A DNA stretch of 64,000 bases from Nibricoccus sp. (GCA_047602425.1 JASGHG010000001.1:3424001-3488000), one strand, 5' to 3'. Counted from the stretch's first letter, positions 1 to 64,000 are shown. The notes: a model not told the origin generated them from the letters alone. Made by a program: numbers and translations.

Positions 1-1
1 G

Positions 2-826
2 CGGGCTTTTCAATTGATCGTGGACCAATTGGTTCCCGCGGTCGAACAACTGGATCTGGGGCCGGCGGCGCGGCAAATGTACGCGGCTCGCGTGGCGCGT
101 TTACTCAAGGACCTTGCGCTGGCGGCAGGCATGGAACGTGACGACATCGATCTGGCGCTGCGGGCCTTTGATGTCGCCTTGACGTTGCCGGTGGGCGACA
201 GCTTGGGCGAAGCGCTGGCGAGTGACCGTGCGCAGCTCCAGCGCGATTTCGAGACGCGCAAAGAGAAGGAGTTGCAGGTTGAAGCCGAAGGTGTGCGGTT
301 GATCGTGAATCGTTATGGCATTTGCTTAAACGACCAGTGGGTCACGCCCGTCGAGGTCGCGGGTCTGCGTCACGGCATGCTCGCACCGGGTGAGGAAGGT
401 GGGGAGGGCACCTATGTCATCGCGTGGCGCTCTTACGCGGGACAAGAATTTGAGTTGAACGCCAGCAATTTGCTCCTGCCGTCCTCGTATGTGGAAGAAC
501 ACTACATGCGGATCCTCGACTCGATTTATCATTTTATCGTGCCTGGATTGGTTAATCGTTTGTCAAACGACATCCGCGAAGGTCGGGAAGTTGTGCTCGG
601 CGCGACACCCTTGCGTTTGGAAGGCATGTACTTGGCGGGAGGAGGCTCGCGTTTTTGGAAAAAAGACGAACCAGTTTCCTACACGAAGCTGCAAACAGAG
701 ATTGAAGGCGGCCTTTTGATTGTATCCAGTAAGGAAAACCCCCGGCAGTCTGAAAGTCATGACGTCGCCCTTGTGTGGAACGCCGTGATTTTTAGCTACG
801 TGCTGGAGGCCCTTACTCGAGAATAG
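2..826 (+). CDS. Hypothetical protein, 5'-truncated by the window; first visible gene of an atypical Hsp70 operon
   Basis: Frame is open from base 2 to TAG at 824-826. A helical region is followed by two beta-rich segments that look PH-like. There is a 2-nt gap to the next ATG. Confidence 0.75.
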   Translation, partial: RAFQLIVDQLVPAVEQLDLGPAARQMYAARVARLLKDLALAAGMERDDIDLALRAFDVALTLPVGDSLGEALASDRAQLQRDFETRKEKELQVEAEGVRLIVNRYGICLNDQWVTPVEVAGLRHGMLAPGEEGGEGTYVIAWRSYAGQEFELNASNLLLPSSYVEEHYMRILDSIYHFIVPGLVNRLSNDIREGREVVLGATPLRLEGMYLAGGGSRFWKKDEPVSYTKLQTEIEGGLLIVSSKENPRQSESHDVALVWNAVIFSYVLEALTRE

Positions 827-828
827 AC

Positions 829-1491
829 ATGCAACATTCCCTGCTGGCCCAGATCTTCGCCCGTGATCCGCGGAAGCTGGCGCGTTTTCCCGACGTGCCG
901 CTCGATCAGGCTTTAGTGACGTTGCAACACTTGTTGTCCACGCTCGAGGAATTGAGTTCTCTGTCGGTCCCTCCGCCTCCTCCCGTGCTCGCCACGATGG
1001 GCAGCATGCCGCCGGTCGTGCCGGTCGAGGAAACTGCTCCGATTGAGGCACCGGCCCCAGCGCCGGCGCCCATCCCTGAGCCGGCCGCTGTGGCCGCTCC
1101 GGCGCCTGCCGTTTCGAGCGACGCATATCTGGATGAGTTCGGTGGCTCGATGGCGGCACTTGCGACGCAAGTCTGGCGCGCCCGCAACCGCATCATTGAT
1201 CCAGAAACCGGCGAGCCGCGCGAAGAAATGCGCCGCCTGCATCGGCATGTTGAAGGCGCGTTCGAAGCGCTGCGCGAAATGGGCCTTGTGATCAATGACT
1301 GGCTGAAGCAGCCCTACGATTCGGGCCTGCCTGTGAAGGTCCTCACTTTTCAACCCGCATCTGAAGTCCAGCGAGATACTGTGTTGGAAGCCACACGCCC
1401 GACCGTGATTTGGAAAGAACGCCTGCTACAAATGGGCGAAGTCATTGTCGGTATACCCCCAAGCCAAAGCACAGAAGCACCACCGCCATAA
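829..1491 (+). CDS. GrpE-like protein with Pro/Ala-rich linker
   Basis: C-terminal half (GAFEALREMGL...GQ/PYD-like PYDSG...DTVLEATRPTVIWKERLLQMGEVIVG) follows the GrpE helix plus beta-domain pattern. It abuts an Hsp70 gene. Confidence 0.7.
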   Translation: MQHSLLAQIFARDPRKLARFPDVPLDQALVTLQHLLSTLEELSSLSVPPPPPVLATMGSMPPVVPVEETAPIEAPAPAPAPIPEPAAVAAPAPAVSSDAYLDEFGGSMAALATQVWRARNRIIDPETGEPREEMRRLHRHVEGAFEALREMGLVINDWLKQPYDSGLPVKVLTFQPASEVQRDTVLEATRPTVIWKERLLQMGEVIVGIPPSQSTEAPPP

Positions 1492-4140
1492 ATGAGCCGA
1501 ACGACCATTGATTACGGAATTGATCTGGGAACGACCAATAGTGCCATTGCCGTCATTGCCGGCACCGGCACCGAGATCATCAAGAACAACGTCGACGCCG
1601 ACATCACGCCCTCCGCTGTCTACATAAACCGTTCGGGCAACCTCTGGGTTGGCCAGAATGCCAAGTCGAAGCTGGCCGACGAGCGCGCGGAGGACGACGT
1701 GTTTATCGAATTCAAGCGGCGCATGGGCACGGGCTTTGAGTATGCTTTTCGCGCCAGCGGCCGTCATATGAAGCCGGAGGAACTCTCGGCCGAGGTGCTC
1801 AAATCGCTTCGCAGTGACGTCACGCAAAAAAAAGGCGAACACATTTCCGCCGCCGTGCTCACCGTCCCCGCCGCCTTCGAACTTCACCAATGTGAAGCGA
1901 CCAAGCGCGCGGCCGAACTCGCGGGTTTTCGCCAGGCATGTCTCGTGCAGGAACCGGTCGCCGCTGCGCTCGCCTACGGTTACCAGAAGGTCGACGCCAA
2001 GGCCTATTGGCTGGTTTTCGACTTTGGTGGCGGCACATTCGACGCTGCGCTCATCCGCTCCGAGGAAGGCAGCATGGTCGTGGCCAATCACGGTGGCGAC
2101 AACTTCCTCGGCGGCTCCGACATCGACTGGGCCATTGTCGAACAAATTCTCCTTCCTAAAGTCCGCCAGGAATTCAACCTTCCTGATTTCAAGCGCGGCA
2201 ACGCCACGTTTAAACACGATTTCATGCGCCTGAAAGCCGCGGCCGAAACCGCGAAGATCGAGCTTTCGCGCAAGGAAGGCACTTTCCTCGAAGCCACGCT
2301 TCGCCGCGCCGGCAACGAAACCGTCACCTTCGAAACCGAGCTCTCGCGCAACGACGTCATCCGAGCCGCCGAACCTGCTGTCATGAAGGCGGTCAACATC
2401 GGCCTGCGCGTTCTCGCGGAGAAAGGCCTCTCGCCTTCCGCCGTTGAAAAACTGATCTTTGTCGGTGGCCCCACGCTCGCGCCTTACTTCCGTGACATGG
2501 TTAAGGAACGCATGCATATCCCGTGCGACCTGAGCATGGATCCGCTTACAGTCGTGGCACGCGGTGCGGCGATTTTTGCCAGCACGCAAAAAATTCTTGC
2601 CGCCAAGGACATCAAGCCGACCGCCCCGGCTTCTACCACCGCAACTGCTCCCACCGGCAAAACCGCGGCTCCTGTTCCGGGCGCTCCGGCGGGCCAAGTC
2701 CAACCCGGCCAGGCTGCTTCTGCGAACGCACCCGTCGGCGCGACTCCATCCTCCGCTTCCTCGGCGCCGATCCCAGTCGTGCCCGCGCCTTACTCCCTTG
2801 AGCTCATCTACAAGCCGGTCGGCTCCGACCCTGAGCCCATTGTCGGCGGCCGCACCACGGCTCCCGCCGGAGCGCCGCTCGCTGGCTGTACCATTGAGTT
2901 CGTCAACCAGGCCACCAAGTGGCGCAGCGGCAAGATCACGCTCAAGGAAAACGGCGCCTTCCAGTTCAATGCCCGCGCCGAGAAAGGCATCGAGAACATC
3001 TTCCTCATCGAGTATCGCGACCCGAAGGGTACGCTCTGTCCGACCGAGCCGAAACAATTCAAATACACCATGGGCGTGGTGGTCGAAGAACAACCGATCA
3101 TCAACAACCTCGGCGTCGCCATGGCCGACAACAAGGTCGGCGTTCACTTCACTAAAGGGCAGGGACTTCCCGCCAAACACACTCGCACGTACCGTACTTC
3201 GCTTGGACTGCGCCGGGGAGAAACCGGTACCGTCGTTCGCATTCCCATCGTTGAGGGCAACCGCGAGCTCGCCGACCGCAACGTTCTGATCGGCACTGTT
3301 GACATCACGCCCGACAAGATCGACCGCGATCTTCCCGCTGGCAGCGAGGTTGAAGTCAGCCTGCATATGGATACTTCGCGACTTCTCACCGTTGTCGCAT
3401 ACGTGCCACTGCTCGATGAAGAATTTCCGACCAAAATCGAACTCGGCGGCAAAGTTCGTCAGCCCGACCTCAACGTGCTTCGTCAGGAATGGAACCGCGA
3501 ACTTGCCCGCCTCGGCGACCTCAAGGCCGGCATCGAACAGGCCCGCGATGTCGAATCGATGGAGGTGCTCCATGCGCTCGAAGCTTCGCCGCTCGTGAAG
3601 AAACTGCTCGAGCGTTTTGCCTCCGAAGGTTCGGACTTCGATGCGTTGCTCCAGTCCGATCGCGATATCCTTGAGTTCAAGGTTACCCTCGATGCCATTG
3701 CCGCCCGTGTGGCCTGGCCGACCGCCGTCAAGGAAGCCGAAATCTGGCTCTCGGACCTCGACAAACTCGTGGCGAAGCAAGGCACTGCTGACGAAAAGAA
3801 ACGCGCCCGCCTGCTGCGCGAGCAGATCGAGTCCATCATCGCCGGGAAAAATCAAGATCGCCTTAAGAAAAAGATGGAGGAAATCTCCGACGTTTACTCA
3901 TCCATTCTCTATCGCCAGGACGCGTTCTGGGTCGATTACTTCGAAACCCTTTCAAAAGGATTGAACCAAATGCGCGATCCCGCCGCGGCCGAGAAAATCA
4001 TTGCCGAAGGCCGTGGCCACGCCGCCGCCTCCAATCTGCCGGATTTGAAGAATGTTGTTTATCAATTGCAGGATTTGCTCCCGAAGAAGGTCGTGGAGCA
4101 GGCCCGTCGCGGCTATGGCTCCGGGCTTCTGACTTCCTGA
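1492..4140 (+). CDS. Atypical Hsp70 family protein (882 aa)
   Basis: NBD motifs GIDLGTTNS, TVPAAF, EPVAAALAYG, VFDFGGGTFD, LGGSDID and FVGGPT are present. A degenerate SBD-beta (GLPAK...IVEGNRELADRNVLIG...LPAGSEVEV) and a helical C-terminus follow. It is not canonical DnaK. Confidence 0.92.
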   Translation: MSRTTIDYGIDLGTTNSAIAVIAGTGTEIIKNNVDADITPSAVYINRSGNLWVGQNAKSKLADERAEDDVFIEFKRRMGTGFEYAFRASGRHMKPEELSAEVLKSLRSDVTQKKGEHISAAVLTVPAAFELHQCEATKRAAELAGFRQACLVQEPVAAALAYGYQKVDAKAYWLVFDFGGGTFDAALIRSEEGSMVVANHGGDNFLGGSDIDWAIVEQILLPKVRQEFNLPDFKRGNATFKHDFMRLKAAAETAKIELSRKEGTFLEATLRRAGNETVTFETELSRNDVIRAAEPAVMKAVNIGLRVLAEKGLSPSAVEKLIFVGGPTLAPYFRDMVKERMHIPCDLSMDPLTVVARGAAIFASTQKILAAKDIKPTAPASTTATAPTGKTAAPVPGAPAGQVQPGQAASANAPVGATPSSASSAPIPVVPAPYSLELIYKPVGSDPEPIVGGRTTAPAGAPLAGCTIEFVNQATKWRSGKITLKENGAFQFNARAEKGIENIFLIEYRDPKGTLCPTEPKQFKYTMGVVVEEQPIINNLGVAMADNKVGVHFTKGQGLPAKHTRTYRTSLGLRRGETGTVVRIPIVEGNRELADRNVLIGTVDITPDKIDRDLPAGSEVEVSLHMDTSRLLTVVAYVPLLDEEFPTKIELGGKVRQPDLNVLRQEWNRELARLGDLKAGIEQARDVESMEVLHALEASPLVKKLLERFASEGSDFDALLQSDRDILEFKVTLDAIAARVAWPTAVKEAEIWLSDLDKLVAKQGTADEKKRARLLREQIESIIAGKNQDRLKKKMEEISDVYSSILYRQDAFWVDYFETLSKGLNQMRDPAAAEKIIAEGRGHAAASNLPDLKNVVYQLQDLLPKKVVEQARRGYGSGLLTS

Positions 4141-4144
4141 TTTT

Positions 4145-4660
4145 ATGGCCGCCCCCACCGGAGAATCGATCGCCACCTGCCTTCGCCTCGGCAAATCGCT
4201 TGGCCTGGCGCGGCAAGGTCGTCTGCGCGAAGCGCAGCAGTTGCTCGCGGCCGAAGGCACGCTGCCCGAAAGCTCGCTTGAATTGCATGCCCTCGCGTCG
4301 CTGGCTACCGGCGACGGCGATTATGCCCGCGCCCAGCGCCTCTGGCGCCTGCTCCTCCAGCGCGAACCCGGCCACGCCGAAGCCAAGCGCATGATCGACG
4401 CGATCGAACTCTGGATAACGCGTCCCTCGTGGATGAATTACCTGCCGATCTTTGGCATTCTGGCCAGCGTGGTACTTGTGCTCGGGACGGTTGCCTGGAT
4501 GATGACCGACACGGCGCAACCAGCCACCCCCGCCAAACAGCCCGCGCCACGGCCGGCGCAAGTGGCTCCGGCCTACACGCCATCGGCTCCGCCCCCGACG
4601 GTTAATTTTTCATCACCGCCGCGTAAAACCGAACAACCAGGCCGCAATCGGACTCGGTGA
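4145..4660 (+). CDS. TPR-like protein with one transmembrane helix and Pro-rich tail
   Basis: TPR-like helices (GRLREAQQLL; GDYARAQRLWRLLLQREPGHAEA) precede hydrophobic LPIFGILASVVLVLGTVAWM. It starts 4 nt after the Hsp70 stop. Confidence 0.75.
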   Translation: MAAPTGESIATCLRLGKSLGLARQGRLREAQQLLAAEGTLPESSLELHALASLATGDGDYARAQRLWRLLLQREPGHAEAKRMIDAIELWITRPSWMNYLPIFGILASVVLVLGTVAWMMTDTAQPATPAKQPAPRPAQVAPAYTPSAPPPTVNFSSPPRKTEQPGRNRTR

Positions 4661-4711
4661 GCGCCATCCCCTCTCAATTGCGTTTTTCGGGTTTTTTCGG
4701 ACATTTTTGGC

Positions 4712-5071
4712 ATGGAAGATCCCGCCAAGTTCCAAGCCGCTGCCTTTGAAAAGATGGCGCTTGGTTCGTCACAGCGGCATGTATTTCTCTGTGTCGGGCC
4801 TGATTGTTGCAGCACGGAGCAAGGGCTGGCCACCTGGGACGTATTGAAAAAGAAAATCGCCGAGGCAGGTGTGCCAGTGATGCGGACCAAGGCGGCCTGT
4901 TTGCGCATCTGCCGTGGCGGACCGTGGATGGTGGTTTATCCCGACGGTGTCTGGTACGGCGGCGTCACGCCCGAGCGTTGTGACCGCATTGTACGCGAAC
5001 ATTTGCAACAAGGCCGCGTCATCGACGAATGGGTGGCCGCCCGACGTCCGCTGCCCGATCAAATGAGCTAG
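4712..5071 (+). CDS. Thioredoxin-like [2Fe-2S] ferredoxin
   Basis: HVFLCVGPDCC...CLRICRGGPWMVVYPDGVWYGGVT pattern. Confidence 0.88.
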   Translation: MEDPAKFQAAAFEKMALGSSQRHVFLCVGPDCCSTEQGLATWDVLKKKIAEAGVPVMRTKAACLRICRGGPWMVVYPDGVWYGGVTPERCDRIVREHLQQGRVIDEWVAARRPLPDQMS

Positions 5072-5127
5072 AGGGCAATGCGTTTTGAAAAACGGGCGAT
5101 GGCGGTCGATCTCAACGTCGACCCGTT

Positions 5128-5538
5128 CTAGGAGAAGGTCGATCTGGTTTCCGAATTGGAGATGGCCGGTTGATCGGGTTTGGCAATGATCGACGCAAGC
5201 GTCGCGAGCAATTGCGACGCGGCAAAGGGCTTGGCGAGGAATGTTACGTCGTGAACGCCGCGATCCGCGCAACAATTGGCGACGCGGCGGCCGTAACCGG
5301 AAACGAGCAGGGCCGGAATGCCGGGGCGTTTGCTGCGCATAAATTCGATGATGTCGCAGCCGTCGGAATTGCGCAGTTTGAAGTCGGTGACGACCGCGGT
5401 GAAATCGAAATCCTTCAGTAAAATGGTTTCGGTGAGGTCGTGGGTCAGCACCACGTCGTAGCCACCAACTTGGAGCATTTCCTTAACAACAGGACCGACC
5501 AGCACGTCGTCTTCGACGAGCAAAATTCTGGTTTTCAT
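5128..5538 (-). CDS. Single-domain response regulator
   Basis: Receiver motifs ILLVEDD, VVTDFKL, VSGY and LAKPF. Confidence 0.9.
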   Translation of the reverse strand: MKTRILLVEDDVLVGPVVKEMLQVGGYDVVLTHDLTETILLKDFDFTAVVTDFKLRNSDGCDIIEFMRSKRPGIPALLVSGYGRRVANCCADRGVHDVTFLAKPFAASQLLATLASIIAKPDQPAISNSETRSTFS

Positions 5539-5793
5539 GACGGATTTCGACGGACGGCATCGGCTGGTTGGACAGCCGCTAAGTTAGAGAAGGTGGATGG
5601 TTCGTTAGCGGGGTATTGGCTGGATGGAAAAGAGTGAGCGCGGAGGCTCACGCTGCGAAATGGAGCTGGGACGGAACCAAGCAATACGTTTTTCCGCTGA
5701 TTAGCAATCACATACGCATTTCCCTAGATCCGCCTATTGAAGCTATTTTGCGATTTGCCGGCTAGAACGTGGTTTTGCCGGCTGAAAAGCGGG

Positions 5794-8247
5794 TCAGTTG
5801 CGGGCTTGAGACAGGCATTTTGCGAGGAGGCGGGCAAGGGTGGCAAGATCGAGGGGTTTGCCGATCAAGTGCCGGACATTGAGACTGAGCGCCCGGTGGC
5901 GATCCTCTTCGCTGATGTAGCCGCTCATCAGGATAAAAGGTATGTTCGCGGCGACTTTATCGGCGACCTCAAGGCCGGTCAGCCCGGGCATGGTAAGATC
6001 GCAGAGGACGGCGTGATGTCCATTGGGATCTTGTTGAAGGGCGAGAACGGCTGCCTGCGAATCGAGAAAAGGGGTGGGTTTGTAGCCGATTTTTTCCAAG
6101 AGCCGGCAGGTCGCATGGGTGACGGAAGCCTCGTCGTCGATGACCATGATGCGCTGACCGGCGCCCAATGCCACGGCGGAAGGAAGTATTGTCGGAGGAG
6201 TGGGTTGTTGGCAGGCGGGGAGGTAAAGGTGGAAGACGGAACCCTGCCCCGGCTTGCTGTAGACGGTGATGTCGCCGCCGTGATTTTGGAGGATGCCATG
6301 GACGACGGAAAGGCCGAGGCCTGTGCCCTCGCCGACGGGTTTAGTGGTAAAGAAAGGTTCGAAGATGCGCTGCATAACCTCGGGGGACATGCCGCAACCG
6401 TTGTCGCGCACGGAGAGGTGCACATAATGCCCGGGCTTCAGGCGGCCGGTTACGGCCGAGGTGTCGTCGAATTGGAGCTGTTCCTCAACGATTTCGATAC
6501 AACCATCCTTGCCGCGTACGGCGTGGACGGCGTTGGTGCAAAGGTTGAGCAGCACTTGGTGAAGTTGAGTGGGATCGGCCTCGACTTCGTGCGATGGGGC
6601 GGGAGGTGTATAAAGGAAGACGATGCTTTTTGGGGCAGTGCTGCCGACGAGACTGATGGTTTCTTCGATGATGCTTCGGACCGAGACAATTTCCCGGCGC
6701 GATTCGCTTTTGCGCGAGAAAGTTAGGATCTGGCGCACAAGTTTGCGGGCGCGATCGGAACTGGTCAGGATATCGCGGAGCGGAACGTGGACCGGATGGG
6801 TCTCGGGGGTGTCGAGGAGGGCGAGTTCGGCGTTGCCCAGGATGGAGGCAAGGATGTTGTTGAAGTCATGAGCAATGCCGCCGGCGAGCGTGCCGATTGC
6901 CTCTAGTTTTTGGTTTTGGCGAAGCTGCTCCTCATGTCTTTTCAGCCGGGCCTCGGCGAGGCGGGCGTCGGTGATGTTGGCGAGGACAACGAGCGGGCGC
7001 TGGCCGATGAAGCCAACGGAAACGCGCAGCCAGCAAGGAGCGGTTTCCGAGGGGCACTCATGTTCGAAGGGCGCGGGAGAGTTTTGGGCGAGCGCGGTGG
7101 CAATGCGCGTGCAAAGGGCCGGGCCATCGGGCAGCAGTTGCGAAAGTTTTTTTCCAATCCCGGAAGGTGGGTCGATTTTGAACAGTTTGTGAGCGGCAGG
7201 GTTGGCTTGCTCGACGATAAAATCGTTTTTGATTTCGGCGGGGGTTCGTTGGAGCACCAGAATGGCGTCGAGGGTGGACTCGAAAACGCTGCGATACCGT
7301 TCCTCGCCTGCTTTAAGCTGGTCGGTCTGGATGCTGATCTGGCGATAGAGTTTGCGTTGCCGAACAAACGCCCAGAGGGCGACCAACAGGGCGACGGCGA
7401 GGCCAACGGTGACGGCGATCATGACGTCCGTGCTGGTGTAACCGCCAAGATGACCGAACCATTTACGGAAGATTTTTTCGTACGCGCCGCCTCGCTGTTG
7501 CAGGATGAGGATGGCTTCGTCGATCTGGCGGAGCACTTCGGCGTGTTCCTTGCGGACGGCGAAACAATAATCGACCTCGTAAATCGGTTCGCCGACGGGG
7601 CGGACGTTCTTGAGACCGAGGTGATAGGCGGTGGCCAATCCGCTGAGACGACCGACGAGAGTGGCATCGCCATCGCCTGCATTCAACCGGCGGAGGGATT
7701 CCTCAACCGAATCGACATGGACAATGGAATCGGCGAGACCAGCGGCGCGGAGGACTTGTTCGCCTTTGCTGCCGCGGTGCACAAGCACGCGAAGGCCTTT
7801 GAGGGCGGCCAGATTTTTCGGGGTTGGGCCGGCTTTCCGGGTAAAAATCGCCCCGCTCATTCGAAGGTAGGGTTGGGAAAAGACAGCGAAATTTTCGCGT
7901 TCCGCCGAACGGGCGTAGGACTGGAGAAGATCGAGTTGGCCGGACTCGAAGGCGCCGTTGATTTCGCGCGTGCCTCCCGTTCTCCGTTCAAGCTTTAGTT
8001 CGGTCACCTTTTCAATCTCGCCGAGCAGGTCGACCACGAAACCTTCGATCTGGCCGTCGCTCGCCGCATACGAGAACGGATAATTGTCGTTGAGCACGCC
8101 GACCCGGTAGGATGCGTCTGTTTCGTTTGTGCCTGCCGCCACGGCAAACAGCGAGCCCAACAACCAACCGCAAGCGATAAAAAGCGCTTGCAACCGAAAG
8201 TTTCCGGCCGGAGATGGATTCCGTCCGATGGCGCGACGCTGGATCAT
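5794..8247 (-). CDS. Hybrid histidine kinase with periplasmic solute-binding (family 3) sensor, PAS and receiver domains
   Basis: NYPFSY...IEGFVVDLL binding domain, then TM, AHDFNN H-box, NLCTNA, DNGCGM, GTGLGL and a receiver (VIDDE, DLTMP, GKP). The ATG at 8247 was chosen as start. Confidence 0.92.
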   Translation of the reverse strand: MIQRRAIGRNPSPAGNFRLQALFIACGWLLGSLFAVAAGTNETDASYRVGVLNDNYPFSYAASDGQIEGFVVDLLGEIEKVTELKLERRTGGTREINGAFESGQLDLLQSYARSAERENFAVFSQPYLRMSGAIFTRKAGPTPKNLAALKGLRVLVHRGSKGEQVLRAAGLADSIVHVDSVEESLRRLNAGDGDATLVGRLSGLATAYHLGLKNVRPVGEPIYEVDYCFAVRKEHAEVLRQIDEAILILQQRGGAYEKIFRKWFGHLGGYTSTDVMIAVTVGLAVALLVALWAFVRQRKLYRQISIQTDQLKAGEERYRSVFESTLDAILVLQRTPAEIKNDFIVEQANPAAHKLFKIDPPSGIGKKLSQLLPDGPALCTRIATALAQNSPAPFEHECPSETAPCWLRVSVGFIGQRPLVVLANITDARLAEARLKRHEEQLRQNQKLEAIGTLAGGIAHDFNNILASILGNAELALLDTPETHPVHVPLRDILTSSDRARKLVRQILTFSRKSESRREIVSVRSIIEETISLVGSTAPKSIVFLYTPPAPSHEVEADPTQLHQVLLNLCTNAVHAVRGKDGCIEIVEEQLQFDDTSAVTGRLKPGHYVHLSVRDNGCGMSPEVMQRIFEPFFTTKPVGEGTGLGLSVVHGILQNHGGDITVYSKPGQGSVFHLYLPACQQPTPPTILPSAVALGAGQRIMVIDDEASVTHATCRLLEKIGYKPTPFLDSQAAVLALQQDPNGHHAVLCDLTMPGLTGLEVADKVAANIPFILMSGYISEEDRHRALSLNVRHLIGKPLDLATLARLLAKCLSQARN

Positions 8248-8349
8248 GTTTTTACGAGGCCATGATCCCTGAAGGCGGAAAGATTGCAAGCGGCCCCCGG
8301 ACGGGGATCCCGGGGTGTTTACCCGGGACGATTCGGTTTCTGAACCGCC

Positions 8350-10578
8350 TTATGACTTGGCGGGAGCAGGTGCGGCGGGTGGCGGTGTGGCAGGTGGTTG
8401 CGCAGCCGGCGGCGGCGGGTCATTGCGCTCTTCCCAGAAATAGCGGGCTTTGCCGGCTGCGTCCTTGTGCTGGTTGGCGTCGTGGCGGATCCAGAAGGCA
8501 CCGGCAGCAATGGCGAGAAGTACGAGAAGGAAGATGGTCTCACGACGGCGTTTTTTGGCTTCTTTATCCTCGTACGGATCGTCGAGCGAACGTTTGGATC
8601 CGGGCGGTAGTTTGGCAATGTCGGTCAGGGCGGTGCCGAAAGGAATATTAATTTTCACGCGCCCGTTGATGGCCCAGCCGTTGGCGTCGAGGATGGGGCC
8701 GAGGGTGCGCTGGCGGAGCTTCAGCCAGGCTATGATCATCGACGGCATCGAGATCAGGAACATGACGGCAAGAAAGACGAGCGGCACCTGCCAGCCTGGC
8801 ATGCCTTTGAAAAAGCCGAGGAAATAACCAAAGGCGGTGGTTAACGCACCGAAGGCGACACCCAGGGCGGCGACGGCGCCGACGTCGATTTTTTTGGCGG
8901 GGTCAGCCGGTTTAGCCCGGTCGAGGTTGGTGGTTTTTTCCGCGGCGGTGGCAAGTTTGCTGTGAGAGGCGGCCTCGGCGGCGGCGGCACGTTTCGCGAT
9001 CTGCTCCTCAATCATGCGCAGGAACTTCTTGTACGGCGACCAGAAGGCCTGGCGAATGCTAATCGGGTTGTCGACGATGCTGGTAATCACGGCGTCCCAA
9101 TCGCGACCTTGCCGGTCGTAGAAAATGCCATGGCGGCCGGCAAAGAGATAGTCGGAATCGCCTTGGGTGAAACACGCCGCAATCGTCATGGGTGAGCTTC
9201 CCGGACGGGAACACGCGCAGTAGGCGATGTAGGTTTTGCTCATGGCCGCGAGCGCATTGGGCGCGTCGACCCGGATGCACAACTCGGTGGAGCGGCTGTC
9301 GAGATAGAGCGTGCCTGCCTGGAAAACGGCGAGTTTGTCGGGCGAATACAGATCGCCGAAATTCACGAAATTGTGCAGCAATGCGCGCAAATCGCGGTGA
9401 TAACGCACGAGCCGGTCGACGTCGCTGATGGCCTGAAATTCGGGCGCGATGGCTTTGTCCTTGGCGATGAGTTCGTCGAGAAGGGCGCGGCCCTTGCCCT
9501 CGGCAATGGCCTTGAGACGTTCATGCCCGAGTTTTTCGCAGGCCGTCGCTGGTTTATCGGCGGTGGATTTCTCGTAGGCGGCGAAACGCGCGCAAAGTTG
9601 GAGCCAGTCAGTTTCAGTCAGAGATGTTTTGGAGGCGCCAAGCACGGGAGCCACGGCGTCCTGTTGAAGCGCGGAAAGGCGGGCGGCCCAGGCCGGATTA
9701 ATGCCTTCGGTGAGCGGTAGCGGCTTCCCAGCTGCGATGGTGGCGAGGGGAAAATTGCTCACTTCGTCTGCGGTGATCTTCATGTCCTTCGCGGCGATCT
9801 CCAGATAGTCGTTTTCGGAACGATTGAGGGCTGCGATGGATCGCGGATCGAAGGCGGCCAGGCGGCAGCGGGCAAAATAATCATCGACCTTGGCGCGTAC
9901 GGCCTTGAGGACCTCGAAAGCCACCGCCGTATTGTCGCCGAGGAAAGTGACCTCGGGCGAGGTGCCGCGATCCACCCAGGCGAGATATGTGGCAAGTTCC
10001 TTGAAGAACGTGTCGATTTTTTCCGCAGTTACACCTGCGGAGCCGGTTTGATCGGCCACGCCGCCAACGCAGGCGACAATGTCGGCGATGAGGGCTTTGA
10101 CCTCGTCGCTGTCGGTGGCCTCGGGCGGAATCACGCCATCGCCGTTTATGGGGTTGGCGGACAGAATGCGTTTGGTGTCGCTGCTATCGTCAATCGAAAT
10201 AGTGGTGGCGTTTGGTTTGCCAAGGCTGTGCAAAGTCTGCCGTGCGGAGGCGAGCAGAATTTTGCCCTCGGGCGTCTGGTCGTTGATTGCGGCCAGCGGA
10301 AGAGTCTCGGAGCCTTTGAGGAGATCGCCCATGTCTTTGAGCCGAAGGGAAGTCCATTTGATGGCACGGAGTAGTTCGGGTACGCGAATACGGCCATCTT
10401 TGTCGTCGTCGATGAGGGCTAGCGTTTTTTCATCGAGTTCCAAGCCCTTCACCGGACAACTGAGGGCGACCCAAAGTTTCTGGTCGAGATTTTCGAGATT
10501 GAGAATGTCGGCTCCTGTTTCGAGCGCGACTTGATCGAGGCCGCCGGTGCGAAAAAATTTCCAGTGATGTTGTGCCAT
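8350..10578 (-). CDS. Conserved hypothetical membrane protein with EF-hand-like loop
   Basis: 742 aa with DDDKDGRIRVPE (EF-hand-like loop), three C-terminal hydrophobic segments and a Pro-rich end. Confidence 0.8.
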   Translation of the reverse strand: MAQHHWKFFRTGGLDQVALETGADILNLENLDQKLWVALSCPVKGLELDEKTLALIDDDKDGRIRVPELLRAIKWTSLRLKDMGDLLKGSETLPLAAINDQTPEGKILLASARQTLHSLGKPNATTISIDDSSDTKRILSANPINGDGVIPPEATDSDEVKALIADIVACVGGVADQTGSAGVTAEKIDTFFKELATYLAWVDRGTSPEVTFLGDNTAVAFEVLKAVRAKVDDYFARCRLAAFDPRSIAALNRSENDYLEIAAKDMKITADEVSNFPLATIAAGKPLPLTEGINPAWAARLSALQQDAVAPVLGASKTSLTETDWLQLCARFAAYEKSTADKPATACEKLGHERLKAIAEGKGRALLDELIAKDKAIAPEFQAISDVDRLVRYHRDLRALLHNFVNFGDLYSPDKLAVFQAGTLYLDSRSTELCIRVDAPNALAAMSKTYIAYCACSRPGSSPMTIAACFTQGDSDYLFAGRHGIFYDRQGRDWDAVITSIVDNPISIRQAFWSPYKKFLRMIEEQIAKRAAAAEAASHSKLATAAEKTTNLDRAKPADPAKKIDVGAVAALGVAFGALTTAFGYFLGFFKGMPGWQVPLVFLAVMFLISMPSMIIAWLKLRQRTLGPILDANGWAINGRVKINIPFGTALTDIAKLPPGSKRSLDDPYEDKEAKKRRRETIFLLVLLAIAAGAFWIRHDANQHKDAAGKARYFWEERNDPPPPAAQPPATPPPAAPAPAKS

Positions 10579-10876
10579 AACAGTATGAGTTGACGGTTAA
10601 GCGATGGTTGGTGGTTCGCCGCAGGAATTGGTTCCAGAAATAAAGCATAGGCGTGGGATTGCAATGCCCGGGAATGGAAACTTGGGGGGGCGGATTCTGC
10701 CGTTTGTTTGCAGTTCTTGCATGTCGGCTGGTTTTCCTGCACAGCTGTTCGTCCCCTTCGAAAAACCGCACCATGCTTTGCAAAAGCATTTTTAATCTCA
10801 CGCCGTTCGAATCATCCGACCGCATTCGACGTGCCACTGCGCCGGCGGGTAATGCTAACCTCCTCATCGACCTTGC

Positions 10877-11704
10877 GTGAAAATCGACGCTCATCATCAC
10901 TTTTGGCGCTACACTTCCGAAGAGTACGGTTGGATCGACGATTCCATGCGCGTCATTCGCCGCGACTTTTTGCCGGCGGATCTGGCCGCGACTCTTAAGC
11001 CGGAGCGCATCGACGGCGTTGTATCCGTGCAGGCACGACAAACGATGGAGGAAACCCGCTGGTTGCTCTCGCTCGCAAAGGAGACTGCTTTTATCAAAGG
11101 CGTGGTCGGCTGGGTGCCGCTGGCGGAAAAATCAGTTGGAGGTCTGCTCGATGAACTGAAGGTCGATCCGAAATTGAAAGGTGTGCGCCACGTGGTGCAG
11201 GGCGAGCCGGACCCGAAGTTTTTGGAAGGGACCGCTTTTAATGCTGGCTTGCGTGAGGTGACGGCGCGCGGATTGGTCTACGATCTTTTGATTTTTGCGA
11301 GGCAATTGCCGGCGGCGATCGCGTTTGTCGATCGTCACCCGGACCAGATTTTCGTGCTCGATCACATCGCCAAGCCCGTTGTGCAAGGCCTGCCTGATCC
11401 CACTTGGGCGCGCAACCTCCGCGAGCTTGCGCGCCGCGAGAACGTTTTCTGCAAATTTTCCGGCGTGGTCACCGAAGTGCCGGGGTGGCAATGGACGCCT
11501 GAGTTGCTCCGCCCTTATTTCGACGTGGTCGCCGAAGCTTTTGGGCCCGCGCGTTTGATGTTTGGCTCGGACTGGCCGGTATGTCTCGTTGCGAGCGAAT
11601 ACGCGCGGTGGATCGATTTCGTCGAGAAATGCGCCGCGCCGCTTTCGGCAGGGGAACGCGCGCGTTTGCTCGGCGGCACCGCGACGGAAGCATACAAACT
11701 TTGA
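10877..11704 (+). CDS. Amidohydrolase-family sugar lactonase (L-fucono/L-galactono-lactonase-like)
   Basis: [24 protein letters not shown] and [11 protein letters not shown] motifs. GTG start. Confidence 0.9.
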
Positions 11705-11808
11705 ACGGGCATTTAGGCTGTTACCGAGTCTTGCCGGATGCGTCTCAGTCGTCAGAATGACCGGCTCAACCCGTTTGCAGCCGCCGATCCTTTACCAAAC
11801 CATTTACC

Positions 11809-12762
11809 ATGCACTATCGCAGACTTGGCCAAACCAATCTAAAGGTTTCTGTTCTCAGTTTCGGCGCGTCGTCGCTCGGCGATGCTTTTCGCAAGACCGA
11901 CGAGGGTGAAGCGATCCGCACCGTGCATGTGGCGCTGGATCACGGCATCAATTTCGTGGACGTTTCTCCTTACTACGGAGTGACCAAGGCCGAGACCGTT
12001 CTCGGCAAGGCGCTGAAAACGGTGGCGCGCGACCGCTACATTCTGGCGACCAAGGTAGGGCAGTACGCGGACGGTGTATTCGATTTTTCAGCGGAGCGCG
12101 TTACGCGCAGTCTTGACGAAAGTTGCGCACGCCTCGGCACCGACTATGTCGACCTGTTGCACTGTCACGACATCGAGTTTGCCGATTTGAACCAGATCGT
12201 GAATGAAACGCTTCCGGCGCTCGTGAAGCTCCGTGAAAAAGGTCGCATTGGCCATATCGGCATCACGGGTTTGCCGCTCAAAATATTTCCAAGCGTCATC
12301 GACCGGGTACCCAAGGGAATCGTCGAAGCGATTCTTTCGTTCTGCCATTACGAGTTGAACGACAACTCGCTCGCCTCGCTGCTGCCGTACTGCGCGGAAC
12401 GCGGCATCGGCGTGATAAATGCCTCGCCGACCGGCATGGGACTGCTCACTGCACGCGGAGTGCCCTCGTGGCATCCGGCGCCGGCGGCAATGGTCGCGGG
12501 CGCGCGCAAGGCGGTGGAGTATTGTCAGTCGGTCGGCGCCGACATCGTGAAGCTCGCGGTGCAATATTGTGTGGCCGATCCGCGCATTGCCACGACACTG
12601 GTTGGCAGTGCTAATCCATCTAATATCGCCAAAAATGTCGCTTGGGCGATGGAGCCGATCGATTTCGAATTAATGGCAAAGGTCCTCGAAATCCTGCGTC
12701 CGATCCACAATCATAACTTCACCCGTGGGCGTCCGGAAAACCGCGATCCGATTGTGGGGTAA
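11809..12762 (+). CDS. Aldo/keto reductase, L-galactose dehydrogenase-like
   Basis: FGASSLG, DVSPYYG, LATKVG, HDIEF, GITGLPL and INASP motifs. Confidence 0.88.
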   Translation: MHYRRLGQTNLKVSVLSFGASSLGDAFRKTDEGEAIRTVHVALDHGINFVDVSPYYGVTKAETVLGKALKTVARDRYILATKVGQYADGVFDFSAERVTRSLDESCARLGTDYVDLLHCHDIEFADLNQIVNETLPALVKLREKGRIGHIGITGLPLKIFPSVIDRVPKGIVEAILSFCHYELNDNSLASLLPYCAERGIGVINASPTGMGLLTARGVPSWHPAPAAMVAGARKAVEYCQSVGADIVKLAVQYCVADPRIATTLVGSANPSNIAKNVAWAMEPIDFELMAKVLEILRPIHNHNFTRGRPENRDPIVG

Positions 12763-12774
12763 AAAAACTTTTAT

Positions 12775-12854
12775 TAACCACGGATTTCACGGATCGGCAC
12801 GGATAGAGGCGGGTACTTGAAAATATCCGTGTTCATCCGTGAAATCCGTGGTTA
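12775..12854. repeat. Intergenic palindrome with 31-bp arms built from three CACGGAT units
   Basis: taaccacggatttcacggatcggcacggata ... tatccgtgttcatccgtgaaatccgtggtta. Arms are 28/31 complementary with an 18-nt loop. Confidence 0.9.
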
Positions 12855-12873
12855 GCTCTGTCTAATTTCCAAA

Positions 12874-13890
12874 ATGCTCCAGATCGTCCTTCAAGAACCC
12901 GGAAAGTTTAATGCGGTCGATGCCGCCGAACCGAAACGCCAGCCCGGCGAAGCGCTTGTGCGTGTGCATCGCGTCGGTGTTTGCGGGACCGACCTGCACG
13001 CGTTCGCCGGCAAGCAACCCTTTTTCAGCTACCCGCGCATTTGCGGTCACGAACTCGGGGTGGAGGTGATCGATCCGGGCGACGAGCCGAACGGGCTGAA
13101 AATTGGCGATCGCTGCTCGGTTGAGCCTTATATCAACTGTGGCAAATGCATCGCCTGCCGCCGCGGCAAACCGAATTGTTGTGCCAATATCAAGGTTTTG
13201 GGTGTGCACGCGGACGGCGGCATGCGACCGCTTTTTGCGCTGCCTTCGCGTAAATTACATCCGGCGACCAAGCTTAGTTACGACCAACTCGCGCTAGTGG
13301 AAACGCTCGGCATCGGCGCGCACGCCGTGGAGCGCGGCCAACCTGAAGCGGACGAATTTGCTTTGGTGATAGGTGCGGGTCCGATCGGTTTGAGCGTGAT
13401 CCAATTCGCGCTGGCGGCGGGCGTGCGTCTGGCGGTGATGGACACGGCCGAACCGCGCCTTGCATTTTGTCGCGAAAAACTCGGGGTGAAGCACACCGTC
13501 AATCCCGCGAATGGCGATGTGAAAGCGCAACTACTCGAAATCGGCAACGGGGATATGCCGACGATGGTGTGGGACGCGACCGGCAATCCGGCCTCGATGG
13601 CAGCCTCTTTTGAGCTCCCAACGAGCGGTGGCAAACTAGTCTTCGTCGGCCTTTTCCAGGGCGATCTGACCTTCAACGATCCTTCTTTCCACCGCCGCGA
13701 ATTGACTGTGATGGGCAGCCGCAACTCGTGTCCGGCGACCTTCCGCTCGATCATCAACATGATTGAAGCTGGCAAGATCGACACCACGCCGTGGATCACG
13801 CACCGCTTCGAATTGAAGGACGTGCCGAACCGTTTTCCAGAAGTAGCCAAAGACAAGACGCTGCTGAAGGCGATGATCTCGGTGGATTGA
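12874..13890 (+). CDS. Zn-dependent dehydrogenase, L-galactonate dehydrogenase (YjjN/LgoD)-like
   Basis: GVCGTDLH, GHE, CGKCIACRRGKPNCC, GAGPIG, DATGN and GSRN motifs. Confidence 0.88.
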   Translation: MLQIVLQEPGKFNAVDAAEPKRQPGEALVRVHRVGVCGTDLHAFAGKQPFFSYPRICGHELGVEVIDPGDEPNGLKIGDRCSVEPYINCGKCIACRRGKPNCCANIKVLGVHADGGMRPLFALPSRKLHPATKLSYDQLALVETLGIGAHAVERGQPEADEFALVIGAGPIGLSVIQFALAAGVRLAVMDTAEPRLAFCREKLGVKHTVNPANGDVKAQLLEIGNGDMPTMVWDATGNPASMAASFELPTSGGKLVFVGLFQGDLTFNDPSFHRRELTVMGSRNSCPATFRSIINMIEAGKIDTTPWITHRFELKDVPNRFPEVAKDKTLLKAMISVD

Positions 13891-13898
13891 CGCCGATT

Positions 13899-14804
13899 TT
13901 AGCCGGCCTTCCAGCCGAAAGTCTCGTAACGGTGTTCGAGTTTTCCTCCGCGCAGGCTGAGGACGGTGAAGCCCTCGGGAAAACCCCAGCGCGGGCCTTT
14001 CCACCAGTCGCCGCAGACGGCGCCGCTGGTGATAAACTCGCAACCCTTGTACGAAACGACTTCGTTGACGTGAGTATGACCTTGGAGAACCGCAATCACG
14101 TGGTAAGGCTCGATGACTTTTAGAACCTCCGCGGCGTTGGCCACGGTGAAATAGGATTTTGTCGCCGGCTTCGCGCTCGGTGGTCGATAGCAAGTGTATC
14201 CGGTAACGAGAGGAATGTGCGTCGTGATGATCACGGGCAGGGAGGGACCGACGCGGGCGAGGTCGGCGGCGAGCCAGATGAGTTGTTCGGCGGAAACGCG
14301 GCCTTCCCAGTCGTGATCGTCGGTTAGGAAGACCGTATCCAGCATCACAAAATGATAACCGCCTTGATCGAAAGAGCCGTAAGTCGCGCCGAAGCGATCC
14401 TCGTAGATTTTCTTTCCACCGCTGCCAGCTAAGTTGAAAACATCGTGATTTCCGATCGTGCGGTGCAATGGCGCGTCGAGCAGGTGTTCCGTTTTTGAAT
14501 ACAGGTCGTAAAGCGAGTTTGCGCGTTCGGCCGAAACTTTGTTGGCGTCGAAAACCAGATCTCCACCGCACAAAGCGAAAGCGGGTTTCAAAGCCGCAAT
14601 CTGGCGGAAACATTTCTCGCTGCCTTCCACGCCATGAAGTTCAGGTTGCAGGTGAATGTCGGTGAAGAAGACAAATTCCAGGTTGCCAGGGGCGGTTGTC
14701 GTTGGTTCGGGTTCGGCGTGAACCGCAAGTTTCGAGGCGCACGCACCAAGAGCGGCCAGACTGGAAATTTTCAGGAAGTCACGACGGCCGGGAAGAGTTT
14801 GCAT
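13899..14804 (-). CDS. Tat-exported calcineurin-like metallophosphoesterase
   Basis: RRDFLK twin-arginine signal with TDIH, GGDLV, GNHD and GHTH motifs. Confidence 0.9.
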   Translation of the reverse strand: MQTLPGRRDFLKISSLAALGACASKLAVHAEPEPTTTAPGNLEFVFFTDIHLQPELHGVEGSEKCFRQIAALKPAFALCGGDLVFDANKVSAERANSLYDLYSKTEHLLDAPLHRTIGNHDVFNLAGSGGKKIYEDRFGATYGSFDQGGYHFVMLDTVFLTDDHDWEGRVSAEQLIWLAADLARVGPSLPVIITTHIPLVTGYTCYRPPSAKPATKSYFTVANAAEVLKVIEPYHVIAVLQGHTHVNEVVSYKGCEFITSGAVCGDWWKGPRWGFPEGFTVLSLRGGKLEHRYETFGWKAG

Positions 14805-14907
14805 AGCGTAGCGTTAGAGGAATCGCGGTCGGGAAGAAATACGAAAGCGGGTCGGAAAGTTAAATCGCGGTATCGACGGAGCCTCATTTAAGGCCTAGCT
14901 TTTTTGC

Positions 14908-15558
14908 GTGACTGCTCCAGCGACCTATTCAAACAGCGAAGAAATCGCCAATACGATCACGCATGGCATCGGAGCACTGCTGAGTGCGGCGGCGTTGGCG
15001 TTGCTCGTGACGTTTGCCGCGCTGTATGGCGACGCGTGGAGTGTCACGAGCGGGGCGATTTATGGCGTGACGCTGATTTTGGCCTACACCGCGTCGACGG
15101 TGTATCACACTTTGCGTTCGGAGCGGGCGAAACGAATTTGCCGCAAGTACGATCATGCGGGAATTTTTCTGCTGATCGCCGGCACGTATACGCCGTTTCT
15201 ACTCGTGAGCTTGCGCGGACCCTGGGGCTGGAGCTTGTTTGGCGTTGTCTGGGGTCTGTGTGTGGCGGGGATGGTGATGAAGTTTTTTCTCGCCGGTCGT
15301 TTTCGCGTGATGTCGACCTTGATCTACATTTTCACGGGCTGGCTAGTGGTGATTGCATTTAAGCCACTGCTGGCGGCGCTGCCAATCGGTGGTATCTGGC
15401 TGTTGGTTGCGGGCGGGCTTTGTTACACGGGCGGTACGGTATTTTACCTTTGGAAATCGCTAAAATATCACCACGCGATCTGGCACCTGTTTGTGCTGGC
15501 GGGCAGCATCTGCCACTTTTTCTCCGTGCTGAACTACGTGATGCCGGTGGCGACGTGA
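14908..15558 (+). CDS. Hemolysin III / PAQR-family membrane protein
   Basis: EEIANTITHG, STVYH, DHAGIFLLIAGTYTP and HAIWHLFVL motifs with about 7 TM helices. Confidence 0.92.
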   Translation: MTAPATYSNSEEIANTITHGIGALLSAAALALLVTFAALYGDAWSVTSGAIYGVTLILAYTASTVYHTLRSERAKRICRKYDHAGIFLLIAGTYTPFLLVSLRGPWGWSLFGVVWGLCVAGMVMKFFLAGRFRVMSTLIYIFTGWLVVIAFKPLLAALPIGGIWLLVAGGLCYTGGTVFYLWKSLKYHHAIWHLFVLAGSICHFFSVLNYVMPVAT

Positions 15559-15630
15559 CGGGGCAGATCGCCAAATCGCTGGATTTCGCTCAACGAATTT
15601 TCGCGTTCATGCGAATGTCAGCGCGGTACT

Positions 15631-15782
15631 TAGAGCACACACAACAAAACTGTAGCCGTAAATCGGTGTTACAAACCGAGCTGTCTTCGTAGGGGCGCAG
15701 TCTTGCTGCGTCCTTTCTGAGGCGAAGCCAAAACGGGCTACAGCCGGAGTTGTGCGGCTATGACATTTTTAAAAATGCTCTA
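15631..15782. mobile_element. MITE-like element with bipartite termini TAGAGC-N16-TAGCCG and an internal GTAG-type REP hairpin
   Basis: Left end is TAGAGC(15631)-N16-TAGCCG; right end is CGGCTA(15755)-N16-GCTCTA(15782). GTAGGGGCGCAG-TCTTG-CTGCGTCCT lies at 15689-15714. A related left end occurs at 25707. Confidence 0.55.
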
Positions 15783-16202
15783 GTTTCTCATTGTGAAGAA
15801 GAACGGCTGTTCAATCTTGCACGCAACAGGTCGACCGTTTTTCTGGCCCGGTTTCCAACGCCATTTTTTGAGGGCCTCGATCGAGGCGACGGCAAAGGAA
15901 GGGTGTGACGCTTCAATCACACGAATTTGGGTTATGATTCCTTCTTCGGTCACGATGGCCCCAAGTACGACCTTCCCTTCAATGCCGGCTTTTTTCAAAG
16001 CGAAGGCATACATGGGTTGCACGCGATTGCTTGGTATTGGTTGAGCGTCCAGGTCCTTGAGATTGTAAGCATCCCCTTGAAAAGACGGTGCAGTATCGGC
16101 TGTTTGGGGTTGGATTGAGGATTGGCTGGAAGGGGCTGAGCACCCGTTGAGAAGAATGAATGCAAAAACGATTGCCAGGGACAATTTGCGGAGAACTTTC
16201 AT
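15780..16202 (-). CDS. TonB C-terminal domain lipoprotein
   Basis: Signal peptide with LNGC lipobox, then QPMY...GIEGKVVLGAIVTEEG...ALKKWRWKPGQKNGRPV. Confidence 0.85.
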   Translation of the reverse strand: MKVLRKLSLAIVFAFILLNGCSAPSSQSSIQPQTADTAPSFQGDAYNLKDLDAQPIPSNRVQPMYAFALKKAGIEGKVVLGAIVTEEGIITQIRVIEASHPSFAVASIEALKKWRWKPGQKNGRPVACKIEQPFFFTMRN

Positions 16203-16226
16203 TGAATCGGGGCTATGTGTAGGCAC

Positions 16227-18236
16227 TCACCAACCGTAGCTGCGTTTGATTTTCAACGTCTCGTAGAGGCTGGTGTCGATTTCGCGGAGGAAGCGGCTGG
16301 GTTCTAGCAGCATGCCGCCAGGGCCGGCGCGGGTGGCGACTCTTGGGTAGCAGAGGTAGAGTTCGTTACGGGCGCGGGTCACGGCGACGTAGAAAAGGCG
16401 GCGTTCTTCCTCGACGTCGCCGGCTTCGATGCTGCGGCGCCCGGGGAATTGTCCATCGGCGAGGCCAATCAAAAAGACGACGTCGTACTCCAGGCCTTTT
16501 GCCTGATGGACGGTGGTTAGTTTTACGGCTTCGGCGTCGGGGTCGACCTGGCGGTCGCTGGTTTCGCCATTGAGGAGCACGATCTGCGCGAGGAGATCCT
16601 GCATGTTGTCGTAGCGCTGGGCGAAGCCGACCATGGCTTTCAATTCGTCGAGCCGGTCGACGTAGTCGGCGAAGGCGCCGCGCAGGTAATCGCCATACCA
16701 ACCGTCTATCGCTATTTCGACGGCCTTGGCGGGCTTGTCGTTGCGCATGTAGTCGGCGACTTCGGCAAGCGAAGCACAGAAGGAGTCCCAGTCGTTCTTC
16801 GCGTCCTTCGGAACTTTTGATTTCACGTCGTCGGTCGCGAGGGCGTCGATGAAATCTTTTTTCATCAAACGCGCGTGATCGAGGGCGGCTTCGTAGATTT
16901 TGACCGCGCCCTTGTCGCCGATTTTAGGCAGGAGGATGGCGATGCGGCCCCACGAGGAAGCGCTGGACGGATTGTAGACGAACGTGATGAGTGCAACGAG
17001 GTCGCGGACGTGCTGGCGTTCGAAAAATTTCACGCCGCTGGTGATCGTGTAGGGAATGCCGTGCTTGGAGAGCGCGAGCTGGGTTTCGAGCGCGAGGAAG
17101 TGCGAGCGGTAAAGGATGGCGATTTCGTTGGGCGAAACGCCTTCGTCCTCGGTGAGCGAGCGGATGCGTTTGATGATGAACTCGGCCTGCTCGCGATCGT
17201 CCATCGCCTGCAGGACGTACGGCTTGTTCGAGTGGCCGCGGGCGGCGCGGAGCTCCTTGTCGAAATGGCGGCCCTTGGGCTGGGCATTCAGCACGCCGTT
17301 GGCCAGATTTAGGATCTGGGGAGTAGATCGGTAATTGGTCTCGATGCGATGGATGACGGTGCCCGGGTGGCGGTCCGGGAAGCTCATAATGTTCTCGAAG
17401 TTGGCGCCGCGCCACGAGTAGATGCACTGAGCGTCGTCGCCGACGGCCATGATGCGGTGATGGCTGCCGAGGCGGTCGACGATCTGGGCCTGAATGGTGT
17501 TGGTGTCCTGATACTCGTCGACGAGCACGTGGCGAAAACGGTGGGCGAAGTAGGTGGCGACCTCGGGCACCTTGGTGAGGAGATCGAGGAAAAGTTCGAG
17601 AAGGTCGTCGTAGTCGACGACATTTTGCTCCCGCTTGGCCTTGGCATAGGCGGCGGCGAAGGGCGAGAAAACGTGTTTTATCTCTTTGTACTGGGTAAAG
17701 TTTTTATCGACAGTATCGACGAGACTTTCCTGGGTGTTGCGCGCGAGGGAAATGACGCTGAAAAGCGGGCCGGGGCGGGGGTTGGTTTTGTCCTTGAAGA
17801 ACAGCTTGTCCTCCTTATCGACGACCTGTTTGAGCAACGATTCGGATTCGTCGGCGTCGAGGATGGTGAAATTGCGCGGGAGGTTGAGCGACTCGCCATA
17901 GATGCGAAGCGCACGGTGACCGATGGAGTGAAACGTGCCGCCCCAGAAACGTGCAGGCTCGATGCCGGTGAGGTCCTGCACGCGGTGGAGCATTTCCTTC
18001 GCGGCTTTGTTGGTGAAAGTGAGAAGCAGGATTTCGGAAGGCTTCACACCCTGCGAGAGCAGGTAAGCGACGCGATAAGTAAGCGTGCGGGTTTTGCCGG
18101 AGCCGGCGCCGGCGAGGACGAGAAGCGGACCGGGCTCGGCGGTGACGGCGGCGAATTGCTCATCGTTGAGCTGCGCGCGAAAATCGATCGGCGGGATGGC
18201 GTCGCGAACGGGAGCGTTGTCAATTTCGAAATCCAT
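16227..18236 (-). CDS. uvrD: UvrD/PcrA/Rep family ATP-dependent DNA helicase
   Basis: AGAGSGKT, TFTNKAA, DEYQD, VGDDAQCIYSWRGA, NYRS, TVHQAKGLE and EERRLFYVAVTRA motifs. Confidence 0.95.
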   Translation of the reverse strand: MDFEIDNAPVRDAIPPIDFRAQLNDEQFAAVTAEPGPLLVLAGAGSGKTRTLTYRVAYLLSQGVKPSEILLLTFTNKAAKEMLHRVQDLTGIEPARFWGGTFHSIGHRALRIYGESLNLPRNFTILDADESESLLKQVVDKEDKLFFKDKTNPRPGPLFSVISLARNTQESLVDTVDKNFTQYKEIKHVFSPFAAAYAKAKREQNVVDYDDLLELFLDLLTKVPEVATYFAHRFRHVLVDEYQDTNTIQAQIVDRLGSHHRIMAVGDDAQCIYSWRGANFENIMSFPDRHPGTVIHRIETNYRSTPQILNLANGVLNAQPKGRHFDKELRAARGHSNKPYVLQAMDDREQAEFIIKRIRSLTEDEGVSPNEIAILYRSHFLALETQLALSKHGIPYTITSGVKFFERQHVRDLVALITFVYNPSSASSWGRIAILLPKIGDKGAVKIYEAALDHARLMKKDFIDALATDDVKSKVPKDAKNDWDSFCASLAEVADYMRNDKPAKAVEIAIDGWYGDYLRGAFADYVDRLDELKAMVGFAQRYDNMQDLLAQIVLLNGETSDRQVDPDAEAVKLTTVHQAKGLEYDVVFLIGLADGQFPGRRSIEAGDVEEERRLFYVAVTRARNELYLCYPRVATRAGPGGMLLEPSRFLREIDTSLYETLKIKRSYGW

Positions 18237-18296
18237 GAAGGCGGATTGGAAGCCTCACGGATTGGGGCGGCGGGGCAAAGCAGAATTTTCGGAGGA

Positions 18297-18457
18297 GTTA
18301 CACAGAGGGCACGAGAGGAGGCACGGAGGTCACTGAGGTTTTCGGAATAGAAGAGAGAGGGATGGGTCGAAATTTTACCCGCACTCTTTTCTACTCTTGC
18401 CTGTCTCCATGTATTTCTCCTTGGCCTTTGTGCCTCCTCTCGTGTTCTCTGTGTAAC
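18297..18457. repeat. Intergenic long inverted repeat with CAC(A/G)GAG units
   Basis: 36-bp arms at 18297-18332 and 18422-18457, 31/36 Watson-Crick complementary. Confidence 0.88.
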
Positions 18458-18474
18458 AAATTCTGGAAGCGATT

Positions 18475-19356
18475 TTATTTCTCCACGACTAGGGCGAGGA
18501 CGGGAATGGTCAGGGAGCGATAGATTTCGGCGGCGGTTTCGAAAGGGATTGTGCCATGATAGTCGGAGGGAGAAAGGTCGGGAAAATAAAGGCGGGCGGC
18601 GAGGTCGCCGGCTTGACTGGGTTTTATCGTGATCGTGTACGTCTGTGTTCGGAGCTTGGAGTCGGAAATTGAAGGCGCCGGTGATTCTTTTGTTGGCGTA
18701 ATCGTGATGAGCGAGTCGGTTTTGGGCGCGATGTGGGGATCGCACTGGCTGGTGAGCGTGGGCAACGCGGCTGCGCCGACGAGGCGAGGGTCGTAGGTGA
18801 GAGTGATTTTGCGGGATTGGGTTTCGCCGGCTTTGACGGCGCCGAAATCGAGACTGGACGGGCTCACGGTGAGGCCGTGTTCGAGTTCGCAGCTCAAGCG
18901 GAGAGTGAAGATAGGGGCGTTGAAGCCGTCGGCGTAAAGGTAGACCGATTGCGCGATGTGCCCGGGAACTTGGCGGGCGAGATGAACGGTCATTTTAATT
19001 TTCATTTCCTGACCGGGCTCGAGGAGGAAAACGGGCTGCTCGACGAGCGACGTTTTGCGGCCGGCGATTTCGAGCAGATCAACGTGCGTGCAGTGGCAGG
19101 TGGTCTGCAGCTGTGTGAGAGTTGCGGGGGCGTTGCCTTCGTGGCGGACGGTGAAAACGTGTTCGATCTGCGGTGTATCCAGAAAATTGATGCGTCCAAA
19201 TTCGTAGTCGGCGAGATTTTGCGCGACCATGCGGAGACCGGGCTTGGGTAGGGCAACGAGTTTAGGCGGCGGTTGCAGCGGTGGGGCGGCTGGGAGGAGA
19301 AAAGGCTGAAAGACTGAAAGGCTGAAGAGCTGAAGGAGAAGACGGACGGGGCGCAT
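18475..19356 (-). CDS. Secreted DUF1573-like Ig-fold protein
   Basis: YEFGRI...HVFTV...TTCHCT...LEPGQEMKI pattern and a second SPSSLDFG module. The ATG at 19356 precedes a hydrophobic signal. Confidence 0.7.
   Translation of the reverse strand: MRPVRLLLQLFSLSVFQPFLLPAAPPLQPPPKLVALPKPGLRMVAQNLADYEFGRINFLDTPQIEHVFTVRHEGNAPATLTQLQTTCHCTHVDLLEIAGRKTSLVEQPVFLLEPGQEMKIKMTVHLARQVPGHIAQSVYLYADGFNAPIFTLRLSCELEHGLTVSPSSLDFGAVKAGETQSRKITLTYDPRLVGAAALPTLTSQCDPHIAPKTDSLITITPTKESPAPSISDSKLRTQTYTITIKPSQAGDLAARLYFPDLSPSDYHGTIPFETAAEIYRSLTIPVLALVVEK
19301..19336. repeat. Four tandem 8-mers (AAAGGCTG-like) inside a signal-peptide coding region
   Basis: aaaggctg aaagactg aaaggctg aagagctg aagg. Confidence 0.8.
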
Positions 19357-19447
19357 GGCGATAGGCGGAGGCCGGAGCTCGGATCTGGGGCAAGAGAGGC
19401 CGCCCGCGCGCGAGGGCACGGGCGGCTTGGAGGTGATTAAGGGTTCG

Positions 19448-20851
19448 TTACGGAGCGGAGACGTTCCACTTCTGGTGAGAACCGCCATTATAGGTGTAGA
19501 GCCCGAGTTGGACACCGACGGTATTGCTCGCGCTGGGGATTTCGATGACGCCGGCTTCATTGCCACTGGGATTCATCGTGGCGAAGACGTAGGTGCCGTT
19601 GCTCGCGCGATAGATTTTCCAACGCTGGCAGGAGCCGGCCCAGTCGGAATAGAGGTCGATTTTGGTACCGTTGGCATTGGAGCAATTGACCGCTTCGACG
19701 GAGAGACCGCCGAGGGAGCAGGTGAGTTTATACGATCCCCAACCGACGTGCGTAAACGTCCACTTTTGGCAGGAGAGACCGGCGTAAGTGCCTTGGGCGA
19801 CCGCCTGGCCGGACGCGCCGGTGCAGCCCCAGGCATCCCACGCGAGGCCGTTGCTGGAAGCCGTGACCTTGTAGGTGCCATTGGCGATCCAATTGGGTTG
19901 GAAGTTGGGCCAGCCATCGCTGTTCCAACCGATTTTTGAAATGCCGAGGCGGGGCCAGCCGTTGCTGTAGCTATCAATGTAGTGATATGTAACGTATTCT
20001 GCGCCACCATCGCTGAGATAGCCGAAGTGTCCCGGTCCGATCGCGGGAGCCGAGCCGGCGAGATAGGTACGATTGCCGGTGAAAGGTCCGGTCGGCGAGG
20101 TGGAGCGAGCGACGCTGATGTAGTACGTGCTGCTCGTGCCGCTGCAACAGGTGCCACGATTGTAGAAGAGATAGTAGTAACCATTTTTGTAGATCATCGC
20201 GGCACCCTCGGCGTCGTTGAAATTGGCGATGTTGGTTTTGGTCGAGTTGAGGAATTTGCCGGTGGAAGGATTCAGCTGGGAGACCCAGATACCGGTGAGG
20301 TGCGAGCCCCAAACCATCCAGAAATTGCCGCTGGCATCCTTGCAGATGCCGGGATCGATCGAGCCGTAGGTTGTATTATTATCTGAATACACGACCATGC
20401 CCAGGTCGGTCCAACTGGTGAGATTAGTGCTGGAGGCGACGCCGATGGCGCAGGGTTTCGCGCCGAGCGAGCAGGAATAGTAGCAATAATATTTGCCGCC
20501 CATGTAGACGATGTCAGGAGCCCAGAAGTAGCCGGCGAAGCCCGGAACATACGTCTGAATCCAACTCGGACCGCTGCCACTGCCGAAGACAGTGCTGGCA
20601 TTGGTCCAATTGACTAGATCGGTCGAAGTGCGATGGATGATGCCCTGGCCGTCGGCAAAGACATGGTAGGTGCTGCCGACTTTGATGATGTTCGAGGGAT
20701 CGAACATGCCGTCGGCACCTTCCATCGCGCGGAGGCTGGGTTGAGCGACGCCGAGCGCGAGCGCGACGAGAGCGAGGCAGAGACTTCGCAGAAGATGCGA
20801 AGACGTGAGCTGGCCAGGCGGCAGGAACTGCCGTGGATTCTCTTGTTTCAT
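19448..20851 (-). CDS. GH43 (endo-arabinanase-like) with C-terminal ricin-B/CBM13 domain
   Basis: Signal peptide, FDPS, WAPD, SIDP, EGA and GPGH motifs, and QKW/QRW ricin repeats. The ATG at 20851 was chosen as start. Confidence 0.9.
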   Translation of the reverse strand: MKQENPRQFLPPGQLTSSHLLRSLCLALVALALGVAQPSLRAMEGADGMFDPSNIIKVGSTYHVFADGQGIIHRTSTDLVNWTNASTVFGSGSGPSWIQTYVPGFAGYFWAPDIVYMGGKYYCYYSCSLGAKPCAIGVASSTNLTSWTDLGMVVYSDNNTTYGSIDPGICKDASGNFWMVWGSHLTGIWVSQLNPSTGKFLNSTKTNIANFNDAEGAAMIYKNGYYYLFYNRGTCCSGTSSTYYISVARSTSPTGPFTGNRTYLAGSAPAIGPGHFGYLSDGGAEYVTYHYIDSYSNGWPRLGISKIGWNSDGWPNFQPNWIANGTYKVTASSNGLAWDAWGCTGASGQAVAQGTYAGLSCQKWTFTHVGWGSYKLTCSLGGLSVEAVNCSNANGTKIDLYSDWAGSCQRWKIYRASNGTYVFATMNPSGNEAGVIEIPSASNTVGVQLGLYTYNGGSHQKWNVSAP

Positions 20852-21078
20852 GGGGGTATGTTTTGTTTTTTGTGGGACCCGATTCTTGCGAACAGGGCAG
20901 AAAGCAAAGGCTTGGCTAGGCACGAGAAATCGCTCCCAGCGGGGTCATTGGAGGGGTAGGGGCCATCCCTATATGCGCCAGAGCGGGCGAAAACCCGTCA
21001 GCATCTCAAATAAATCCATTTGCTGGCACTGCGGCCACAGGCCGGAAAACGGAAATGCGACGAGGCCGACGCGGATCG

Positions 21079-23418
21079 CTATTTCTTCAACTCCTTCGCA
21101 GGAAGGGGGGAAACCGAGCCAGAGCTCTGGGTGAGGCACCGTTTGACGGTCAGTGCGAGGGTGGCCATTTCAAAAGGCTTGGGTAAAAAGCTGAAGTGCA
21201 GGCGGGACAGTGCCTCGGAATTCTGTAAATCCATGCTGTAGCCGCTCGTGATGAGCACTTTTAATGAGGATTTTTCCGCGAGAAGATTTTTGGCGAGATC
21301 GAGCCCGCTGGTATCGCCGGGCATGACCATGTCGGTGATGAGCAGGTCAATCCTGGCATTTTCGCTCCGCCACTTTTCCATCGCCTCGGCGGGATTGGAC
21401 GCATCGACGACTTGATAGCCCATGGAGCGGAGGCTGAGGGAGAGGGAGCGGCGGACAATTTGTTCGTCCTCCACCAGGAGAACGGTTTCGCGGCCGCTGA
21501 AAAGAGACGGGGTGGAATCTTTCCTGCTGGCAATCGTTTCGGCAGGTGTCGTCGTGGGCACGAAAATGGCAAAGGTGCTTCCCTGGCCAACGACACTTTC
21601 GACATCGATCCAGCCGCCATGCTGTTGGATAATTCCATACGCGGTGGAGAGCCCGAGCCCGCTGCCGCGTCCGATTTCCTTGGTGGTAAAAAATGGTTCG
21701 AAAATACGGGTGAGGATGTGCGGTGGCATGCCGCAGCCGGTGTCCTCGACTTTGAGACAGGCGTAGCGGCCGGGAGCCGCTTCCGGTCGGGCGGCGACGC
21801 CGCCAGGGGCGATTTCAATCTCCGAGGCGGTCAGGCTGAGCCGGCCGCCTTTCGGCATGGCGTCGCGGGCGTTGATGCAAAGGTTCACGACGACCTGTTC
21901 CATCATGCCGGCGTCGGCGTGGATCCAAAGTTGCGGTTGCTGGCTATTGAAGCTGAGTCGGACCTGTTCCCCAATGATACGCTCGATCATCGAGACCATC
22001 CGTGTGAGCACATCGACGAGATTGAACGTGGTGACCTGCAGGAATTGGCGGCGACCGAACATGAGAAGCTGCCGGGTAAGGTTGGCGGCGCGCTGCTCGT
22101 TGTTTTTTAGTTCTGTGAGCGTGTTGTGGACATCCTTTGGCAGGTTGGCGGCGTGCAGGAGCAGGTCGATGTAGAGGAGGTTGCCGGCGATGATGTTGTT
22201 GAAATCGTGGGCAACGCCGCCTGCGAGTTGGCCAATGGCCTCCATTTTTTGGGACTGGCGCAGCTGGTTTTCGAGTTGTCGGCGCTGGGTGATGTCGCGG
22301 GAAACGGCGAGGACGCACGGCTTTCCGTGGAGGGAGATGCGATGGATGCTGGTTTCGACGACGATGCGTTGCCCGCTTTTGGTGAGCTGTTCCATTTCCA
22401 CCATAAGCCGGGTTTTTTCCGGAATATGGGCGAGACTGGTGGCGACTTCAGGCAATTTGTCGGGAGGACAAAGATCGGCCAGCGTGAGTTGCATCAACTC
22501 GTTGCGAGTATAACCCAGGCGCGTGCAACCGACGTCATTGACCTCGATGAAACGGCCGGCGGAGCGATCGGCGTTGAGCGCGCAGACCATGATGGCGTCG
22601 TTGCTGAGATTAAAGAGCTGGCGGAAACGTTCTTCGCTATGCCGGCGCATTTCCAGCATGCGATTGAAGGACGCCGTCAGCGAACCGACCTCATCGGGAG
22701 CCTCGATGGGGAGGGGCGACGTTGTATCTGCCGAGTGTTTGTGGATCTCAGACAGCGCGTGGGTCAGGCGGTCGATCGGACGGAAGATGCGCCTGAGGAC
22801 GAGAATGCCGCCGACGGTGATGAGCGCGGCGCCCAGCAACAGGCCGGTAAGCGCGTAGCGTTGCAAGGCTTCAGCGCGGGCGGCGGCGTTTTTTTGCACA
22901 CGGCTATCGAGCTCGATTTCAAAAACGGTGAGTTCCTCCGCGAGAGCGCGCACGCTGGCGGTGAGAGCGCAGAATTCAGCGATCGCTTTGCGGTGATCGG
23001 CCGGAGTAAACGAACCTTTGGAGGAAAAATCCCGGTCATACGCAGCGAGGATTGCGTCGCCGGTTGGACGGATCTGGGACGCCTTGGCCGCGAGGCGGGC
23101 GAGAATCGTTTTGGCGTCTTCGTTGGCGACCGTGCGGTGGAGTACGTCGATTTGTTGCTGCAACGAAGCGCAACGGTCGGGGAATTTTTTGCGATCCTCG
23201 CTTCCGCCGAGCGTGAGGAAAAGCATCAAATGGCCTTCAGCGCGCTTCGAGAAGTTCACCGCTTCGGTGGAAGCGAGAATGATTTTCTGAAAATGCTGTT
23301 CGTTGTGGGTGAGCGAACGTGCGATCTGTCGCGAAACCTGCCACATGAACAAGCCCACGCCCAAGGCCAATATTGTCAGGCAAAGATAGGTTAGGGTGAT
23401 TTTACGGCGGATGTTCAC
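21079..23418 (-). CDS. Hybrid histidine kinase (4-helix sensor, HAMP, PAS, HisKA, HATPase, receiver)
   Basis: Two TMs, [13 protein letters not shown] (HAMP), AHDFNN, NARDAM, GSGLGL, LLVEDE and DMVMP. Confidence 0.93.
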
Positions 23419-23677
23419 TCCGGGATGGCTGGATGAAAAATTTTAATTTATCAGGAGAAGGGCTTTACCTCTTACATCGACCGCCCTTGCGACGGATTTA
23501 CCACTAGAGACAACTGGTTCGGAAAAGCGATCCCAAGCGCGAAAGGTTTTTACCTCAGGAACTAGGTTCAACTGCCCAGCTGGTTGTTTGTGAGCACACT
23601 GGTGGTTCATCAATTTCCTGTTAAACGGTTCCTCCGTTCACTTGACCTTTAGCGTACGGCCATGCAGTCACGCGGTC

Positions 23678-23920
23678 ATGCAAACTGAAATCGACGAACC
23701 CACTTTTCTGCGCGACCTAGTTAAAGCGTCCCGGCAAAAAATCCATCAAGTGAAATGGATCGACCGCGATGGCACCGAGCGCATTACACGGCTCAGCCTG
23801 CCAGAGCACACCCGCCTAAATGCGATTGCGCGGGAACGCGGTACCTCAATGAGCGAGGTGATGCGCCAGGCCGCACATATTCCGGTGGCTCAAAAAAACA
23901 CAGGTGGACCCCGCGCTTGA
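23678..23920 (+). CDS. Small protein with ribbon-helix-helix-like C-terminus
   Basis: ITRLSLPEHTRLNAIARERGTSMSEVMRQAA resembles the CopG/RHH pattern. Confidence 0.6.
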   Translation: MQTEIDEPTFLRDLVKASRQKIHQVKWIDRDGTERITRLSLPEHTRLNAIARERGTSMSEVMRQAAHIPVAQKNTGGPRA

Positions 23921-23993
23921 CCGGATAGATGCGGGCGAGGTGGAGCGCATTGGCCTCAATGCGCTGGTTTGGGTACGACGAAGTCTCGGAAAA

Positions 23994-24236
23994 TCAGACC
24001 TTGCCCTTGAGCAATTCCGCGAGCGCGGCTTCGTCGATCTCGCCTTTGACTTCGTGCAATTGATGCAGAATCGACATGCGGTCTTCGGGCCCGCTCGAAG
24101 AAATTTCGAGCATCCAATCTTCGGTTTTCGGGGCTGCGACAATCACTTCGTCGGCCCACGCAATGACCTCGGCCGCTTCGACAAAGCCGCCGGTGATGCC
24201 ACGGATAAAATATTCTGCCTTGGTGCGATGGTTCAT
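23994..24236 (-). CDS. Small acidic helical hypothetical protein (80 aa)
   Basis: MNHRTKAEYF...EVIAWADEVI...WMLEIS with protein-like composition. It is convergent on the RHH gene. Confidence 0.6.
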   Translation of the reverse strand: MNHRTKAEYFIRGITGGFVEAAEVIAWADEVIVAAPKTEDWMLEISSSGPEDRMSILHQLHEVKGEIDEAALAELLKGKV

Positions 24237-24322
24237 TGAACTACTCGGACCAGAAAGCGCTGCGAATGCCAAGCTGGGATAAAATAAAGTAAGGTTCCTG
24301 GTTCGAGGATGGGAGTTGGCGA

Positions 24323-25654
24323 TCAGGGTTTGGCCGCGCTTTCGAAAGCGCCGAGGTCGGGCGCCTTGCCGTTAAACGGCAGGCCGACGTCCACGCCTTG
24401 GTCAATGGCTGGGCTGCCAGTCGCGAGGTGCAAGAGCTTCATCACGGGCAAGTCGCCATTGGCTTGGCGTGGTTGGGTGAGTTCGGCTTCATCGAGCCCG
24501 GCGAAGTCGGCGGCTGCGAAGGTGACCGGAAGATCAAAGCTGTTGTGGCTGGCGTCGCACTGGGCTCTGTCGATGTTGCATAGTTCTATGCGACCGGCGA
24601 AACCGAGGTTGTTTTTCAAACGATGCCCGCGACCGTCGATTTCGGTTTTATTGTCCATCAGCCGGCCTTGCAGATTGAAGTTGCGGCTGTTTTTCCAGGC
24701 GGTGTTGTTGAGGAAGTCGACACCACCGGGATGGTGATTGGAGTAGAAGCCACTCGCCTTGTTGCGCACGGCAAGGCAACCGCGCACCACGTGCCGGGGA
24801 ATGCTGCGGGGCAGGCGCTCGGCGGGCGTACCGCCATAACCGCCGGCCTTGAACCCATTGCCATCGGCAAGACTTTTGAACTCCAGGCTGTAGCCATTGT
24901 AGAAAGCCCAGCAATTTTCGAAAACCACGGCTTCGGCGGTATTGATGCAATCGTAGCCATCGTCACTATTGAACCAAGCGCGACAACCACGGAAAATATT
25001 GTTTTTACTACCCGCTGGAACGTGACAGCCAAACCCGTCGCTGTTGCCACCTTTGCCGCCCTCGGAAGTGTAATCGTAGTTGCGATAGGCGTCGCAGTTC
25101 AGAACCAAATTGTCCGAACCTTTGCCGATCCAGAAGCCGATAGCCTGGCTGTCGTGCGCGCTTAGGCGTTCTAAAAGGTTGTGGTTGCCTTCATTTTGGA
25201 AACAGACGGACTGGGTATGACCCTTGATCGTGACTTGCACGCCTACGACTTCGAGACCCACGATCTGTAACCAAGAGCCCGTGGCATGAAACCCAATGAC
25301 GCGCATGTCCGCGGGTTTGACCTGGCTGAAATCAAAAACGGGCTGTTCTCCGGGGGATGCGGCGATGCGAATGGGGTTTTCCTTCGTGCCGCTTTTATCG
25401 AGCAGGATGACACTGGCCCAGATGCGATCGCGGCGGGCAATCTGCTGTTCGGCCATTTCATAATGGCCGCCGTGGACGAGGACGGTGTCGCCCGGTTTTA
25501 CCTCTTTGTTGGCGCGCTGGATCGAGGCAAAAGGTTTGTCGCTTGAACCTGGATCGGCATCGTTGCCCTGGGGTGCAACGTGGAACGTGGCCGCAATGGC
25601 GGCGGTTGTGCCTGTGATAAGGACGGCTATGCTTCGAGCGAAAGAAAGTCTCAT
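24323..25654 (-). CDS. Polysaccharide lyase family 9 (pectate/rhamnogalacturonan lyase-like beta-helix)
   Basis: Signal peptide with GNSDGFG, NSDDGYD and GNGFKAGG PL9 motifs. Confidence 0.88.
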   Translation of the reverse strand: MRLSFARSIAVLITGTTAAIAATFHVAPQGNDADPGSSDKPFASIQRANKEVKPGDTVLVHGGHYEMAEQQIARRDRIWASVILLDKSGTKENPIRIAASPGEQPVFDFSQVKPADMRVIGFHATGSWLQIVGLEVVGVQVTIKGHTQSVCFQNEGNHNLLERLSAHDSQAIGFWIGKGSDNLVLNCDAYRNYDYTSEGGKGGNSDGFGCHVPAGSKNNIFRGCRAWFNSDDGYDCINTAEAVVFENCWAFYNGYSLEFKSLADGNGFKAGGYGGTPAERLPRSIPRHVVRGCLAVRNKASGFYSNHHPGGVDFLNNTAWKNSRNFNLQGRLMDNKTEIDGRGHRLKNNLGFAGRIELCNIDRAQCDASHNSFDLPVTFAAADFAGLDEAELTQPRQANGDLPVMKLLHLATGSPAIDQGVDVGLPFNGKAPDLGAFESAAKP

Positions 25655-25706
25655 GAAAATGGTTAAATCGGCCAAAATAAGACGGAAGAAAGGCCGAATT
25701 TAACAC

Positions 25707-25833
25707 TAGAGCGGTTTGTTTTAAACTGTAGCCGTTGAATCAAACAATTCGATCTTGAATCATGTTCGGTGGGTAGGTGGGCCCCGCTGGCCCGCCGCGT
25801 TGGTTGCGGCGCGCCTTACCTTAAGACGGCTAC
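25707..25833. mobile_element. Second, degenerate copy of the TAGAGC-N16-TAGCCG element
   Basis: TAGAGC(25707)-N10-AAACTGTAGCCGT has the same layout as at 15631. An internal GTAGGTGGGCC..GGCCCGCC hairpin and an inner ACGGCTAC at 25826-25833 are present; the outer right end is not recognisable. Confidence 0.45.
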
Positions 25834-26393
25834 GAAATGACGTCCGCGGCGTGCTGGCGGGCATGAGCGGCCCCGAAAATCCGCGCAAAAACCAATGCGA
25901 AACCGGCGAGGGCGACCAAGAGCATGGTCGATGTTCCATCGGGGACCGATGTCGAACCCTTTCGTAGCGTCAAGCGAATCGTCCAGTTCCAATCGTCCAA
26001 CGCGACACCGGAATTCAGCGTGAAAACTCCATCGATCATATCGCCCCCAGCCGTGCCAAAGCTCACCCGGGGAAGTTCATCGTAGGCGACAAATGTCGGC
26101 ACGGCGAACAACGGATTTATGAAGGGCCCGACTGCCGGCATTTCACGGCGGACCAGAGAGTGAATTTCGGCCACATTGGGAAATCCGCTCACGTCCGCGA
26201 CCTGATAGTTAAAACTCCAGAATCCGCTGGGGCTAAAAGACACTGGCGAGATACCGATCGCGCCGACGCCGTCGATTTGGACATCAAAGCTCGTTTGGCT
26301 ATCGGCAAAGTAAGTGATCGTTTCGCCTGAAGCCGGTCGCGAGAGAACGACCGCCGCAATAAAAATGAATATGAATGAAGTGATACTTTTCAT
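25830..26393 (-). CDS. Secreted protein with VPDSG-CTERM-like (PEP-CTERM variant) sorting signal
   Basis: N-terminal signal peptide and C-terminal SVPDGTSTMLLVALAGFALVFAR. Confidence 0.8.
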   Translation of the reverse strand: MKSITSFIFIFIAAVVLSRPASGETITYFADSQTSFDVQIDGVGAIGISPVSFSPSGFWSFNYQVADVSGFPNVAEIHSLVRREMPAVGPFINPLFAVPTFVAYDELPRVSFGTAGGDMIDGVFTLNSGVALDDWNWTIRLTLRKGSTSVPDGTSTMLLVALAGFALVFARIFGAAHARQHAADVIS

Positions 26394-26789
26394 CTGCAGA
26401 GTATGTTGAGTTTTTTGATCTATTCCTCCGACCGATCGAACAGCGCCGATCTGGGTTTCAAATCAGCACGTGAAATAACGCCTGAAAAATTTTGGCGTCT
26501 GAAAATCTCCACCCGACGAAAAAGCATAAGGCATACCCCGTCGGCCTGCGGCTGGATCCGGCCACGTAAGACGTTTTTGTTGCGCGGATAGAAAAACCGC
26601 AAATTTGAGGGGCAGTTCGAACTCTGACGACTCTCCCATGGAACGCGTTAAGTATTCCGACAGATTTCATCGTTGGTCTCTTTCTCAAAGCTTGATGGGA
26701 GAACCGCCGGTTCTGGTGTTACCGTGTGGACGATGTCTTTTGACTTCTCCACACAGAAACGCCCCAAACCGGAACCGACTTTTCGGGCC

Positions 26790-28160
26790 ATGCTGGCGAA
26801 GTTGCTGCTGATGATGGTTTATATCGGCTCTGGTGTTTCGGTGCGGGCTGGTGAAAACGATATTCCCTCGCCCGGAAAGCTGATCGAAAAAGTAACCTGT
26901 GTCGCCGACGCCACGCAGAGTTTTGCGCTGTATTTGCCGTCCAACTACGATCCGGCGAAAAAATGGCCGGTGCTTTTTTGTTTCGATCCCGGTGCGCGCG
27001 GTCGCAGGCCGGTCGAATGTTTTCAGGCCGGAGCGGAGAAATTCGGCTACATCGTGGTCGGCTCAAATAATTCGCGCAACGGCCCGTGGCCGGACAACGC
27101 GAAGGCGATCGAGGCGATGCTCCGCGAGACGTTTTCCCGTTGGTCGGTGGACCGCAGCCGGCTTTACGCGGCGGGGCTTTCGGGTGGCGCGCGCGTCGCG
27201 CCCCAGCTTGGCCTCTCGTCATTGGTTCGTGGTGTCGTCGCCTGCAGCGGAGCTTTTCCTCAAAGTCAGACGCCCTCCAAGGTGCCTTGTTTGTTTTTCG
27301 GGACCGCGGGCATCGACGACTTCAACTACTCCGAGTTGCGGAATGTAGACGACGACCTGGACAAGCTCGGCGCGCCGCACCGGATCGTGACGTTTGCCGG
27401 CGGGCACGAATGGCCGCCCGCCGAGACGGCGGTGGAAGCCATCGAGTGGCTGGAAATCCAGTCGATGCGCGTGGGGTTGCGCGAAAAAAATTCTGCGGTC
27501 ATCGAGGCCAGTTGCGCGCGCCGGCTTGCGGGGCTTTCCGCGCTGCCGATTCCGGAGCGCTGGCTCGAAACCAAATCGCTCCTCGCGGATTTCAAGGGCC
27601 TCGTCGATACGACCGAACTGGTGGACGCGGAAGCCAAACTCGCGAAAACCCGGGAGCTGCGCGACTGGCGAAAGGCGGAACGCGCGGCGGACCGTCAGCA
27701 GACGGCCCTGATCGAACAGTGGCAGGAAAGCGTCACGGAGAGCGTCGTCGCCTCGTGGCAGAAACGAGCGGCTGCGCCGGAGGATTCCCCGGACCGCCGT
27801 CTCGCTCGGCGCGTGATCCAAGGGGCTTCGGTCAAGGCGATGGAATCTGCGCGCGAATTTATCCGCAACGAGCAGTACGCCGAGGCCGTTGCCCGACTCG
27901 AAATCGCCACGGTGCTCCAGCCCGACCGGGCCGGCACGTGGTTCGAACTCGCCCGCGCTCGAGCTCTAGACGGCAGCAAAAAGACCGCGCTCGCGGCGTT
28001 GGTACAGGCGGCCAAACGCGGCTACAAAGACGCTGCCCGCGTCGAGCATGAGAAAGCCTTTGCAGCCCTGAAAAACGACGCCGGATTTCAGGACGTGCTG
28101 CGCGCTATCGCCGAAAACCAAGCCGCAGAAAAACTATCTGCCCCAAACCCCAAAACCTGA
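26790..28160 (+). CDS. Secreted alpha/beta-hydrolase (esterase-like) with C-terminal TPR
   Basis: LYLPSNYD, GLSGG nucleophile elbow, GGHEW and TPR-like end (TWFELARARALDG). The start is uncertain (26733 or 26790). Confidence 0.8.
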   Translation: MLAKLLLMMVYIGSGVSVRAGENDIPSPGKLIEKVTCVADATQSFALYLPSNYDPAKKWPVLFCFDPGARGRRPVECFQAGAEKFGYIVVGSNNSRNGPWPDNAKAIEAMLRETFSRWSVDRSRLYAAGLSGGARVAPQLGLSSLVRGVVACSGAFPQSQTPSKVPCLFFGTAGIDDFNYSELRNVDDDLDKLGAPHRIVTFAGGHEWPPAETAVEAIEWLEIQSMRVGLREKNSAVIEASCARRLAGLSALPIPERWLETKSLLADFKGLVDTTELVDAEAKLAKTRELRDWRKAERAADRQQTALIEQWQESVTESVVASWQKRAAAPEDSPDRRLARRVIQGASVKAMESAREFIRNEQYAEAVARLEIATVLQPDRAGTWFELARARALDGSKKTALAALVQAAKRGYKDAARVEHEKAFAALKNDAGFQDVLRAIAENQAAEKLSAPNPKT

Positions 28161-28177
28161 CCCTGTTCGGCTCCTTT

Positions 28178-28732
28178 TTAGACATCATTATCAAGAAGCA
28201 TTTTCTTTAAAATCACTTCACCAAGCTTCCACTCATTTTCCCAGTTCTTTGTGGGCGCTTCAAAAATCACCAAAAACAGGGTTCCGGTTTTATCATTCGC
28301 AATCAACAAATGGCAGATCGTCACACTCGTAATTCCCTTGGACGCATCGACATATCGGAATCTCACAGCTTTGAATGGTCCGTGATCGAAAGCCATCTGT
28401 TCATCTAACTTATGTTTCGTTGCAGCTTCCTGCGCAAACGCGACCGCATACGCGGACGGAGGCATTCCGGCCTTCGCTGGAATGTCGCGAACACAATTGA
28501 GTGTGAGCCCAGTCTCAAAACGTCCCTTTTTCTGAATACTCTCTTTCGTAATGAAGAGAGCGGTAGTCGTGCCGCTTTGATCTTCTTTATAGAACCAATC
28601 GTTCGGCCGTAGTATTGCAGCCTTTATCGTCGGCACCTCCTGCCACAGGAAACCGTTCGGTGCCACCGGTAACTCTGTAGCAGCGCAGCACGTCGCGAAG
28701 ACGAAAACGATAACGTAAATGTATTTTTTCAT
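28178..28732 (-). CDS. Secreted hypothetical protein, AT-richer than flanks
   Basis: MKKYIYVIVFVFATCCAA signal peptide; 184 aa. Confidence 0.75.
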   Translation of the reverse strand: MKKYIYVIVFVFATCCAATELPVAPNGFLWQEVPTIKAAILRPNDWFYKEDQSGTTTALFITKESIQKKGRFETGLTLNCVRDIPAKAGMPPSAYAVAFAQEAATKHKLDEQMAFDHGPFKAVRFRYVDASKGITSVTICHLLIANDKTGTLFLVIFEAPTKNWENEWKLGEVILKKMLLDNDV

Positions 28733-28860
28733 CTTTTGCCGAACGTTGTGTAGGCTTTTTCGCAGTTGCAGGATTGAGGCCCGCAATTTCTTGAATGGAT
28801 TTTTGTGGTAGGCCGTGAGGTAACGGCGGCTTTTGTAGCCGCCGCCCGTTAGGAAAACGC

Positions 28861-30507
28861 TTACTTCTTCGTGCCGCTGGCGACGACGGTGTTGGCTTGG
28901 ACGAAGAAGTCGTTGCCTTTGTCGTCGACGAGGATGAAGGCGGGGAAGTCGACGACTTCGATCTTCCAGACAGCTTCCATGCCGAGCTCGGGATATTCGA
29001 GGGTTTCGACTTTCTTGATGTTTTCCTTCGCGAGGATCGCGGCGGGGTCGCCGATCGAGCCGAGGTAGAAACCTTTGTACTTCGCGCAGGCGTCGGTTAC
29101 CTGTTTCGAGCGGTTCCCCTTCGCGATCATCACCATCGAACCGCCCATCGACTGGAAGAGGTCGACGTAGCTGTCCATGCGGCCGGCGGTCGTGGGACCG
29201 AAGCTGCCGGAGGCGTAGCCGACGGGGGTCTTGGCCGGACCGGCGTAGTAAACGGGGTGGTTCTTGATGTAGTCGGGCAGGCCTTTGCCGGAATCGACGC
29301 GTTCCTTCAACTTGGCGTGGGCGATGTCGCGGGCGACAACCATCGGACCGGTGAGCAGCACGCGGGTGGTGACCGGGTGCTTCGAGAGTTCGGCGCGGAT
29401 TTTGTCCATCGGCTGGTTAAGGTCGATGCGGACGGGCTTGTCGTCTTTTAGCGTGCGGAGATGGTTCGGGATGAACTGGCCGGGGTTGGTCTCCATCTTT
29501 TCGACAAAGATGCCGTCCTTGGTGATCTTGGCCTTGATATTGCGGTCGGCGGAACAGGAGACGCCCATGCCGACGGGGCAACTGGCGCCGTGGCGGGGGA
29601 GGCGGATGACGCGGACGTCGAGGGCGAAGTATTTGCCGCCGAACTGGGCGCCGACGCCGCTCTTTTCGGCGATATCGAGAACCATCTTTTCGGCTTCGAG
29701 GTCGCGGAAGGCCTGGCCGAGTTTGTTACCCTTGGTCGGGAGCGCGTCGTAGTATTTGGCGGAGGCGATCTTGACGGTCTTGAGGCAGGCTTCGGCGCTG
29801 GTGCCGCCGATGACGAAGACGAGGTGGTACGGTGGGCAGGCGGCGGTGCCGAGCATCTTCATCTTTTCGGTGAAGAAGGCGGCAAGGCTCTTTGGGTTGA
29901 GCAACGCTTTTGTCTCTTGGAAAAGGTACGTCTTATTGGCCGAGCCGCCGCCCTTGGCGACGAAAAGGAATTCGTATTTCTGGCCCTCGGTGGCGAGGAT
30001 GTCGATTTGGGCGGGGAGATTGGTTCCGGTATTGACCTCCTCATACATGTCGAGGGCGGCGGTCTGGGAATAGCGGAGGTTTTCCTGCGTGTAGACGTCG
30101 TAGACGCCTTTGCTGAGCCATTCCGCGTCGTTGGCGCCGGTCCAGACCTGCTGACCTTTCTTGGCGACGATGGTGGCGGTGCCGGTGTCCTGACAGAAAG
30201 GCAGAATGCCTTCGGCGGAGATTTCGGCGTTCTTGAGCATGGTGAGGGCGACGTATTTGTCGTTCTCGGAGGCCTGCGGGTCGTCGAGGATGCCGGCGAC
30301 CTGTTTCAGGTGCTTCGCGCGGAGGAAAAAGGACGTGTCGTGCAACGCCTGTTGGGCGACGTAGGCGAGGGCGGACGGTTCAATCTTGAGGATCTCTTTG
30401 CCCTCGAAGGTCGTCGTAGAGACGCCTTCTTTCGAGAGAAGGCGATACTCGGTTTCGTCGGTGCCGAGGGGGAATGGGTCTTGGTAGGAGAACGGAGGCG
30501 TGGCCAT
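28861..30507 (-). CDS. fumA: Class I (Fe-S) fumarate hydratase
   Basis: [32 protein letters not shown] and GPTTAGRMD motifs. Confidence 0.96.
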
Positions 30508-30639
30508 AAGTTGGGAAATTTACCGGAATGTGCGGCGTTTGTGGTGCCAGAAAAGCGGAGGCGCGTAAGAATTAGCGGAGGTTGCGGAGGGCTTAAGTTG
30601 GATGCGTGGGGTGCTACGAAGGGGAAAAGGAGGGAAGTA

Positions 30640-30820
30640 TTTTGCCACAGAGGTCACAGAGCTCGGACACAGAGGCAGGAAGAGGTCGGAGGGTAAGAGG
30701 GCACGGTGAGGACGGAGTTTCTAACCACTGATTTTCACTGATAAGCGGCGGAATGGAAATTTTTGTCTTTGGATTTCTCTGTGAACTCTGTGTCGGAGCT
30801 CTGTGTCCTCTGTGGCGAAA
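30640..30820. repeat. Intergenic long inverted repeat with CACAGAG units and a nested half-element
   Basis: 35-bp arms at 30640-30674 and 30786-30820, 32/35 complementary. taaccactgattttcactgat lies at 30722-30742 inside the loop. Confidence 0.88.
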
Positions 30821-30841
30821 AGATCGGAGAAGCTTTATTTC

Positions 30842-31828
30842 TTATAGCAGCTTCATCTTGGGAAGATCCTGCACATCGACGAGGCCTACGGGGCGATGGG
30901 TGGCATCGACGGCGATGAGGTCGTCGATTTTGTAGCGGTCGAACATCCGGAGGGCTTCCACCGCGAGCGCATCCATTGAAACGACTTTGGGAGAACGTGT
31001 CATGAATTTGGATACAGGCTGGAGGAGAAAGTCGGGCGTGCTGATGATGTTACGCCGCAGATCGCCGTCGGTCAGGATGCCGGCGAGTTTGCCGTCTGAA
31101 GCGGTGAGGGCAATGCTTCCGCTCTTGGCGGCGGTCATGCTGAGCAAGGCGTCTTTGACCAAGCTCGTGTCGGGCAATACTGGGAAACGTTCGCCGGTGC
31201 GCATGATGTCGCTGACTTTAAGCAGGAGGACCGTGCCGAGATTGCCGGCGGGGTGCAGACGGGCGAAGTCATCGCGGGTGAAGCCGCGGCTTTCGAGAAG
31301 AACCATTGCAAGCGCGTCGCCGAGCGCGAGGGCCGCAGTGGTGCTGGCGGTTGGCGCAAGGCTCAGCGGGCAAGCTTCCTGCGGGACGCGATAAAGGAGT
31401 TTGTGGTCGGCGTCTTTGGCGAGTTCGGAGTCGGGATTACTGGTGAGCGCGACGATGGGCAGGCCGAACCTTTTCAAAAGCGGAATAAGACGCAGGATTT
31501 CCTGAGTCTGGCCGCTGTTCGACAAAAGGATCGCCAGATCGCCTTCTTCGCAAAGCCCCAGGTCGCCGTGGAGCGCTTGCGTAGCATCGAGAAAACACGA
31601 GGACACGCCAGTGCTATTGAAGGTGCCAACGAGCTTTTGGGCGATGTGGGCGGACTTGCCGACGCCGCTGAAAATGAGTTTGCCCCCGCTGGTGGCGGTT
31701 TCTTCGACCGCGCAGGCGACGGTGACGAAGGATTCGTCGAGAGCTTTGGCGGTGGCATCGAGTGCGTCGGTCTCGACGCGGATACAGGCGCGGGCGCGTT
31801 CGAGGGCGGTTTTTGAGTTGAGGGCCAT
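30842..31828 (-). CDS. kdsD: Arabinose-5-phosphate isomerase (SIS + 2 CBS)
   Basis: GVGKSAHIA, ALHGDLG, SNSGQT, EACPLSLAPTAST, LHPAG and a CBS pair. Confidence 0.93.
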   Translation of the reverse strand: MALNSKTALERARACIRVETDALDATAKALDESFVTVACAVEETATSGGKLIFSGVGKSAHIAQKLVGTFNSTGVSSCFLDATQALHGDLGLCEEGDLAILLSNSGQTQEILRLIPLLKRFGLPIVALTSNPDSELAKDADHKLLYRVPQEACPLSLAPTASTTAALALGDALAMVLLESRGFTRDDFARLHPAGNLGTVLLLKVSDIMRTGERFPVLPDTSLVKDALLSMTAAKSGSIALTASDGKLAGILTDGDLRRNIISTPDFLLQPVSKFMTRSPKVVSMDALAVEALRMFDRYKIDDLIAVDATHRPVGLVDVQDLPKMKLL

Positions 31829-31901
31829 TTAGGATTGAATCGCGGGGAAGCTTGCTGAAGTTAGAGGTTACCTTTTACCATTCAATTCCTTTTCCGACCT
31901 G

Positions 31902-32828
31902 ATGAGGACCCGTTTGTTTTCCCTTCTAGCTTTGGCTGCACTGATTTTTGTGGCGGGTTGTGAGCGCGCGGACGTCGCGGCTTTCACGGTCGAAGGCGAC
32001 GAGCCGGGCTACCGGCGGGGCAAGGACCTGATTAAACAAGGCCGCAATCAGGAAGCGCTCAGCGAGTTTCTAAAAGTCATCGACAAACGCGGTCTCGATA
32101 ACGCTCCGGAGTCGCACCTTGAAGTCGGTCTGCTCTATCAGTTTCACATCAAGAATCCCATCGCGGCGATTTATCACTATCAAAAGTTTCGGGAACTGAA
32201 ACCCAACAGTCCGCAGGCCGACCTTGTGCGCCAACGCATCGATGCGGCGACACGCGATTTTGCCAAGGCCGTGCTGGGAAACTCGCTCGACAAGGATCTC
32301 GATCGGCTGACCACGGACGAATTGGCGAAACAACTTCGGCTCGAAAATGATCGGCTAAAGACGGAAATCGCCTCTTTGCGGGCTGGAAAAATTGTCGCAT
32401 CGCGCGACGCGGAAACGGCTGCGACCGAGGAAACGCCCGCCCAAGCTGCGCCAACGAGGCCGGCAACAGTCGCGAATAACGAGGAGTCCCCCGTGCAACG
32501 CGCGGCGATCGAGCCTGAGGTCAGTCCCGTTGCCCCGGTCGCTCCAGTCCCCACACCGCGTCCGACCGCTCCAGCGCAAGCGCAGACCCGCCCGCCAACG
32601 CCATCCAGCAACACGACTCGTCCGGGTACGACGGCTTCTTCGACGACAACACGCCCGTCGACGTCCTACCGCCGCCACGTGGTCGCCAAAGGCGATACTC
32701 TCTACAGCCTCTCTACAAAATATTACGGCAATCCTTCCCGTTGGAGGGATATCTATGCGGCTAATCGCGATGTGATGCGAAACACCGACGATTACAAAAT
32801 CGGTATGGTGTTAAAAATTCCGCAGTAA
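31902..32828 (+). CDS. Lipoprotein with TPR and C-terminal LysM domain
   Basis: VAGC lipobox, TPR-like helices and HVVAKGDTLYSLSTKYYG...IYAANRD LysM. Confidence 0.9.
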   Translation: MRTRLFSLLALAALIFVAGCERADVAAFTVEGDEPGYRRGKDLIKQGRNQEALSEFLKVIDKRGLDNAPESHLEVGLLYQFHIKNPIAAIYHYQKFRELKPNSPQADLVRQRIDAATRDFAKAVLGNSLDKDLDRLTTDELAKQLRLENDRLKTEIASLRAGKIVASRDAETAATEETPAQAAPTRPATVANNEESPVQRAAIEPEVSPVAPVAPVPTPRPTAPAQAQTRPPTPSSNTTRPGTTASSTTTRPSTSYRRHVVAKGDTLYSLSTKYYGNPSRWRDIYAANRDVMRNTDDYKIGMVLKIPQ

Positions 32829-32946
32829 GTCTCGCGTTTGTATTGTCAAACGCCGCAGCGATTTTTGCGCCGCGCAAAATTTGCGTGTTCTCCGCCAAGC
32901 ACTGCGGAGGAAATCGGTGTATGTTGTGCGAGATTCCGATACGCAC

Positions 32947-34353
32947 ATGATTCTGCCCGACGAAAACGCCGCCACGCCGAAAAACACCTCACTGGATCTC
33001 GACTTGATTCGGAAGTACTCGATCCCGGCGCCGCGTTACACGTCATATCCGCCTGCGACTCAATTCGTCGACGATCTGGCCAAGGTTGACCTCGACAAGG
33101 CGCTCAAGGACGACAACGCCTCCGGCAAAAACCCGCTTTCGCTCTATTTTCATCTCCCGTTTTGCGAAACGCGTTGCTGGTACTGCGGCTGTAACACCGT
33201 CATCACGAAGCGCCACGATGCGGCGGCCGAATACCTCGACGACGTCGCGACCGAGGTGAAACTCATCGCGGCGCGCAATGACCGCGCCCGCCCCGTCACG
33301 CAGGTGCACCTCGGCGGCGGTACGCCGACTTTTCTTCCGCCCGACCAGCTCCGCCGGCTCGGCGCGATGTTTCACGAGAACTTCTCTATCGCCAAAAACT
33401 GCGAGATCAGCGCCGAACTCGATCCGCGCCGCCTGAAACACGAACACATTGTGGCGCTCCGCGAAATCGGCGCCACCCGCGCTTCGCTTGGCGTGCAAGA
33501 TACCAATCGCAAGGTCCAACTCGCGATTAACCGGTACCAGCCGCAATCGCTGAACCAGCAGGCGATGGATTGGCTGCGCGCTGAAGGTTTCAATTCGGTC
33601 AACGTCGACCTCATTTACGGCCTTCCCCTGCAAACTCCTGAAACGTTTACGAAAACGATTGATGACGTGCTTTCGCTTTCACCCGAGCGTCTCTCGGTGT
33701 TCAGCTACGCGCACGTTCCGTGGATCAAGCCCGCGCAGCGCATTTTCGAAGATCGCGGCCAGTTGCCCACGCCAGAGGAAAAACTCGCGATGTTTGCCCT
33801 CGCGCACGAACTCCTCACCGCGGCCGGATACGTCGACATTGGTCTCGACCATTTCGCCAAACCCGACGACGAACTTGCGCGAGCCCAGCGTAGCGGCACG
33901 CTCCATCGCAATTTCCAAGGCTACAGCACTCACGCCGGCGCGTCGCTCTACGGTTTCGGTCTCTCGTCGATCTCCCAAACACCCGACGTCTATATCCAAA
34001 ACCACAAGACGCTCATCGCCTACCGCACCGCGCTCTCTTCGGGCCAATTGCCGGTTGAACGTGGTTTAAGATTGAACGACGAGGACAAGCGCCGCCGTAC
34101 GCTCATCATGCGCATCATGTGCGACCGTGGGCTGGACTACAAAAAACTCTCCGCCCAACTCGGCGTGGACGTGGCGAAAGCCTACTCGTCCGAAATCGCC
34201 TCGCTGCACGACCTCGTGGCCGACGGTATCGTGAAGATGGGCACGCAAGGCTTCACCGTGACCCCCGCCGGCACGCCGCTGCTCCGCGTGGTCGCCATGC
34301 GCTTCGACGCCACGTTGAAACCCGTCGCCCGCCAGCACTCACAGGTGATCTAA
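32947..34353 (+). CDS. hemN: Oxygen-independent coproporphyrinogen III oxidase
   Basis: PRYTSYP, HLPFCETRCWYCGC, GGGTPT, DLIYGLP and RNFQGY motifs. Confidence 0.95.
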   Translation: MILPDENAATPKNTSLDLDLIRKYSIPAPRYTSYPPATQFVDDLAKVDLDKALKDDNASGKNPLSLYFHLPFCETRCWYCGCNTVITKRHDAAAEYLDDVATEVKLIAARNDRARPVTQVHLGGGTPTFLPPDQLRRLGAMFHENFSIAKNCEISAELDPRRLKHEHIVALREIGATRASLGVQDTNRKVQLAINRYQPQSLNQQAMDWLRAEGFNSVNVDLIYGLPLQTPETFTKTIDDVLSLSPERLSVFSYAHVPWIKPAQRIFEDRGQLPTPEEKLAMFALAHELLTAAGYVDIGLDHFAKPDDELARAQRSGTLHRNFQGYSTHAGASLYGFGLSSISQTPDVYIQNHKTLIAYRTALSSGQLPVERGLRLNDEDKRRRTLIMRIMCDRGLDYKKLSAQLGVDVAKAYSSEIASLHDLVADGIVKMGTQGFTVTPAGTPLLRVVAMRFDATLKPVARQHSQVI

Positions 34354-34377
34354 GGCGATCCGCCAGGTGTTTCCACT

Positions 34378-34462
34378 GGAGGGCGCCGCGCTGTCGTCGC
34401 CGTTCATATCCGGCGGCCACAGCGGGCCGCCTTCCGTTTCAATCCGACAAACCGTTGTCGGA
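34378..34462. repeat. Two hairpins between convergent genes (REP-like doublet plus possible terminator)
   Basis: 25-bp arms at 34378-34402 and 34411-34435 (20/25 complementary), then TCCGACAA-accg-TTGTCGGA at 34443-34462. Confidence 0.55.
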
Positions 34463-34493
34463 GGGGCGATGTACCAGAACTGCGCTCCGTGCG

Positions 34494-35411
34494 TCACTCT
34501 TTCTCGGACGGCTTCGCATCGAAGAGGTCTCCGAGGGAACTCATCTTCCTTCCAAACTCTTCGCCATACTGTGGCAGCACGGCATGGGCATTATAGACAT
34601 TCATAAAACCTTCGTGCTGACCTGATGATAGAATCGACTTCATTCCCTTTAGCACTTTCGCCCAGTCGGTTTTATCCATGTCGAATGGTTCGTTGTTGCG
34701 CAAGGCTTCGTTGTGTCTGGCGAGTAGTTTGGTGATTTGTTCCGCCTGCTCGGCCTTCAAAGGGCAGTCCGTGAAATATAGATTCTCAGCCACTGACGCG
34801 GCGAACTGGCGGGCGGCCAGGGTGCGTTCATAATCTTGCAGGCGTTTGAACCCTTCCTCGCCGAGCAATTCCTTCTCGGCGGCATTCAGGGTTTGCTCGG
34901 CCTTGGAGCGCAGTCTGATCACGGCTAAATCGGACTCCTTTAGCTTTTGCGTTTCCATGATGGCGTCGATGTCGGCCAGACTTTGCCAGTGGTCGGTCAA
35001 CATGATTTCCAAGCGGTCGATCTGCGCATCATTCAAGCCGGACCGATAATAAAAGGGCGCGTACTGAGCCGCGAGATGGGCGCGGTAGCCGCGTGCTTTC
35101 TTTTCCTGTTCAGCGATCGAGTCGGATTCCTTCCTGGCCGCTTCTTCTTTGGAGACCGGCGCAGTGGCCTCGGTGAATTCGATTTTCATTAGGAGTGCGA
35201 TGGATCGATTGAGCGCGGTGATTTCCTTTTCGATCGAGGCGAGTTTTTCCCGGTAGATGGTGGTTTGTTCATCCAGCGACTTTTTCTGATGGCCGATATC
35301 CGCGAGCCGATTTAGTGTCCGCGTTGTCACTGTCATTTCACGACCATTTAACCAGAGGCAAAATGCCGTGATCGAGAGGCAGGAGAGGAAGATGGAAGTT
35401 TTATAGCGCAT
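34494..35411 (-). CDS. Membrane-anchored coiled-coil protein paralogous to the C-terminal domain of the upstream ECF sigma factor
   Basis: N-terminal hydrophobic helix and coiled coil, with motif blocks shared with the sigma C-terminus. Overlaps the sigma stop region by 11 nt. Confidence 0.8.
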   Translation of the reverse strand: MRYKTSIFLSCLSITAFCLWLNGREMTVTTRTLNRLADIGHQKKSLDEQTTIYREKLASIEKEITALNRSIALLMKIEFTEATAPVSKEEAARKESDSIAEQEKKARGYRAHLAAQYAPFYYRSGLNDAQIDRLEIMLTDHWQSLADIDAIMETQKLKESDLAVIRLRSKAEQTLNAAEKELLGEEGFKRLQDYERTLAARQFAASVAENLYFTDCPLKAEQAEQITKLLARHNEALRNNEPFDMDKTDWAKVLKGMKSILSSGQHEGFMNVYNAHAVLPQYGEEFGRKMSSLGDLFDAKPSEKE

Positions 35412-36948
35412 AGCTCCAAGTGATGCTGTCGCTCAGGTTTCCCTGCAGTCGGGCCAACGCTTTCAGCTGGACCGGACTGAGGATTGTTTTCGCTTCCTGG
35501 AGCGCTTTCTTCCAATCGATGTCGGTGGCGGCTGGGCTGGTGGGATCCGACGTGGCGTTGGCGAGAATCTGTGTCAATTGCCTGGAGACTGCTGCATCGA
35601 GTGGTGCATCGGTATAAACAAGGCTGCTCGCGAGCACGTTTACGATCTGCGTGCGGATGGTTATTGTTCTCCATTCCTCTTTGTATTCGTTCAAACCGGC
35701 TTCACCGAAAAATTCCTTAAACTTGTTTTCGTCGATCTTCATATTCCCCCAGTCGAGGGAAAGGGTGAACCGGCCGTGTTCATTCCCTTCGTCGATAAAT
35801 TTGTAACTGGGCACGAAGGGGTTGTCACCCCTGAGGCAGGCAAAGAAGGTTTCGATTTGTTTCGGAGTGTAGTGAAATTTGGTGAAGAGAGGACCGTAGA
35901 AATTTTGATTTGAGAAGAGGATAGGCTCGATTTTCTCCAGCACCTTTTTCATTTCATCATCGAGGTTGAGACGGAGGAGGGCTTCGACGATGGCCTCGCC
36001 TTTGAACTTGGGGCTCATGCGCTGGATTTTTGCCGCGATCGTGATCTTGAGCGTGGCGAGGGTCTGACGCTTGGACTCGCGAATTTGTTCAAGCTCGGTC
36101 AGGCGGCGTAGCAGTTGGTTTCGCTCTGCTTCCATTCGGCTGATCTTTTGCTTTTCAGCATAGAGACTACTTTCGGTCTCTCGTGTGGTGTTGGCTTTCC
36201 ACGCGACAATGCTGCCCGAACCAATCGCTGTGACAATGGAGGTCGCGACGGCGGCGATTTTTATCCCGCCGAGGAGTTGCGCGAGAAAGGTCGTGGCTTG
36301 CGCGGCGGTGGCGAGTGAGGTTGTGGCCACGGTCGCGGCGAATCCGGCGGGGGCGGCGAGGGCGGCCTGGCTGGCCATCGCGAGTTCGAGGGCGACGAGG
36401 GTCGAGACGATGCCGCGCTTGGCGAGGTGGCTGCGGAGTTTTTCCACGCCGCGGTCGATGCGTTTGCGCGTGGCTTCCTCGGAGAGGCCAAGGGTGGCGC
36501 CGATTTCGCTGAAGGAGCACTGCTTGAAATAGCGGAGCAGAATCGCCTCGCGATCGCGTTCGCCGAGTGCGTGCAGGGCGTCGTCGAGTAACGGACGGAG
36601 TTTGTCCCAGTCGATTTGATCGTGGGTGGTGGAAAAATCGTCGTGCATGGGATGGGCCTTTTGTTCGCGTTCTTCGCGTCGGGCTTCGCTGCGGCGTAGC
36701 GTGGCGACCGCATAGCGAGTGCTGGTGTGCAGCCAGCCGACGAGGTCGTTGCGTGCCGCGAGTTGGGCGGCCTTTTTCGCGAGATCAGTGAAGACCGCCT
36801 GAGTTACGTCCTTGGCGCGGGCGTCGCTGCCGGCCTGGCGCAGGGCGGTGGCGTAGACGAAATCGATATGGCGTTGCACGAGTTCGGTGAAGGCTTCTTG
36901 CGAAGATTCGTGAGTATAGCGGCGGAGCAGTTCGGGGTCACTGGACAT
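35401..36948 (-). CDS. ECF sigma factor with TM helix and long C-terminal extension
   Basis: Region 2 (DVTQAVFTDL, GWLHTSTRY), region 4 (DREAILLRYF..SFSEIGATLGLSEEATRKRIDRGVEKLR), Ala-rich linker, TM and coiled coil. Confidence 0.92.
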   Translation of the reverse strand: MSSDPELLRRYTHESSQEAFTELVQRHIDFVYATALRQAGSDARAKDVTQAVFTDLAKKAAQLAARNDLVGWLHTSTRYAVATLRRSEARREEREQKAHPMHDDFSTTHDQIDWDKLRPLLDDALHALGERDREAILLRYFKQCSFSEIGATLGLSEEATRKRIDRGVEKLRSHLAKRGIVSTLVALELAMASQAALAAPAGFAATVATTSLATAAQATTFLAQLLGGIKIAAVATSIVTAIGSGSIVAWKANTTRETESSLYAEKQKISRMEAERNQLLRRLTELEQIRESKRQTLATLKITIAAKIQRMSPKFKGEAIVEALLRLNLDDEMKKVLEKIEPILFSNQNFYGPLFTKFHYTPKQIETFFACLRGDNPFVPSYKFIDEGNEHGRFTLSLDWGNMKIDENKFKEFFGEAGLNEYKEEWRTITIRTQIVNVLASSLVYTDAPLDAAVSRQLTQILANATSDPTSPAATDIDWKKALQEAKTILSPVQLKALARLQGNLSDSITWSYAL

Positions 36949-36960
36949 GTTGGTATTTCC

Positions 36961-36995
36961 TTATACCAGCCCCCGGACAGAAATCCGGACAAAAA
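36961..36995 (-). promoter_or_regulatory. Candidate autoregulated ECF-type promoter / direct repeat
   Basis: Minus strand reads TGTCCG-N18-GGTATAA immediately upstream of the sigma ATG. CCGGACA(G/A)AAA is repeated with a 12-bp period. Confidence 0.35.
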
Positions 36996-37089
36996 TTTTA
37001 TCGATGTGCAATGCGCCGTGCAGTCGCCCACGCGTTCGGGACTAGGAATAAAAAGATGGTTCCGCCGTGATTCAACCGCAGGCCACTTT

Positions 37090-37164
37090 TGTCATCTATT
37101 AAATGACAAGTGATATTTTAGAGAGGGGCCTGACGTAGAGAAGCTTGTCATTTAATCGATGACA
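37090..37164. repeat. Pair of TGTCAT-N7-ATGACA palindromes forming a 21-bp inverted repeat
   Basis: 37090-37110 and 37144-37164 are 20/21 reverse complements. Confidence 0.85.
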
Positions 37165-37337
37165 GACGTGTCTTTTCTGCGAGCACGGAAGTGACGGGAT
37201 GCCGGCATCCGGCGGGGTGGCGGTGGAAGCGGAGAGGGCGGAGTTGGTTGGAGCTAAGTTTTGCGTTAGGGCGGAAAATTTTTCGTCCTGCAACCTTGTA
37301 GCGGACACAGGCGACCGATATCAACGCGCGCAAATTC

Positions 37338-38444
37338 ATGAGCACGTTTGTCATTGTTGCACTTCTGGTTTGGGCCGGCATGAACGGCTATGCTTTCTGG
37401 CGGCTGGGCACTATTTTGGCGCTGATGCGTGTGCCGATTTGGGCGACTGGGATCACGGGCGTGGCGGCATGGCTGAGTTTTCCCGTGGCGCGATCGGTGC
37501 GTCATAATTGGCCGCGAATGGGTGGTTTTCTCGAAGTTGTCTCGGTGAACTGGCTGGGGATTCTATTGCTGCTATGTGTCTGTTATATGGTTGTGGACGC
37601 GGCGACGTTGGGCGGGCTGTTGTGGCGCAATGGGGCGCTTAAACTCAGGTTTGGCGCGACCATTGTAGCGGGGATTTTATCGGGCGTGGCCTTCGTACAA
37701 GGCGCGCGCGATCCGGTGGTACGCCAGGAGGAAATCGTGCTGCCTGGCCTGCCGAAAATGCGGGACGGGCTGCGGGTGCTGTTCGTGTCGGACATGCATC
37801 TGGGCAGACAGATTGGCCGTGAATGGTTACAGCGTATGGTTGTGCAAGCCGATGCGCTCAAACCCGACTTGATCGCCATCGCTGGGGACTTGGTCGATCA
37901 CGATGTGGAGCTGGTGCAGCCGCTGGTTCCCGAGCTAAGCCGGTTGCAGGCGCCGCTGGGTGTTTGGGTCGTGCTGGGCAACCACGATATTTACGGAGGG
38001 GCATTGGAGAGCACGAATTTGATGCGGGCGGCTGGCTTCAAAGTATTGCTGAACGAATCGGCGGAGGCGGCGCCCGGACTGCGCATTGCAGGTGTGGAGG
38101 ATTTGGGTTTCCATATGCGATCTGGTTCGGCGGAGAACGATGTGCGCAAGGCTTTGGGTGGAGGACGGTCTGGGCAGGAAGGCGTCCTGTATTTGTCGCA
38201 CACGCCGGCATTGCTCGATCTGGCGGCGGAGTCCGGGGCTGGCCTGATGCTATGCGGTCATACGCACGGCGGACAAATCTGGCCGTTTAATTATTTGGTC
38301 GCCTCGCGTTTTCCGACGATTGCCGGGCGATATACGGTGAAAGGGATGACGCTTTTTGTGTCGCGTGGCGCGGGCACGTGGGGACCGCGGATGCGGCTTT
38401 GGAAATCGGGTGAAATTTATCTGATCACGCTGCGCGCGCCGTAG
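37338..38444 (+). CDS. Membrane-bound metallophosphoesterase (YkuE/YaeI-like)
   Basis: N-terminal TMs with SDMHLG, GDLVD, GNHD, SHTP and GHTHGGQ motifs. Confidence 0.92.
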   Translation: MSTFVIVALLVWAGMNGYAFWRLGTILALMRVPIWATGITGVAAWLSFPVARSVRHNWPRMGGFLEVVSVNWLGILLLLCVCYMVVDAATLGGLLWRNGALKLRFGATIVAGILSGVAFVQGARDPVVRQEEIVLPGLPKMRDGLRVLFVSDMHLGRQIGREWLQRMVVQADALKPDLIAIAGDLVDHDVELVQPLVPELSRLQAPLGVWVVLGNHDIYGGALESTNLMRAAGFKVLLNESAEAAPGLRIAGVEDLGFHMRSGSAENDVRKALGGGRSGQEGVLYLSHTPALLDLAAESGAGLMLCGHTHGGQIWPFNYLVASRFPTIAGRYTVKGMTLFVSRGAGTWGPRMRLWKSGEIYLITLRAP

Positions 38445-38455
38445 TGCGAATCTGA

Positions 38456-40090
38456 CTACAGGCCGAGCAACACGCCGCAAAGATCGTCGCCCCGCACGGT
38501 CCGGCCGGAAAAGGCGGAAATATCCGCTGCGATGAGGCCGAGGACTTTTTCTACCGGAGCGTCGTGATGGCGGCCGAGCGATTCGAGGAGGCGATTTGTG
38601 CCAAATTCCTCGTTGTCGGAATTGGGTTCTTCGGTCCATCCATCGGTATGGAGCAATAGGCGATCACCGCGCGCGAGAGAGTGGCGGGTCGAGGTATAAT
38701 TGATCCCGCGCATAAACCCCAAGGCGGGACCGCTGGCTTCGTTAGAGATGGCAATCGTTTTGGATCCACGGCGCTGGAGGAGTGGCCAGGGATGGCCTGC
38801 GCTGGCCAGATCAATGGTGCCATACATGAGATCGACGCGGCCGTAGAGCGCGGTCACGAAGCGTGGCATGGGCGGTCGGTCGAGCAAAGGACAAAGGCGT
38901 TCGTTGACGTGCTCGAGCACCTGGGCGGGGTTGAGATTCTTGCTGCGCAGATCGGCGAGAAGGCCGCGGATGAGCGTGGTGACGAGGGCGGCTTTCACGC
39001 CGTGACCCATGACATCGCAAATGAGCAGGTCGAAGCTGCGCGCGGTGAAAGGAATGGCCTGGAAAAAATCACCAGCGAGAAATTCGCAGGGCTCGTAGTG
39101 GAACCCGATGCCAGGGACAAAGGGAGCCTTGGGATCGAGCATGCCGCGGACAGTGCGAATGCTGGAGGCCATCAGCTCGGTCTGAAGCTGGCTGGCAAGG
39201 CGGAGTTCGGCCTGCATCTGCTGATTTTTGATCTCGAGATCGCGCTGGGCCTGAAGGGCCCGGGCCTCGGCTTCCTTCTGCCGGGTAATATCGGCCGCCA
39301 TGCCTACGATGCCCTGGATGTGTCCATCGGCGTCGCGCAACGGAACTTTGGAAAGCAGAGCCCAGCGATTGAGGGCGGCGGGGCTGGCGTCGAATTCCTC
39401 GCGGTTGAGGACGGAATGGCCTTTCTCAATGATCTCCTGGTCTTCGGCGGCGACGCGGCTGGCGCGAGGGTCGTCGCTCAGTTGGTCAATGCGGCGGCCT
39501 TCGACATCGGCGGGATCAGTTACGCCGATGGCGTGGCGATACGTCGTATTGGTAAGCCGAATACGGCCCTCCTCGTCCTTGACGAAGATCTGGCAGGGCA
39601 GGAGATCGATCAGGATCTCCAGCAGGCGGTGGTGCGCCTCCAGCGCCTCCTTGGCATTTTTGGTTTCCGTGATGTCGCGGGAAATGCCGAAGGTGCCGAT
39701 GATGTTGCCGTCGTCGCCCCGCAGCGGCTGCTTGGAAGAGAGAACCCAGCGCGCTCCGCCTTTGGAGGTGTTGGCTCGTTCCTCCTTACCGACAAAACCG
39801 AGGCCGGTGCGAATGATGTCTTTTTCGTCGGCGAATTTCTGACGGGCGAGATTTTTTTCGAAAAAGTCGAAGTCGGTTTTCCCAATGGCTTGGTCGGGGC
39901 TGTTGAGTCCGAAAGAAGCAGCCAGCGCGTGGCTGATCGCGAGAAAACGTCCTTCGAGGTCCTTGAAGTAGATGTAGTCCGGCAGGCTTTCGAGCAGGCG
40001 CTTGAAAAACAGCATGGGACTGCCGGCTGCTCCGTTGGAGGGACCGGGTTGTTCAGAGGCTGAAGGAGGATTCGGTGGGGACGTTGGCAC
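38456..40090 (-). CDS. PAS-PAS PP2C/SpoIIE (RsbU-like) phosphatase
   Basis: Two PAS/PAC units (IYFKDLEGRF; IFVKDEEGRI) and GDFF, DVMGHG, AGHP, TDG and DD motifs. Confidence 0.92.
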   Translation of the reverse strand: MPTSPPNPPSASEQPGPSNGAAGSPMLFFKRLLESLPDYIYFKDLEGRFLAISHALAASFGLNSPDQAIGKTDFDFFEKNLARQKFADEKDIIRTGLGFVGKEERANTSKGGARWVLSSKQPLRGDDGNIIGTFGISRDITETKNAKEALEAHHRLLEILIDLLPCQIFVKDEEGRIRLTNTTYRHAIGVTDPADVEGRRIDQLSDDPRASRVAAEDQEIIEKGHSVLNREEFDASPAALNRWALLSKVPLRDADGHIQGIVGMAADITRQKEAEARALQAQRDLEIKNQQMQAELRLASQLQTELMASSIRTVRGMLDPKAPFVPGIGFHYEPCEFLAGDFFQAIPFTARSFDLLICDVMGHGVKAALVTTLIRGLLADLRSKNLNPAQVLEHVNERLCPLLDRPPMPRFVTALYGRVDLMYGTIDLASAGHPWPLLQRRGSKTIAISNEASGPALGFMRGINYTSTRHSLARGDRLLLHTDGWTEEPNSDNEEFGTNRLLESLGRHHDAPVEKVLGLIAADISAFSGRTVRGDDLCGVLLGL

Positions 40091-40239
40091 GTGAACAATT
40101 TTCAGTTACCACAGATTTCCAGCGGAGCAACAGCCCATTTGGAAGGCCTCGAACGAGGCAATCGACGGCTTGCGCGAGTTTGGCGTTGAGCGTGTAGCTT
40201 CGGGACGATTGAACGGCTGGCTTCATTTACCAAAAATCA

Positions 40240-40914
40240 ATGTTCGGATACGAATTGCTTGAAACGATCGGCTCATTCGCCGTGGAAGCGCCCGTAGCGG
40301 CCATTTTGCGTCATGCGGCGCGTTACCCGATTTTGGATGTTGCGCGGCCTGAACTGGCGGAAATCACCCCGGCGGGCGCCAAAGCGGCCGAGGAAATGGG
40401 GCGGCGGTTGAGCGGATTCGATTGCTTGAGGCTTTTTCATAGTCCGGTGAAACGTTGCCAGCAAACGGCCGAATGTCTTGCACGCGGGGCCGGGGACGCT
40501 GGATTGAAAATCACGCATCTGGGACCGGAAGACGCGCTCGGCGTGGACTACATCCTGGATTTGGCAGAAGCTGGAAAACTGAGCCAGCTGCACGGCGAAG
40601 ATTTCGTGCGGCTCTGGATACGCGGCGAAGTTTCCCCGCAAATCATTCGCGAGACGAAACACATTGCAGAGACAAAAATGACCTATCTGACCCGTCGGTT
40701 AAGCGAACCGACCAGTCAGGGCAGGCGACTCGACCTGCATGTCTCGCACGATTGGAACATCATGGTGCTCCGGGAGCACTTGCTGGGTGTGCGGCATGAA
40801 GAGGCTGGCTGGCTGAGTTTCCTGGATGGAATCGGTTTTTGTCTTCAGGACGGGGTCCTGCGGGCAAAATACCGTCAGGAGGAGAGTCGTCAGACTTTGC
40901 CCTGGGCATTTTAG
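40240..40914 (+). CDS. Histidine phosphatase family protein
   Basis: LRHA, SPVKRCQQTA and VSHD motifs. Confidence 0.85.
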   Translation: MFGYELLETIGSFAVEAPVAAILRHAARYPILDVARPELAEITPAGAKAAEEMGRRLSGFDCLRLFHSPVKRCQQTAECLARGAGDAGLKITHLGPEDALGVDYILDLAEAGKLSQLHGEDFVRLWIRGEVSPQIIRETKHIAETKMTYLTRRLSEPTSQGRRLDLHVSHDWNIMVLREHLLGVRHEEAGWLSFLDGIGFCLQDGVLRAKYRQEESRQTLPWAF

Positions 40915-41055
40915 AAAACGATGCAAACAGGGATTCCGACCGGCTGAGGAGAAGACCCCAGTCGCGGACAAGCGCGCGGCGTCGCGAAGATTTTGCATCG
41001 GAATGTTCTGATTGAAAAATGGCATTTTATCGCGATGTAATCGCGTGCGTTACCC

Positions 41056-41613
41056 ATGAAAGTTCGAATGCCTCTCACCTTTATGCTCGGTTTTTTGGCG
41101 ACCTGCACGGTCATGGCCGCGTTTGAACCGACGGGTGACAAGGCCCGGGCAAAAATTGACGAATGGATTGATACCGCCAAAAAAATCGCAGCGGAACCCA
41201 GCCTGGTAAAGGCCGTGGCGGCGCAGAATCACCAGCTCGCGGTCGAGTACGCGGACATGTCGCAGGTCAAGTGGGCGGCGCTGGCCGATCTTGATCCGCT
41301 CGTCACGGCGCTGAGTAAAAATGCCGCGGCAAAAACGCTGAAGGCGCACAAGGTTGCGGGTTTGGCGGAGTTATTTGTTTCGGACAACCAAGGCCGGAAA
41401 GTGGCATTTCTCTCAAAGCCCACCAACTGGAGTCACGAAGGTAAGGCGAAACACGAACAGCCGATGGCTGGCAAAGTCTGGGAGGGGCGCGTCGAGTACG
41501 ATCAGTCGACCCGGCGAGTGCAGGTCCAGATTGCCGTGCCGGTTTTGCAGGAAGGAAAACCCATCGGCTCGCTGGTCGTGGGTGTCGAGTGGGAATGGCT
41601 GGAGAAAATGTGA
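41056..41613 (+). CDS. Secreted stand-alone Cache/PDC-like sensor domain protein
   Basis: Signal peptide, then ELFVSDNQG...YDQST..VQIAVPV..G..IGSLVVGV, with no TM or output domain. Confidence 0.75.
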   Translation: MKVRMPLTFMLGFLATCTVMAAFEPTGDKARAKIDEWIDTAKKIAAEPSLVKAVAAQNHQLAVEYADMSQVKWAALADLDPLVTALSKNAAAKTLKAHKVAGLAELFVSDNQGRKVAFLSKPTNWSHEGKAKHEQPMAGKVWEGRVEYDQSTRRVQVQIAVPVLQEGKPIGSLVVGVEWEWLEKM

Positions 41614-41684
41614 TTTTGCAATTTCGCTGCGCGGTACGCGCGCCGGAGTTGCTGTAGGGAAAAATGGGGTAAACACCGAGAAAA

Positions 41685-41700
41685 TTGGCACGGCTCTTGA
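41685..41700 (+). promoter_or_regulatory. Sigma-54-like promoter (-24/-12)
   Basis: TTGGCACGGCTCTTGA versus consensus TGGCACG-N4-TTGC; the -12 element has GA instead of GC. Confidence 0.45.
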
Positions 41701-41831
41701 GCGGTCTTTGTGCCTGACATGCGAGGCATAGCTGTGTTGTCTTTTCGTTCCGCCCGATTCTCCAGCTGATGCTTTGTGCGATCGCGTGCGGCGTCTTGAT
41801 GCCAGCAATTTCAAAGAAAGGAAATTCCGTC

Positions 41832-42467
41832 ATGAACCAACAGACACCGACTATTTCGCTTGGGTTTACGCAGGAACGATTCCCGGCCGGGGTGCATATT
41901 TGCCAGATCTACACGGAGGATAGGGAACGAGAGGAGGCATTGGCGCGTTTTGTCGAGAGCGGACTGGTCGCGGGCGAGCGCACGAGTTGTTTTTCCGACA
42001 AAAAACCGGAGCCGGTATTATCCAGACATCTTGCTGCACACGGAATGTCGTTGGAAGAGCGTTGTTCCTGCGGGGCATTGACGCTGGCACCGACGCGGGA
42101 TGTCTATTTCAAGGACGACCGTTTCGATCCGGAACGGATGCTTTCGGTTTTGACGACGTACCACGAGGATTCGATGCGCCGCGGACATCGCGCCTGCCGA
42201 GTGATTGGAGAGATGTCGACCAAGGTGCAGACCGTGGAAGGAGGCAATCGGCTTTTGGAATATGAGTCAAAAGTCAGCATGCTGCTGCGCGAGCATCCGA
42301 TCACATGCGTCTGCCAGTACGATGCGCGTGCGTTTAGCGGCGCCATGATCATGGACGTGTTGAAGGTTCACCCGTTGATGATCATCCGCGGTGCGGTGGT
42401 GCGTAATCCATTTTTCATTCCTCCGGAGGAATTTTTGGCTGAGGGAAATTCCAGCCGAAAAGTATGA
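41832..42467 (+). CDS. Stand-alone MEDS domain protein
   Basis: GVHICQIY, GLVAGER, FDPERML, RVIGEM, YES, CQYDARAF and HP motifs. Confidence 0.88.
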   Translation: MNQQTPTISLGFTQERFPAGVHICQIYTEDREREEALARFVESGLVAGERTSCFSDKKPEPVLSRHLAAHGMSLEERCSCGALTLAPTRDVYFKDDRFDPERMLSVLTTYHEDSMRRGHRACRVIGEMSTKVQTVEGGNRLLEYESKVSMLLREHPITCVCQYDARAFSGAMIMDVLKVHPLMIIRGAVVRNPFFIPPEEFLAEGNSSRKV

Positions 42468-44440
42468 GCACGACGGATACCGAACGGCAGGGCTCAATGG
42501 TGCTGGGGCAGCTTCTGCTCATGCAGAATGTGCTGTGCAACCTGCCTGATGAAGCCTCCATTTTCAGTTTCATTTGCCGCGGGCTTGGCGACATGCCCGG
42601 CGTAATGGAGGTGAGCCATTTAACGGTTGCAAATGGTTCAGGTAATGCCGAATTGCGCCATTTTCCCGTGCAGGCGGGTCAGACGCACTGGGGGGACCTT
42701 ATTTTCAAGCTTTCGGATCCTGGTCTGTTCGAACCTTACGAGGCCTATCTGCGAAATTTTATCTACATGGTCGGTGTGATCCTCGAAGAACGCCGCCAGA
42801 GACGTTTAAACGAAGAACACACGGTGCGCATCGAGCAGGCGGTTGAAGAGCGCACGCGCCAGCTCAAACAGGCCAATTCGGCGCTCGCGGGTTCCGAGCA
42901 GAAATATCGGCGGCTTTACGAGACGGTCCTCGATGGTTTCGGAACAATCGACATGGACGGCCGCATTGTGGACACCAACCAGGTGTTCCTTTCGATGCTC
43001 GGATATTCCGCGGACGAAGTGCGCCGGCTGAAATATTCGGATATCACACCCCAGCGCTGGCATGTATTTGAAAATCAAATCCTGACGGAGCAGGTTTTGA
43101 AACGAGGTTATTCCGACCTCTACGAAAAGGAATACGTACGAAAGGACGGCACGGTATTTCCGATCGAGTTGCGCACCTACCTCATCCGGGACCAGCAAGG
43201 ACAGCCTTCCGGCATGTGGGCGTTTATGCGCGACATCTCGGAGCGGAAGCAGGTGGAGGCGGAAAAAAACAGACTGCAGGAACAATTGATCCAAGCGCAG
43301 AAAATGGAATCGGTCGGCCGTCTGGCTGGCGGCGTGGCGCACGATTTCAACAACATGCTTCAGGCGATCATCGGCAATGCCAGCCTCGCGCTCGATGAAA
43401 CAATCGGCTCCGACCTGCACCAGGAATGCCTGAATGAAATCATGAAGGCCGCACGCCGTTCGGCGGACCTTACCCAGCAATTGCTGGCCTTTGCCCGCAA
43501 GCAGACCGTGAATCCCAAGGTGCTCGATCTCAACGACACCGTGGCGAGCATGCTCAAGATGCTGCAGCGCCTGATTGGCGAAGACGTGCAACTGAATTGG
43601 ATACCCGGTGCGTCGCTCTGGCCGGTCTGGGTCGATCCAGTTCAAATCGACCAAATCCTGGCGAATCTCACGGTGAACGCGCGGGACGCGATTGCCGGCT
43701 CAGGCCGTATCACCATCGAGACGGCCAATTTCAGCCTGACGGGCAGCGCCCTGCCGTTTCAGGCCGAGGCCCGTGCGGGGGAATATGTCCTGCTGAAAGT
43801 GACGGACACCGGCTGCGGTATCGACGAGGAGACGCGGAAGCACTTGTTTGAACCATTTTACACCACCAAAGCACCGGGCAAGGGCACCGGCTTGGGTCTG
43901 GCGACCGTTTACGGCATCGTAAGGCAAAACCACGGTTACATCAACGTGCGCAGCGCGCCCCGGGAGGGCTCGACCTTCACGATTTACCTGCCGCGTTGTT
44001 TGACTCCGGCCGCCCTGCCGGACGCGAACGAAGAAGACTCCATTGTGGGAGGCACGGAGACAATATTGTTGGTCGAGGATGAGGCTCAAATTTTGAACTT
44101 GGAGCGAAAGATCCTGGAGCTCCATGGTTACAAGGTCATTCCGGCGAATTTGCCCGAGGAGGCATTGGAGCGGGTCGCGCGTTTTCCCGATCCCATCCAC
44201 CTGGTCATCACCGATGTCGTGATGCCGGGAATGAACGGGCGAGAGTTGCAGACACGGGTGAATGCGTTGAAGCCCGGTGCGCGTTGGCTCTTTGTCTCTG
44301 GTTATACCGCGGACGTGATCGCGCACCAAGGCGTGCTGGATAAAAGCGTCCAATTTCTCCCCAAGCCCTTCACGATTCCCGATCTCGCCCGCAAGGTCCG
44401 CGAAGTGCTCGATTTACCCGATCGAGACCGCGCGAGTTGA
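42464..44440 (+). CDS. Cytoplasmic PAS hybrid histidine kinase
   Basis: ATGA overlap with the MEDS gene. PAS/PAC, AHDFNN, NARDA, GTGLGL, LLVEDE and DVVMP. Confidence 0.93.
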   Translation: MSTTDTERQGSMVLGQLLLMQNVLCNLPDEASIFSFICRGLGDMPGVMEVSHLTVANGSGNAELRHFPVQAGQTHWGDLIFKLSDPGLFEPYEAYLRNFIYMVGVILEERRQRRLNEEHTVRIEQAVEERTRQLKQANSALAGSEQKYRRLYETVLDGFGTIDMDGRIVDTNQVFLSMLGYSADEVRRLKYSDITPQRWHVFENQILTEQVLKRGYSDLYEKEYVRKDGTVFPIELRTYLIRDQQGQPSGMWAFMRDISERKQVEAEKNRLQEQLIQAQKMESVGRLAGGVAHDFNNMLQAIIGNASLALDETIGSDLHQECLNEIMKAARRSADLTQQLLAFARKQTVNPKVLDLNDTVASMLKMLQRLIGEDVQLNWIPGASLWPVWVDPVQIDQILANLTVNARDAIAGSGRITIETANFSLTGSALPFQAEARAGEYVLLKVTDTGCGIDEETRKHLFEPFYTTKAPGKGTGLGLATVYGIVRQNHGYINVRSAPREGSTFTIYLPRCLTPAALPDANEEDSIVGGTETILLVEDEAQILNLERKILELHGYKVIPANLPEEALERVARFPDPIHLVITDVVMPGMNGRELQTRVNALKPGARWLFVSGYTADVIAHQGVLDKSVQFLPKPFTIPDLARKVREVLDLPDRDRAS

Positions 44441-44465
44441 TCCGTCGTGAGGAAACTTGTCCGCT

Positions 44466-44960
44466 TCAGCTTTTGGAAGCCGGCGGAATCAGGCTGCGGA
44501 TATAGTCGATCAACGAAGGGATGGCTTCGACCATTTCGTCGCGACTGGCTTCATAGTGTTTAAGCGAACCGCCGTAGGGATCGACGATCTCATGGTCGGC
44601 CGGTGCGGGCATGAATTCGCGGAAAAGGTGCACATTTTTCGCAGGCGGATCGAACGCCACCTGGATCATCGACCGGTGCGATTCCGTCATGCAGAAAATG
44701 GCCAGCGCATTGCGAACGAGGTCCTGGGTAAGCGGCTGGGCGACGTGGCTGGCGATATTAAGCCCGACTTTTTTCAGCGCCTGCACCGAGTTTTCAGAAA
44801 CCCGTTCCCCCGTGCGCGCCGAGACGCCGGCCGAGATGACTTTGATCGATTTCAGCGGTTCAGGCTGCGCGCGAAGCGCATGTTGCAACAGAGCCTCGGC
44901 CATCGGACTGCGGCAGATGTTGGCGGTGCAGACAGTGAGAATATAAACCGGTTCACCCAT
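44466..44960 (-). CDS. Low-molecular-weight protein tyrosine/arginine phosphatase
   Basis: VCTANICRSPMAE and DPYGG motifs. Confidence 0.92.
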   Translation of the reverse strand: MGEPVYILTVCTANICRSPMAEALLQHALRAQPEPLKSIKVISAGVSARTGERVSENSVQALKKVGLNIASHVAQPLTQDLVRNALAIFCMTESHRSMIQVAFDPPAKNVHLFREFMPAPADHEIVDPYGGSLKHYEASRDEMVEAIPSLIDYIRSLIPPASKS

Positions 44961-45015
44961 GCTGTGGCGGTGGCCAATGGATACAGTTTGTTGAAAAAAG
45001 CAAAGCCGCTTTTGG

Positions 45016-47481
45016 TTAACGTCGGTCGGAAACGAATCGACGGCAGCGCACCATGCGCGGTGCGACGAGCAGCGCAAGTGCGGTCAAAAGGAAAGTCCCT
45101 GGCGCGCCTCCACCGCCTCCTTTTGACGACGGTGATGCACCAGAACCGGACGAACCGCCGCTCGACGACGAAGAACTGCTGCTGGACGAACTCGACGACG
45201 AGGACGATGCACCCGAGGAGGAACTGGAGCTTGAAGACGAATTGGTAGCCTGAAGTTGCACGACGGCATTGTTGCTCGTGGTTGAGCCGGCGGAGTTGGA
45301 AATAACGACCGAATATGTGCCGGCGGAGGAGACGCTCGCGCTGGCAACGGAATAGGTGCTACCGTTAGCGCCGACGATGAGCTGGCCGGCCAGACGCCAT
45401 TGATATTGGAGATTTGTACCGGTTGTGGTGACGTTGAGCGTGAAACTTGATCCTGCGGCGACGGAGGTGAGCGCAGCGGGTTGCGACGTGATGGCAGGCG
45501 GCGTGTCAGCGGTGGAAACGGGAATTGCAGCGCTGAGCGGAGAAGTATTGCCGACAGCATCGAACGCGTTGACCGCGTACGTGTAGGTCGTGCCGGCGAT
45601 GAGTCCGGTATTGGAGAACGATGTGGCGGTCGTCGTGGTGAGGAGATTGCCGTTGCGATAAACACCGTAGCCGGTGACAGCGACATTGTCGGTCGAAGCG
45701 GTCCACGAGAGATTGATCTGCGAGGTGGAAATGGGCGTGCCCGCAAGATTCGAGGGAATGGTCGGGGCGGTCGTATCGCCGGGGCCTGTGTTAGAGGGAT
45801 TGAGAATTGAATAGTTGTTCGAACCGGCGGCGACGTAGGCGAGGTAGCGACGATAAGCGGGATTCCCGCCGTTGACGGTGGCAAGGTCAGGACCGTTGCC
45901 CGGCCATTGGCCGGCGTCCCACCAACTTGGTTTTGCGGACAAATACATCGATGAGGGAATGGTGTGATCGGAATTCGCAGTGTCCCACGTGACCAGATTG
46001 GTTTTAAACGAATAGTTTCCGTGGAGGTAGGTCGTGGTTATAGTATTCTGATCGTAGCCTTGGCTGGCGTCGGGCGGAAAAATCTGGCCAATGACGGAGT
46101 CGGTGACGCCATAGCCCGATGGATAACTCCGCGTATCGTCGCCAGGACGATTCAGAACGCAGCCGACGCAGGAATTGTAAGGATTGTCACCGGCGATCCA
46201 GATGCCAATGCGACCGAAAAGGCGCAGATTGTCGGAGTAGGCTTCGGAGTAGGCGCGGGCCCAAACGCGGAAATTGAGGTTATGCGATGAACTGCCCCAC
46301 GTATTGTCGTGGACGATACGGGAAACAACATTGCCTTCAAACAGGTTCATGTACGGGTGGCTGCCGTGAGTATCCTGATCCTCGGTGATGGAGGAATAGT
46401 CACCCGTGTCGTTATTGCGAGGCGACACGCTCGCATTGTGCGCCATGACGATGCCGCTGCCACCACCCTCGAAAACCAAGGCGTGGCGGCCACCCATCAC
46501 GACACAATTTTCCACGAGATGGTTGGAATTGTAGTCGAAAAAGAAAATGCCGTACGAGCGCCCGGACTCGTGGTCCACGGCGAAGTTCGTGGAATCGATG
46601 GTGCAATTCCGCACGGTGCAACCAAAGGAATTGCCGATGCGAATGGCGGTGGCTTGGGGCCACTTGACGATACAATTCGTTATCCAGCTATCCGCCACGG
46701 CGCCCAGCCCCACACTTGAGCCGCCGCCTGTGGCCTGGGTTTTTTCAATAACCAAGTCTTCGATACCAATACCCATGGACAAATTCATGATTTGGTACTG
46801 CGGGCTGTTCGGCATATCGAGGTAGATGGCGGGCGAGAAAGTGACGGTGGAGCCGTTGACCGCACTGACCTTGACCACCTGGACCATGGTGGCGGTGGGA
46901 TTGCTGTTGGCCAACCAGGTGGCGACATTGGCGCTGTTGCCATAGCTGCGCGGCGTGACCCAACTGGGATTGGTCTGGGAAATGGCGACGTACGAGCCGG
47001 CGCTCAGGCCGGAGACATTGGCGGAAGTGAAATTGGTCGAACCTCGGGTGACGGATGACGTGATGGGAATTTTATTTCCCGGTCCGCCCCCGGGGCCGCT
47101 GATCATTTGAAATTCAGAAGTGCCATTGTACTGGATGACAGTGCTGGTCCCCGAACCGCGCAACGTGACGCCGCTCTTCATCGTTATGCCGGTGGTGCTT
47201 AAGACAAACGTGCCAGGGCCAAGCTTAACTACCTGTCCCGTCGGGCAGGCATTGATCGCGGTTTGGATCTGGTCGGTGGTTGCGCCACCGGTGAGCGTTT
47301 GGAAAATAGTGGTGCGACTGGGTATGCCACCGCTCACTCCGGCATTGGCCCAGGCACTGTCGGTTGGAATGCGCGTTGGATCGATGATCGCTCCGGATGC
47401 GCACAGAGCGCCGAGCAGCAACGCGGTCAGGAACTTGTACATTGAAGATAGGCCGATGTTGGTTCGGGTCATGCGTGGCAT
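45016..47481 (-). CDS. Secreted beta-helix (pectin-lyase-fold) protein with FN3, Ig, poly-Ser and Gly-rich TM tail
   Basis: Signal peptide, IQTAINAC..V.LGPGTF beta-helix start, DTTAPTIP..LSWTASTDNVAVTGY FN3, ITSQP..YQW Ig, poly-S and KGGGGGAPG-TM-basic tail. Confidence 0.85.
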   Translation of the reverse strand: MPRMTRTNIGLSSMYKFLTALLLGALCASGAIIDPTRIPTDSAWANAGVSGGIPSRTTIFQTLTGGATTDQIQTAINACPTGQVVKLGPGTFVLSTTGITMKSGVTLRGSGTSTVIQYNGTSEFQMISGPGGGPGNKIPITSSVTRGSTNFTSANVSGLSAGSYVAISQTNPSWVTPRSYGNSANVATWLANSNPTATMVQVVKVSAVNGSTVTFSPAIYLDMPNSPQYQIMNLSMGIGIEDLVIEKTQATGGGSSVGLGAVADSWITNCIVKWPQATAIRIGNSFGCTVRNCTIDSTNFAVDHESGRSYGIFFFDYNSNHLVENCVVMGGRHALVFEGGGSGIVMAHNASVSPRNNDTGDYSSITEDQDTHGSHPYMNLFEGNVVSRIVHDNTWGSSSHNLNFRVWARAYSEAYSDNLRLFGRIGIWIAGDNPYNSCVGCVLNRPGDDTRSYPSGYGVTDSVIGQIFPPDASQGYDQNTITTTYLHGNYSFKTNLVTWDTANSDHTIPSSMYLSAKPSWWDAGQWPGNGPDLATVNGGNPAYRRYLAYVAAGSNNYSILNPSNTGPGDTTAPTIPSNLAGTPISTSQINLSWTASTDNVAVTGYGVYRNGNLLTTTTATSFSNTGLIAGTTYTYAVNAFDAVGNTSPLSAAIPVSTADTPPAITSQPAALTSVAAGSSFTLNVTTTGTNLQYQWRLAGQLIVGANGSTYSVASASVSSAGTYSVVISNSAGSTTSNNAVVQLQATNSSSSSSSSSGASSSSSSSSSSSSSSSSGGSSGSGASPSSKGGGGGAPGTFLLTALALLVAPRMVRCRRFVSDRR

Positions 47482-47591
47482 GGGGATATCCCGTGGTTGG
47501 GCTAAGTTGCTCCGCGTTTAGCCAGCGACAACCCGAATGCTTCGTCCAACGAGCGTTTTATAAAAATTTAGGAAACGCCCGCCATTTGGCT

Positions 47592-48152
47592 TCAGTCCAC
47601 AATCATCACCTGATCGCCAACGCGCATTTCTTCGTAGAGGCTGATCAGATCGAGATTGGCCATATGGACGCACCCCGCGCTTTGCGGTTGGCCAAGACGG
47701 TGCTCGTGGTGCGTGCCGTGGATATATATGTAGCGTTCCTTCGTATCGACTTCGCCGCCTTGGTTCACGCCAGGTTCGAGGCCACGCAGCCAGAGGATGC
47801 GGCTCGTGATGAGATTCGATTTTTGCTCCTCCTCGGAAAACTCTGAGAAGTGCCGGCCGGTGGGCACACGGGCCTTGAAGACCATGCCGGGCGGTTGGCC
47901 GGCACCGATTCGTTCGGCAATTTCATGCAGTCCGCGGGGGGTGCCGAGTGAATTTTTAATATTGGACGGCGGACGTAACGATGTGGATATCACATAGCTA
48001 CGCACGAGCGAACTGTTCCGGTAAAATTGCAGCGTTTGTGTGGCGATCCGGACGAAAAGAAACCTTTCTGCGGACTTGATGCCGAGGCGCTCGCAGGTTT
48101 TGCTGACCAGTTCACACGAAGAAATGAATACATCGTCACTCACAGTAGGCAT
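47592..48152 (-). CDS. L,D-transpeptidase (YkuD) family protein
   Basis: TPRG, IYIHGT...SAGCVHM catalytic motif. Start is 48152 or GTG at 48143. Confidence 0.85.
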   Translation of the reverse strand: MPTVSDDVFISSCELVSKTCERLGIKSAERFLFVRIATQTLQFYRNSSLVRSYVISTSLRPPSNIKNSLGTPRGLHEIAERIGAGQPPGMVFKARVPTGRHFSEFSEEEQKSNLITSRILWLRGLEPGVNQGGEVDTKERYIYIHGTHHEHRLGQPQSAGCVHMANLDLISLYEEMRVGDQVMIVD

Positions 48153-49155
48153 CGTCGGCGCGACCGGCGCTGTTGGTCAAGAACTCGTCCGCCTGATGCA
48201 CGAGCGTAATTTCCCGATGTCCAAGCTGCGGCTTTTCGCCTCGGCTCGGTCGGCGGGCAAGACCGTGGAAAAGTTTGGCAAAAAATACGTCATTGAAGAG
48301 GCCAAGCTGGGTGCGTTTGCCGGTGTCGACATCGCTTTCTTCGCCGCAGGCGGCTCGGTCACGAAAGCTTTCGCGGCCGACGCGATCAAGAGCGGCTGTT
48401 TAGTGATTGATAAGAGTTCGGTTCATCGCATGGACCCGGCTGTGCCGCTCGTCATTCCCGAAATCAATCCGCAAGACCTGACCAAGCACAAGGGCCTCGT
48501 CGCCAATCCCAATTGCTCGACCGCTGTCACGCTCATGGGCCTGTATCCGTTGCACAAGGCTTTCGGTTTGAAGCGCTATTTTGCCGCGACGTTCCAGTCG
48601 GTTTCCGGCACGGGCGCCGAGGCGATTCGCGAGCTCGAAGACCAGACTCAGAGCTACGTGAAGGGTCAGCCGATGAACAAAAAAGTTTATCCGTACCAGA
48701 TTTTCCAAAACTGCATTCCGCAGGTCGATTCGTTCGGCGCCGATGGTTACACCGGCGAAGAGAACAAAATGATGCTCGAAAGTCGCAAGATCATGGGCCT
48801 GCCCGCGCTGAAGGTTTCGACCACCTGCGTGCGCGTTCCGGTCGTGCGTGCTCACTCGATCGCGGTGAATGCCGAATTTGAAAAGCCCGTCAGTGTTGCG
48901 GCCGCCCGCGAAGCGATTGCCGCGTTCGAAGGTGCCGAACTCGTCGACGATCAGGCGACGCGCAAGTATCCGACGCCGCTCGATTTCGCCGAAAAGGTGA
49001 AGTGCGGCGTGGGTCGCATTCGTATTGATACGGCTTTTGACAACGGTCTCTCGTTCTGGGTTTCCGGCGACAACCTCTGGAAGGGCGCTGCGATGAACGC
49101 CGTCCAGAACGCCGAGCTCATGATCAAGAACGGCTGGGTCAAAGCGAAGGCTTGA
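48124..49155 (+). CDS. asd: Aspartate-semialdehyde dehydrogenase
   Basis: VGATGAVG, ANPNCST, QSVSGTG, CVRVPV..AHS and DNLWKGAAMNAVQ motifs. Confidence 0.96.
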   Translation: MNTSSLTVGIVGATGAVGQELVRLMHERNFPMSKLRLFASARSAGKTVEKFGKKYVIEEAKLGAFAGVDIAFFAAGGSVTKAFAADAIKSGCLVIDKSSVHRMDPAVPLVIPEINPQDLTKHKGLVANPNCSTAVTLMGLYPLHKAFGLKRYFAATFQSVSGTGAEAIRELEDQTQSYVKGQPMNKKVYPYQIFQNCIPQVDSFGADGYTGEENKMMLESRKIMGLPALKVSTTCVRVPVVRAHSIAVNAEFEKPVSVAAAREAIAAFEGAELVDDQATRKYPTPLDFAEKVKCGVGRIRIDTAFDNGLSFWVSGDNLWKGAAMNAVQNAELMIKNGWVKAKA

Positions 49156-49205
49156 GCCGGTTTTCCGCGAGATGCCGCTTGGCAAACGGTTGACAAACCT
49201 GCCGC

Positions 49206-49235
49206 TTGCCACGTGCATTTCGCCCGCATTACGTT
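49206..49235 (+). promoter_or_regulatory. Candidate sigma-70 promoter of tRNA-Val
   Basis: TTGCCA-N18-TACGTT ends 9 nt before the tRNA. Confidence 0.4.
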
Positions 49236-49244
49236 TTCTGGATT

Positions 49245-49321
49245 GGACGCTTAGCTCAGTTGGTTAGAGCATCTCGTTTACACCGAGAGGGTCGGGGGTT
49301 CGAGTCCCTCAGCGTCCACCA
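49245..49321 (+). tRNA. trnV: tRNA-Val (anticodon TAC)
   Basis: Acceptor stem GGACGCT/AGCGTCC, D-arm AGCTCAGTTGGTTAGAGC, anticodon arm TCTCG-TTTACAC-CGAGA, T-loop GTTCGAG and encoded CCA. Confidence 0.97.
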
Positions 49322-49456
49322 CCTTCAACAGGGCGACCCGGTAAAGTGTGAGAAGCCGGAAACGGTAAACCCAGCCCCTAAAAGTCCCTGAGAAACAGCG
49401 TTGCACGCCGCGCGCGGACTCTCCATTCATTTTCCTTTTATCTCCCATAACTTCGC

Positions 49457-49942
49457 ATGCGACACACGCTCTCAGTACTCGTTGAAAACAAATTCGGCGT
49501 CCTTGCGCGCGTTTCCGGCATGTTCAGCGGACGCGGCTTCAACATCGATTCGCTCAATGTCGCGCCCACCCACGACCCGCAACTCTCGCGCATCACGGTG
49601 GTCCTGAAGGGCGACGATGCCGCGCTCGACATGGTCACCAAGCAACTTCGCAAGTTGATCAATGTCGTCTCGGTTGTCGATTTTCACGCCGGCGAAGCGG
49701 TGCAACGCGAGCTCCTGCTGGTCCGCGTGAAAGCCGATTCGAAGACCCGTTCGGAAATCATGCAGATCTGCGACATTTTCCGCGCGAAGATCGTGAATGT
49801 CGGCCACGAAGCCGTCATCATCGAGATTACAGGCGATGAGGGCAAAACCGCCGCGTTTCTCCGACTCCTCGAACCTTTTGGCATCCTGGAGATCGCCCGC
49901 ACCGGCCTGCTCGCCCTCAAGCGCGACCACGCTTCGGCCTGA
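49457..49942 (+). CDS. ilvN: Acetolactate synthase small (regulatory) subunit
   Basis: ACT domain HTLSVLVENKFGVLARVSGMFSGRGFNIDSLNV and EIARTG. Confidence 0.95.
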   Translation: MRHTLSVLVENKFGVLARVSGMFSGRGFNIDSLNVAPTHDPQLSRITVVLKGDDAALDMVTKQLRKLINVVSVVDFHAGEAVQRELLLVRVKADSKTRSEIMQICDIFRAKIVNVGHEAVIIEITGDEGKTAAFLRLLEPFGILEIARTGLLALKRDHASA

Positions 49943-49993
49943 CCCGAACTACGACCCATCGCTTAATTCTTATCCCACAACCCGCCACTTATC

Positions 49994-51019
49994 ATGCCCG
50001 CTAAAGTATACACCGACAAAGACGCCGATCTCGGCGTGTTCAAAAACAAAACGCTCGCTGTGCTCGGCTACGGTTCCCAAGGCCACGCGCACGCTCTTAA
50101 CCTGAAGGACAGCGGCTGCAAGGTCCTCATCGGCCTTTATCCCGGCTCGAAATCCCGCGACGTCGCCGCCAAGCATGGCTTCGAAGTCGTCGACACTGCC
50201 GAGGCCGTCCGTCGCGCCGATGTCATCATGGTCGGTTTGCCCGATATGAAGCAGGCTTCCGTTTACGAGAGCGACATCCTCCCGAACCTTTCCAAAGGTA
50301 AAACGCTGCTCTTCTCCCACGGCCTCGCGATCCACTTCGGCCTGATCAAGCTCCCGAAGGACGTTGATTGCATCATGGTCGCCCCGAAGGGCCCGGGCCA
50401 TATGGTCCGCCGCCTCTACGCCGAAGGCAAAGGCATGCCCGCCCTTATCGCTGTCGCCCAGGACAAATCCAAGTCCGCCAAGAAGACCGCGCTTGCTTGG
50501 GCCAAAGGTATTGGTTCGACCCGCGCCGGCGTTCTTCAAACTTCCTTCAAGGAAGAGACCGAGACCGATCTCTTTGGCGAGCAGGCCGTTCTTTGCGGCG
50601 GCGCTTCCGCCCTCGTGCAGGCCGGTTTTGAAACCCTCGTAGAGGCTGGCTATCAGCCCGAGATGGCTTACTTCGAATGTCTTCACGAACTGAAGCTCAT
50701 CTGCGATCTTATGTACGAGTCCGGCATTGCCGGCATGCGCTTCTCGATCTCCGAGACCGCCAAGTACGGTGATATCACCCGCGGCCCTCGCGTCGTGAAC
50801 AAGAAGACCAAGGCCGAAATGAAGAAGATCCTGACCGAAATCCAGACCGGCAAATTCACCAAGGAATGGGTCAAGGAGCACAAGGGCGGCTTGAAGAACT
50901 ACAACAAGCTCCTCAAGAACGGGGAAAAGCACCAGATCGAAAAGACCGGCGCCTACCTCCGCAGCATGATGCCTTGGATGGCCAAGAAGAACATCAAGAG
51001 CGTCCAAGCCGCCTACTGA
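49994..51019 (+). CDS. ilvC: Ketol-acid reductoisomerase
   Basis: [38 protein letters not shown] and AYFECLHE motifs. Confidence 0.97.
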
Positions 51020-51045
51020 GTTAAGCTCGCAATATTTAAAAATGC

Positions 51046-51086
51046 CAAAGGGCGCTGCTGGAATCATCCGCAGCGCCCTTTGTTTT
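51046..51086 (+). terminator. Intrinsic terminator after ilvC (possibly bidirectional)
   Basis: CAAAGGGCGCTGC/GCAGCGCCCTTTG 13-bp stem followed by TTTT. Confidence 0.8.
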
Positions 51087-51111
51087 AGTTAGAACAAATT
51101 ATTGGTTCGGT

Positions 51112-54033
51112 TTATGGGTGCCTTGCCCTTGCGGTCTTCGCCAAAGAGCAACCGCGAAGAGCCGTCAACAGGATCAGAATTCCGAAGAATTCAGTGGATG
51201 GCGCACCGCCGCCACCTTTTCCACCGCTGCCGCTGGATGAAGGGGCACCGGAGCTCGACGAACTGCTCGATGAAGACGAACTGCTCGACGACGAGGAAGA
51301 GCTGCTGGAAGACGACGAACTGCTGGAAGAGGATGAGCTGGAGCTGCTGCTTGAGGAAGAACTCGAACTGCCAGTGCCAACCGTGAGGATTGCGGGCAGA
51401 CTGGTTGCGTCGGGATTTACTCCATTCGATACGACGCAACGGAATTGATCGCCTGACATGCCCGCAGTGGCTCCCGTCACTTTCAAGGAGGAGGTGGTTG
51501 TGCCGGAATAGGCACCGCTATTGGTTAGGGTTGCCCAGGTGCTGCTGTTGTTCGGTCGGCGCTGCCATTGGTAGGCCAAAGGCGCATTGCCGGCGGCGAC
51601 TAAATTGAACGTGGCAGTACCGCTTATTGCGATCGTTTGGTTGGTGGGTTGGGTGGTAATGACTGGCGCGAGCGGTGTGGGATCAGGGAACGGATCCTGT
51701 GATACAATTCCGCCAGCCGATATGAGGAATGCCAGGACGCCCTGAGCGCTCGCTTGAAATGTTATCCCACTCGAAATCGTGACGGTGGTTTCGGTTCCGG
51801 AAACGGCCGCGATAATATTGTATCCCGTGTTGGGAGTAAGATCGGGCAAGACAACGCGATTAAGCGCAGTGGGAATTTTAAATGACAGTGGAAGTCCCGG
51901 CGCCGTCCCGGTTTTCGAGAACAGCGAGCAAAGGCCCGAACCATCGGGATAGGATAAATAGGCGCCTTCAACCGCACCGGAAACGACGCTGCCATTTGTT
52001 GTGGTCAGAGGACGCGCAGTGGCTGCTTGAACTGCTGAAGCGGCGGCATCGAACGCGGTGAGCCAGTTGTTGCTGGTAGCGGCCGGAGGACGAACTTCGA
52101 GACGATAGATTTTGCTGCTATTGGCTAGGTTCACCAATTGCACAGTATGGTTTTCGGGTAGCAAGGTGCTCACCCGGCCTCGGTAGAGCGGAGCGGAGGC
52201 ATAGATACCGGTATTGTCAATTACATCATAGCGAGTGGTTCCGCTGGCCGCGCCAGCTTGAGCAATCGGAGTCCGCATGAAGTGAAACCCCATCCACTGA
52301 TTTGCGGCAGTGGAATTCACGGTCGTGCGATCGTACACTAAAAAATAGTTGGGCCGTACGTAGAGCACTTCACGCGTCCAACCGGTGATTGGCGTGCCTG
52401 TCATATACATCTTTTCAAGGTTTATGCCGCGCATCACCACGTACGATCCAGTATCCTCAAAATGATTGAGAGAGGTGGTGGTGTCGCCGGGTCCATAGCT
52501 GTACTGTCCCCAGTAGCCACTGTTTCGCGCGGCGATGAAGGTGTTGTAGATACGGCGGCCATTGTACACGCCGTCAGTCTGTGTGCCGTAGGTTTCGGCA
52601 TATAAAAAATCGAACCACCCGTTAGAGTCATTTGTTCCAGGCGAGTTGCGCATGAAGGCTCCCCACGTATTGACGAGGAACTGTACGCCGCCGCGCTTGA
52701 TCGTGAGCGCTCCTTGGTCGAAGAATTGCTCACCCGCGCCGGCATAGCCGGTATACGGTCCCGACTGGAAGGCGGCCCAAACCGAGTTTGTCGTCCAGTT
52801 GCCGCGCATCGCAACCTGGCCATCTCCATTGGTTCGGTAGGAGCGCGTAATTTTATAGTCGGTCTCGGGCGCCGTGTTGTTCCAATGCAGAAACTCCGCC
52901 CAGGGCGCGGCTTTGTCGCCGGTCGACGTACGGATTTCCCTGGCGTATCTTTGTATCTCGGGCGATGTCGTGCCTCCGCTGATGCGGAGCAGGCCTGCGT
53001 ACTCGGTGGACCAATGAGCTTCGGCCGAGGTGGGATTGTCGCTTTCGTAGACAAAGCCACGGTCATCCACAGTCTGCAAATCGGGCCAGGTAAAGTGGGC
53101 CATCCACAGTGCGTGCCCTTCAGGATAAGCGAAGGGCTTTGCGGTGTCGTGCAACAGGTCCAACCCCTTGGCGGTCTGCGCGGCGACAATCGGACGCAAC
53201 ATGTTGAGCGTGCCGTTGGGGCCGTAATTCCAACCCTCAGGCCAGCCACCACCCGAAAGCCATTGGGAATAGTGCGGCTGCACCAGGCCATAGTGCAGGC
53301 GATTGAGCCAGTCGTCCCACATTGCGGCGGCCTTGGGATTGTCGCCTTCGGTCGCGAGCGCGGCGAGGCCCTTGGCGCAATAGTATCCCGCAAAATAATT
53401 ACCCTGTGGATGCCCACGGCCAAAGCCGCTGGTGTCGAACCATTCGGTCCATCTATTTATTTCGGTATAAATCTGCGTGCGATCGGCGTCGCTTAAAACA
53501 TCGTAGAGCCAATCATAGCCAATGGCGAGCGCCGGCACGTAGGCGCGAATGGACCAGCCGGAGTCTGTACTCTCGCGGCCGTGATGCACCGGGTCGGACA
53601 AAGCGAGCAGCAACTCACGGCCTTTGGCAGCATAGTTGGTTGCGCGCGTGGCATCGACGGTCTTGGCCACCTGATAACCAAGTGCGAGGGTGAACGCGGG
53701 CTCTAGGTAGTCGAAATATTGATAGCCGCCGGAAATGACGTTGCCGCTCGGGCCCGTGCCATCCGGAAACTGCACGCCTTTGGCGGCGAGCGAATCGCAG
53801 GTATTGCGCAACGTGATCCATGCACTGTCGGAAGCGGCGGCCCGCGTGCGCAGCGCTGCAATCGAAGTGGGCGTAAGCCACAAGCGAGGATGTGCGGTGG
53901 CAGCCTCGCTCAAACTCGTCGCCAAAACTAAAAAGAATGCAGGGCAAACGAGCAGGCGAAACACCTGGGATAAGAAGCCGCACCTACTCCAGGCGCTGAG
54001 ATCGATTGCTGGACGGGATTTTTGAATATTCAT
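51112..54033 (-). CDS. Secreted heparinase II/III-like (alpha/alpha toroid plus beta-sandwich) protein with Ig, poly-Ser and Gly-rich TM tail
   Basis: HPRLWLT, ALAIGYDWLY, GGGWPEGWNYG, MRGNW, DQG, YFLVYDR motifs; ITTQP..YQW Ig; about 40 Ser; KGGGGAPS-TM-basic tail. Confidence 0.8.
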   Translation of the reverse strand: MNIQKSRPAIDLSAWSRCGFLSQVFRLLVCPAFFLVLATSLSEAATAHPRLWLTPTSIAALRTRAAASDSAWITLRNTCDSLAAKGVQFPDGTGPSGNVISGGYQYFDYLEPAFTLALGYQVAKTVDATRATNYAAKGRELLLALSDPVHHGRESTDSGWSIRAYVPALAIGYDWLYDVLSDADRTQIYTEINRWTEWFDTSGFGRGHPQGNYFAGYYCAKGLAALATEGDNPKAAAMWDDWLNRLHYGLVQPHYSQWLSGGGWPEGWNYGPNGTLNMLRPIVAAQTAKGLDLLHDTAKPFAYPEGHALWMAHFTWPDLQTVDDRGFVYESDNPTSAEAHWSTEYAGLLRISGGTTSPEIQRYAREIRTSTGDKAAPWAEFLHWNNTAPETDYKITRSYRTNGDGQVAMRGNWTTNSVWAAFQSGPYTGYAGAGEQFFDQGALTIKRGGVQFLVNTWGAFMRNSPGTNDSNGWFDFLYAETYGTQTDGVYNGRRIYNTFIAARNSGYWGQYSYGPGDTTTSLNHFEDTGSYVVMRGINLEKMYMTGTPITGWTREVLYVRPNYFLVYDRTTVNSTAANQWMGFHFMRTPIAQAGAASGTTRYDVIDNTGIYASAPLYRGRVSTLLPENHTVQLVNLANSSKIYRLEVRPPAATSNNWLTAFDAAASAVQAATARPLTTTNGSVVSGAVEGAYLSYPDGSGLCSLFSKTGTAPGLPLSFKIPTALNRVVLPDLTPNTGYNIIAAVSGTETTVTISSGITFQASAQGVLAFLISAGGIVSQDPFPDPTPLAPVITTQPTNQTIAISGTATFNLVAAGNAPLAYQWQRRPNNSSTWATLTNSGAYSGTTTSSLKVTGATAGMSGDQFRCVVSNGVNPDATSLPAILTVGTGSSSSSSSSSSSSSSSSSSSSSSSSSSSSSSSSSSSSSSSSGAPSSSGSGGKGGGGAPSTEFFGILILLTALRGCSLAKTARARHP

Positions 54034-54054
54034 GATATTGAACCGAAAGATTTG

Positions 54055-56388
54055 CTACGAACGAGGGTTCTTCGTGATAACGAACCTTCGTATTGGTACC
54101 AGGAGAACCAGCGCGGCGAAATACCAGCAGGACGGAGCGCCGCCGCCTTTGCCACCAGTAGCGCCGCTGCTTCCACTCGATGAAGAAGCGCCCGAGCTCG
54201 ATGAACTGCTCGAGGACGACGATGAACTACTGGAAGGGGACGAACCGCTTGATGAAGATGACGAGCTGCTCGACGAGGAGGAACTACTGGAAGACGACGA
54301 GGAACTGCTGGAGGAAGATGAAGAGCTGGAACTGCTGCTGGAGGACGAAATGACGGTGACGGTTGCTGTGGCGGTTTTGGTTGGATCGGCTACACTCTTG
54401 GCGGTGACGTGGTAGGAGCCGGTGATGGCAGGCGCCGTGTAGACCCCGGAGGTATTGATCGTACCGCCGCCCATCTCAACCACACTCCAGGTGACGTTTT
54501 GATTGGTTGAACCGTAGACGATCGAAGTAAATGTTTTGGAGCTTCCCGCATTGACGTTCGCCTCTGGCGGGGTGATGGAAACGGAAACTCCAGCGGGTGT
54601 ACCGTCGAGCAAACCGAATTGATCGGCTGCGTTGACGGTGCCGGCTCCAACGGCGCCGATGTCGTTGCCATTCCCGCCCGCCAAATCGCCCGCATCGATC
54701 AGCGGGCTGCCGACGGCAGGCGTGTAGTATTGACGGTAAAGTTGGAGGATCTGCTTTACCGATAATATTCGGTTCCAAATATCAGCCCGGCTGAGCGTCG
54801 TATATCTCGGTGGCTGTGGTTGCATGAAACGAGGATTAACCTGTTCGTTGAGCAAACCGACGTCATTGGCCGGATGACTGTTGTCCGAGTAGTTACGGAT
54901 GGAATTGATTCCGGGGTTGTAGAATAGGTTGTAGTTGGTGGTTGTGTTTCCCGTCTTTGTGACGATGGGCGTGCCGTTGAAGCGGTAGAATACGTTGGAG
55001 TGGAGGTTGCCGGAAGATTGATCTCCGGCGATAAACGGAAATTGCGTCGCTGGGAAAGCGAAGCCATCGAGGGTGTTATTGTAGAATTGAACGCCGATTG
55101 GTCCGTAAATCATCCAGATGCCTGCGACGTCGACATCGCCTTCCGCGAAAATGTTGTGGTGGACAACCGCGTTGTCCTCGGTGATCCAAAGCCATTCGTG
55201 TCCTGCATTCAGCACCAGATTGTAGCGAAGCAATCCGCCAAAAGCCCGGATCGGCCACGAGCCGCCACTGATGAGGTTATGTTCGACGACAAGATCGGTG
55301 CTGGAATTCATTTCGAAATTATTGCCCTGGCTCCAGCCGCCAAAATAAATTTGGTCGGAAAGATTGCGCCGAATCTGAATTCCTGAACCACCAGTCAGGT
55401 CTATTCCCACACGAGGTCCGATCAGGATGTTGCTATCAGTATCCGAACCGCCGCCAAAGGTCCAATTTTTCCCGTTGTTTACCTCGATGCAGCTCAGACC
55501 TACATTGTTGCCCTGGAACAAATGCACGCCGGCTGAGGAGCCTTGGAGACGAATGCACGCGGTGGTTCCATCGGGTGGGGGGGCGTAATTAATGGGTAAC
55601 TGTGCCACCGGCATAAGCATGTTTGAGCGAAATTCGTTCGCGCGGATTGTTGCTGGTGAGTTGCCATTGAGGGTGAGATCGATGGTGTTACAGGCGTCAA
55701 AAACGCAGTTCTCGATGTCTACCGTTTGATTCGTGGTGATCGCCAGGCCCGCAGTCGTGCTGTCGAGAATGCCCAGTCCGGTGACATCGACGTATTTGAG
55801 GATAAGTTGTCCATTCCACGAGGGTTCTGAGCGAATTCTAAAACCGTTTCCGTTGATGCGAATTCGTGAGTTTGCTGTGCCGACTAAAGAATAGTTCTGG
55901 TTACCAGTTAGAACGATATCGGTGACGAGATTTATTGTCTGTCCGTAAAGGGGGGCATTATCGACGGTAATCAATGCAGCCTTGCTATCGAGAACCGCGC
56001 CTCCAACAAAATGCCCGCGCACCCAAATCCGATGCGTACCGGCCGGAATTCCCGACAGCGTGGTTTTATAGACCCAATATTCCGACGTGTCGCCGGGGAT
56101 GGTGACTTGGATCGTATCGTCGACCATCACTTCCACCGATGATGCGCGATTTTTGTTCGGCCAGTTATTGATGTCCTCCACCGCGGCGAAAACACGAACC
56201 GATGCTGGAGCCAGAAAATGTTGGCCGCTGATGGGACCCATGAGATGAGCGTAACGACCCGAGCCTTCCGACGGATTCGTTTGACCGAGGGCGGTCTGCA
56301 AAAAAGTCAGAAAGGCGAGAGTCAGAGGAACTACGTTCAGACAAGGTGGCAGCTTCAGGCCACGTGGGATAAATGGAAAAAAGTTCAT
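54055..56388 (-). CDS. Secreted beta-helix protein with Ig-like domains, poly-Ser and Gly-rich TM tail
   Basis: Signal-like N-terminus, Asn-ladder repeats (IRANEF, VEHNLI, VHHNIF, FYNNTL), SPLIDAG..DIGA, VSITP..VTWSV Ig, poly-S and KGGGAPS-TM-RR. The ATG at 56388 was chosen as start. Confidence 0.8.
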   Translation of the reverse strand: MNFFPFIPRGLKLPPCLNVVPLTLAFLTFLQTALGQTNPSEGSGRYAHLMGPISGQHFLAPASVRVFAAVEDINNWPNKNRASSVEVMVDDTIQVTIPGDTSEYWVYKTTLSGIPAGTHRIWVRGHFVGGAVLDSKAALITVDNAPLYGQTINLVTDIVLTGNQNYSLVGTANSRIRINGNGFRIRSEPSWNGQLILKYVDVTGLGILDSTTAGLAITTNQTVDIENCVFDACNTIDLTLNGNSPATIRANEFRSNMLMPVAQLPINYAPPPDGTTACIRLQGSSAGVHLFQGNNVGLSCIEVNNGKNWTFGGGSDTDSNILIGPRVGIDLTGGSGIQIRRNLSDQIYFGGWSQGNNFEMNSSTDLVVEHNLISGGSWPIRAFGGLLRYNLVLNAGHEWLWITEDNAVVHHNIFAEGDVDVAGIWMIYGPIGVQFYNNTLDGFAFPATQFPFIAGDQSSGNLHSNVFYRFNGTPIVTKTGNTTTNYNLFYNPGINSIRNYSDNSHPANDVGLLNEQVNPRFMQPQPPRYTTLSRADIWNRILSVKQILQLYRQYYTPAVGSPLIDAGDLAGGNGNDIGAVGAGTVNAADQFGLLDGTPAGVSVSITPPEANVNAGSSKTFTSIVYGSTNQNVTWSVVEMGGGTINTSGVYTAPAITGSYHVTAKSVADPTKTATATVTVISSSSSSSSSSSSSSSSSSSSSSSSSSSSSSSSSSGSSPSSSSSSSSSSSSSSGASSSSGSSGATGGKGGGAPSCWYFAALVLLVPIRRFVITKNPRS

Positions 56389-56755
56389 ATGCAGTGGAGT
56401 TGGGAAATGCGAGTGATGGTGCCACGGCATCCTTCGCGCAGTCAGGGACGAGAGGCTGACAACAACCCGAACCATCTGATCCCAATAGTTTCTCACGCTC
56501 CTGCTTTTAGGGGATTTTTTAAAAACCTCGCCGATTTGTTACCTTTAGGTTCTTGCAATTGGCTCAAGAAAGGATGGAGGCGAAAATGTGTATTCGAAGC
56601 TCGGATATCTGATCGCACACTTGTTTTCGTAACGGAGTTGTCTGCGTGGCAGGGGATTGAGAACGCGTTGAGCGACTGGCTACGATGAACAAAGGCGGCG
56701 AATAAATCGCCGTTTTCGACTGGCGGTCTTTCTGCGGCTGAACACTACTTTAGAC

Positions 56756-57616
56756 GTGTCCAAACTGATTCTAGCCACACGTAAAAGTCCCCTCGCGCTT
56801 GCCCAGACTGAGATGGTGGCGGCGCATCTGCGCGAAAAGCTCGGCGTCGAAGTCGACCTGCTGAAGATCGTTACGACGGGAGACAAACAGATCGAGTGGT
56901 CGCTTGAAAAGAAAGGCGGCAAGGGGCTGTTCACGAGCGAACTGGAACACGCGCTCGAACGCGGCGAAGCCGACCTTGCGATTCATAGTTCGAAGGATTT
57001 GCCCGGTGACATGCCGGCCGGCCTCGCCATCGCCGGCTATCTTCCGCGTGCCGACGTGCGCGACGTGCTTGTTTTGCACGCTGGCACCGCCAAACCAAAA
57101 ACAATTGCCACCGCCAGCTCGCGCCGCCGGATGCAGATTGCGAAACTTTTTCCTGAAGCCCAATTCACGGAAATTCGCGGCAACGTCGATACGCGTCTCC
57201 GGAAAATCGGCACCGATCGCCTCGCGGACGCCACGATTCTTGCCGCCGCGGGATTGAATCGGCTGGGCATCGGCAACTGGCCCGGCGTGGAATTTCATTC
57301 GCTTAGTTTTGAGCAAATGGTTCCGGCTGTTGGTCAGGGCGCGATCGCCGCGCAATGTCGGGCGTCCGACGCCGCAAAATTCTCCGCGGTTTTCGACGCG
57401 CCCACCGCGCGCTCGGTCACGATCGAACGCGCTTTTCAAAATGCATTGGGCGGCGGTTGCCACACGGCGCTCGGCGTGCACGCGACGGTCGACAGGGTTT
57501 ATTTGTTTCACGAAACCTGCGGCGTGCATCATTTTCCGCTGACGGCTGCGGAGGCGACCAACGCCGTTGACTACGCCCGGCAGATTTTAAAAACATTGAA
57601 GCTCATGCCCGCGTAA
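56756..57616 (+). CDS. hemC: Hydroxymethylbilane synthase
   Basis: ATRKSPLALAQ, TTGD, GKGLFT, HSSKD, RGNVDTRL, PAVGQG and GGGC motifs. Confidence 0.95.
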   Translation: MSKLILATRKSPLALAQTEMVAAHLREKLGVEVDLLKIVTTGDKQIEWSLEKKGGKGLFTSELEHALERGEADLAIHSSKDLPGDMPAGLAIAGYLPRADVRDVLVLHAGTAKPKTIATASSRRRMQIAKLFPEAQFTEIRGNVDTRLRKIGTDRLADATILAAAGLNRLGIGNWPGVEFHSLSFEQMVPAVGQGAIAAQCRASDAAKFSAVFDAPTARSVTIERAFQNALGGGCHTALGVHATVDRVYLFHETCGVHHFPLTAAEATNAVDYARQILKTLKLMPA

Positions 57617-57690
57617 ATATTCGCGGTTGCGGGTGTACTTCTGGTGAGCGGCGAATGCCGGGTTGAAAGCCGCCGACCACAACAGGCTCG

Positions 57691-59367
57691 TTATCTTGAG
57701 CAGGCGGTTCTTTCGCCGTCTTTGGATGGTTCCTTGCCAACCTTGAAAAACTGGATGGCGGTTTTAAGTTGTTCGGCTTGAGAGGCAAGTTGTTCGGAGG
57801 AGGAGGCGAGTTCCTCTGCGGCGGACGCGGTTTGTTGGATAATCCCGTCGAGCTCCTGCACGGCCTTGTTGATGTGCGCGGCGCCGGCATTTTGTTGTTC
57901 GGAACCCGTGGCGATTTCTTTGACCAGTTCAGCGGTCCGGCGGATGTTAGGCACAAGTTTTTCCAGCATCCGGCCGGTGGCTTCGGCGATTTCGACCGAG
58001 CCGGAGGAAAGTTGGTTTATCTCGCCGGCGGCGGACTGTGATTTTACCGCGAGTTTGCGGACCTCGCTCGCGACGACGGCGAAGCCTTTACCGTGTTCGC
58101 CGGCGCGGGCGGCTTCAATCGCCGCGTTGAGCGCGAGCAGATCGGTCTGGCGGGCGATTTCCTCAACGATGGAAATTTTTTGCGCAATGGTTTTCATCGC
58201 TTCGACCGTGCGGGTGACGGACTGCCCGGCTTTGATCGCGTCCTCGGCGACCTTGAGCGAGATCGCGTTGGTTTGTTGGGCATTGTCGGCGTTGTGTTGA
58301 ATCGATGCGGTGGATTCTTCCATCGCGGAGGAGACTTGTTGGACACTGGCGGCTTGTTCGGAAGCGCCAGTGGAGAGACTTTGGGCCGTGCCGGTGATTT
58401 GCTCGGCACCCGAGGCAACAGACTCCGCTGCGGCGGTTACATTTCCCACGACGATGCGAAGATTGAGAATCATCTTTTGCAACGCCTGGCCGAGAGTGTC
58501 GTGGTCAGACGTGAGTTTTACCTCGTGACTGAGATCGCCCTCGCTGATCTGGAGAGCCAGGTGGGCCTTAGTTTCGAGTGCCTCGGCCATGCGGTTTGCT
58601 GCGGTTGAAAGTTGGGCGATTTCGTCTTTGGAATCGTCGACGGGAACACGAATTTTGAGATTGCCGTCGGCGATTTGCCCGAGGCCGTGAGTAAGACGGC
58701 CGAGCGGCAGGGCGATCAGGCGGCGAACGGCGATGTACGCGAGCGCAACGAAAACGCCAATAATCGTAAGAATGGTGATCACCATCCAGAGCCGGCTGGA
58801 GCGCTTCAGCTCGACCAGGGAATCCGCAGCCTCGGCTTTGGCGCTTTCAAGTGATTCGGTAGTGAATCGGAAGGCGAGCACGCCTCCGATCTGGCCGGCT
58901 TTCCATTCGTGGCATTCGATGCAACTGGCCTTCGCCACCTGCGGTTGATAGATTTCAAAGGCCGCGTCAGTCTGACGCCTGATTTCCTTTGGCTCGGAAA
59001 GCAGCTGGGTTTTGAGTTCGGCAGGAAGCGTCTGACCGCGAAATTTTTTTTCGGAGGAATATCGGGCGACGCCTTTTTCGTCGTAGAGCGAAAATTCCAG
59101 AAGGCCTTTCACCTCACGCTGGGCGACGAGAATTTTTTCGAAGCGGCCCATCTCGCCGCGTTCCATGCTATCGACCGCCGCAAATTGCACGGCGCGACTG
59201 ACGTTTTCAGCGTTCATCCATTCGCGTGTTTCGAGAGCGGCCCGGGCTTCGTCAGCGAGATGTTTAAGCGCCTTGCTCCCACGGGATTGCTCAAAGATCT
59301 GCGATGTCAGTACGATGACCAATAGGACGGACAACAGACATAAGATGAGCTTGGCGTGGAGCTTCAT
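57691..59367 (-). CDS. Methyl-accepting chemotaxis protein with periplasmic CxxCH motif
   Basis: Two TMs, CIECH in the sensor region, HAMP and [37 protein letters not shown]. Confidence 0.93.
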
Positions 59368-59450
59368 GGGGGCCTCTTCAGCAGCTATCGGCTGGAAGAG
59401 GCCTTTCTTAACCCGGGTGGGCGAACTAAACGCCGCGCAAGCCCGCTATC

Positions 59451-60680
59451 TCAAGTCTCTTGCGATCGATCGAGCCGGTCCATTTTTCGCAAAATCGGGA
59501 AGCGCCAGGCCCAGAGGCCCACAACCAGGAGCGTGCCGAGGCCTCCGATCACGACCGAGCGCACGGTGCCGAACCAGCCGGCAGTGACACCCGATTCGAA
59601 TTCACCAAGTTCGTTGGAAGCGCCGATGAAAAGCAGATTCACCGCGCTCACGCGGCCGCGCATGGCGTCGGGCGTGGCGATTTGCACCAGCGTTTGCCGG
59701 ATCACCACGCTGATCATGTCAGCCGCGCCGAGCACGGCGAGTGTTACCAGCGACAGCCAGAACGACCGAGACACGCCAAAGACAATGGTGCAGAAGCCGA
59801 ACAGTGCGACGTAGCCAAAAAGCTTTTTTCCTGCCTGCGTCCTGATCGGATGATGAGCCAGCCAGAGGGCGACTGCCGCGGCGCCGACCGCCGGTGCGCT
59901 GCGCAACAGGCCGAGTCCCCACGGCCCCGTATGCAGGATGTCGCTCGCGTAGATCGGAAGCAGGGCGGTGGCACCACCGAAGAGCACGGCGAACAAATCG
60001 AGCGACACCGCGCCAAGAATTTCCTGGCGTGAGAAAACAAATTTCACGCCTGTGAACAAGTCGGTCAGGCGCAAATTGGCGGTGCGCGTGATGGCGCGGG
60101 CTTTGATGCCTGCCATCAATGTCGCAGCGACGAGCAAGCAAGCGGCCGCGCAACCGTAGACGTAGGCGGGGCCGAGCAGGTACAGCAAACCCGCGGCCGC
60201 CGGGCCGGCGATGCTCGCGGCTTGAAACACCGACGAATTCCACGCCACCGCTCGCACGAAATCCTCCGGCGGTACGAGCAGCGGCAAAAACGATTGCGCC
60301 GCGGGCGCCAGAAATGCCCGTCCCACGCCAATCAGCGTGAGAACTCCATAAATTGCGCCGACTCTCGGATTCGGCGACAGCGTGATTGCCAGCATCGAGG
60401 CCGCGACGATCAGTTCCAACGACAGGCCGAAAACGATGACGCGCTTGCGCTCGAAACGGTCCGCGGCCAGTCCGCCCGGCAGCGTTAACAGAAACGCGGG
60501 CACAAATTGCGCCAAACCGACGACGCCGAGCGCAAACGGGCTCTTTGTCAGATCGTAAACCTGCCAGCCCACCGCCACGCCCATCATCATCATCGTAAAT
60601 GTCGCGAAGAACCGCGCGATCAGGAAGTTCCTGAAGTCGCGATGAGCGAAAACGGCAAAAGCGGACGAGCTGGAAATCAT
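59451..60680 (-). CDS. MFS transporter (EntS/DHA3-like)
   Basis: About 12 TMs with GLAADRFERK and DAMRGRV motifs. Confidence 0.9.
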   Translation of the reverse strand: MISSSSAFAVFAHRDFRNFLIARFFATFTMMMMGVAVGWQVYDLTKSPFALGVVGLAQFVPAFLLTLPGGLAADRFERKRVIVFGLSLELIVAASMLAITLSPNPRVGAIYGVLTLIGVGRAFLAPAAQSFLPLLVPPEDFVRAVAWNSSVFQAASIAGPAAAGLLYLLGPAYVYGCAAACLLVAATLMAGIKARAITRTANLRLTDLFTGVKFVFSRQEILGAVSLDLFAVLFGGATALLPIYASDILHTGPWGLGLLRSAPAVGAAAVALWLAHHPIRTQAGKKLFGYVALFGFCTIVFGVSRSFWLSLVTLAVLGAADMISVVIRQTLVQIATPDAMRGRVSAVNLLFIGASNELGEFESGVTAGWFGTVRSVVIGGLGTLLVVGLWAWRFPILRKMDRLDRSQET

Positions 60681-60815
60681 TGAGCGGGCGAAAATAGACG
60701 CCACTGTCTTGGTCGCGATTACAAAGTTGTTTGCACCGGCTCAGACACCCGCTTGCATGGGGAGCGCAGTTTTCACGTTTAACCACAAACCAGTTCGTTC
60801 TCTCCACAAAGCATC

Positions 60816-61931
60816 ATGAAGCCAACGGTCAAACCGGCTATTCCCAACTTCTCGTCAGGCCCTTGCGCCAAGCGTCCGGGCTACTCGCTCGCGTCGCTGC
60901 CCACCGATATTCTCGGCCGGTCGCATCGTTCGAGTTTGGGAAAATCCCGTCTCGCCAAGGCCATCTCTGAAACGAAAGCCATCCTCGGCATTCCCGCCGA
61001 TTACCGCGTGGGCATCGTGCCGGCTTCGGACACCGGCGCCTTCGAAATGGCCATGTGGACGATGCTCGGCGCCCGCCCCGTCGACGCGTTTCATTGGGAA
61101 TCGTTCGGTGAAGGCTGGGTGACCGACATTCAAAAGCAGCTCAAACTGCCCAACACCCGCGTATTCAAAGCTGAATACGGCAAGCTCCCGGATTTCTCCC
61201 AGGCCGACTTCACGCATGATATCGTCTTCACTTGGAACGGAACGACCGGCGGCGTGAAGGTGCCCAATGGCAACTGGATTCCCGACAACCGCGAAGGCCT
61301 CACGTTCTGCGACGCCACGAGCGCCGTTTTCGCCATGGAAATGCCGTGGTCGAAACTCGATGTGGTCACATATTCTTGGCAAAAAGTACTCGGTGGCGAA
61401 GCCGCCCACGGCATGCTGATCCTCTCGCCCCGCGCGATCGAACGTCTCAACACCTACAAGCCCGCCTGGCCGCTTCCGAAGATTTTCCGCCTCACTTCCG
61501 GTGGCAAGGTCTCGGAGGATCTTTTCGAAGGTTCGACGATCAACACGCCCTCGATGATCGCCAACGAGGACTATCTCGACGCGCTTGCCTGGGCGAAATC
61601 GATTGGCGGCCTGCCCGCGCTCATCAAACGCACCGAGGATAATTTGGCGGTGTTCGAACAGTTCGTCGCCACGCATCCGTGGATCAAATTCCTTGCGGCG
61701 GACAAGGCGACTCGCTCCAGCACGTCGGTCTGCTTCACCGTCGATGCCACGCCCGACCAGGTGAAGAAAATGGTCAAGCTGCTCGAAGGCGAAAAAGCCG
61801 CCTACGACTGCGGCGCCTACAAGGATGCGCCTCCGGGACTGCGTTTCTGGTGCGGTGCGACCGTCGAAAAAGCTGACATCGAAAAAGTCCTCCCTTGGCT
61901 CGAATGGGCCTACACGGAAGCGAAGAAATAA
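60816..61931 (+). CDS. serC: Phosphoserine aminotransferase (Methanosarcina/alphaproteobacterial type)
   Basis: [35 protein letters not shown] and NTPS motifs. Confidence 0.93.
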
Positions 61932-61935
61932 ATAC

Positions 61936-62009
61936 CAAGTAGCAAGGTCCAAGTTCCAAGAGACAGCCGGTTGCGGATCTCCTTGGAACTTGTAACTTGG
62001 CACTTGTTC
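61936..62009. repeat. Inverted heptamer array (4x CAAGNNN / 4x CTTGNNN)
   Basis: caagtag caaggtc caagttc caagaga ... cttggaa cttgtaa cttggca cttgttc. Confidence 0.85.
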
Positions 62010-62014
62010 CTTTG

Positions 62015-63550
62015 ATGAACACTCCCTCTTCAGGCATCGTTCACCTCGTCGGCGCCGGTCCCGGCGATCTTGGTCTCGTCACACTGCGCGCGAAAGAGCT
62101 CATTGCCGCTGCCGACGTGCTCGTTTACGACTATCTTGCCCATCCCGAACTGGTGAAATGGTGCAAACCGGAGTGCGAGGTCATCTACGTCGGAAAAAAG
62201 GCTGGTTTTCACTCTGCTCCACAAAGCGAAATTGAAGCTTTGCTCGTGAAACACGCTCAGGCAGGCAAGAACGTCGTGCGCCTCAAGGGCGGCGATCCGT
62301 TCGTCTTTGGTCGTGGCGGCGAAGAAGCGCGCACATTGGCGAAAAACGGAATCGCTTTTGAGATCGTGCCTGGCGTCACCGCCGCGCTCGCCGCCGGTGC
62401 GTATTCCGGAATTCCGCTGACGCATCGCAACACCAGTTCGGCCGTCGTTTTCCTCACAGGCCACGAGGACGTCGAGAAACACGAACTGATGATCGATTGG
62501 CGCAGTTATGGTGCACTCAAAGGCGCCACGCTTGCGATCTACATGGGCATGGGACACCTGAAGCAGATCATGTCCGAACTCATGGTAGGTGGCCTCGATC
62601 CCGCCATGCCCGCGGCTGTCGTGCAATGGGCTTCGCTCGGACGCCAGCGCAGCGTCGTCGCCACCGCGGCCACGCTGGCCGAACAAGTTGAAAAGGCCAA
62701 ACTTTCTTCGCCCGCGATCATTTTCGTCGGCGATGTGGTAAAAAATCACGAGCAAATCGACTGGTACGAGCAGTTGCCGCTCTTCGGACGTCGCGTGGCG
62801 ATCACCCGTACCCGCGATCAAAACAGCGAGTTGCGCGACAAGCTCGAAATTCTCGGCGCCGAAGTCATCGAACTCCCGCTCATCAACATCAGCAAGGATG
62901 TGAGCAAGGAGTCGCTGGTGGAGATCCTGGCCGAACTTGGTACTTACGATTGGATCGTGTTTACCAGCGCCAATGGCGTACGGTATTTCTTCGAGGAATT
63001 TTTCAAGGGCTTCAACGATGTCCGCAGCCTCGGCCTGCTGCGTTTTGCCTGCGTTGGCCGGGCCACCGCGCGCGAAATCGAAAGTTACAAAATCAAAGTC
63101 GAATGCATGCCCGACACCGCTACGGGCGACTCCCTCGCCGATGCGTTGATCGCGACGGGCAGCCTCGACAGCGCGAAGATCATCGTCGTTACCGGCAACC
63201 TGAATCGCGACAAGCTGGTGAAAAAGCTCGAAGCCGCGCGCGCGATTGTCGACCGGCTTCCGCTCTACAAGACGGAGAAAACCGACCTCGCGAGCGATCC
63301 GACCGCCGACGATTTCCGCCAGAAAGGCGCCGACGCGATTCTCTTCGCGAGTTCCTCCGCCGTCAGTTCCTATGCCGAGCAGGCATCTGCGCTCGAACTA
63401 GCTCCCGGAGCCAAAAAGCCGCTGATCGGCAGCATCGGGCCGCAAACGACCGAAACGCTCGACGACCTCGACTTGAGCCCGGATTTCGAAGCGAAAAAAC
63501 CGAGTCTCGACGCGTTGATCGAGGCACTTGTGGCAAAATTGAAGGCGTAA
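62015..63550 (+). CDS. cobA: Uroporphyrinogen-III C-methyltransferase / synthase fusion (CobA-HemD)
   Basis: LVGAGPGD, RLKGGDPFVFGRGGEE and PGVTA; HemD part FTSANGV, FASSSAV and IGPQT. Confidence 0.95.
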   Translation: MNTPSSGIVHLVGAGPGDLGLVTLRAKELIAAADVLVYDYLAHPELVKWCKPECEVIYVGKKAGFHSAPQSEIEALLVKHAQAGKNVVRLKGGDPFVFGRGGEEARTLAKNGIAFEIVPGVTAALAAGAYSGIPLTHRNTSSAVVFLTGHEDVEKHELMIDWRSYGALKGATLAIYMGMGHLKQIMSELMVGGLDPAMPAAVVQWASLGRQRSVVATAATLAEQVEKAKLSSPAIIFVGDVVKNHEQIDWYEQLPLFGRRVAITRTRDQNSELRDKLEILGAEVIELPLINISKDVSKESLVEILAELGTYDWIVFTSANGVRYFFEEFFKGFNDVRSLGLLRFACVGRATAREIESYKIKVECMPDTATGDSLADALIATGSLDSAKIIVVTGNLNRDKLVKKLEAARAIVDRLPLYKTEKTDLASDPTADDFRQKGADAILFASSSAVSSYAEQASALELAPGAKKPLIGSIGPQTTETLDDLDLSPDFEAKKPSLDALIEALVAKLKA

Positions 63551-63596
63551 CCGCCGGTCTTTTATCCTTGAATCCCGGAGCTGGTCCGCCGCCCGG

Positions 63597-63998
63597 TTAT
63601 TTCTTGGCGGTTGTGGCGGGCGGGAGTTTTTCCGCGAGGGCGGCGAATTCCTTTTTCACCGATTCGTTGGGGGCGACTTCGAGGCCGTGCTGGATGAGGA
63701 GGCGGCTTTTTTCGAAGTAACCGCAGTCCACGCCAATCGCAGCGATGCGATAAACGAGGCCGAGCCGGGTGGAGAATTTGAGTGCGCCGGGCATGAGATG
63801 GTTGAATTGATCGAGCGTGGGTTTGGCGTGGCTGTCATGCCACAGGCGCGCGAGCATGTCGTAGAGTTCGTACATTGGCGGCGGACATTTGGCGCCGGCC
63901 AGCAAGGCTTCTTCGATGGGTTTGAGATCGCCTGCTTTGACCGCACGTTTTTCCACCTGTGCTTTGGTTTGGATTTCGCCGGCGCGCAATCGGGCGAG
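63597..63998 (-). CDS. Hypothetical protein, C-terminal fragment (TPR-like end), truncated by the window
   Basis: Frame is open to the window edge, with helical protein-like composition. Confidence 0.65.
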   Translation of the reverse strand, partial: LARLRAGEIQTKAQVEKRAVKAGDLKPIEEALLAGAKCPPPMYELYDMLARLWHDSHAKPTLDQFNHLMPGALKFSTRLGLVYRIAAIGVDCGYFEKSRLLIQHGLEVAPNESVKKEFAALAEKLPPATTAKK

Positions 63999-64000
63999 TT

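Follow-up and report, generated by a model that had tools for sequence, protein, structure and literature searches.

The closest described counterpart of the sorting tail reported here is the GlyGly-CTERM signal with its rhombosortase, and the statements below are drawn from the available portions of the cited reports. [quoted passage not shown] VesB has an Ig-linker-GG-TM-basic layout in which the Ig fold acts as the secretion signal, and the tail alone confers membrane association, not surface display, in Vibrio (PMC13393428). The 2011 survey by Haft and Varghese describes a His four residues after the catalytic Ser (Ser+4) in virtually all rhombosortases, a maximum of 13 targets and two rhombosortases in a genome, and no adjacency of enzyme and target genes in many-target genomes except in two dedicated cases (PMC3237569). 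The same text places one GlyGly target beside the rhombosortase of Opitutus terrae, leaves room for tails that have diverged in a Verrucomicrobium whose rhombosortase is an orphan, and states that the authors' own model, TIGR03501, cannot find all true cases (PMC3237569). Three further variant GlyGly models were named by Haft and Haft in 2017 (PMC5300114).

The window analyzed here is a stretch of 64,000 nucleotides from Nibricoccus sp., and an ORF check of the window placed three tail-bearing ORFs on its minus strand (Table 1). A first-pass annotation had described three proteins with a common Ig domain, Ser tract, and C-terminal tail. This description is borne out: the ORFs are real, all three have the long Ser-rich linker, and a local Ig profile matches the region ahead of the linker in each of them, the Pfam Ig_3 family being below its cut-off for ORF1 and ORF2. 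The tail sequences quoted at that time were correct but cut short, since the proteins continue a few residues further, ending in ...RCRRFVSDRR (ORF1), ...TARARHP (ORF2), and ...IRRFVITKNPRS (ORF3).

Table 1 Features of the three tail-bearing ORFs, numbered from the first nucleotide of the window.
Feature	Position	Strand	Description
ORF1	45016..47481	-	Likely start 47442; signal peptide (by eye), beta-helix, Fn3, Ig, Ser linker, sorting tail
ORF1 passenger	45802..47388	-	Right-handed beta-helix; PF13229 over cut-off
ORF1 Fn3 and Ig domains	45265..45756	-	PF00041 over cut-off; PF13927 under cut-off
ORF1 Ser-rich linker	45121..45240	-	40 aa; range takes in the Lys ahead of the Gly run
ORF1 tail	45019..45123	-	K, Gly5, AP, hydrophobic segment, Arg at +17, basic end
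ORF2	51112..54033	-	Signal peptide (by eye), polysaccharide-lyase-like domain, Ig, Ser linker, sorting tail
ORF2 passenger	51694..53901	-	Helical toroid and beta-sandwich; oligoalginate lyase / heparinase II fold
ORF2 Ig domain	51406..51666	-	PF13927 at 27.3 bits, under cut-off; also local Ig profile
ORF2 Ser-rich linker	51217..51369	-	51 aa
ORF2 tail	51115..51219	-	K, Gly4, AP, hydrophobic segment, Arg at +17, basic end
ORF3	54055..56388	-	Frame to 56496; likely start 56388; signal peptide (by eye), Fn3-like, beta-helix, Ig-like, Ser linker, sorting tail
ORF3 passenger	54601..56286	-	N-terminal beta-sandwich and right-handed beta-helix
ORF3 Ig-like domain	54229..54465	-	No Pfam match; local Ig profile match
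ORF3 Ser-rich linker	54148..54348	-	67 aa
ORF3 tail	54058..54150	-	K, Gly3, AP, hydrophobic segment, Arg at +17, basic end

The passengers of the three window proteins look glycan-active to different degrees, because the strength of the fold matches and the domains of the homologs differ. Glycan activity is likely for ORF2, whose passenger matches 3afl in a profile search (E 2.5e-10) and whose predicted structure (pLDDT 93.9) resembles 3a0o (Foldseek E 8e-24) and 2fuq (TM 0.66). It is plausible for ORF1, as most homologs of its beta-helix carry PF12708 (pectate lyase superfamily). For ORF3 it is weakly supported: the homologs carry PF13229, and the predicted structure (pLDDT 92.5) has a weak Foldseek likeness to GH28, PL6, and GH136, the best match being the GH28 enzyme 2uve (E 3.5e-7, TM 0.30). 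PDB sequence searches with ORF1 and ORF3 gave Ig/Fn3 matches or nothing. Homologs of the three passengers were collected with a length window only, and some of them are partial; the tail was found on none of the matches listed (0/90, 0/120 for the best 120 of 173, and 0/120 for the best 120 of 125). Most of these homologs stop at the catalytic domain; in a few, a T9SS, dockerin, or MYXO-CTERM domain forms the end. The Ig-linker-tail unit is therefore a suffix added to the passengers.

The tail is not restricted to the window. When the entire genome (5.16 Mb) was searched with patterns and profiles, it was identified on 34 proteins of 570–3,193 residues. Two proteins with related ends are not counted in this set: a VIT/vWA protein, whose tail scores at the cut-off of TIGR03867, a variant model, and a DUF1501 protein that is Gly-rich at its end. 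The 34 aligned tails give the consensus Gly(2-9)-A-P-S/G-x-W-F/Y-hydrophobic-R, in which the Gly at the end of the run is invariant, R or K stands at +17 in 32 tails, and AP directly follows the Gly run in 19. A profile built from 26 tails of other genomes served as a chance control. It gave 23 matches of at least 15 bits among the 10,645 ORFs of this genome, all of them members of the 34 and no more than 38 residues from the C-terminus and including the three window proteins (33.0, 29.7, and 20.1 bits), and no match among the reversed ORFs. A signal-like segment was seen by eye at the N-terminus, in frame, in 33 of the 34 members (in the GH44 gene it lies in another frame), and internal 19-residue hydropathy stays below 1.7 in 33 members. 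The proposal that the tail carries glycan-active enzymes holds for the look of the window proteins but not for the cohort as a whole: the 31 other passengers include ten with carbohydrate-enzyme Pfam domains (GH43, GH44, GH53, rhamnogalacturonan/pectate/alginate lyases, and pectinesterases), five metallopeptidases, four DUF5122 propellers, and four without a Pfam match.

Several elements that had been taken as parts of the signal are local features of this genome. The motif was originally written as K-Gn-AP, and we rejected this form: Lys directly precedes the Gly run in only 6/34 tails here and in 0/52 tails at the loci of the associated rhombosortase (clade B, described below) in other genomes. 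Poly-Ser was likewise rejected as a signal component. Ser runs of at least ten residues are found in 30/34 tails here against 1/52 at clade B loci elsewhere, and Ser tracts of this genome also lie inside proteins without the tail. Both Lys and poly-Ser are therefore local features, and most other Opitutaceae have Pro/Thr-rich spacers at the linker position. Since every one of the six Ser codons is used in the Ser tracts, we also rejected DNA slippage at a microsatellite as their origin. An I-set-like Ig domain, the other supposed component, stands ahead of the linker in 16 members and is missing from 18. The polyserine linkers described in Saccharophagus and Cellvibrio in the available part of PMC2386152 are comparable, being long Ser tracts that separate the modules of secreted polysaccharide enzymes, but here the tracts mostly connect a passenger to a sorting tail.

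Catalogued signal models recover very little of this cohort. TIGR03501 (cut-off 15.5 bits) matches none of the three window tails, and it misses 33 of the 34, with one at the cut-off and three more at 13–14 bits. MYXO-CTERM (TIGR03901) reaches at most 16.3 bits against a cut-off of 20, two window tails scoring 15.4 and 14.7, and the best PGAP-CTERM scores (NF050189) are 15.6–16.4 bits against 25. PGAP-CTERM, MYXO-CTERM, and Heimdall-CTERM were rejected as identities of the tail, all being below cut-off. The tail shares a motif-TM-basic layout and many targets per genome with the PEP-CTERM and VPDSG-CTERM/exosortase and MYXO-CTERM/myxosortase systems, but the 34 aligned tails contain no PEP (Pro-Glu-Pro) or VPDSG motif and no invariant Cys, a Cys following the Gly run directly in one tail only. 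Next-best full-length matches of the tail profile include the tails of rhombotarget lipoproteins, a catalogued GlyGly variant, and Arg at +17 is also present in 4/6 of these. On sequence grounds, the tail is an uncatalogued, Opitutaceae-specific variant of the GlyGly-CTERM signal.

No rhomboid gene lies within the 64-kb window, in agreement with the earlier remark that no processing protease was present, but the genome encodes three rhombosortases elsewhere (positions 710,048, 2,690,293, and 2,898,994), which score 110, 109, and 102 bits against the TIGR03902 cut-off of 84. The tail therefore represents a variant of a known system. The idea of a distinct new system stands insofar as TIGR03501 mostly misses the tails, and it falls in part to the presence of these enzymes. 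In a tree of 36 rhombosortases from 61 relatives and four other rhomboids, drawn without Vibrio-type enzymes, the sequences form three groups, and the three enzymes of this genome fall into one each. Clade A (11 entries, support 98/87) lies mostly downstream of a VIT/vWA gene with a GlyGly tail. Group C is looser and contains six enzymes whose genes adjoin those of rhombotarget lipoproteins (four of these confirmed by TIGR04179), together with the stand-alone rhombosortase of this genome. Clade B (10 entries, support 100/100, on a long branch) includes the enzyme at 710,048, whose gene is directly downstream of two giant tail genes, and in the tree it occurs in tail-bearing genomes only. Two clades thus pair with known GlyGly targets, and clade B tracks the new tail. 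The catalytic Ser (TM4) and His (TM6) are present in all 36 aligned Opitutales rhombosortases. His at Ser+4, near-universal in the 2011 survey, is absent from all 36 and from each of the 80 clade B loci, and the enzymes that adjoin catalogued GlyGly targets lack it too. The active-site region of clade B has Asn or Asp at +3, often Ala after the catalytic Ser, and a WFWP motif. A search of 185,579 genomes gave 195 relatives of the clade B enzyme, of which the best 80 are all titled Verrucomicrobiota, Opitutia, or Opitutaceae, the closest (82%) being from a Nibricoccus MAG. A search of plasmids for proteobacterial rhombosortases yielded only three weak partial matches.

Tail and enzyme are distributed together. 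Among 301 family genomes of at least 85% completeness, the tail profile matched 101, TIGR03902 matched 184, and the clade B profile matched 78; because no more than 27 tail candidates were scored per genome, tail counts per genome are lower bounds. A rhombosortase is present in 99/101 tail-positive genomes, and the tail is absent from 115/117 rhombosortase-negative genomes, the two exceptions being 88% and 91% complete. Of the 78 clade B genomes, 77 have the tail, and in the exception the gene starts 88 bases from a contig end; the tail is absent from 199/223 genomes without clade B. Within one genus (g23) tail and clade B occur together in the same 4/13 genomes, and in another (g18) clade B is found in 6/7 tail-positive genomes. 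Since the genomes share ancestry, these co-occurrences cannot be treated as independent events, and no weight is placed on Fisher tests of them. Clade B has no match in 24 tail-positive genomes, 22 of which have another rhombosortase, and in one genome (G006) a clade C enzyme lies downstream of a tail gene. Clade B is therefore not the sole possible reader. Gene order was surveyed at 80 clade B loci chosen by the protease alone, some of them from the clade-defining genomes. A tail gene lies directly upstream on the same strand in 45 and is convergent in three; five loci have less than 400 bases of upstream sequence. In few-tail genomes the gene upstream usually encodes a matrixin-like metalloprotease that has an Ig domain and ends in the tail. 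Tail genes are the recurrent upstream neighbors, not members of the exosortase or CPBP families. T2SS genes were considered as neighbors and rejected: a GspE/PilB-like ATPase lies within 3 kb in 3/80 loci, and GspD and GspF in none.

The tail was found in 13/26 family genomes of a phylum-wide sample. Outside the family there was no true match among 274 genomes, two weak matches both being false, and the lineage-limited character claimed for the motif-TM-basic tail is upheld. The outside-family matches in G046, G351, and G447 were discarded as one PEP-CTERM-type tail and two internal stretches of membrane proteins.

We propose, by analogy with VesB, a probable course for these proteins. After export through the N-terminal signal peptide, the 16 residues from the Gly run to the conserved Arg would act as a stop-transfer helix with the basic end inside, and the tail would hold the protein in the inner membrane. 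A rhombosortase would then cut at the end of the Gly run, as suggested by co-distribution, gene adjacency, and the VesB precedent. Cleavage by some rhombosortase is very probable, and clade B is fairly likely to be the main reader. The new C-terminal Gly may be joined to a phosphatidylethanolamine-type lipid as in VesB, and the genome contains a phosphatidylserine decarboxylase gene, split by a frameshift in this assembly. The T2SS would take across the outer membrane those members that also bear a secretion signal, a role that the Ig domain may have as it does in VesB; gspG is over its cut-off in this genome, and a gspD-E-F-like cluster has T2SS as its best match with all three genes below cut-offs. 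A displayed protein would sit on a flexible Ser stalk. Two of the window proteins would be beta-helix glycanases, and the third a heparinase II/alginate-lyase-like enzyme.

The last steps of this course are where an alternative has most room. Rhombosortase might cut the tail and yet leave the proteins lipid-anchored on the periplasmic side, or they might be released to the medium. The available text of PMC13393428 reports that, in Vibrio, beta-lactamase given only the tail remains in the inner membrane or periplasm and that VesC is freed by a cut in its linker, and such fates would suit the 18 members without an I-set-like Ig before the linker, the sub-threshold gspD, gspE, and gspF, and a member size of up to 3,193 residues. 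Polymer-active passengers such as pectin lyases, GH44, and GH53 enzymes nevertheless favor exposure to the outside, T2SS-like genes are present in the genome, and we consider this outcome unlikely.

Two further readings dispute the cut itself or the enzyme that makes it. If the tail were a permanent, uncleaved inner-membrane anchor, linked to rhombosortase by shared ancestry only, the Pro two residues past the Gly run (in the tails with AP) and the enzymes without the His signature could both be signs of poor cleavage. Against this, an intact rhomboid gene adjoins a tail gene in more than half of the clade B loci, tail and rhombosortase are present or absent jointly within genera, and the conserved motif exceeds the needs of a plain anchor; we therefore regard an uncleaved anchor as quite improbable. 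A separate system read by an exosortase or a CPBP/myxosortase-type enzyme is less probable still, and we regard it as very unlikely. The genome does contain four exosortase-family and two CPBP-family matches, and two window tails have the sub-threshold MYXO-CTERM scores given above, but the tails lack the hallmarks of those signals, exosortase has separate VPDSG-CTERM targets, CPBP matches also occur in 11/14 control genomes, and neither family recurs upstream of clade B as the tail genes do.

Cleavage by a rhombosortase thus remains our preferred reading, and the mechanism itself is already known from Vibrio. The tail shares with GlyGly-CTERM proteins the Gly-rich motif, the short TM helix, and the basic end on proteins with a putative signal peptide, its use as a suffix on unrelated passengers, and a co-distributed and adjacent TIGR03902 rhomboid; with VesB and RssP of V. 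cholerae it shares the Ig-linker-tail layout, and T2SS-like genes, most of them below cut-offs, are present in the genome (available parts of PMC3237569, PMC6219818, and PMC13393428). It differs in longer Gly runs, mostly followed by Ala-Pro, and in the near-fixed Arg at +17. The genome, with 34 targets and three rhombosortases, exceeds the maxima of the 2011 survey, and its enzyme gene adjoins targets despite their number, unlike most many-target genomes covered there (PMC3237569, in part). TIGR03867 (MprA tail), TIGR04179 (rhombotarget lipoprotein), and the VIT/vWA tails are comparable as variants needing their own models (PMC5300114, in part), and they occur in the same family beside rhombosortase clades A and C. 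Those catalogued variants are single-target cassettes, whereas the Opitutaceae tail comes with a protease clade of its own and is spread over unrelated passengers, 1 to 34 of them in a genome. This family-specific variant is real, has a rhombosortase clade to itself and a target set of unusual size, and departs from the known system only in a model score and one enzyme signature. Full-text searching, with most subscription journals outside its scope, found no literature on a many-target Opitutaceae variant, and the available portion of the myxosortase preprint (10.1101/2023.06.07.544157) contains nothing on this tail.

The tail offers a likely means of anchoring the large glycanases and peptidases secreted by a family that is common in soil and freshwater, and nearly all of whose tail proteins are currently missed by NCBIfam models. 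It also provides a large natural substrate set for a bacterial rhomboid. One genome has three rhombosortase paralogs that each go with a tail type of their own, which makes rhomboid specificity testable by tail swaps. A broader picture is tentative and, in our judgment, somewhat doubtful: Opitutaceae may run several rhombosortase channels per cell, with clade B, its active-site region rebuilt, reading only Gly(n)-Ala-Pro, having grown from a one-target metalloprotease cassette into the main display route for dozens of giant glycanases, and helping signal peptidase, in some genera, to cut membrane-threaded polyproteins of 4,000–5,000 residues so that each enzyme is anchored separately.

Three relatives, which belong to two genera (G028, G103, and G085, the last a single contig), encode candidate polyproteins of this kind, with two tail proteins joined in one frame of 3,961–4,994 residues. 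At the junction, the internal tail continues without a stop into a basic stretch and a signal-peptide-like segment, and the G103 junction contains no Met. This arrangement fits the predicted topology and suggests that the polyproteins may be cut by signal peptidase and rhombosortase together. In G028, a second open junction, noted by eye, leads into a TonB-dependent-receptor-like protein.

Clade B rhombosortase genes, the Opitutaceae group that tracks the Gly(n)-Ala-Pro sorting tail, have recurrent neighbours. In 28 of the 80 loci picked by the rhombosortase gene alone, a conserved secreted protein of approximately 225 aa, which has no Pfam match, is encoded near a metalloprotease-tail gene on the same strand. 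The tandem rhombosortases in genome G021 comprise one clade B and one clade C member, and similar pairs are present in G130, G156, and G301.

In the window, the tail genes are surrounded by housekeeping genes, including those for a low-molecular-weight phosphatase, a YkuD L,D-transpeptidase, and hemC, together with putative asd-like and ilvN/ilvC-like genes judged by their sequences; housekeeping genes also intervene between ORF1 and ORF2-ORF3. Tail-less homologs of ORF2 and ORF3 seem to co-occur, as source contigs of the same size appear in both homolog lists, and the homolog P0094 carries the ORF3 domain followed by the beginning of an ORF2-like domain in one protein. ORF2 and ORF3 may be a functional pair acting on one polysaccharide.

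Features of the window, the host genome (G000), and other Opitutaceae genomes.
Feature	Location	Remark
Polyprotein	L105:3004-17898	G028
Polyprotein	L131:6842-18724	G085
Polyprotein	L132:2-12661	G103
Tail-less Ser-tract proteins	G000:C1:145935, 148230, 560592, 563136, 664595, 860786, 1104034, 2287839, 4132667	
ORF2/ORF3 region	window 51112-56388	Homologs: proteins P0094, P0009/P0110, P0036/P0112, P0008/P0115, P0002/P0202
Conserved secreted protein	L161:595-1269	Example among the 28 clade B loci
Tandem rhombosortase genes	L070 (G021:C23:274611-275964)	Immediately behind tail gene
Surroundings of the tail genes	window 44466-50105, 49994-51019, 56756-57616	Housekeeping genes; first range includes ORF1
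DUF1501 protein	L026 (G000:C1:5045542-5047134)	Tat-like start; Gly-run C-terminus
Pectinesterase/pectate lyase tail protein	L021 (G000:C1:3205700-3211060)	Cys immediately behind Gly run
GH44 tail gene	G000:C1:1067724-1069448	Signal peptide in different frame
Phosphatidylserine decarboxylase gene	G000:C1:2972946-2973588	Split by frameshift

Nine tail-less host proteins have modules joined internally by Ser tracts 37-54 residues long. One host tail, that of the pectinesterase/pectate lyase protein, bears the Cys residue and does not score on any Cys-type sorting model. At the C-terminus of the DUF1501 protein, the Gly run is followed by a segment of low hydrophobicity and then by basic residues; this is possibly a further GlyGly variant. 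The frame break in the GH44 gene and the phosphatidylserine decarboxylase frameshift are either assembly errors or recent damage.

The polyproteins in G028, G085, and G103 (3,961-4,994 aa) have an internal Gly(n)-Ala-Pro tail that continues, without an intervening stop codon, into a segment resembling a signal peptide and then a second passenger (GH28, NHL, many Ig). This first junction is stop-free in all three genomes; a second stop-free junction, in G028, leads to a TonB-dependent-receptor-like protein.
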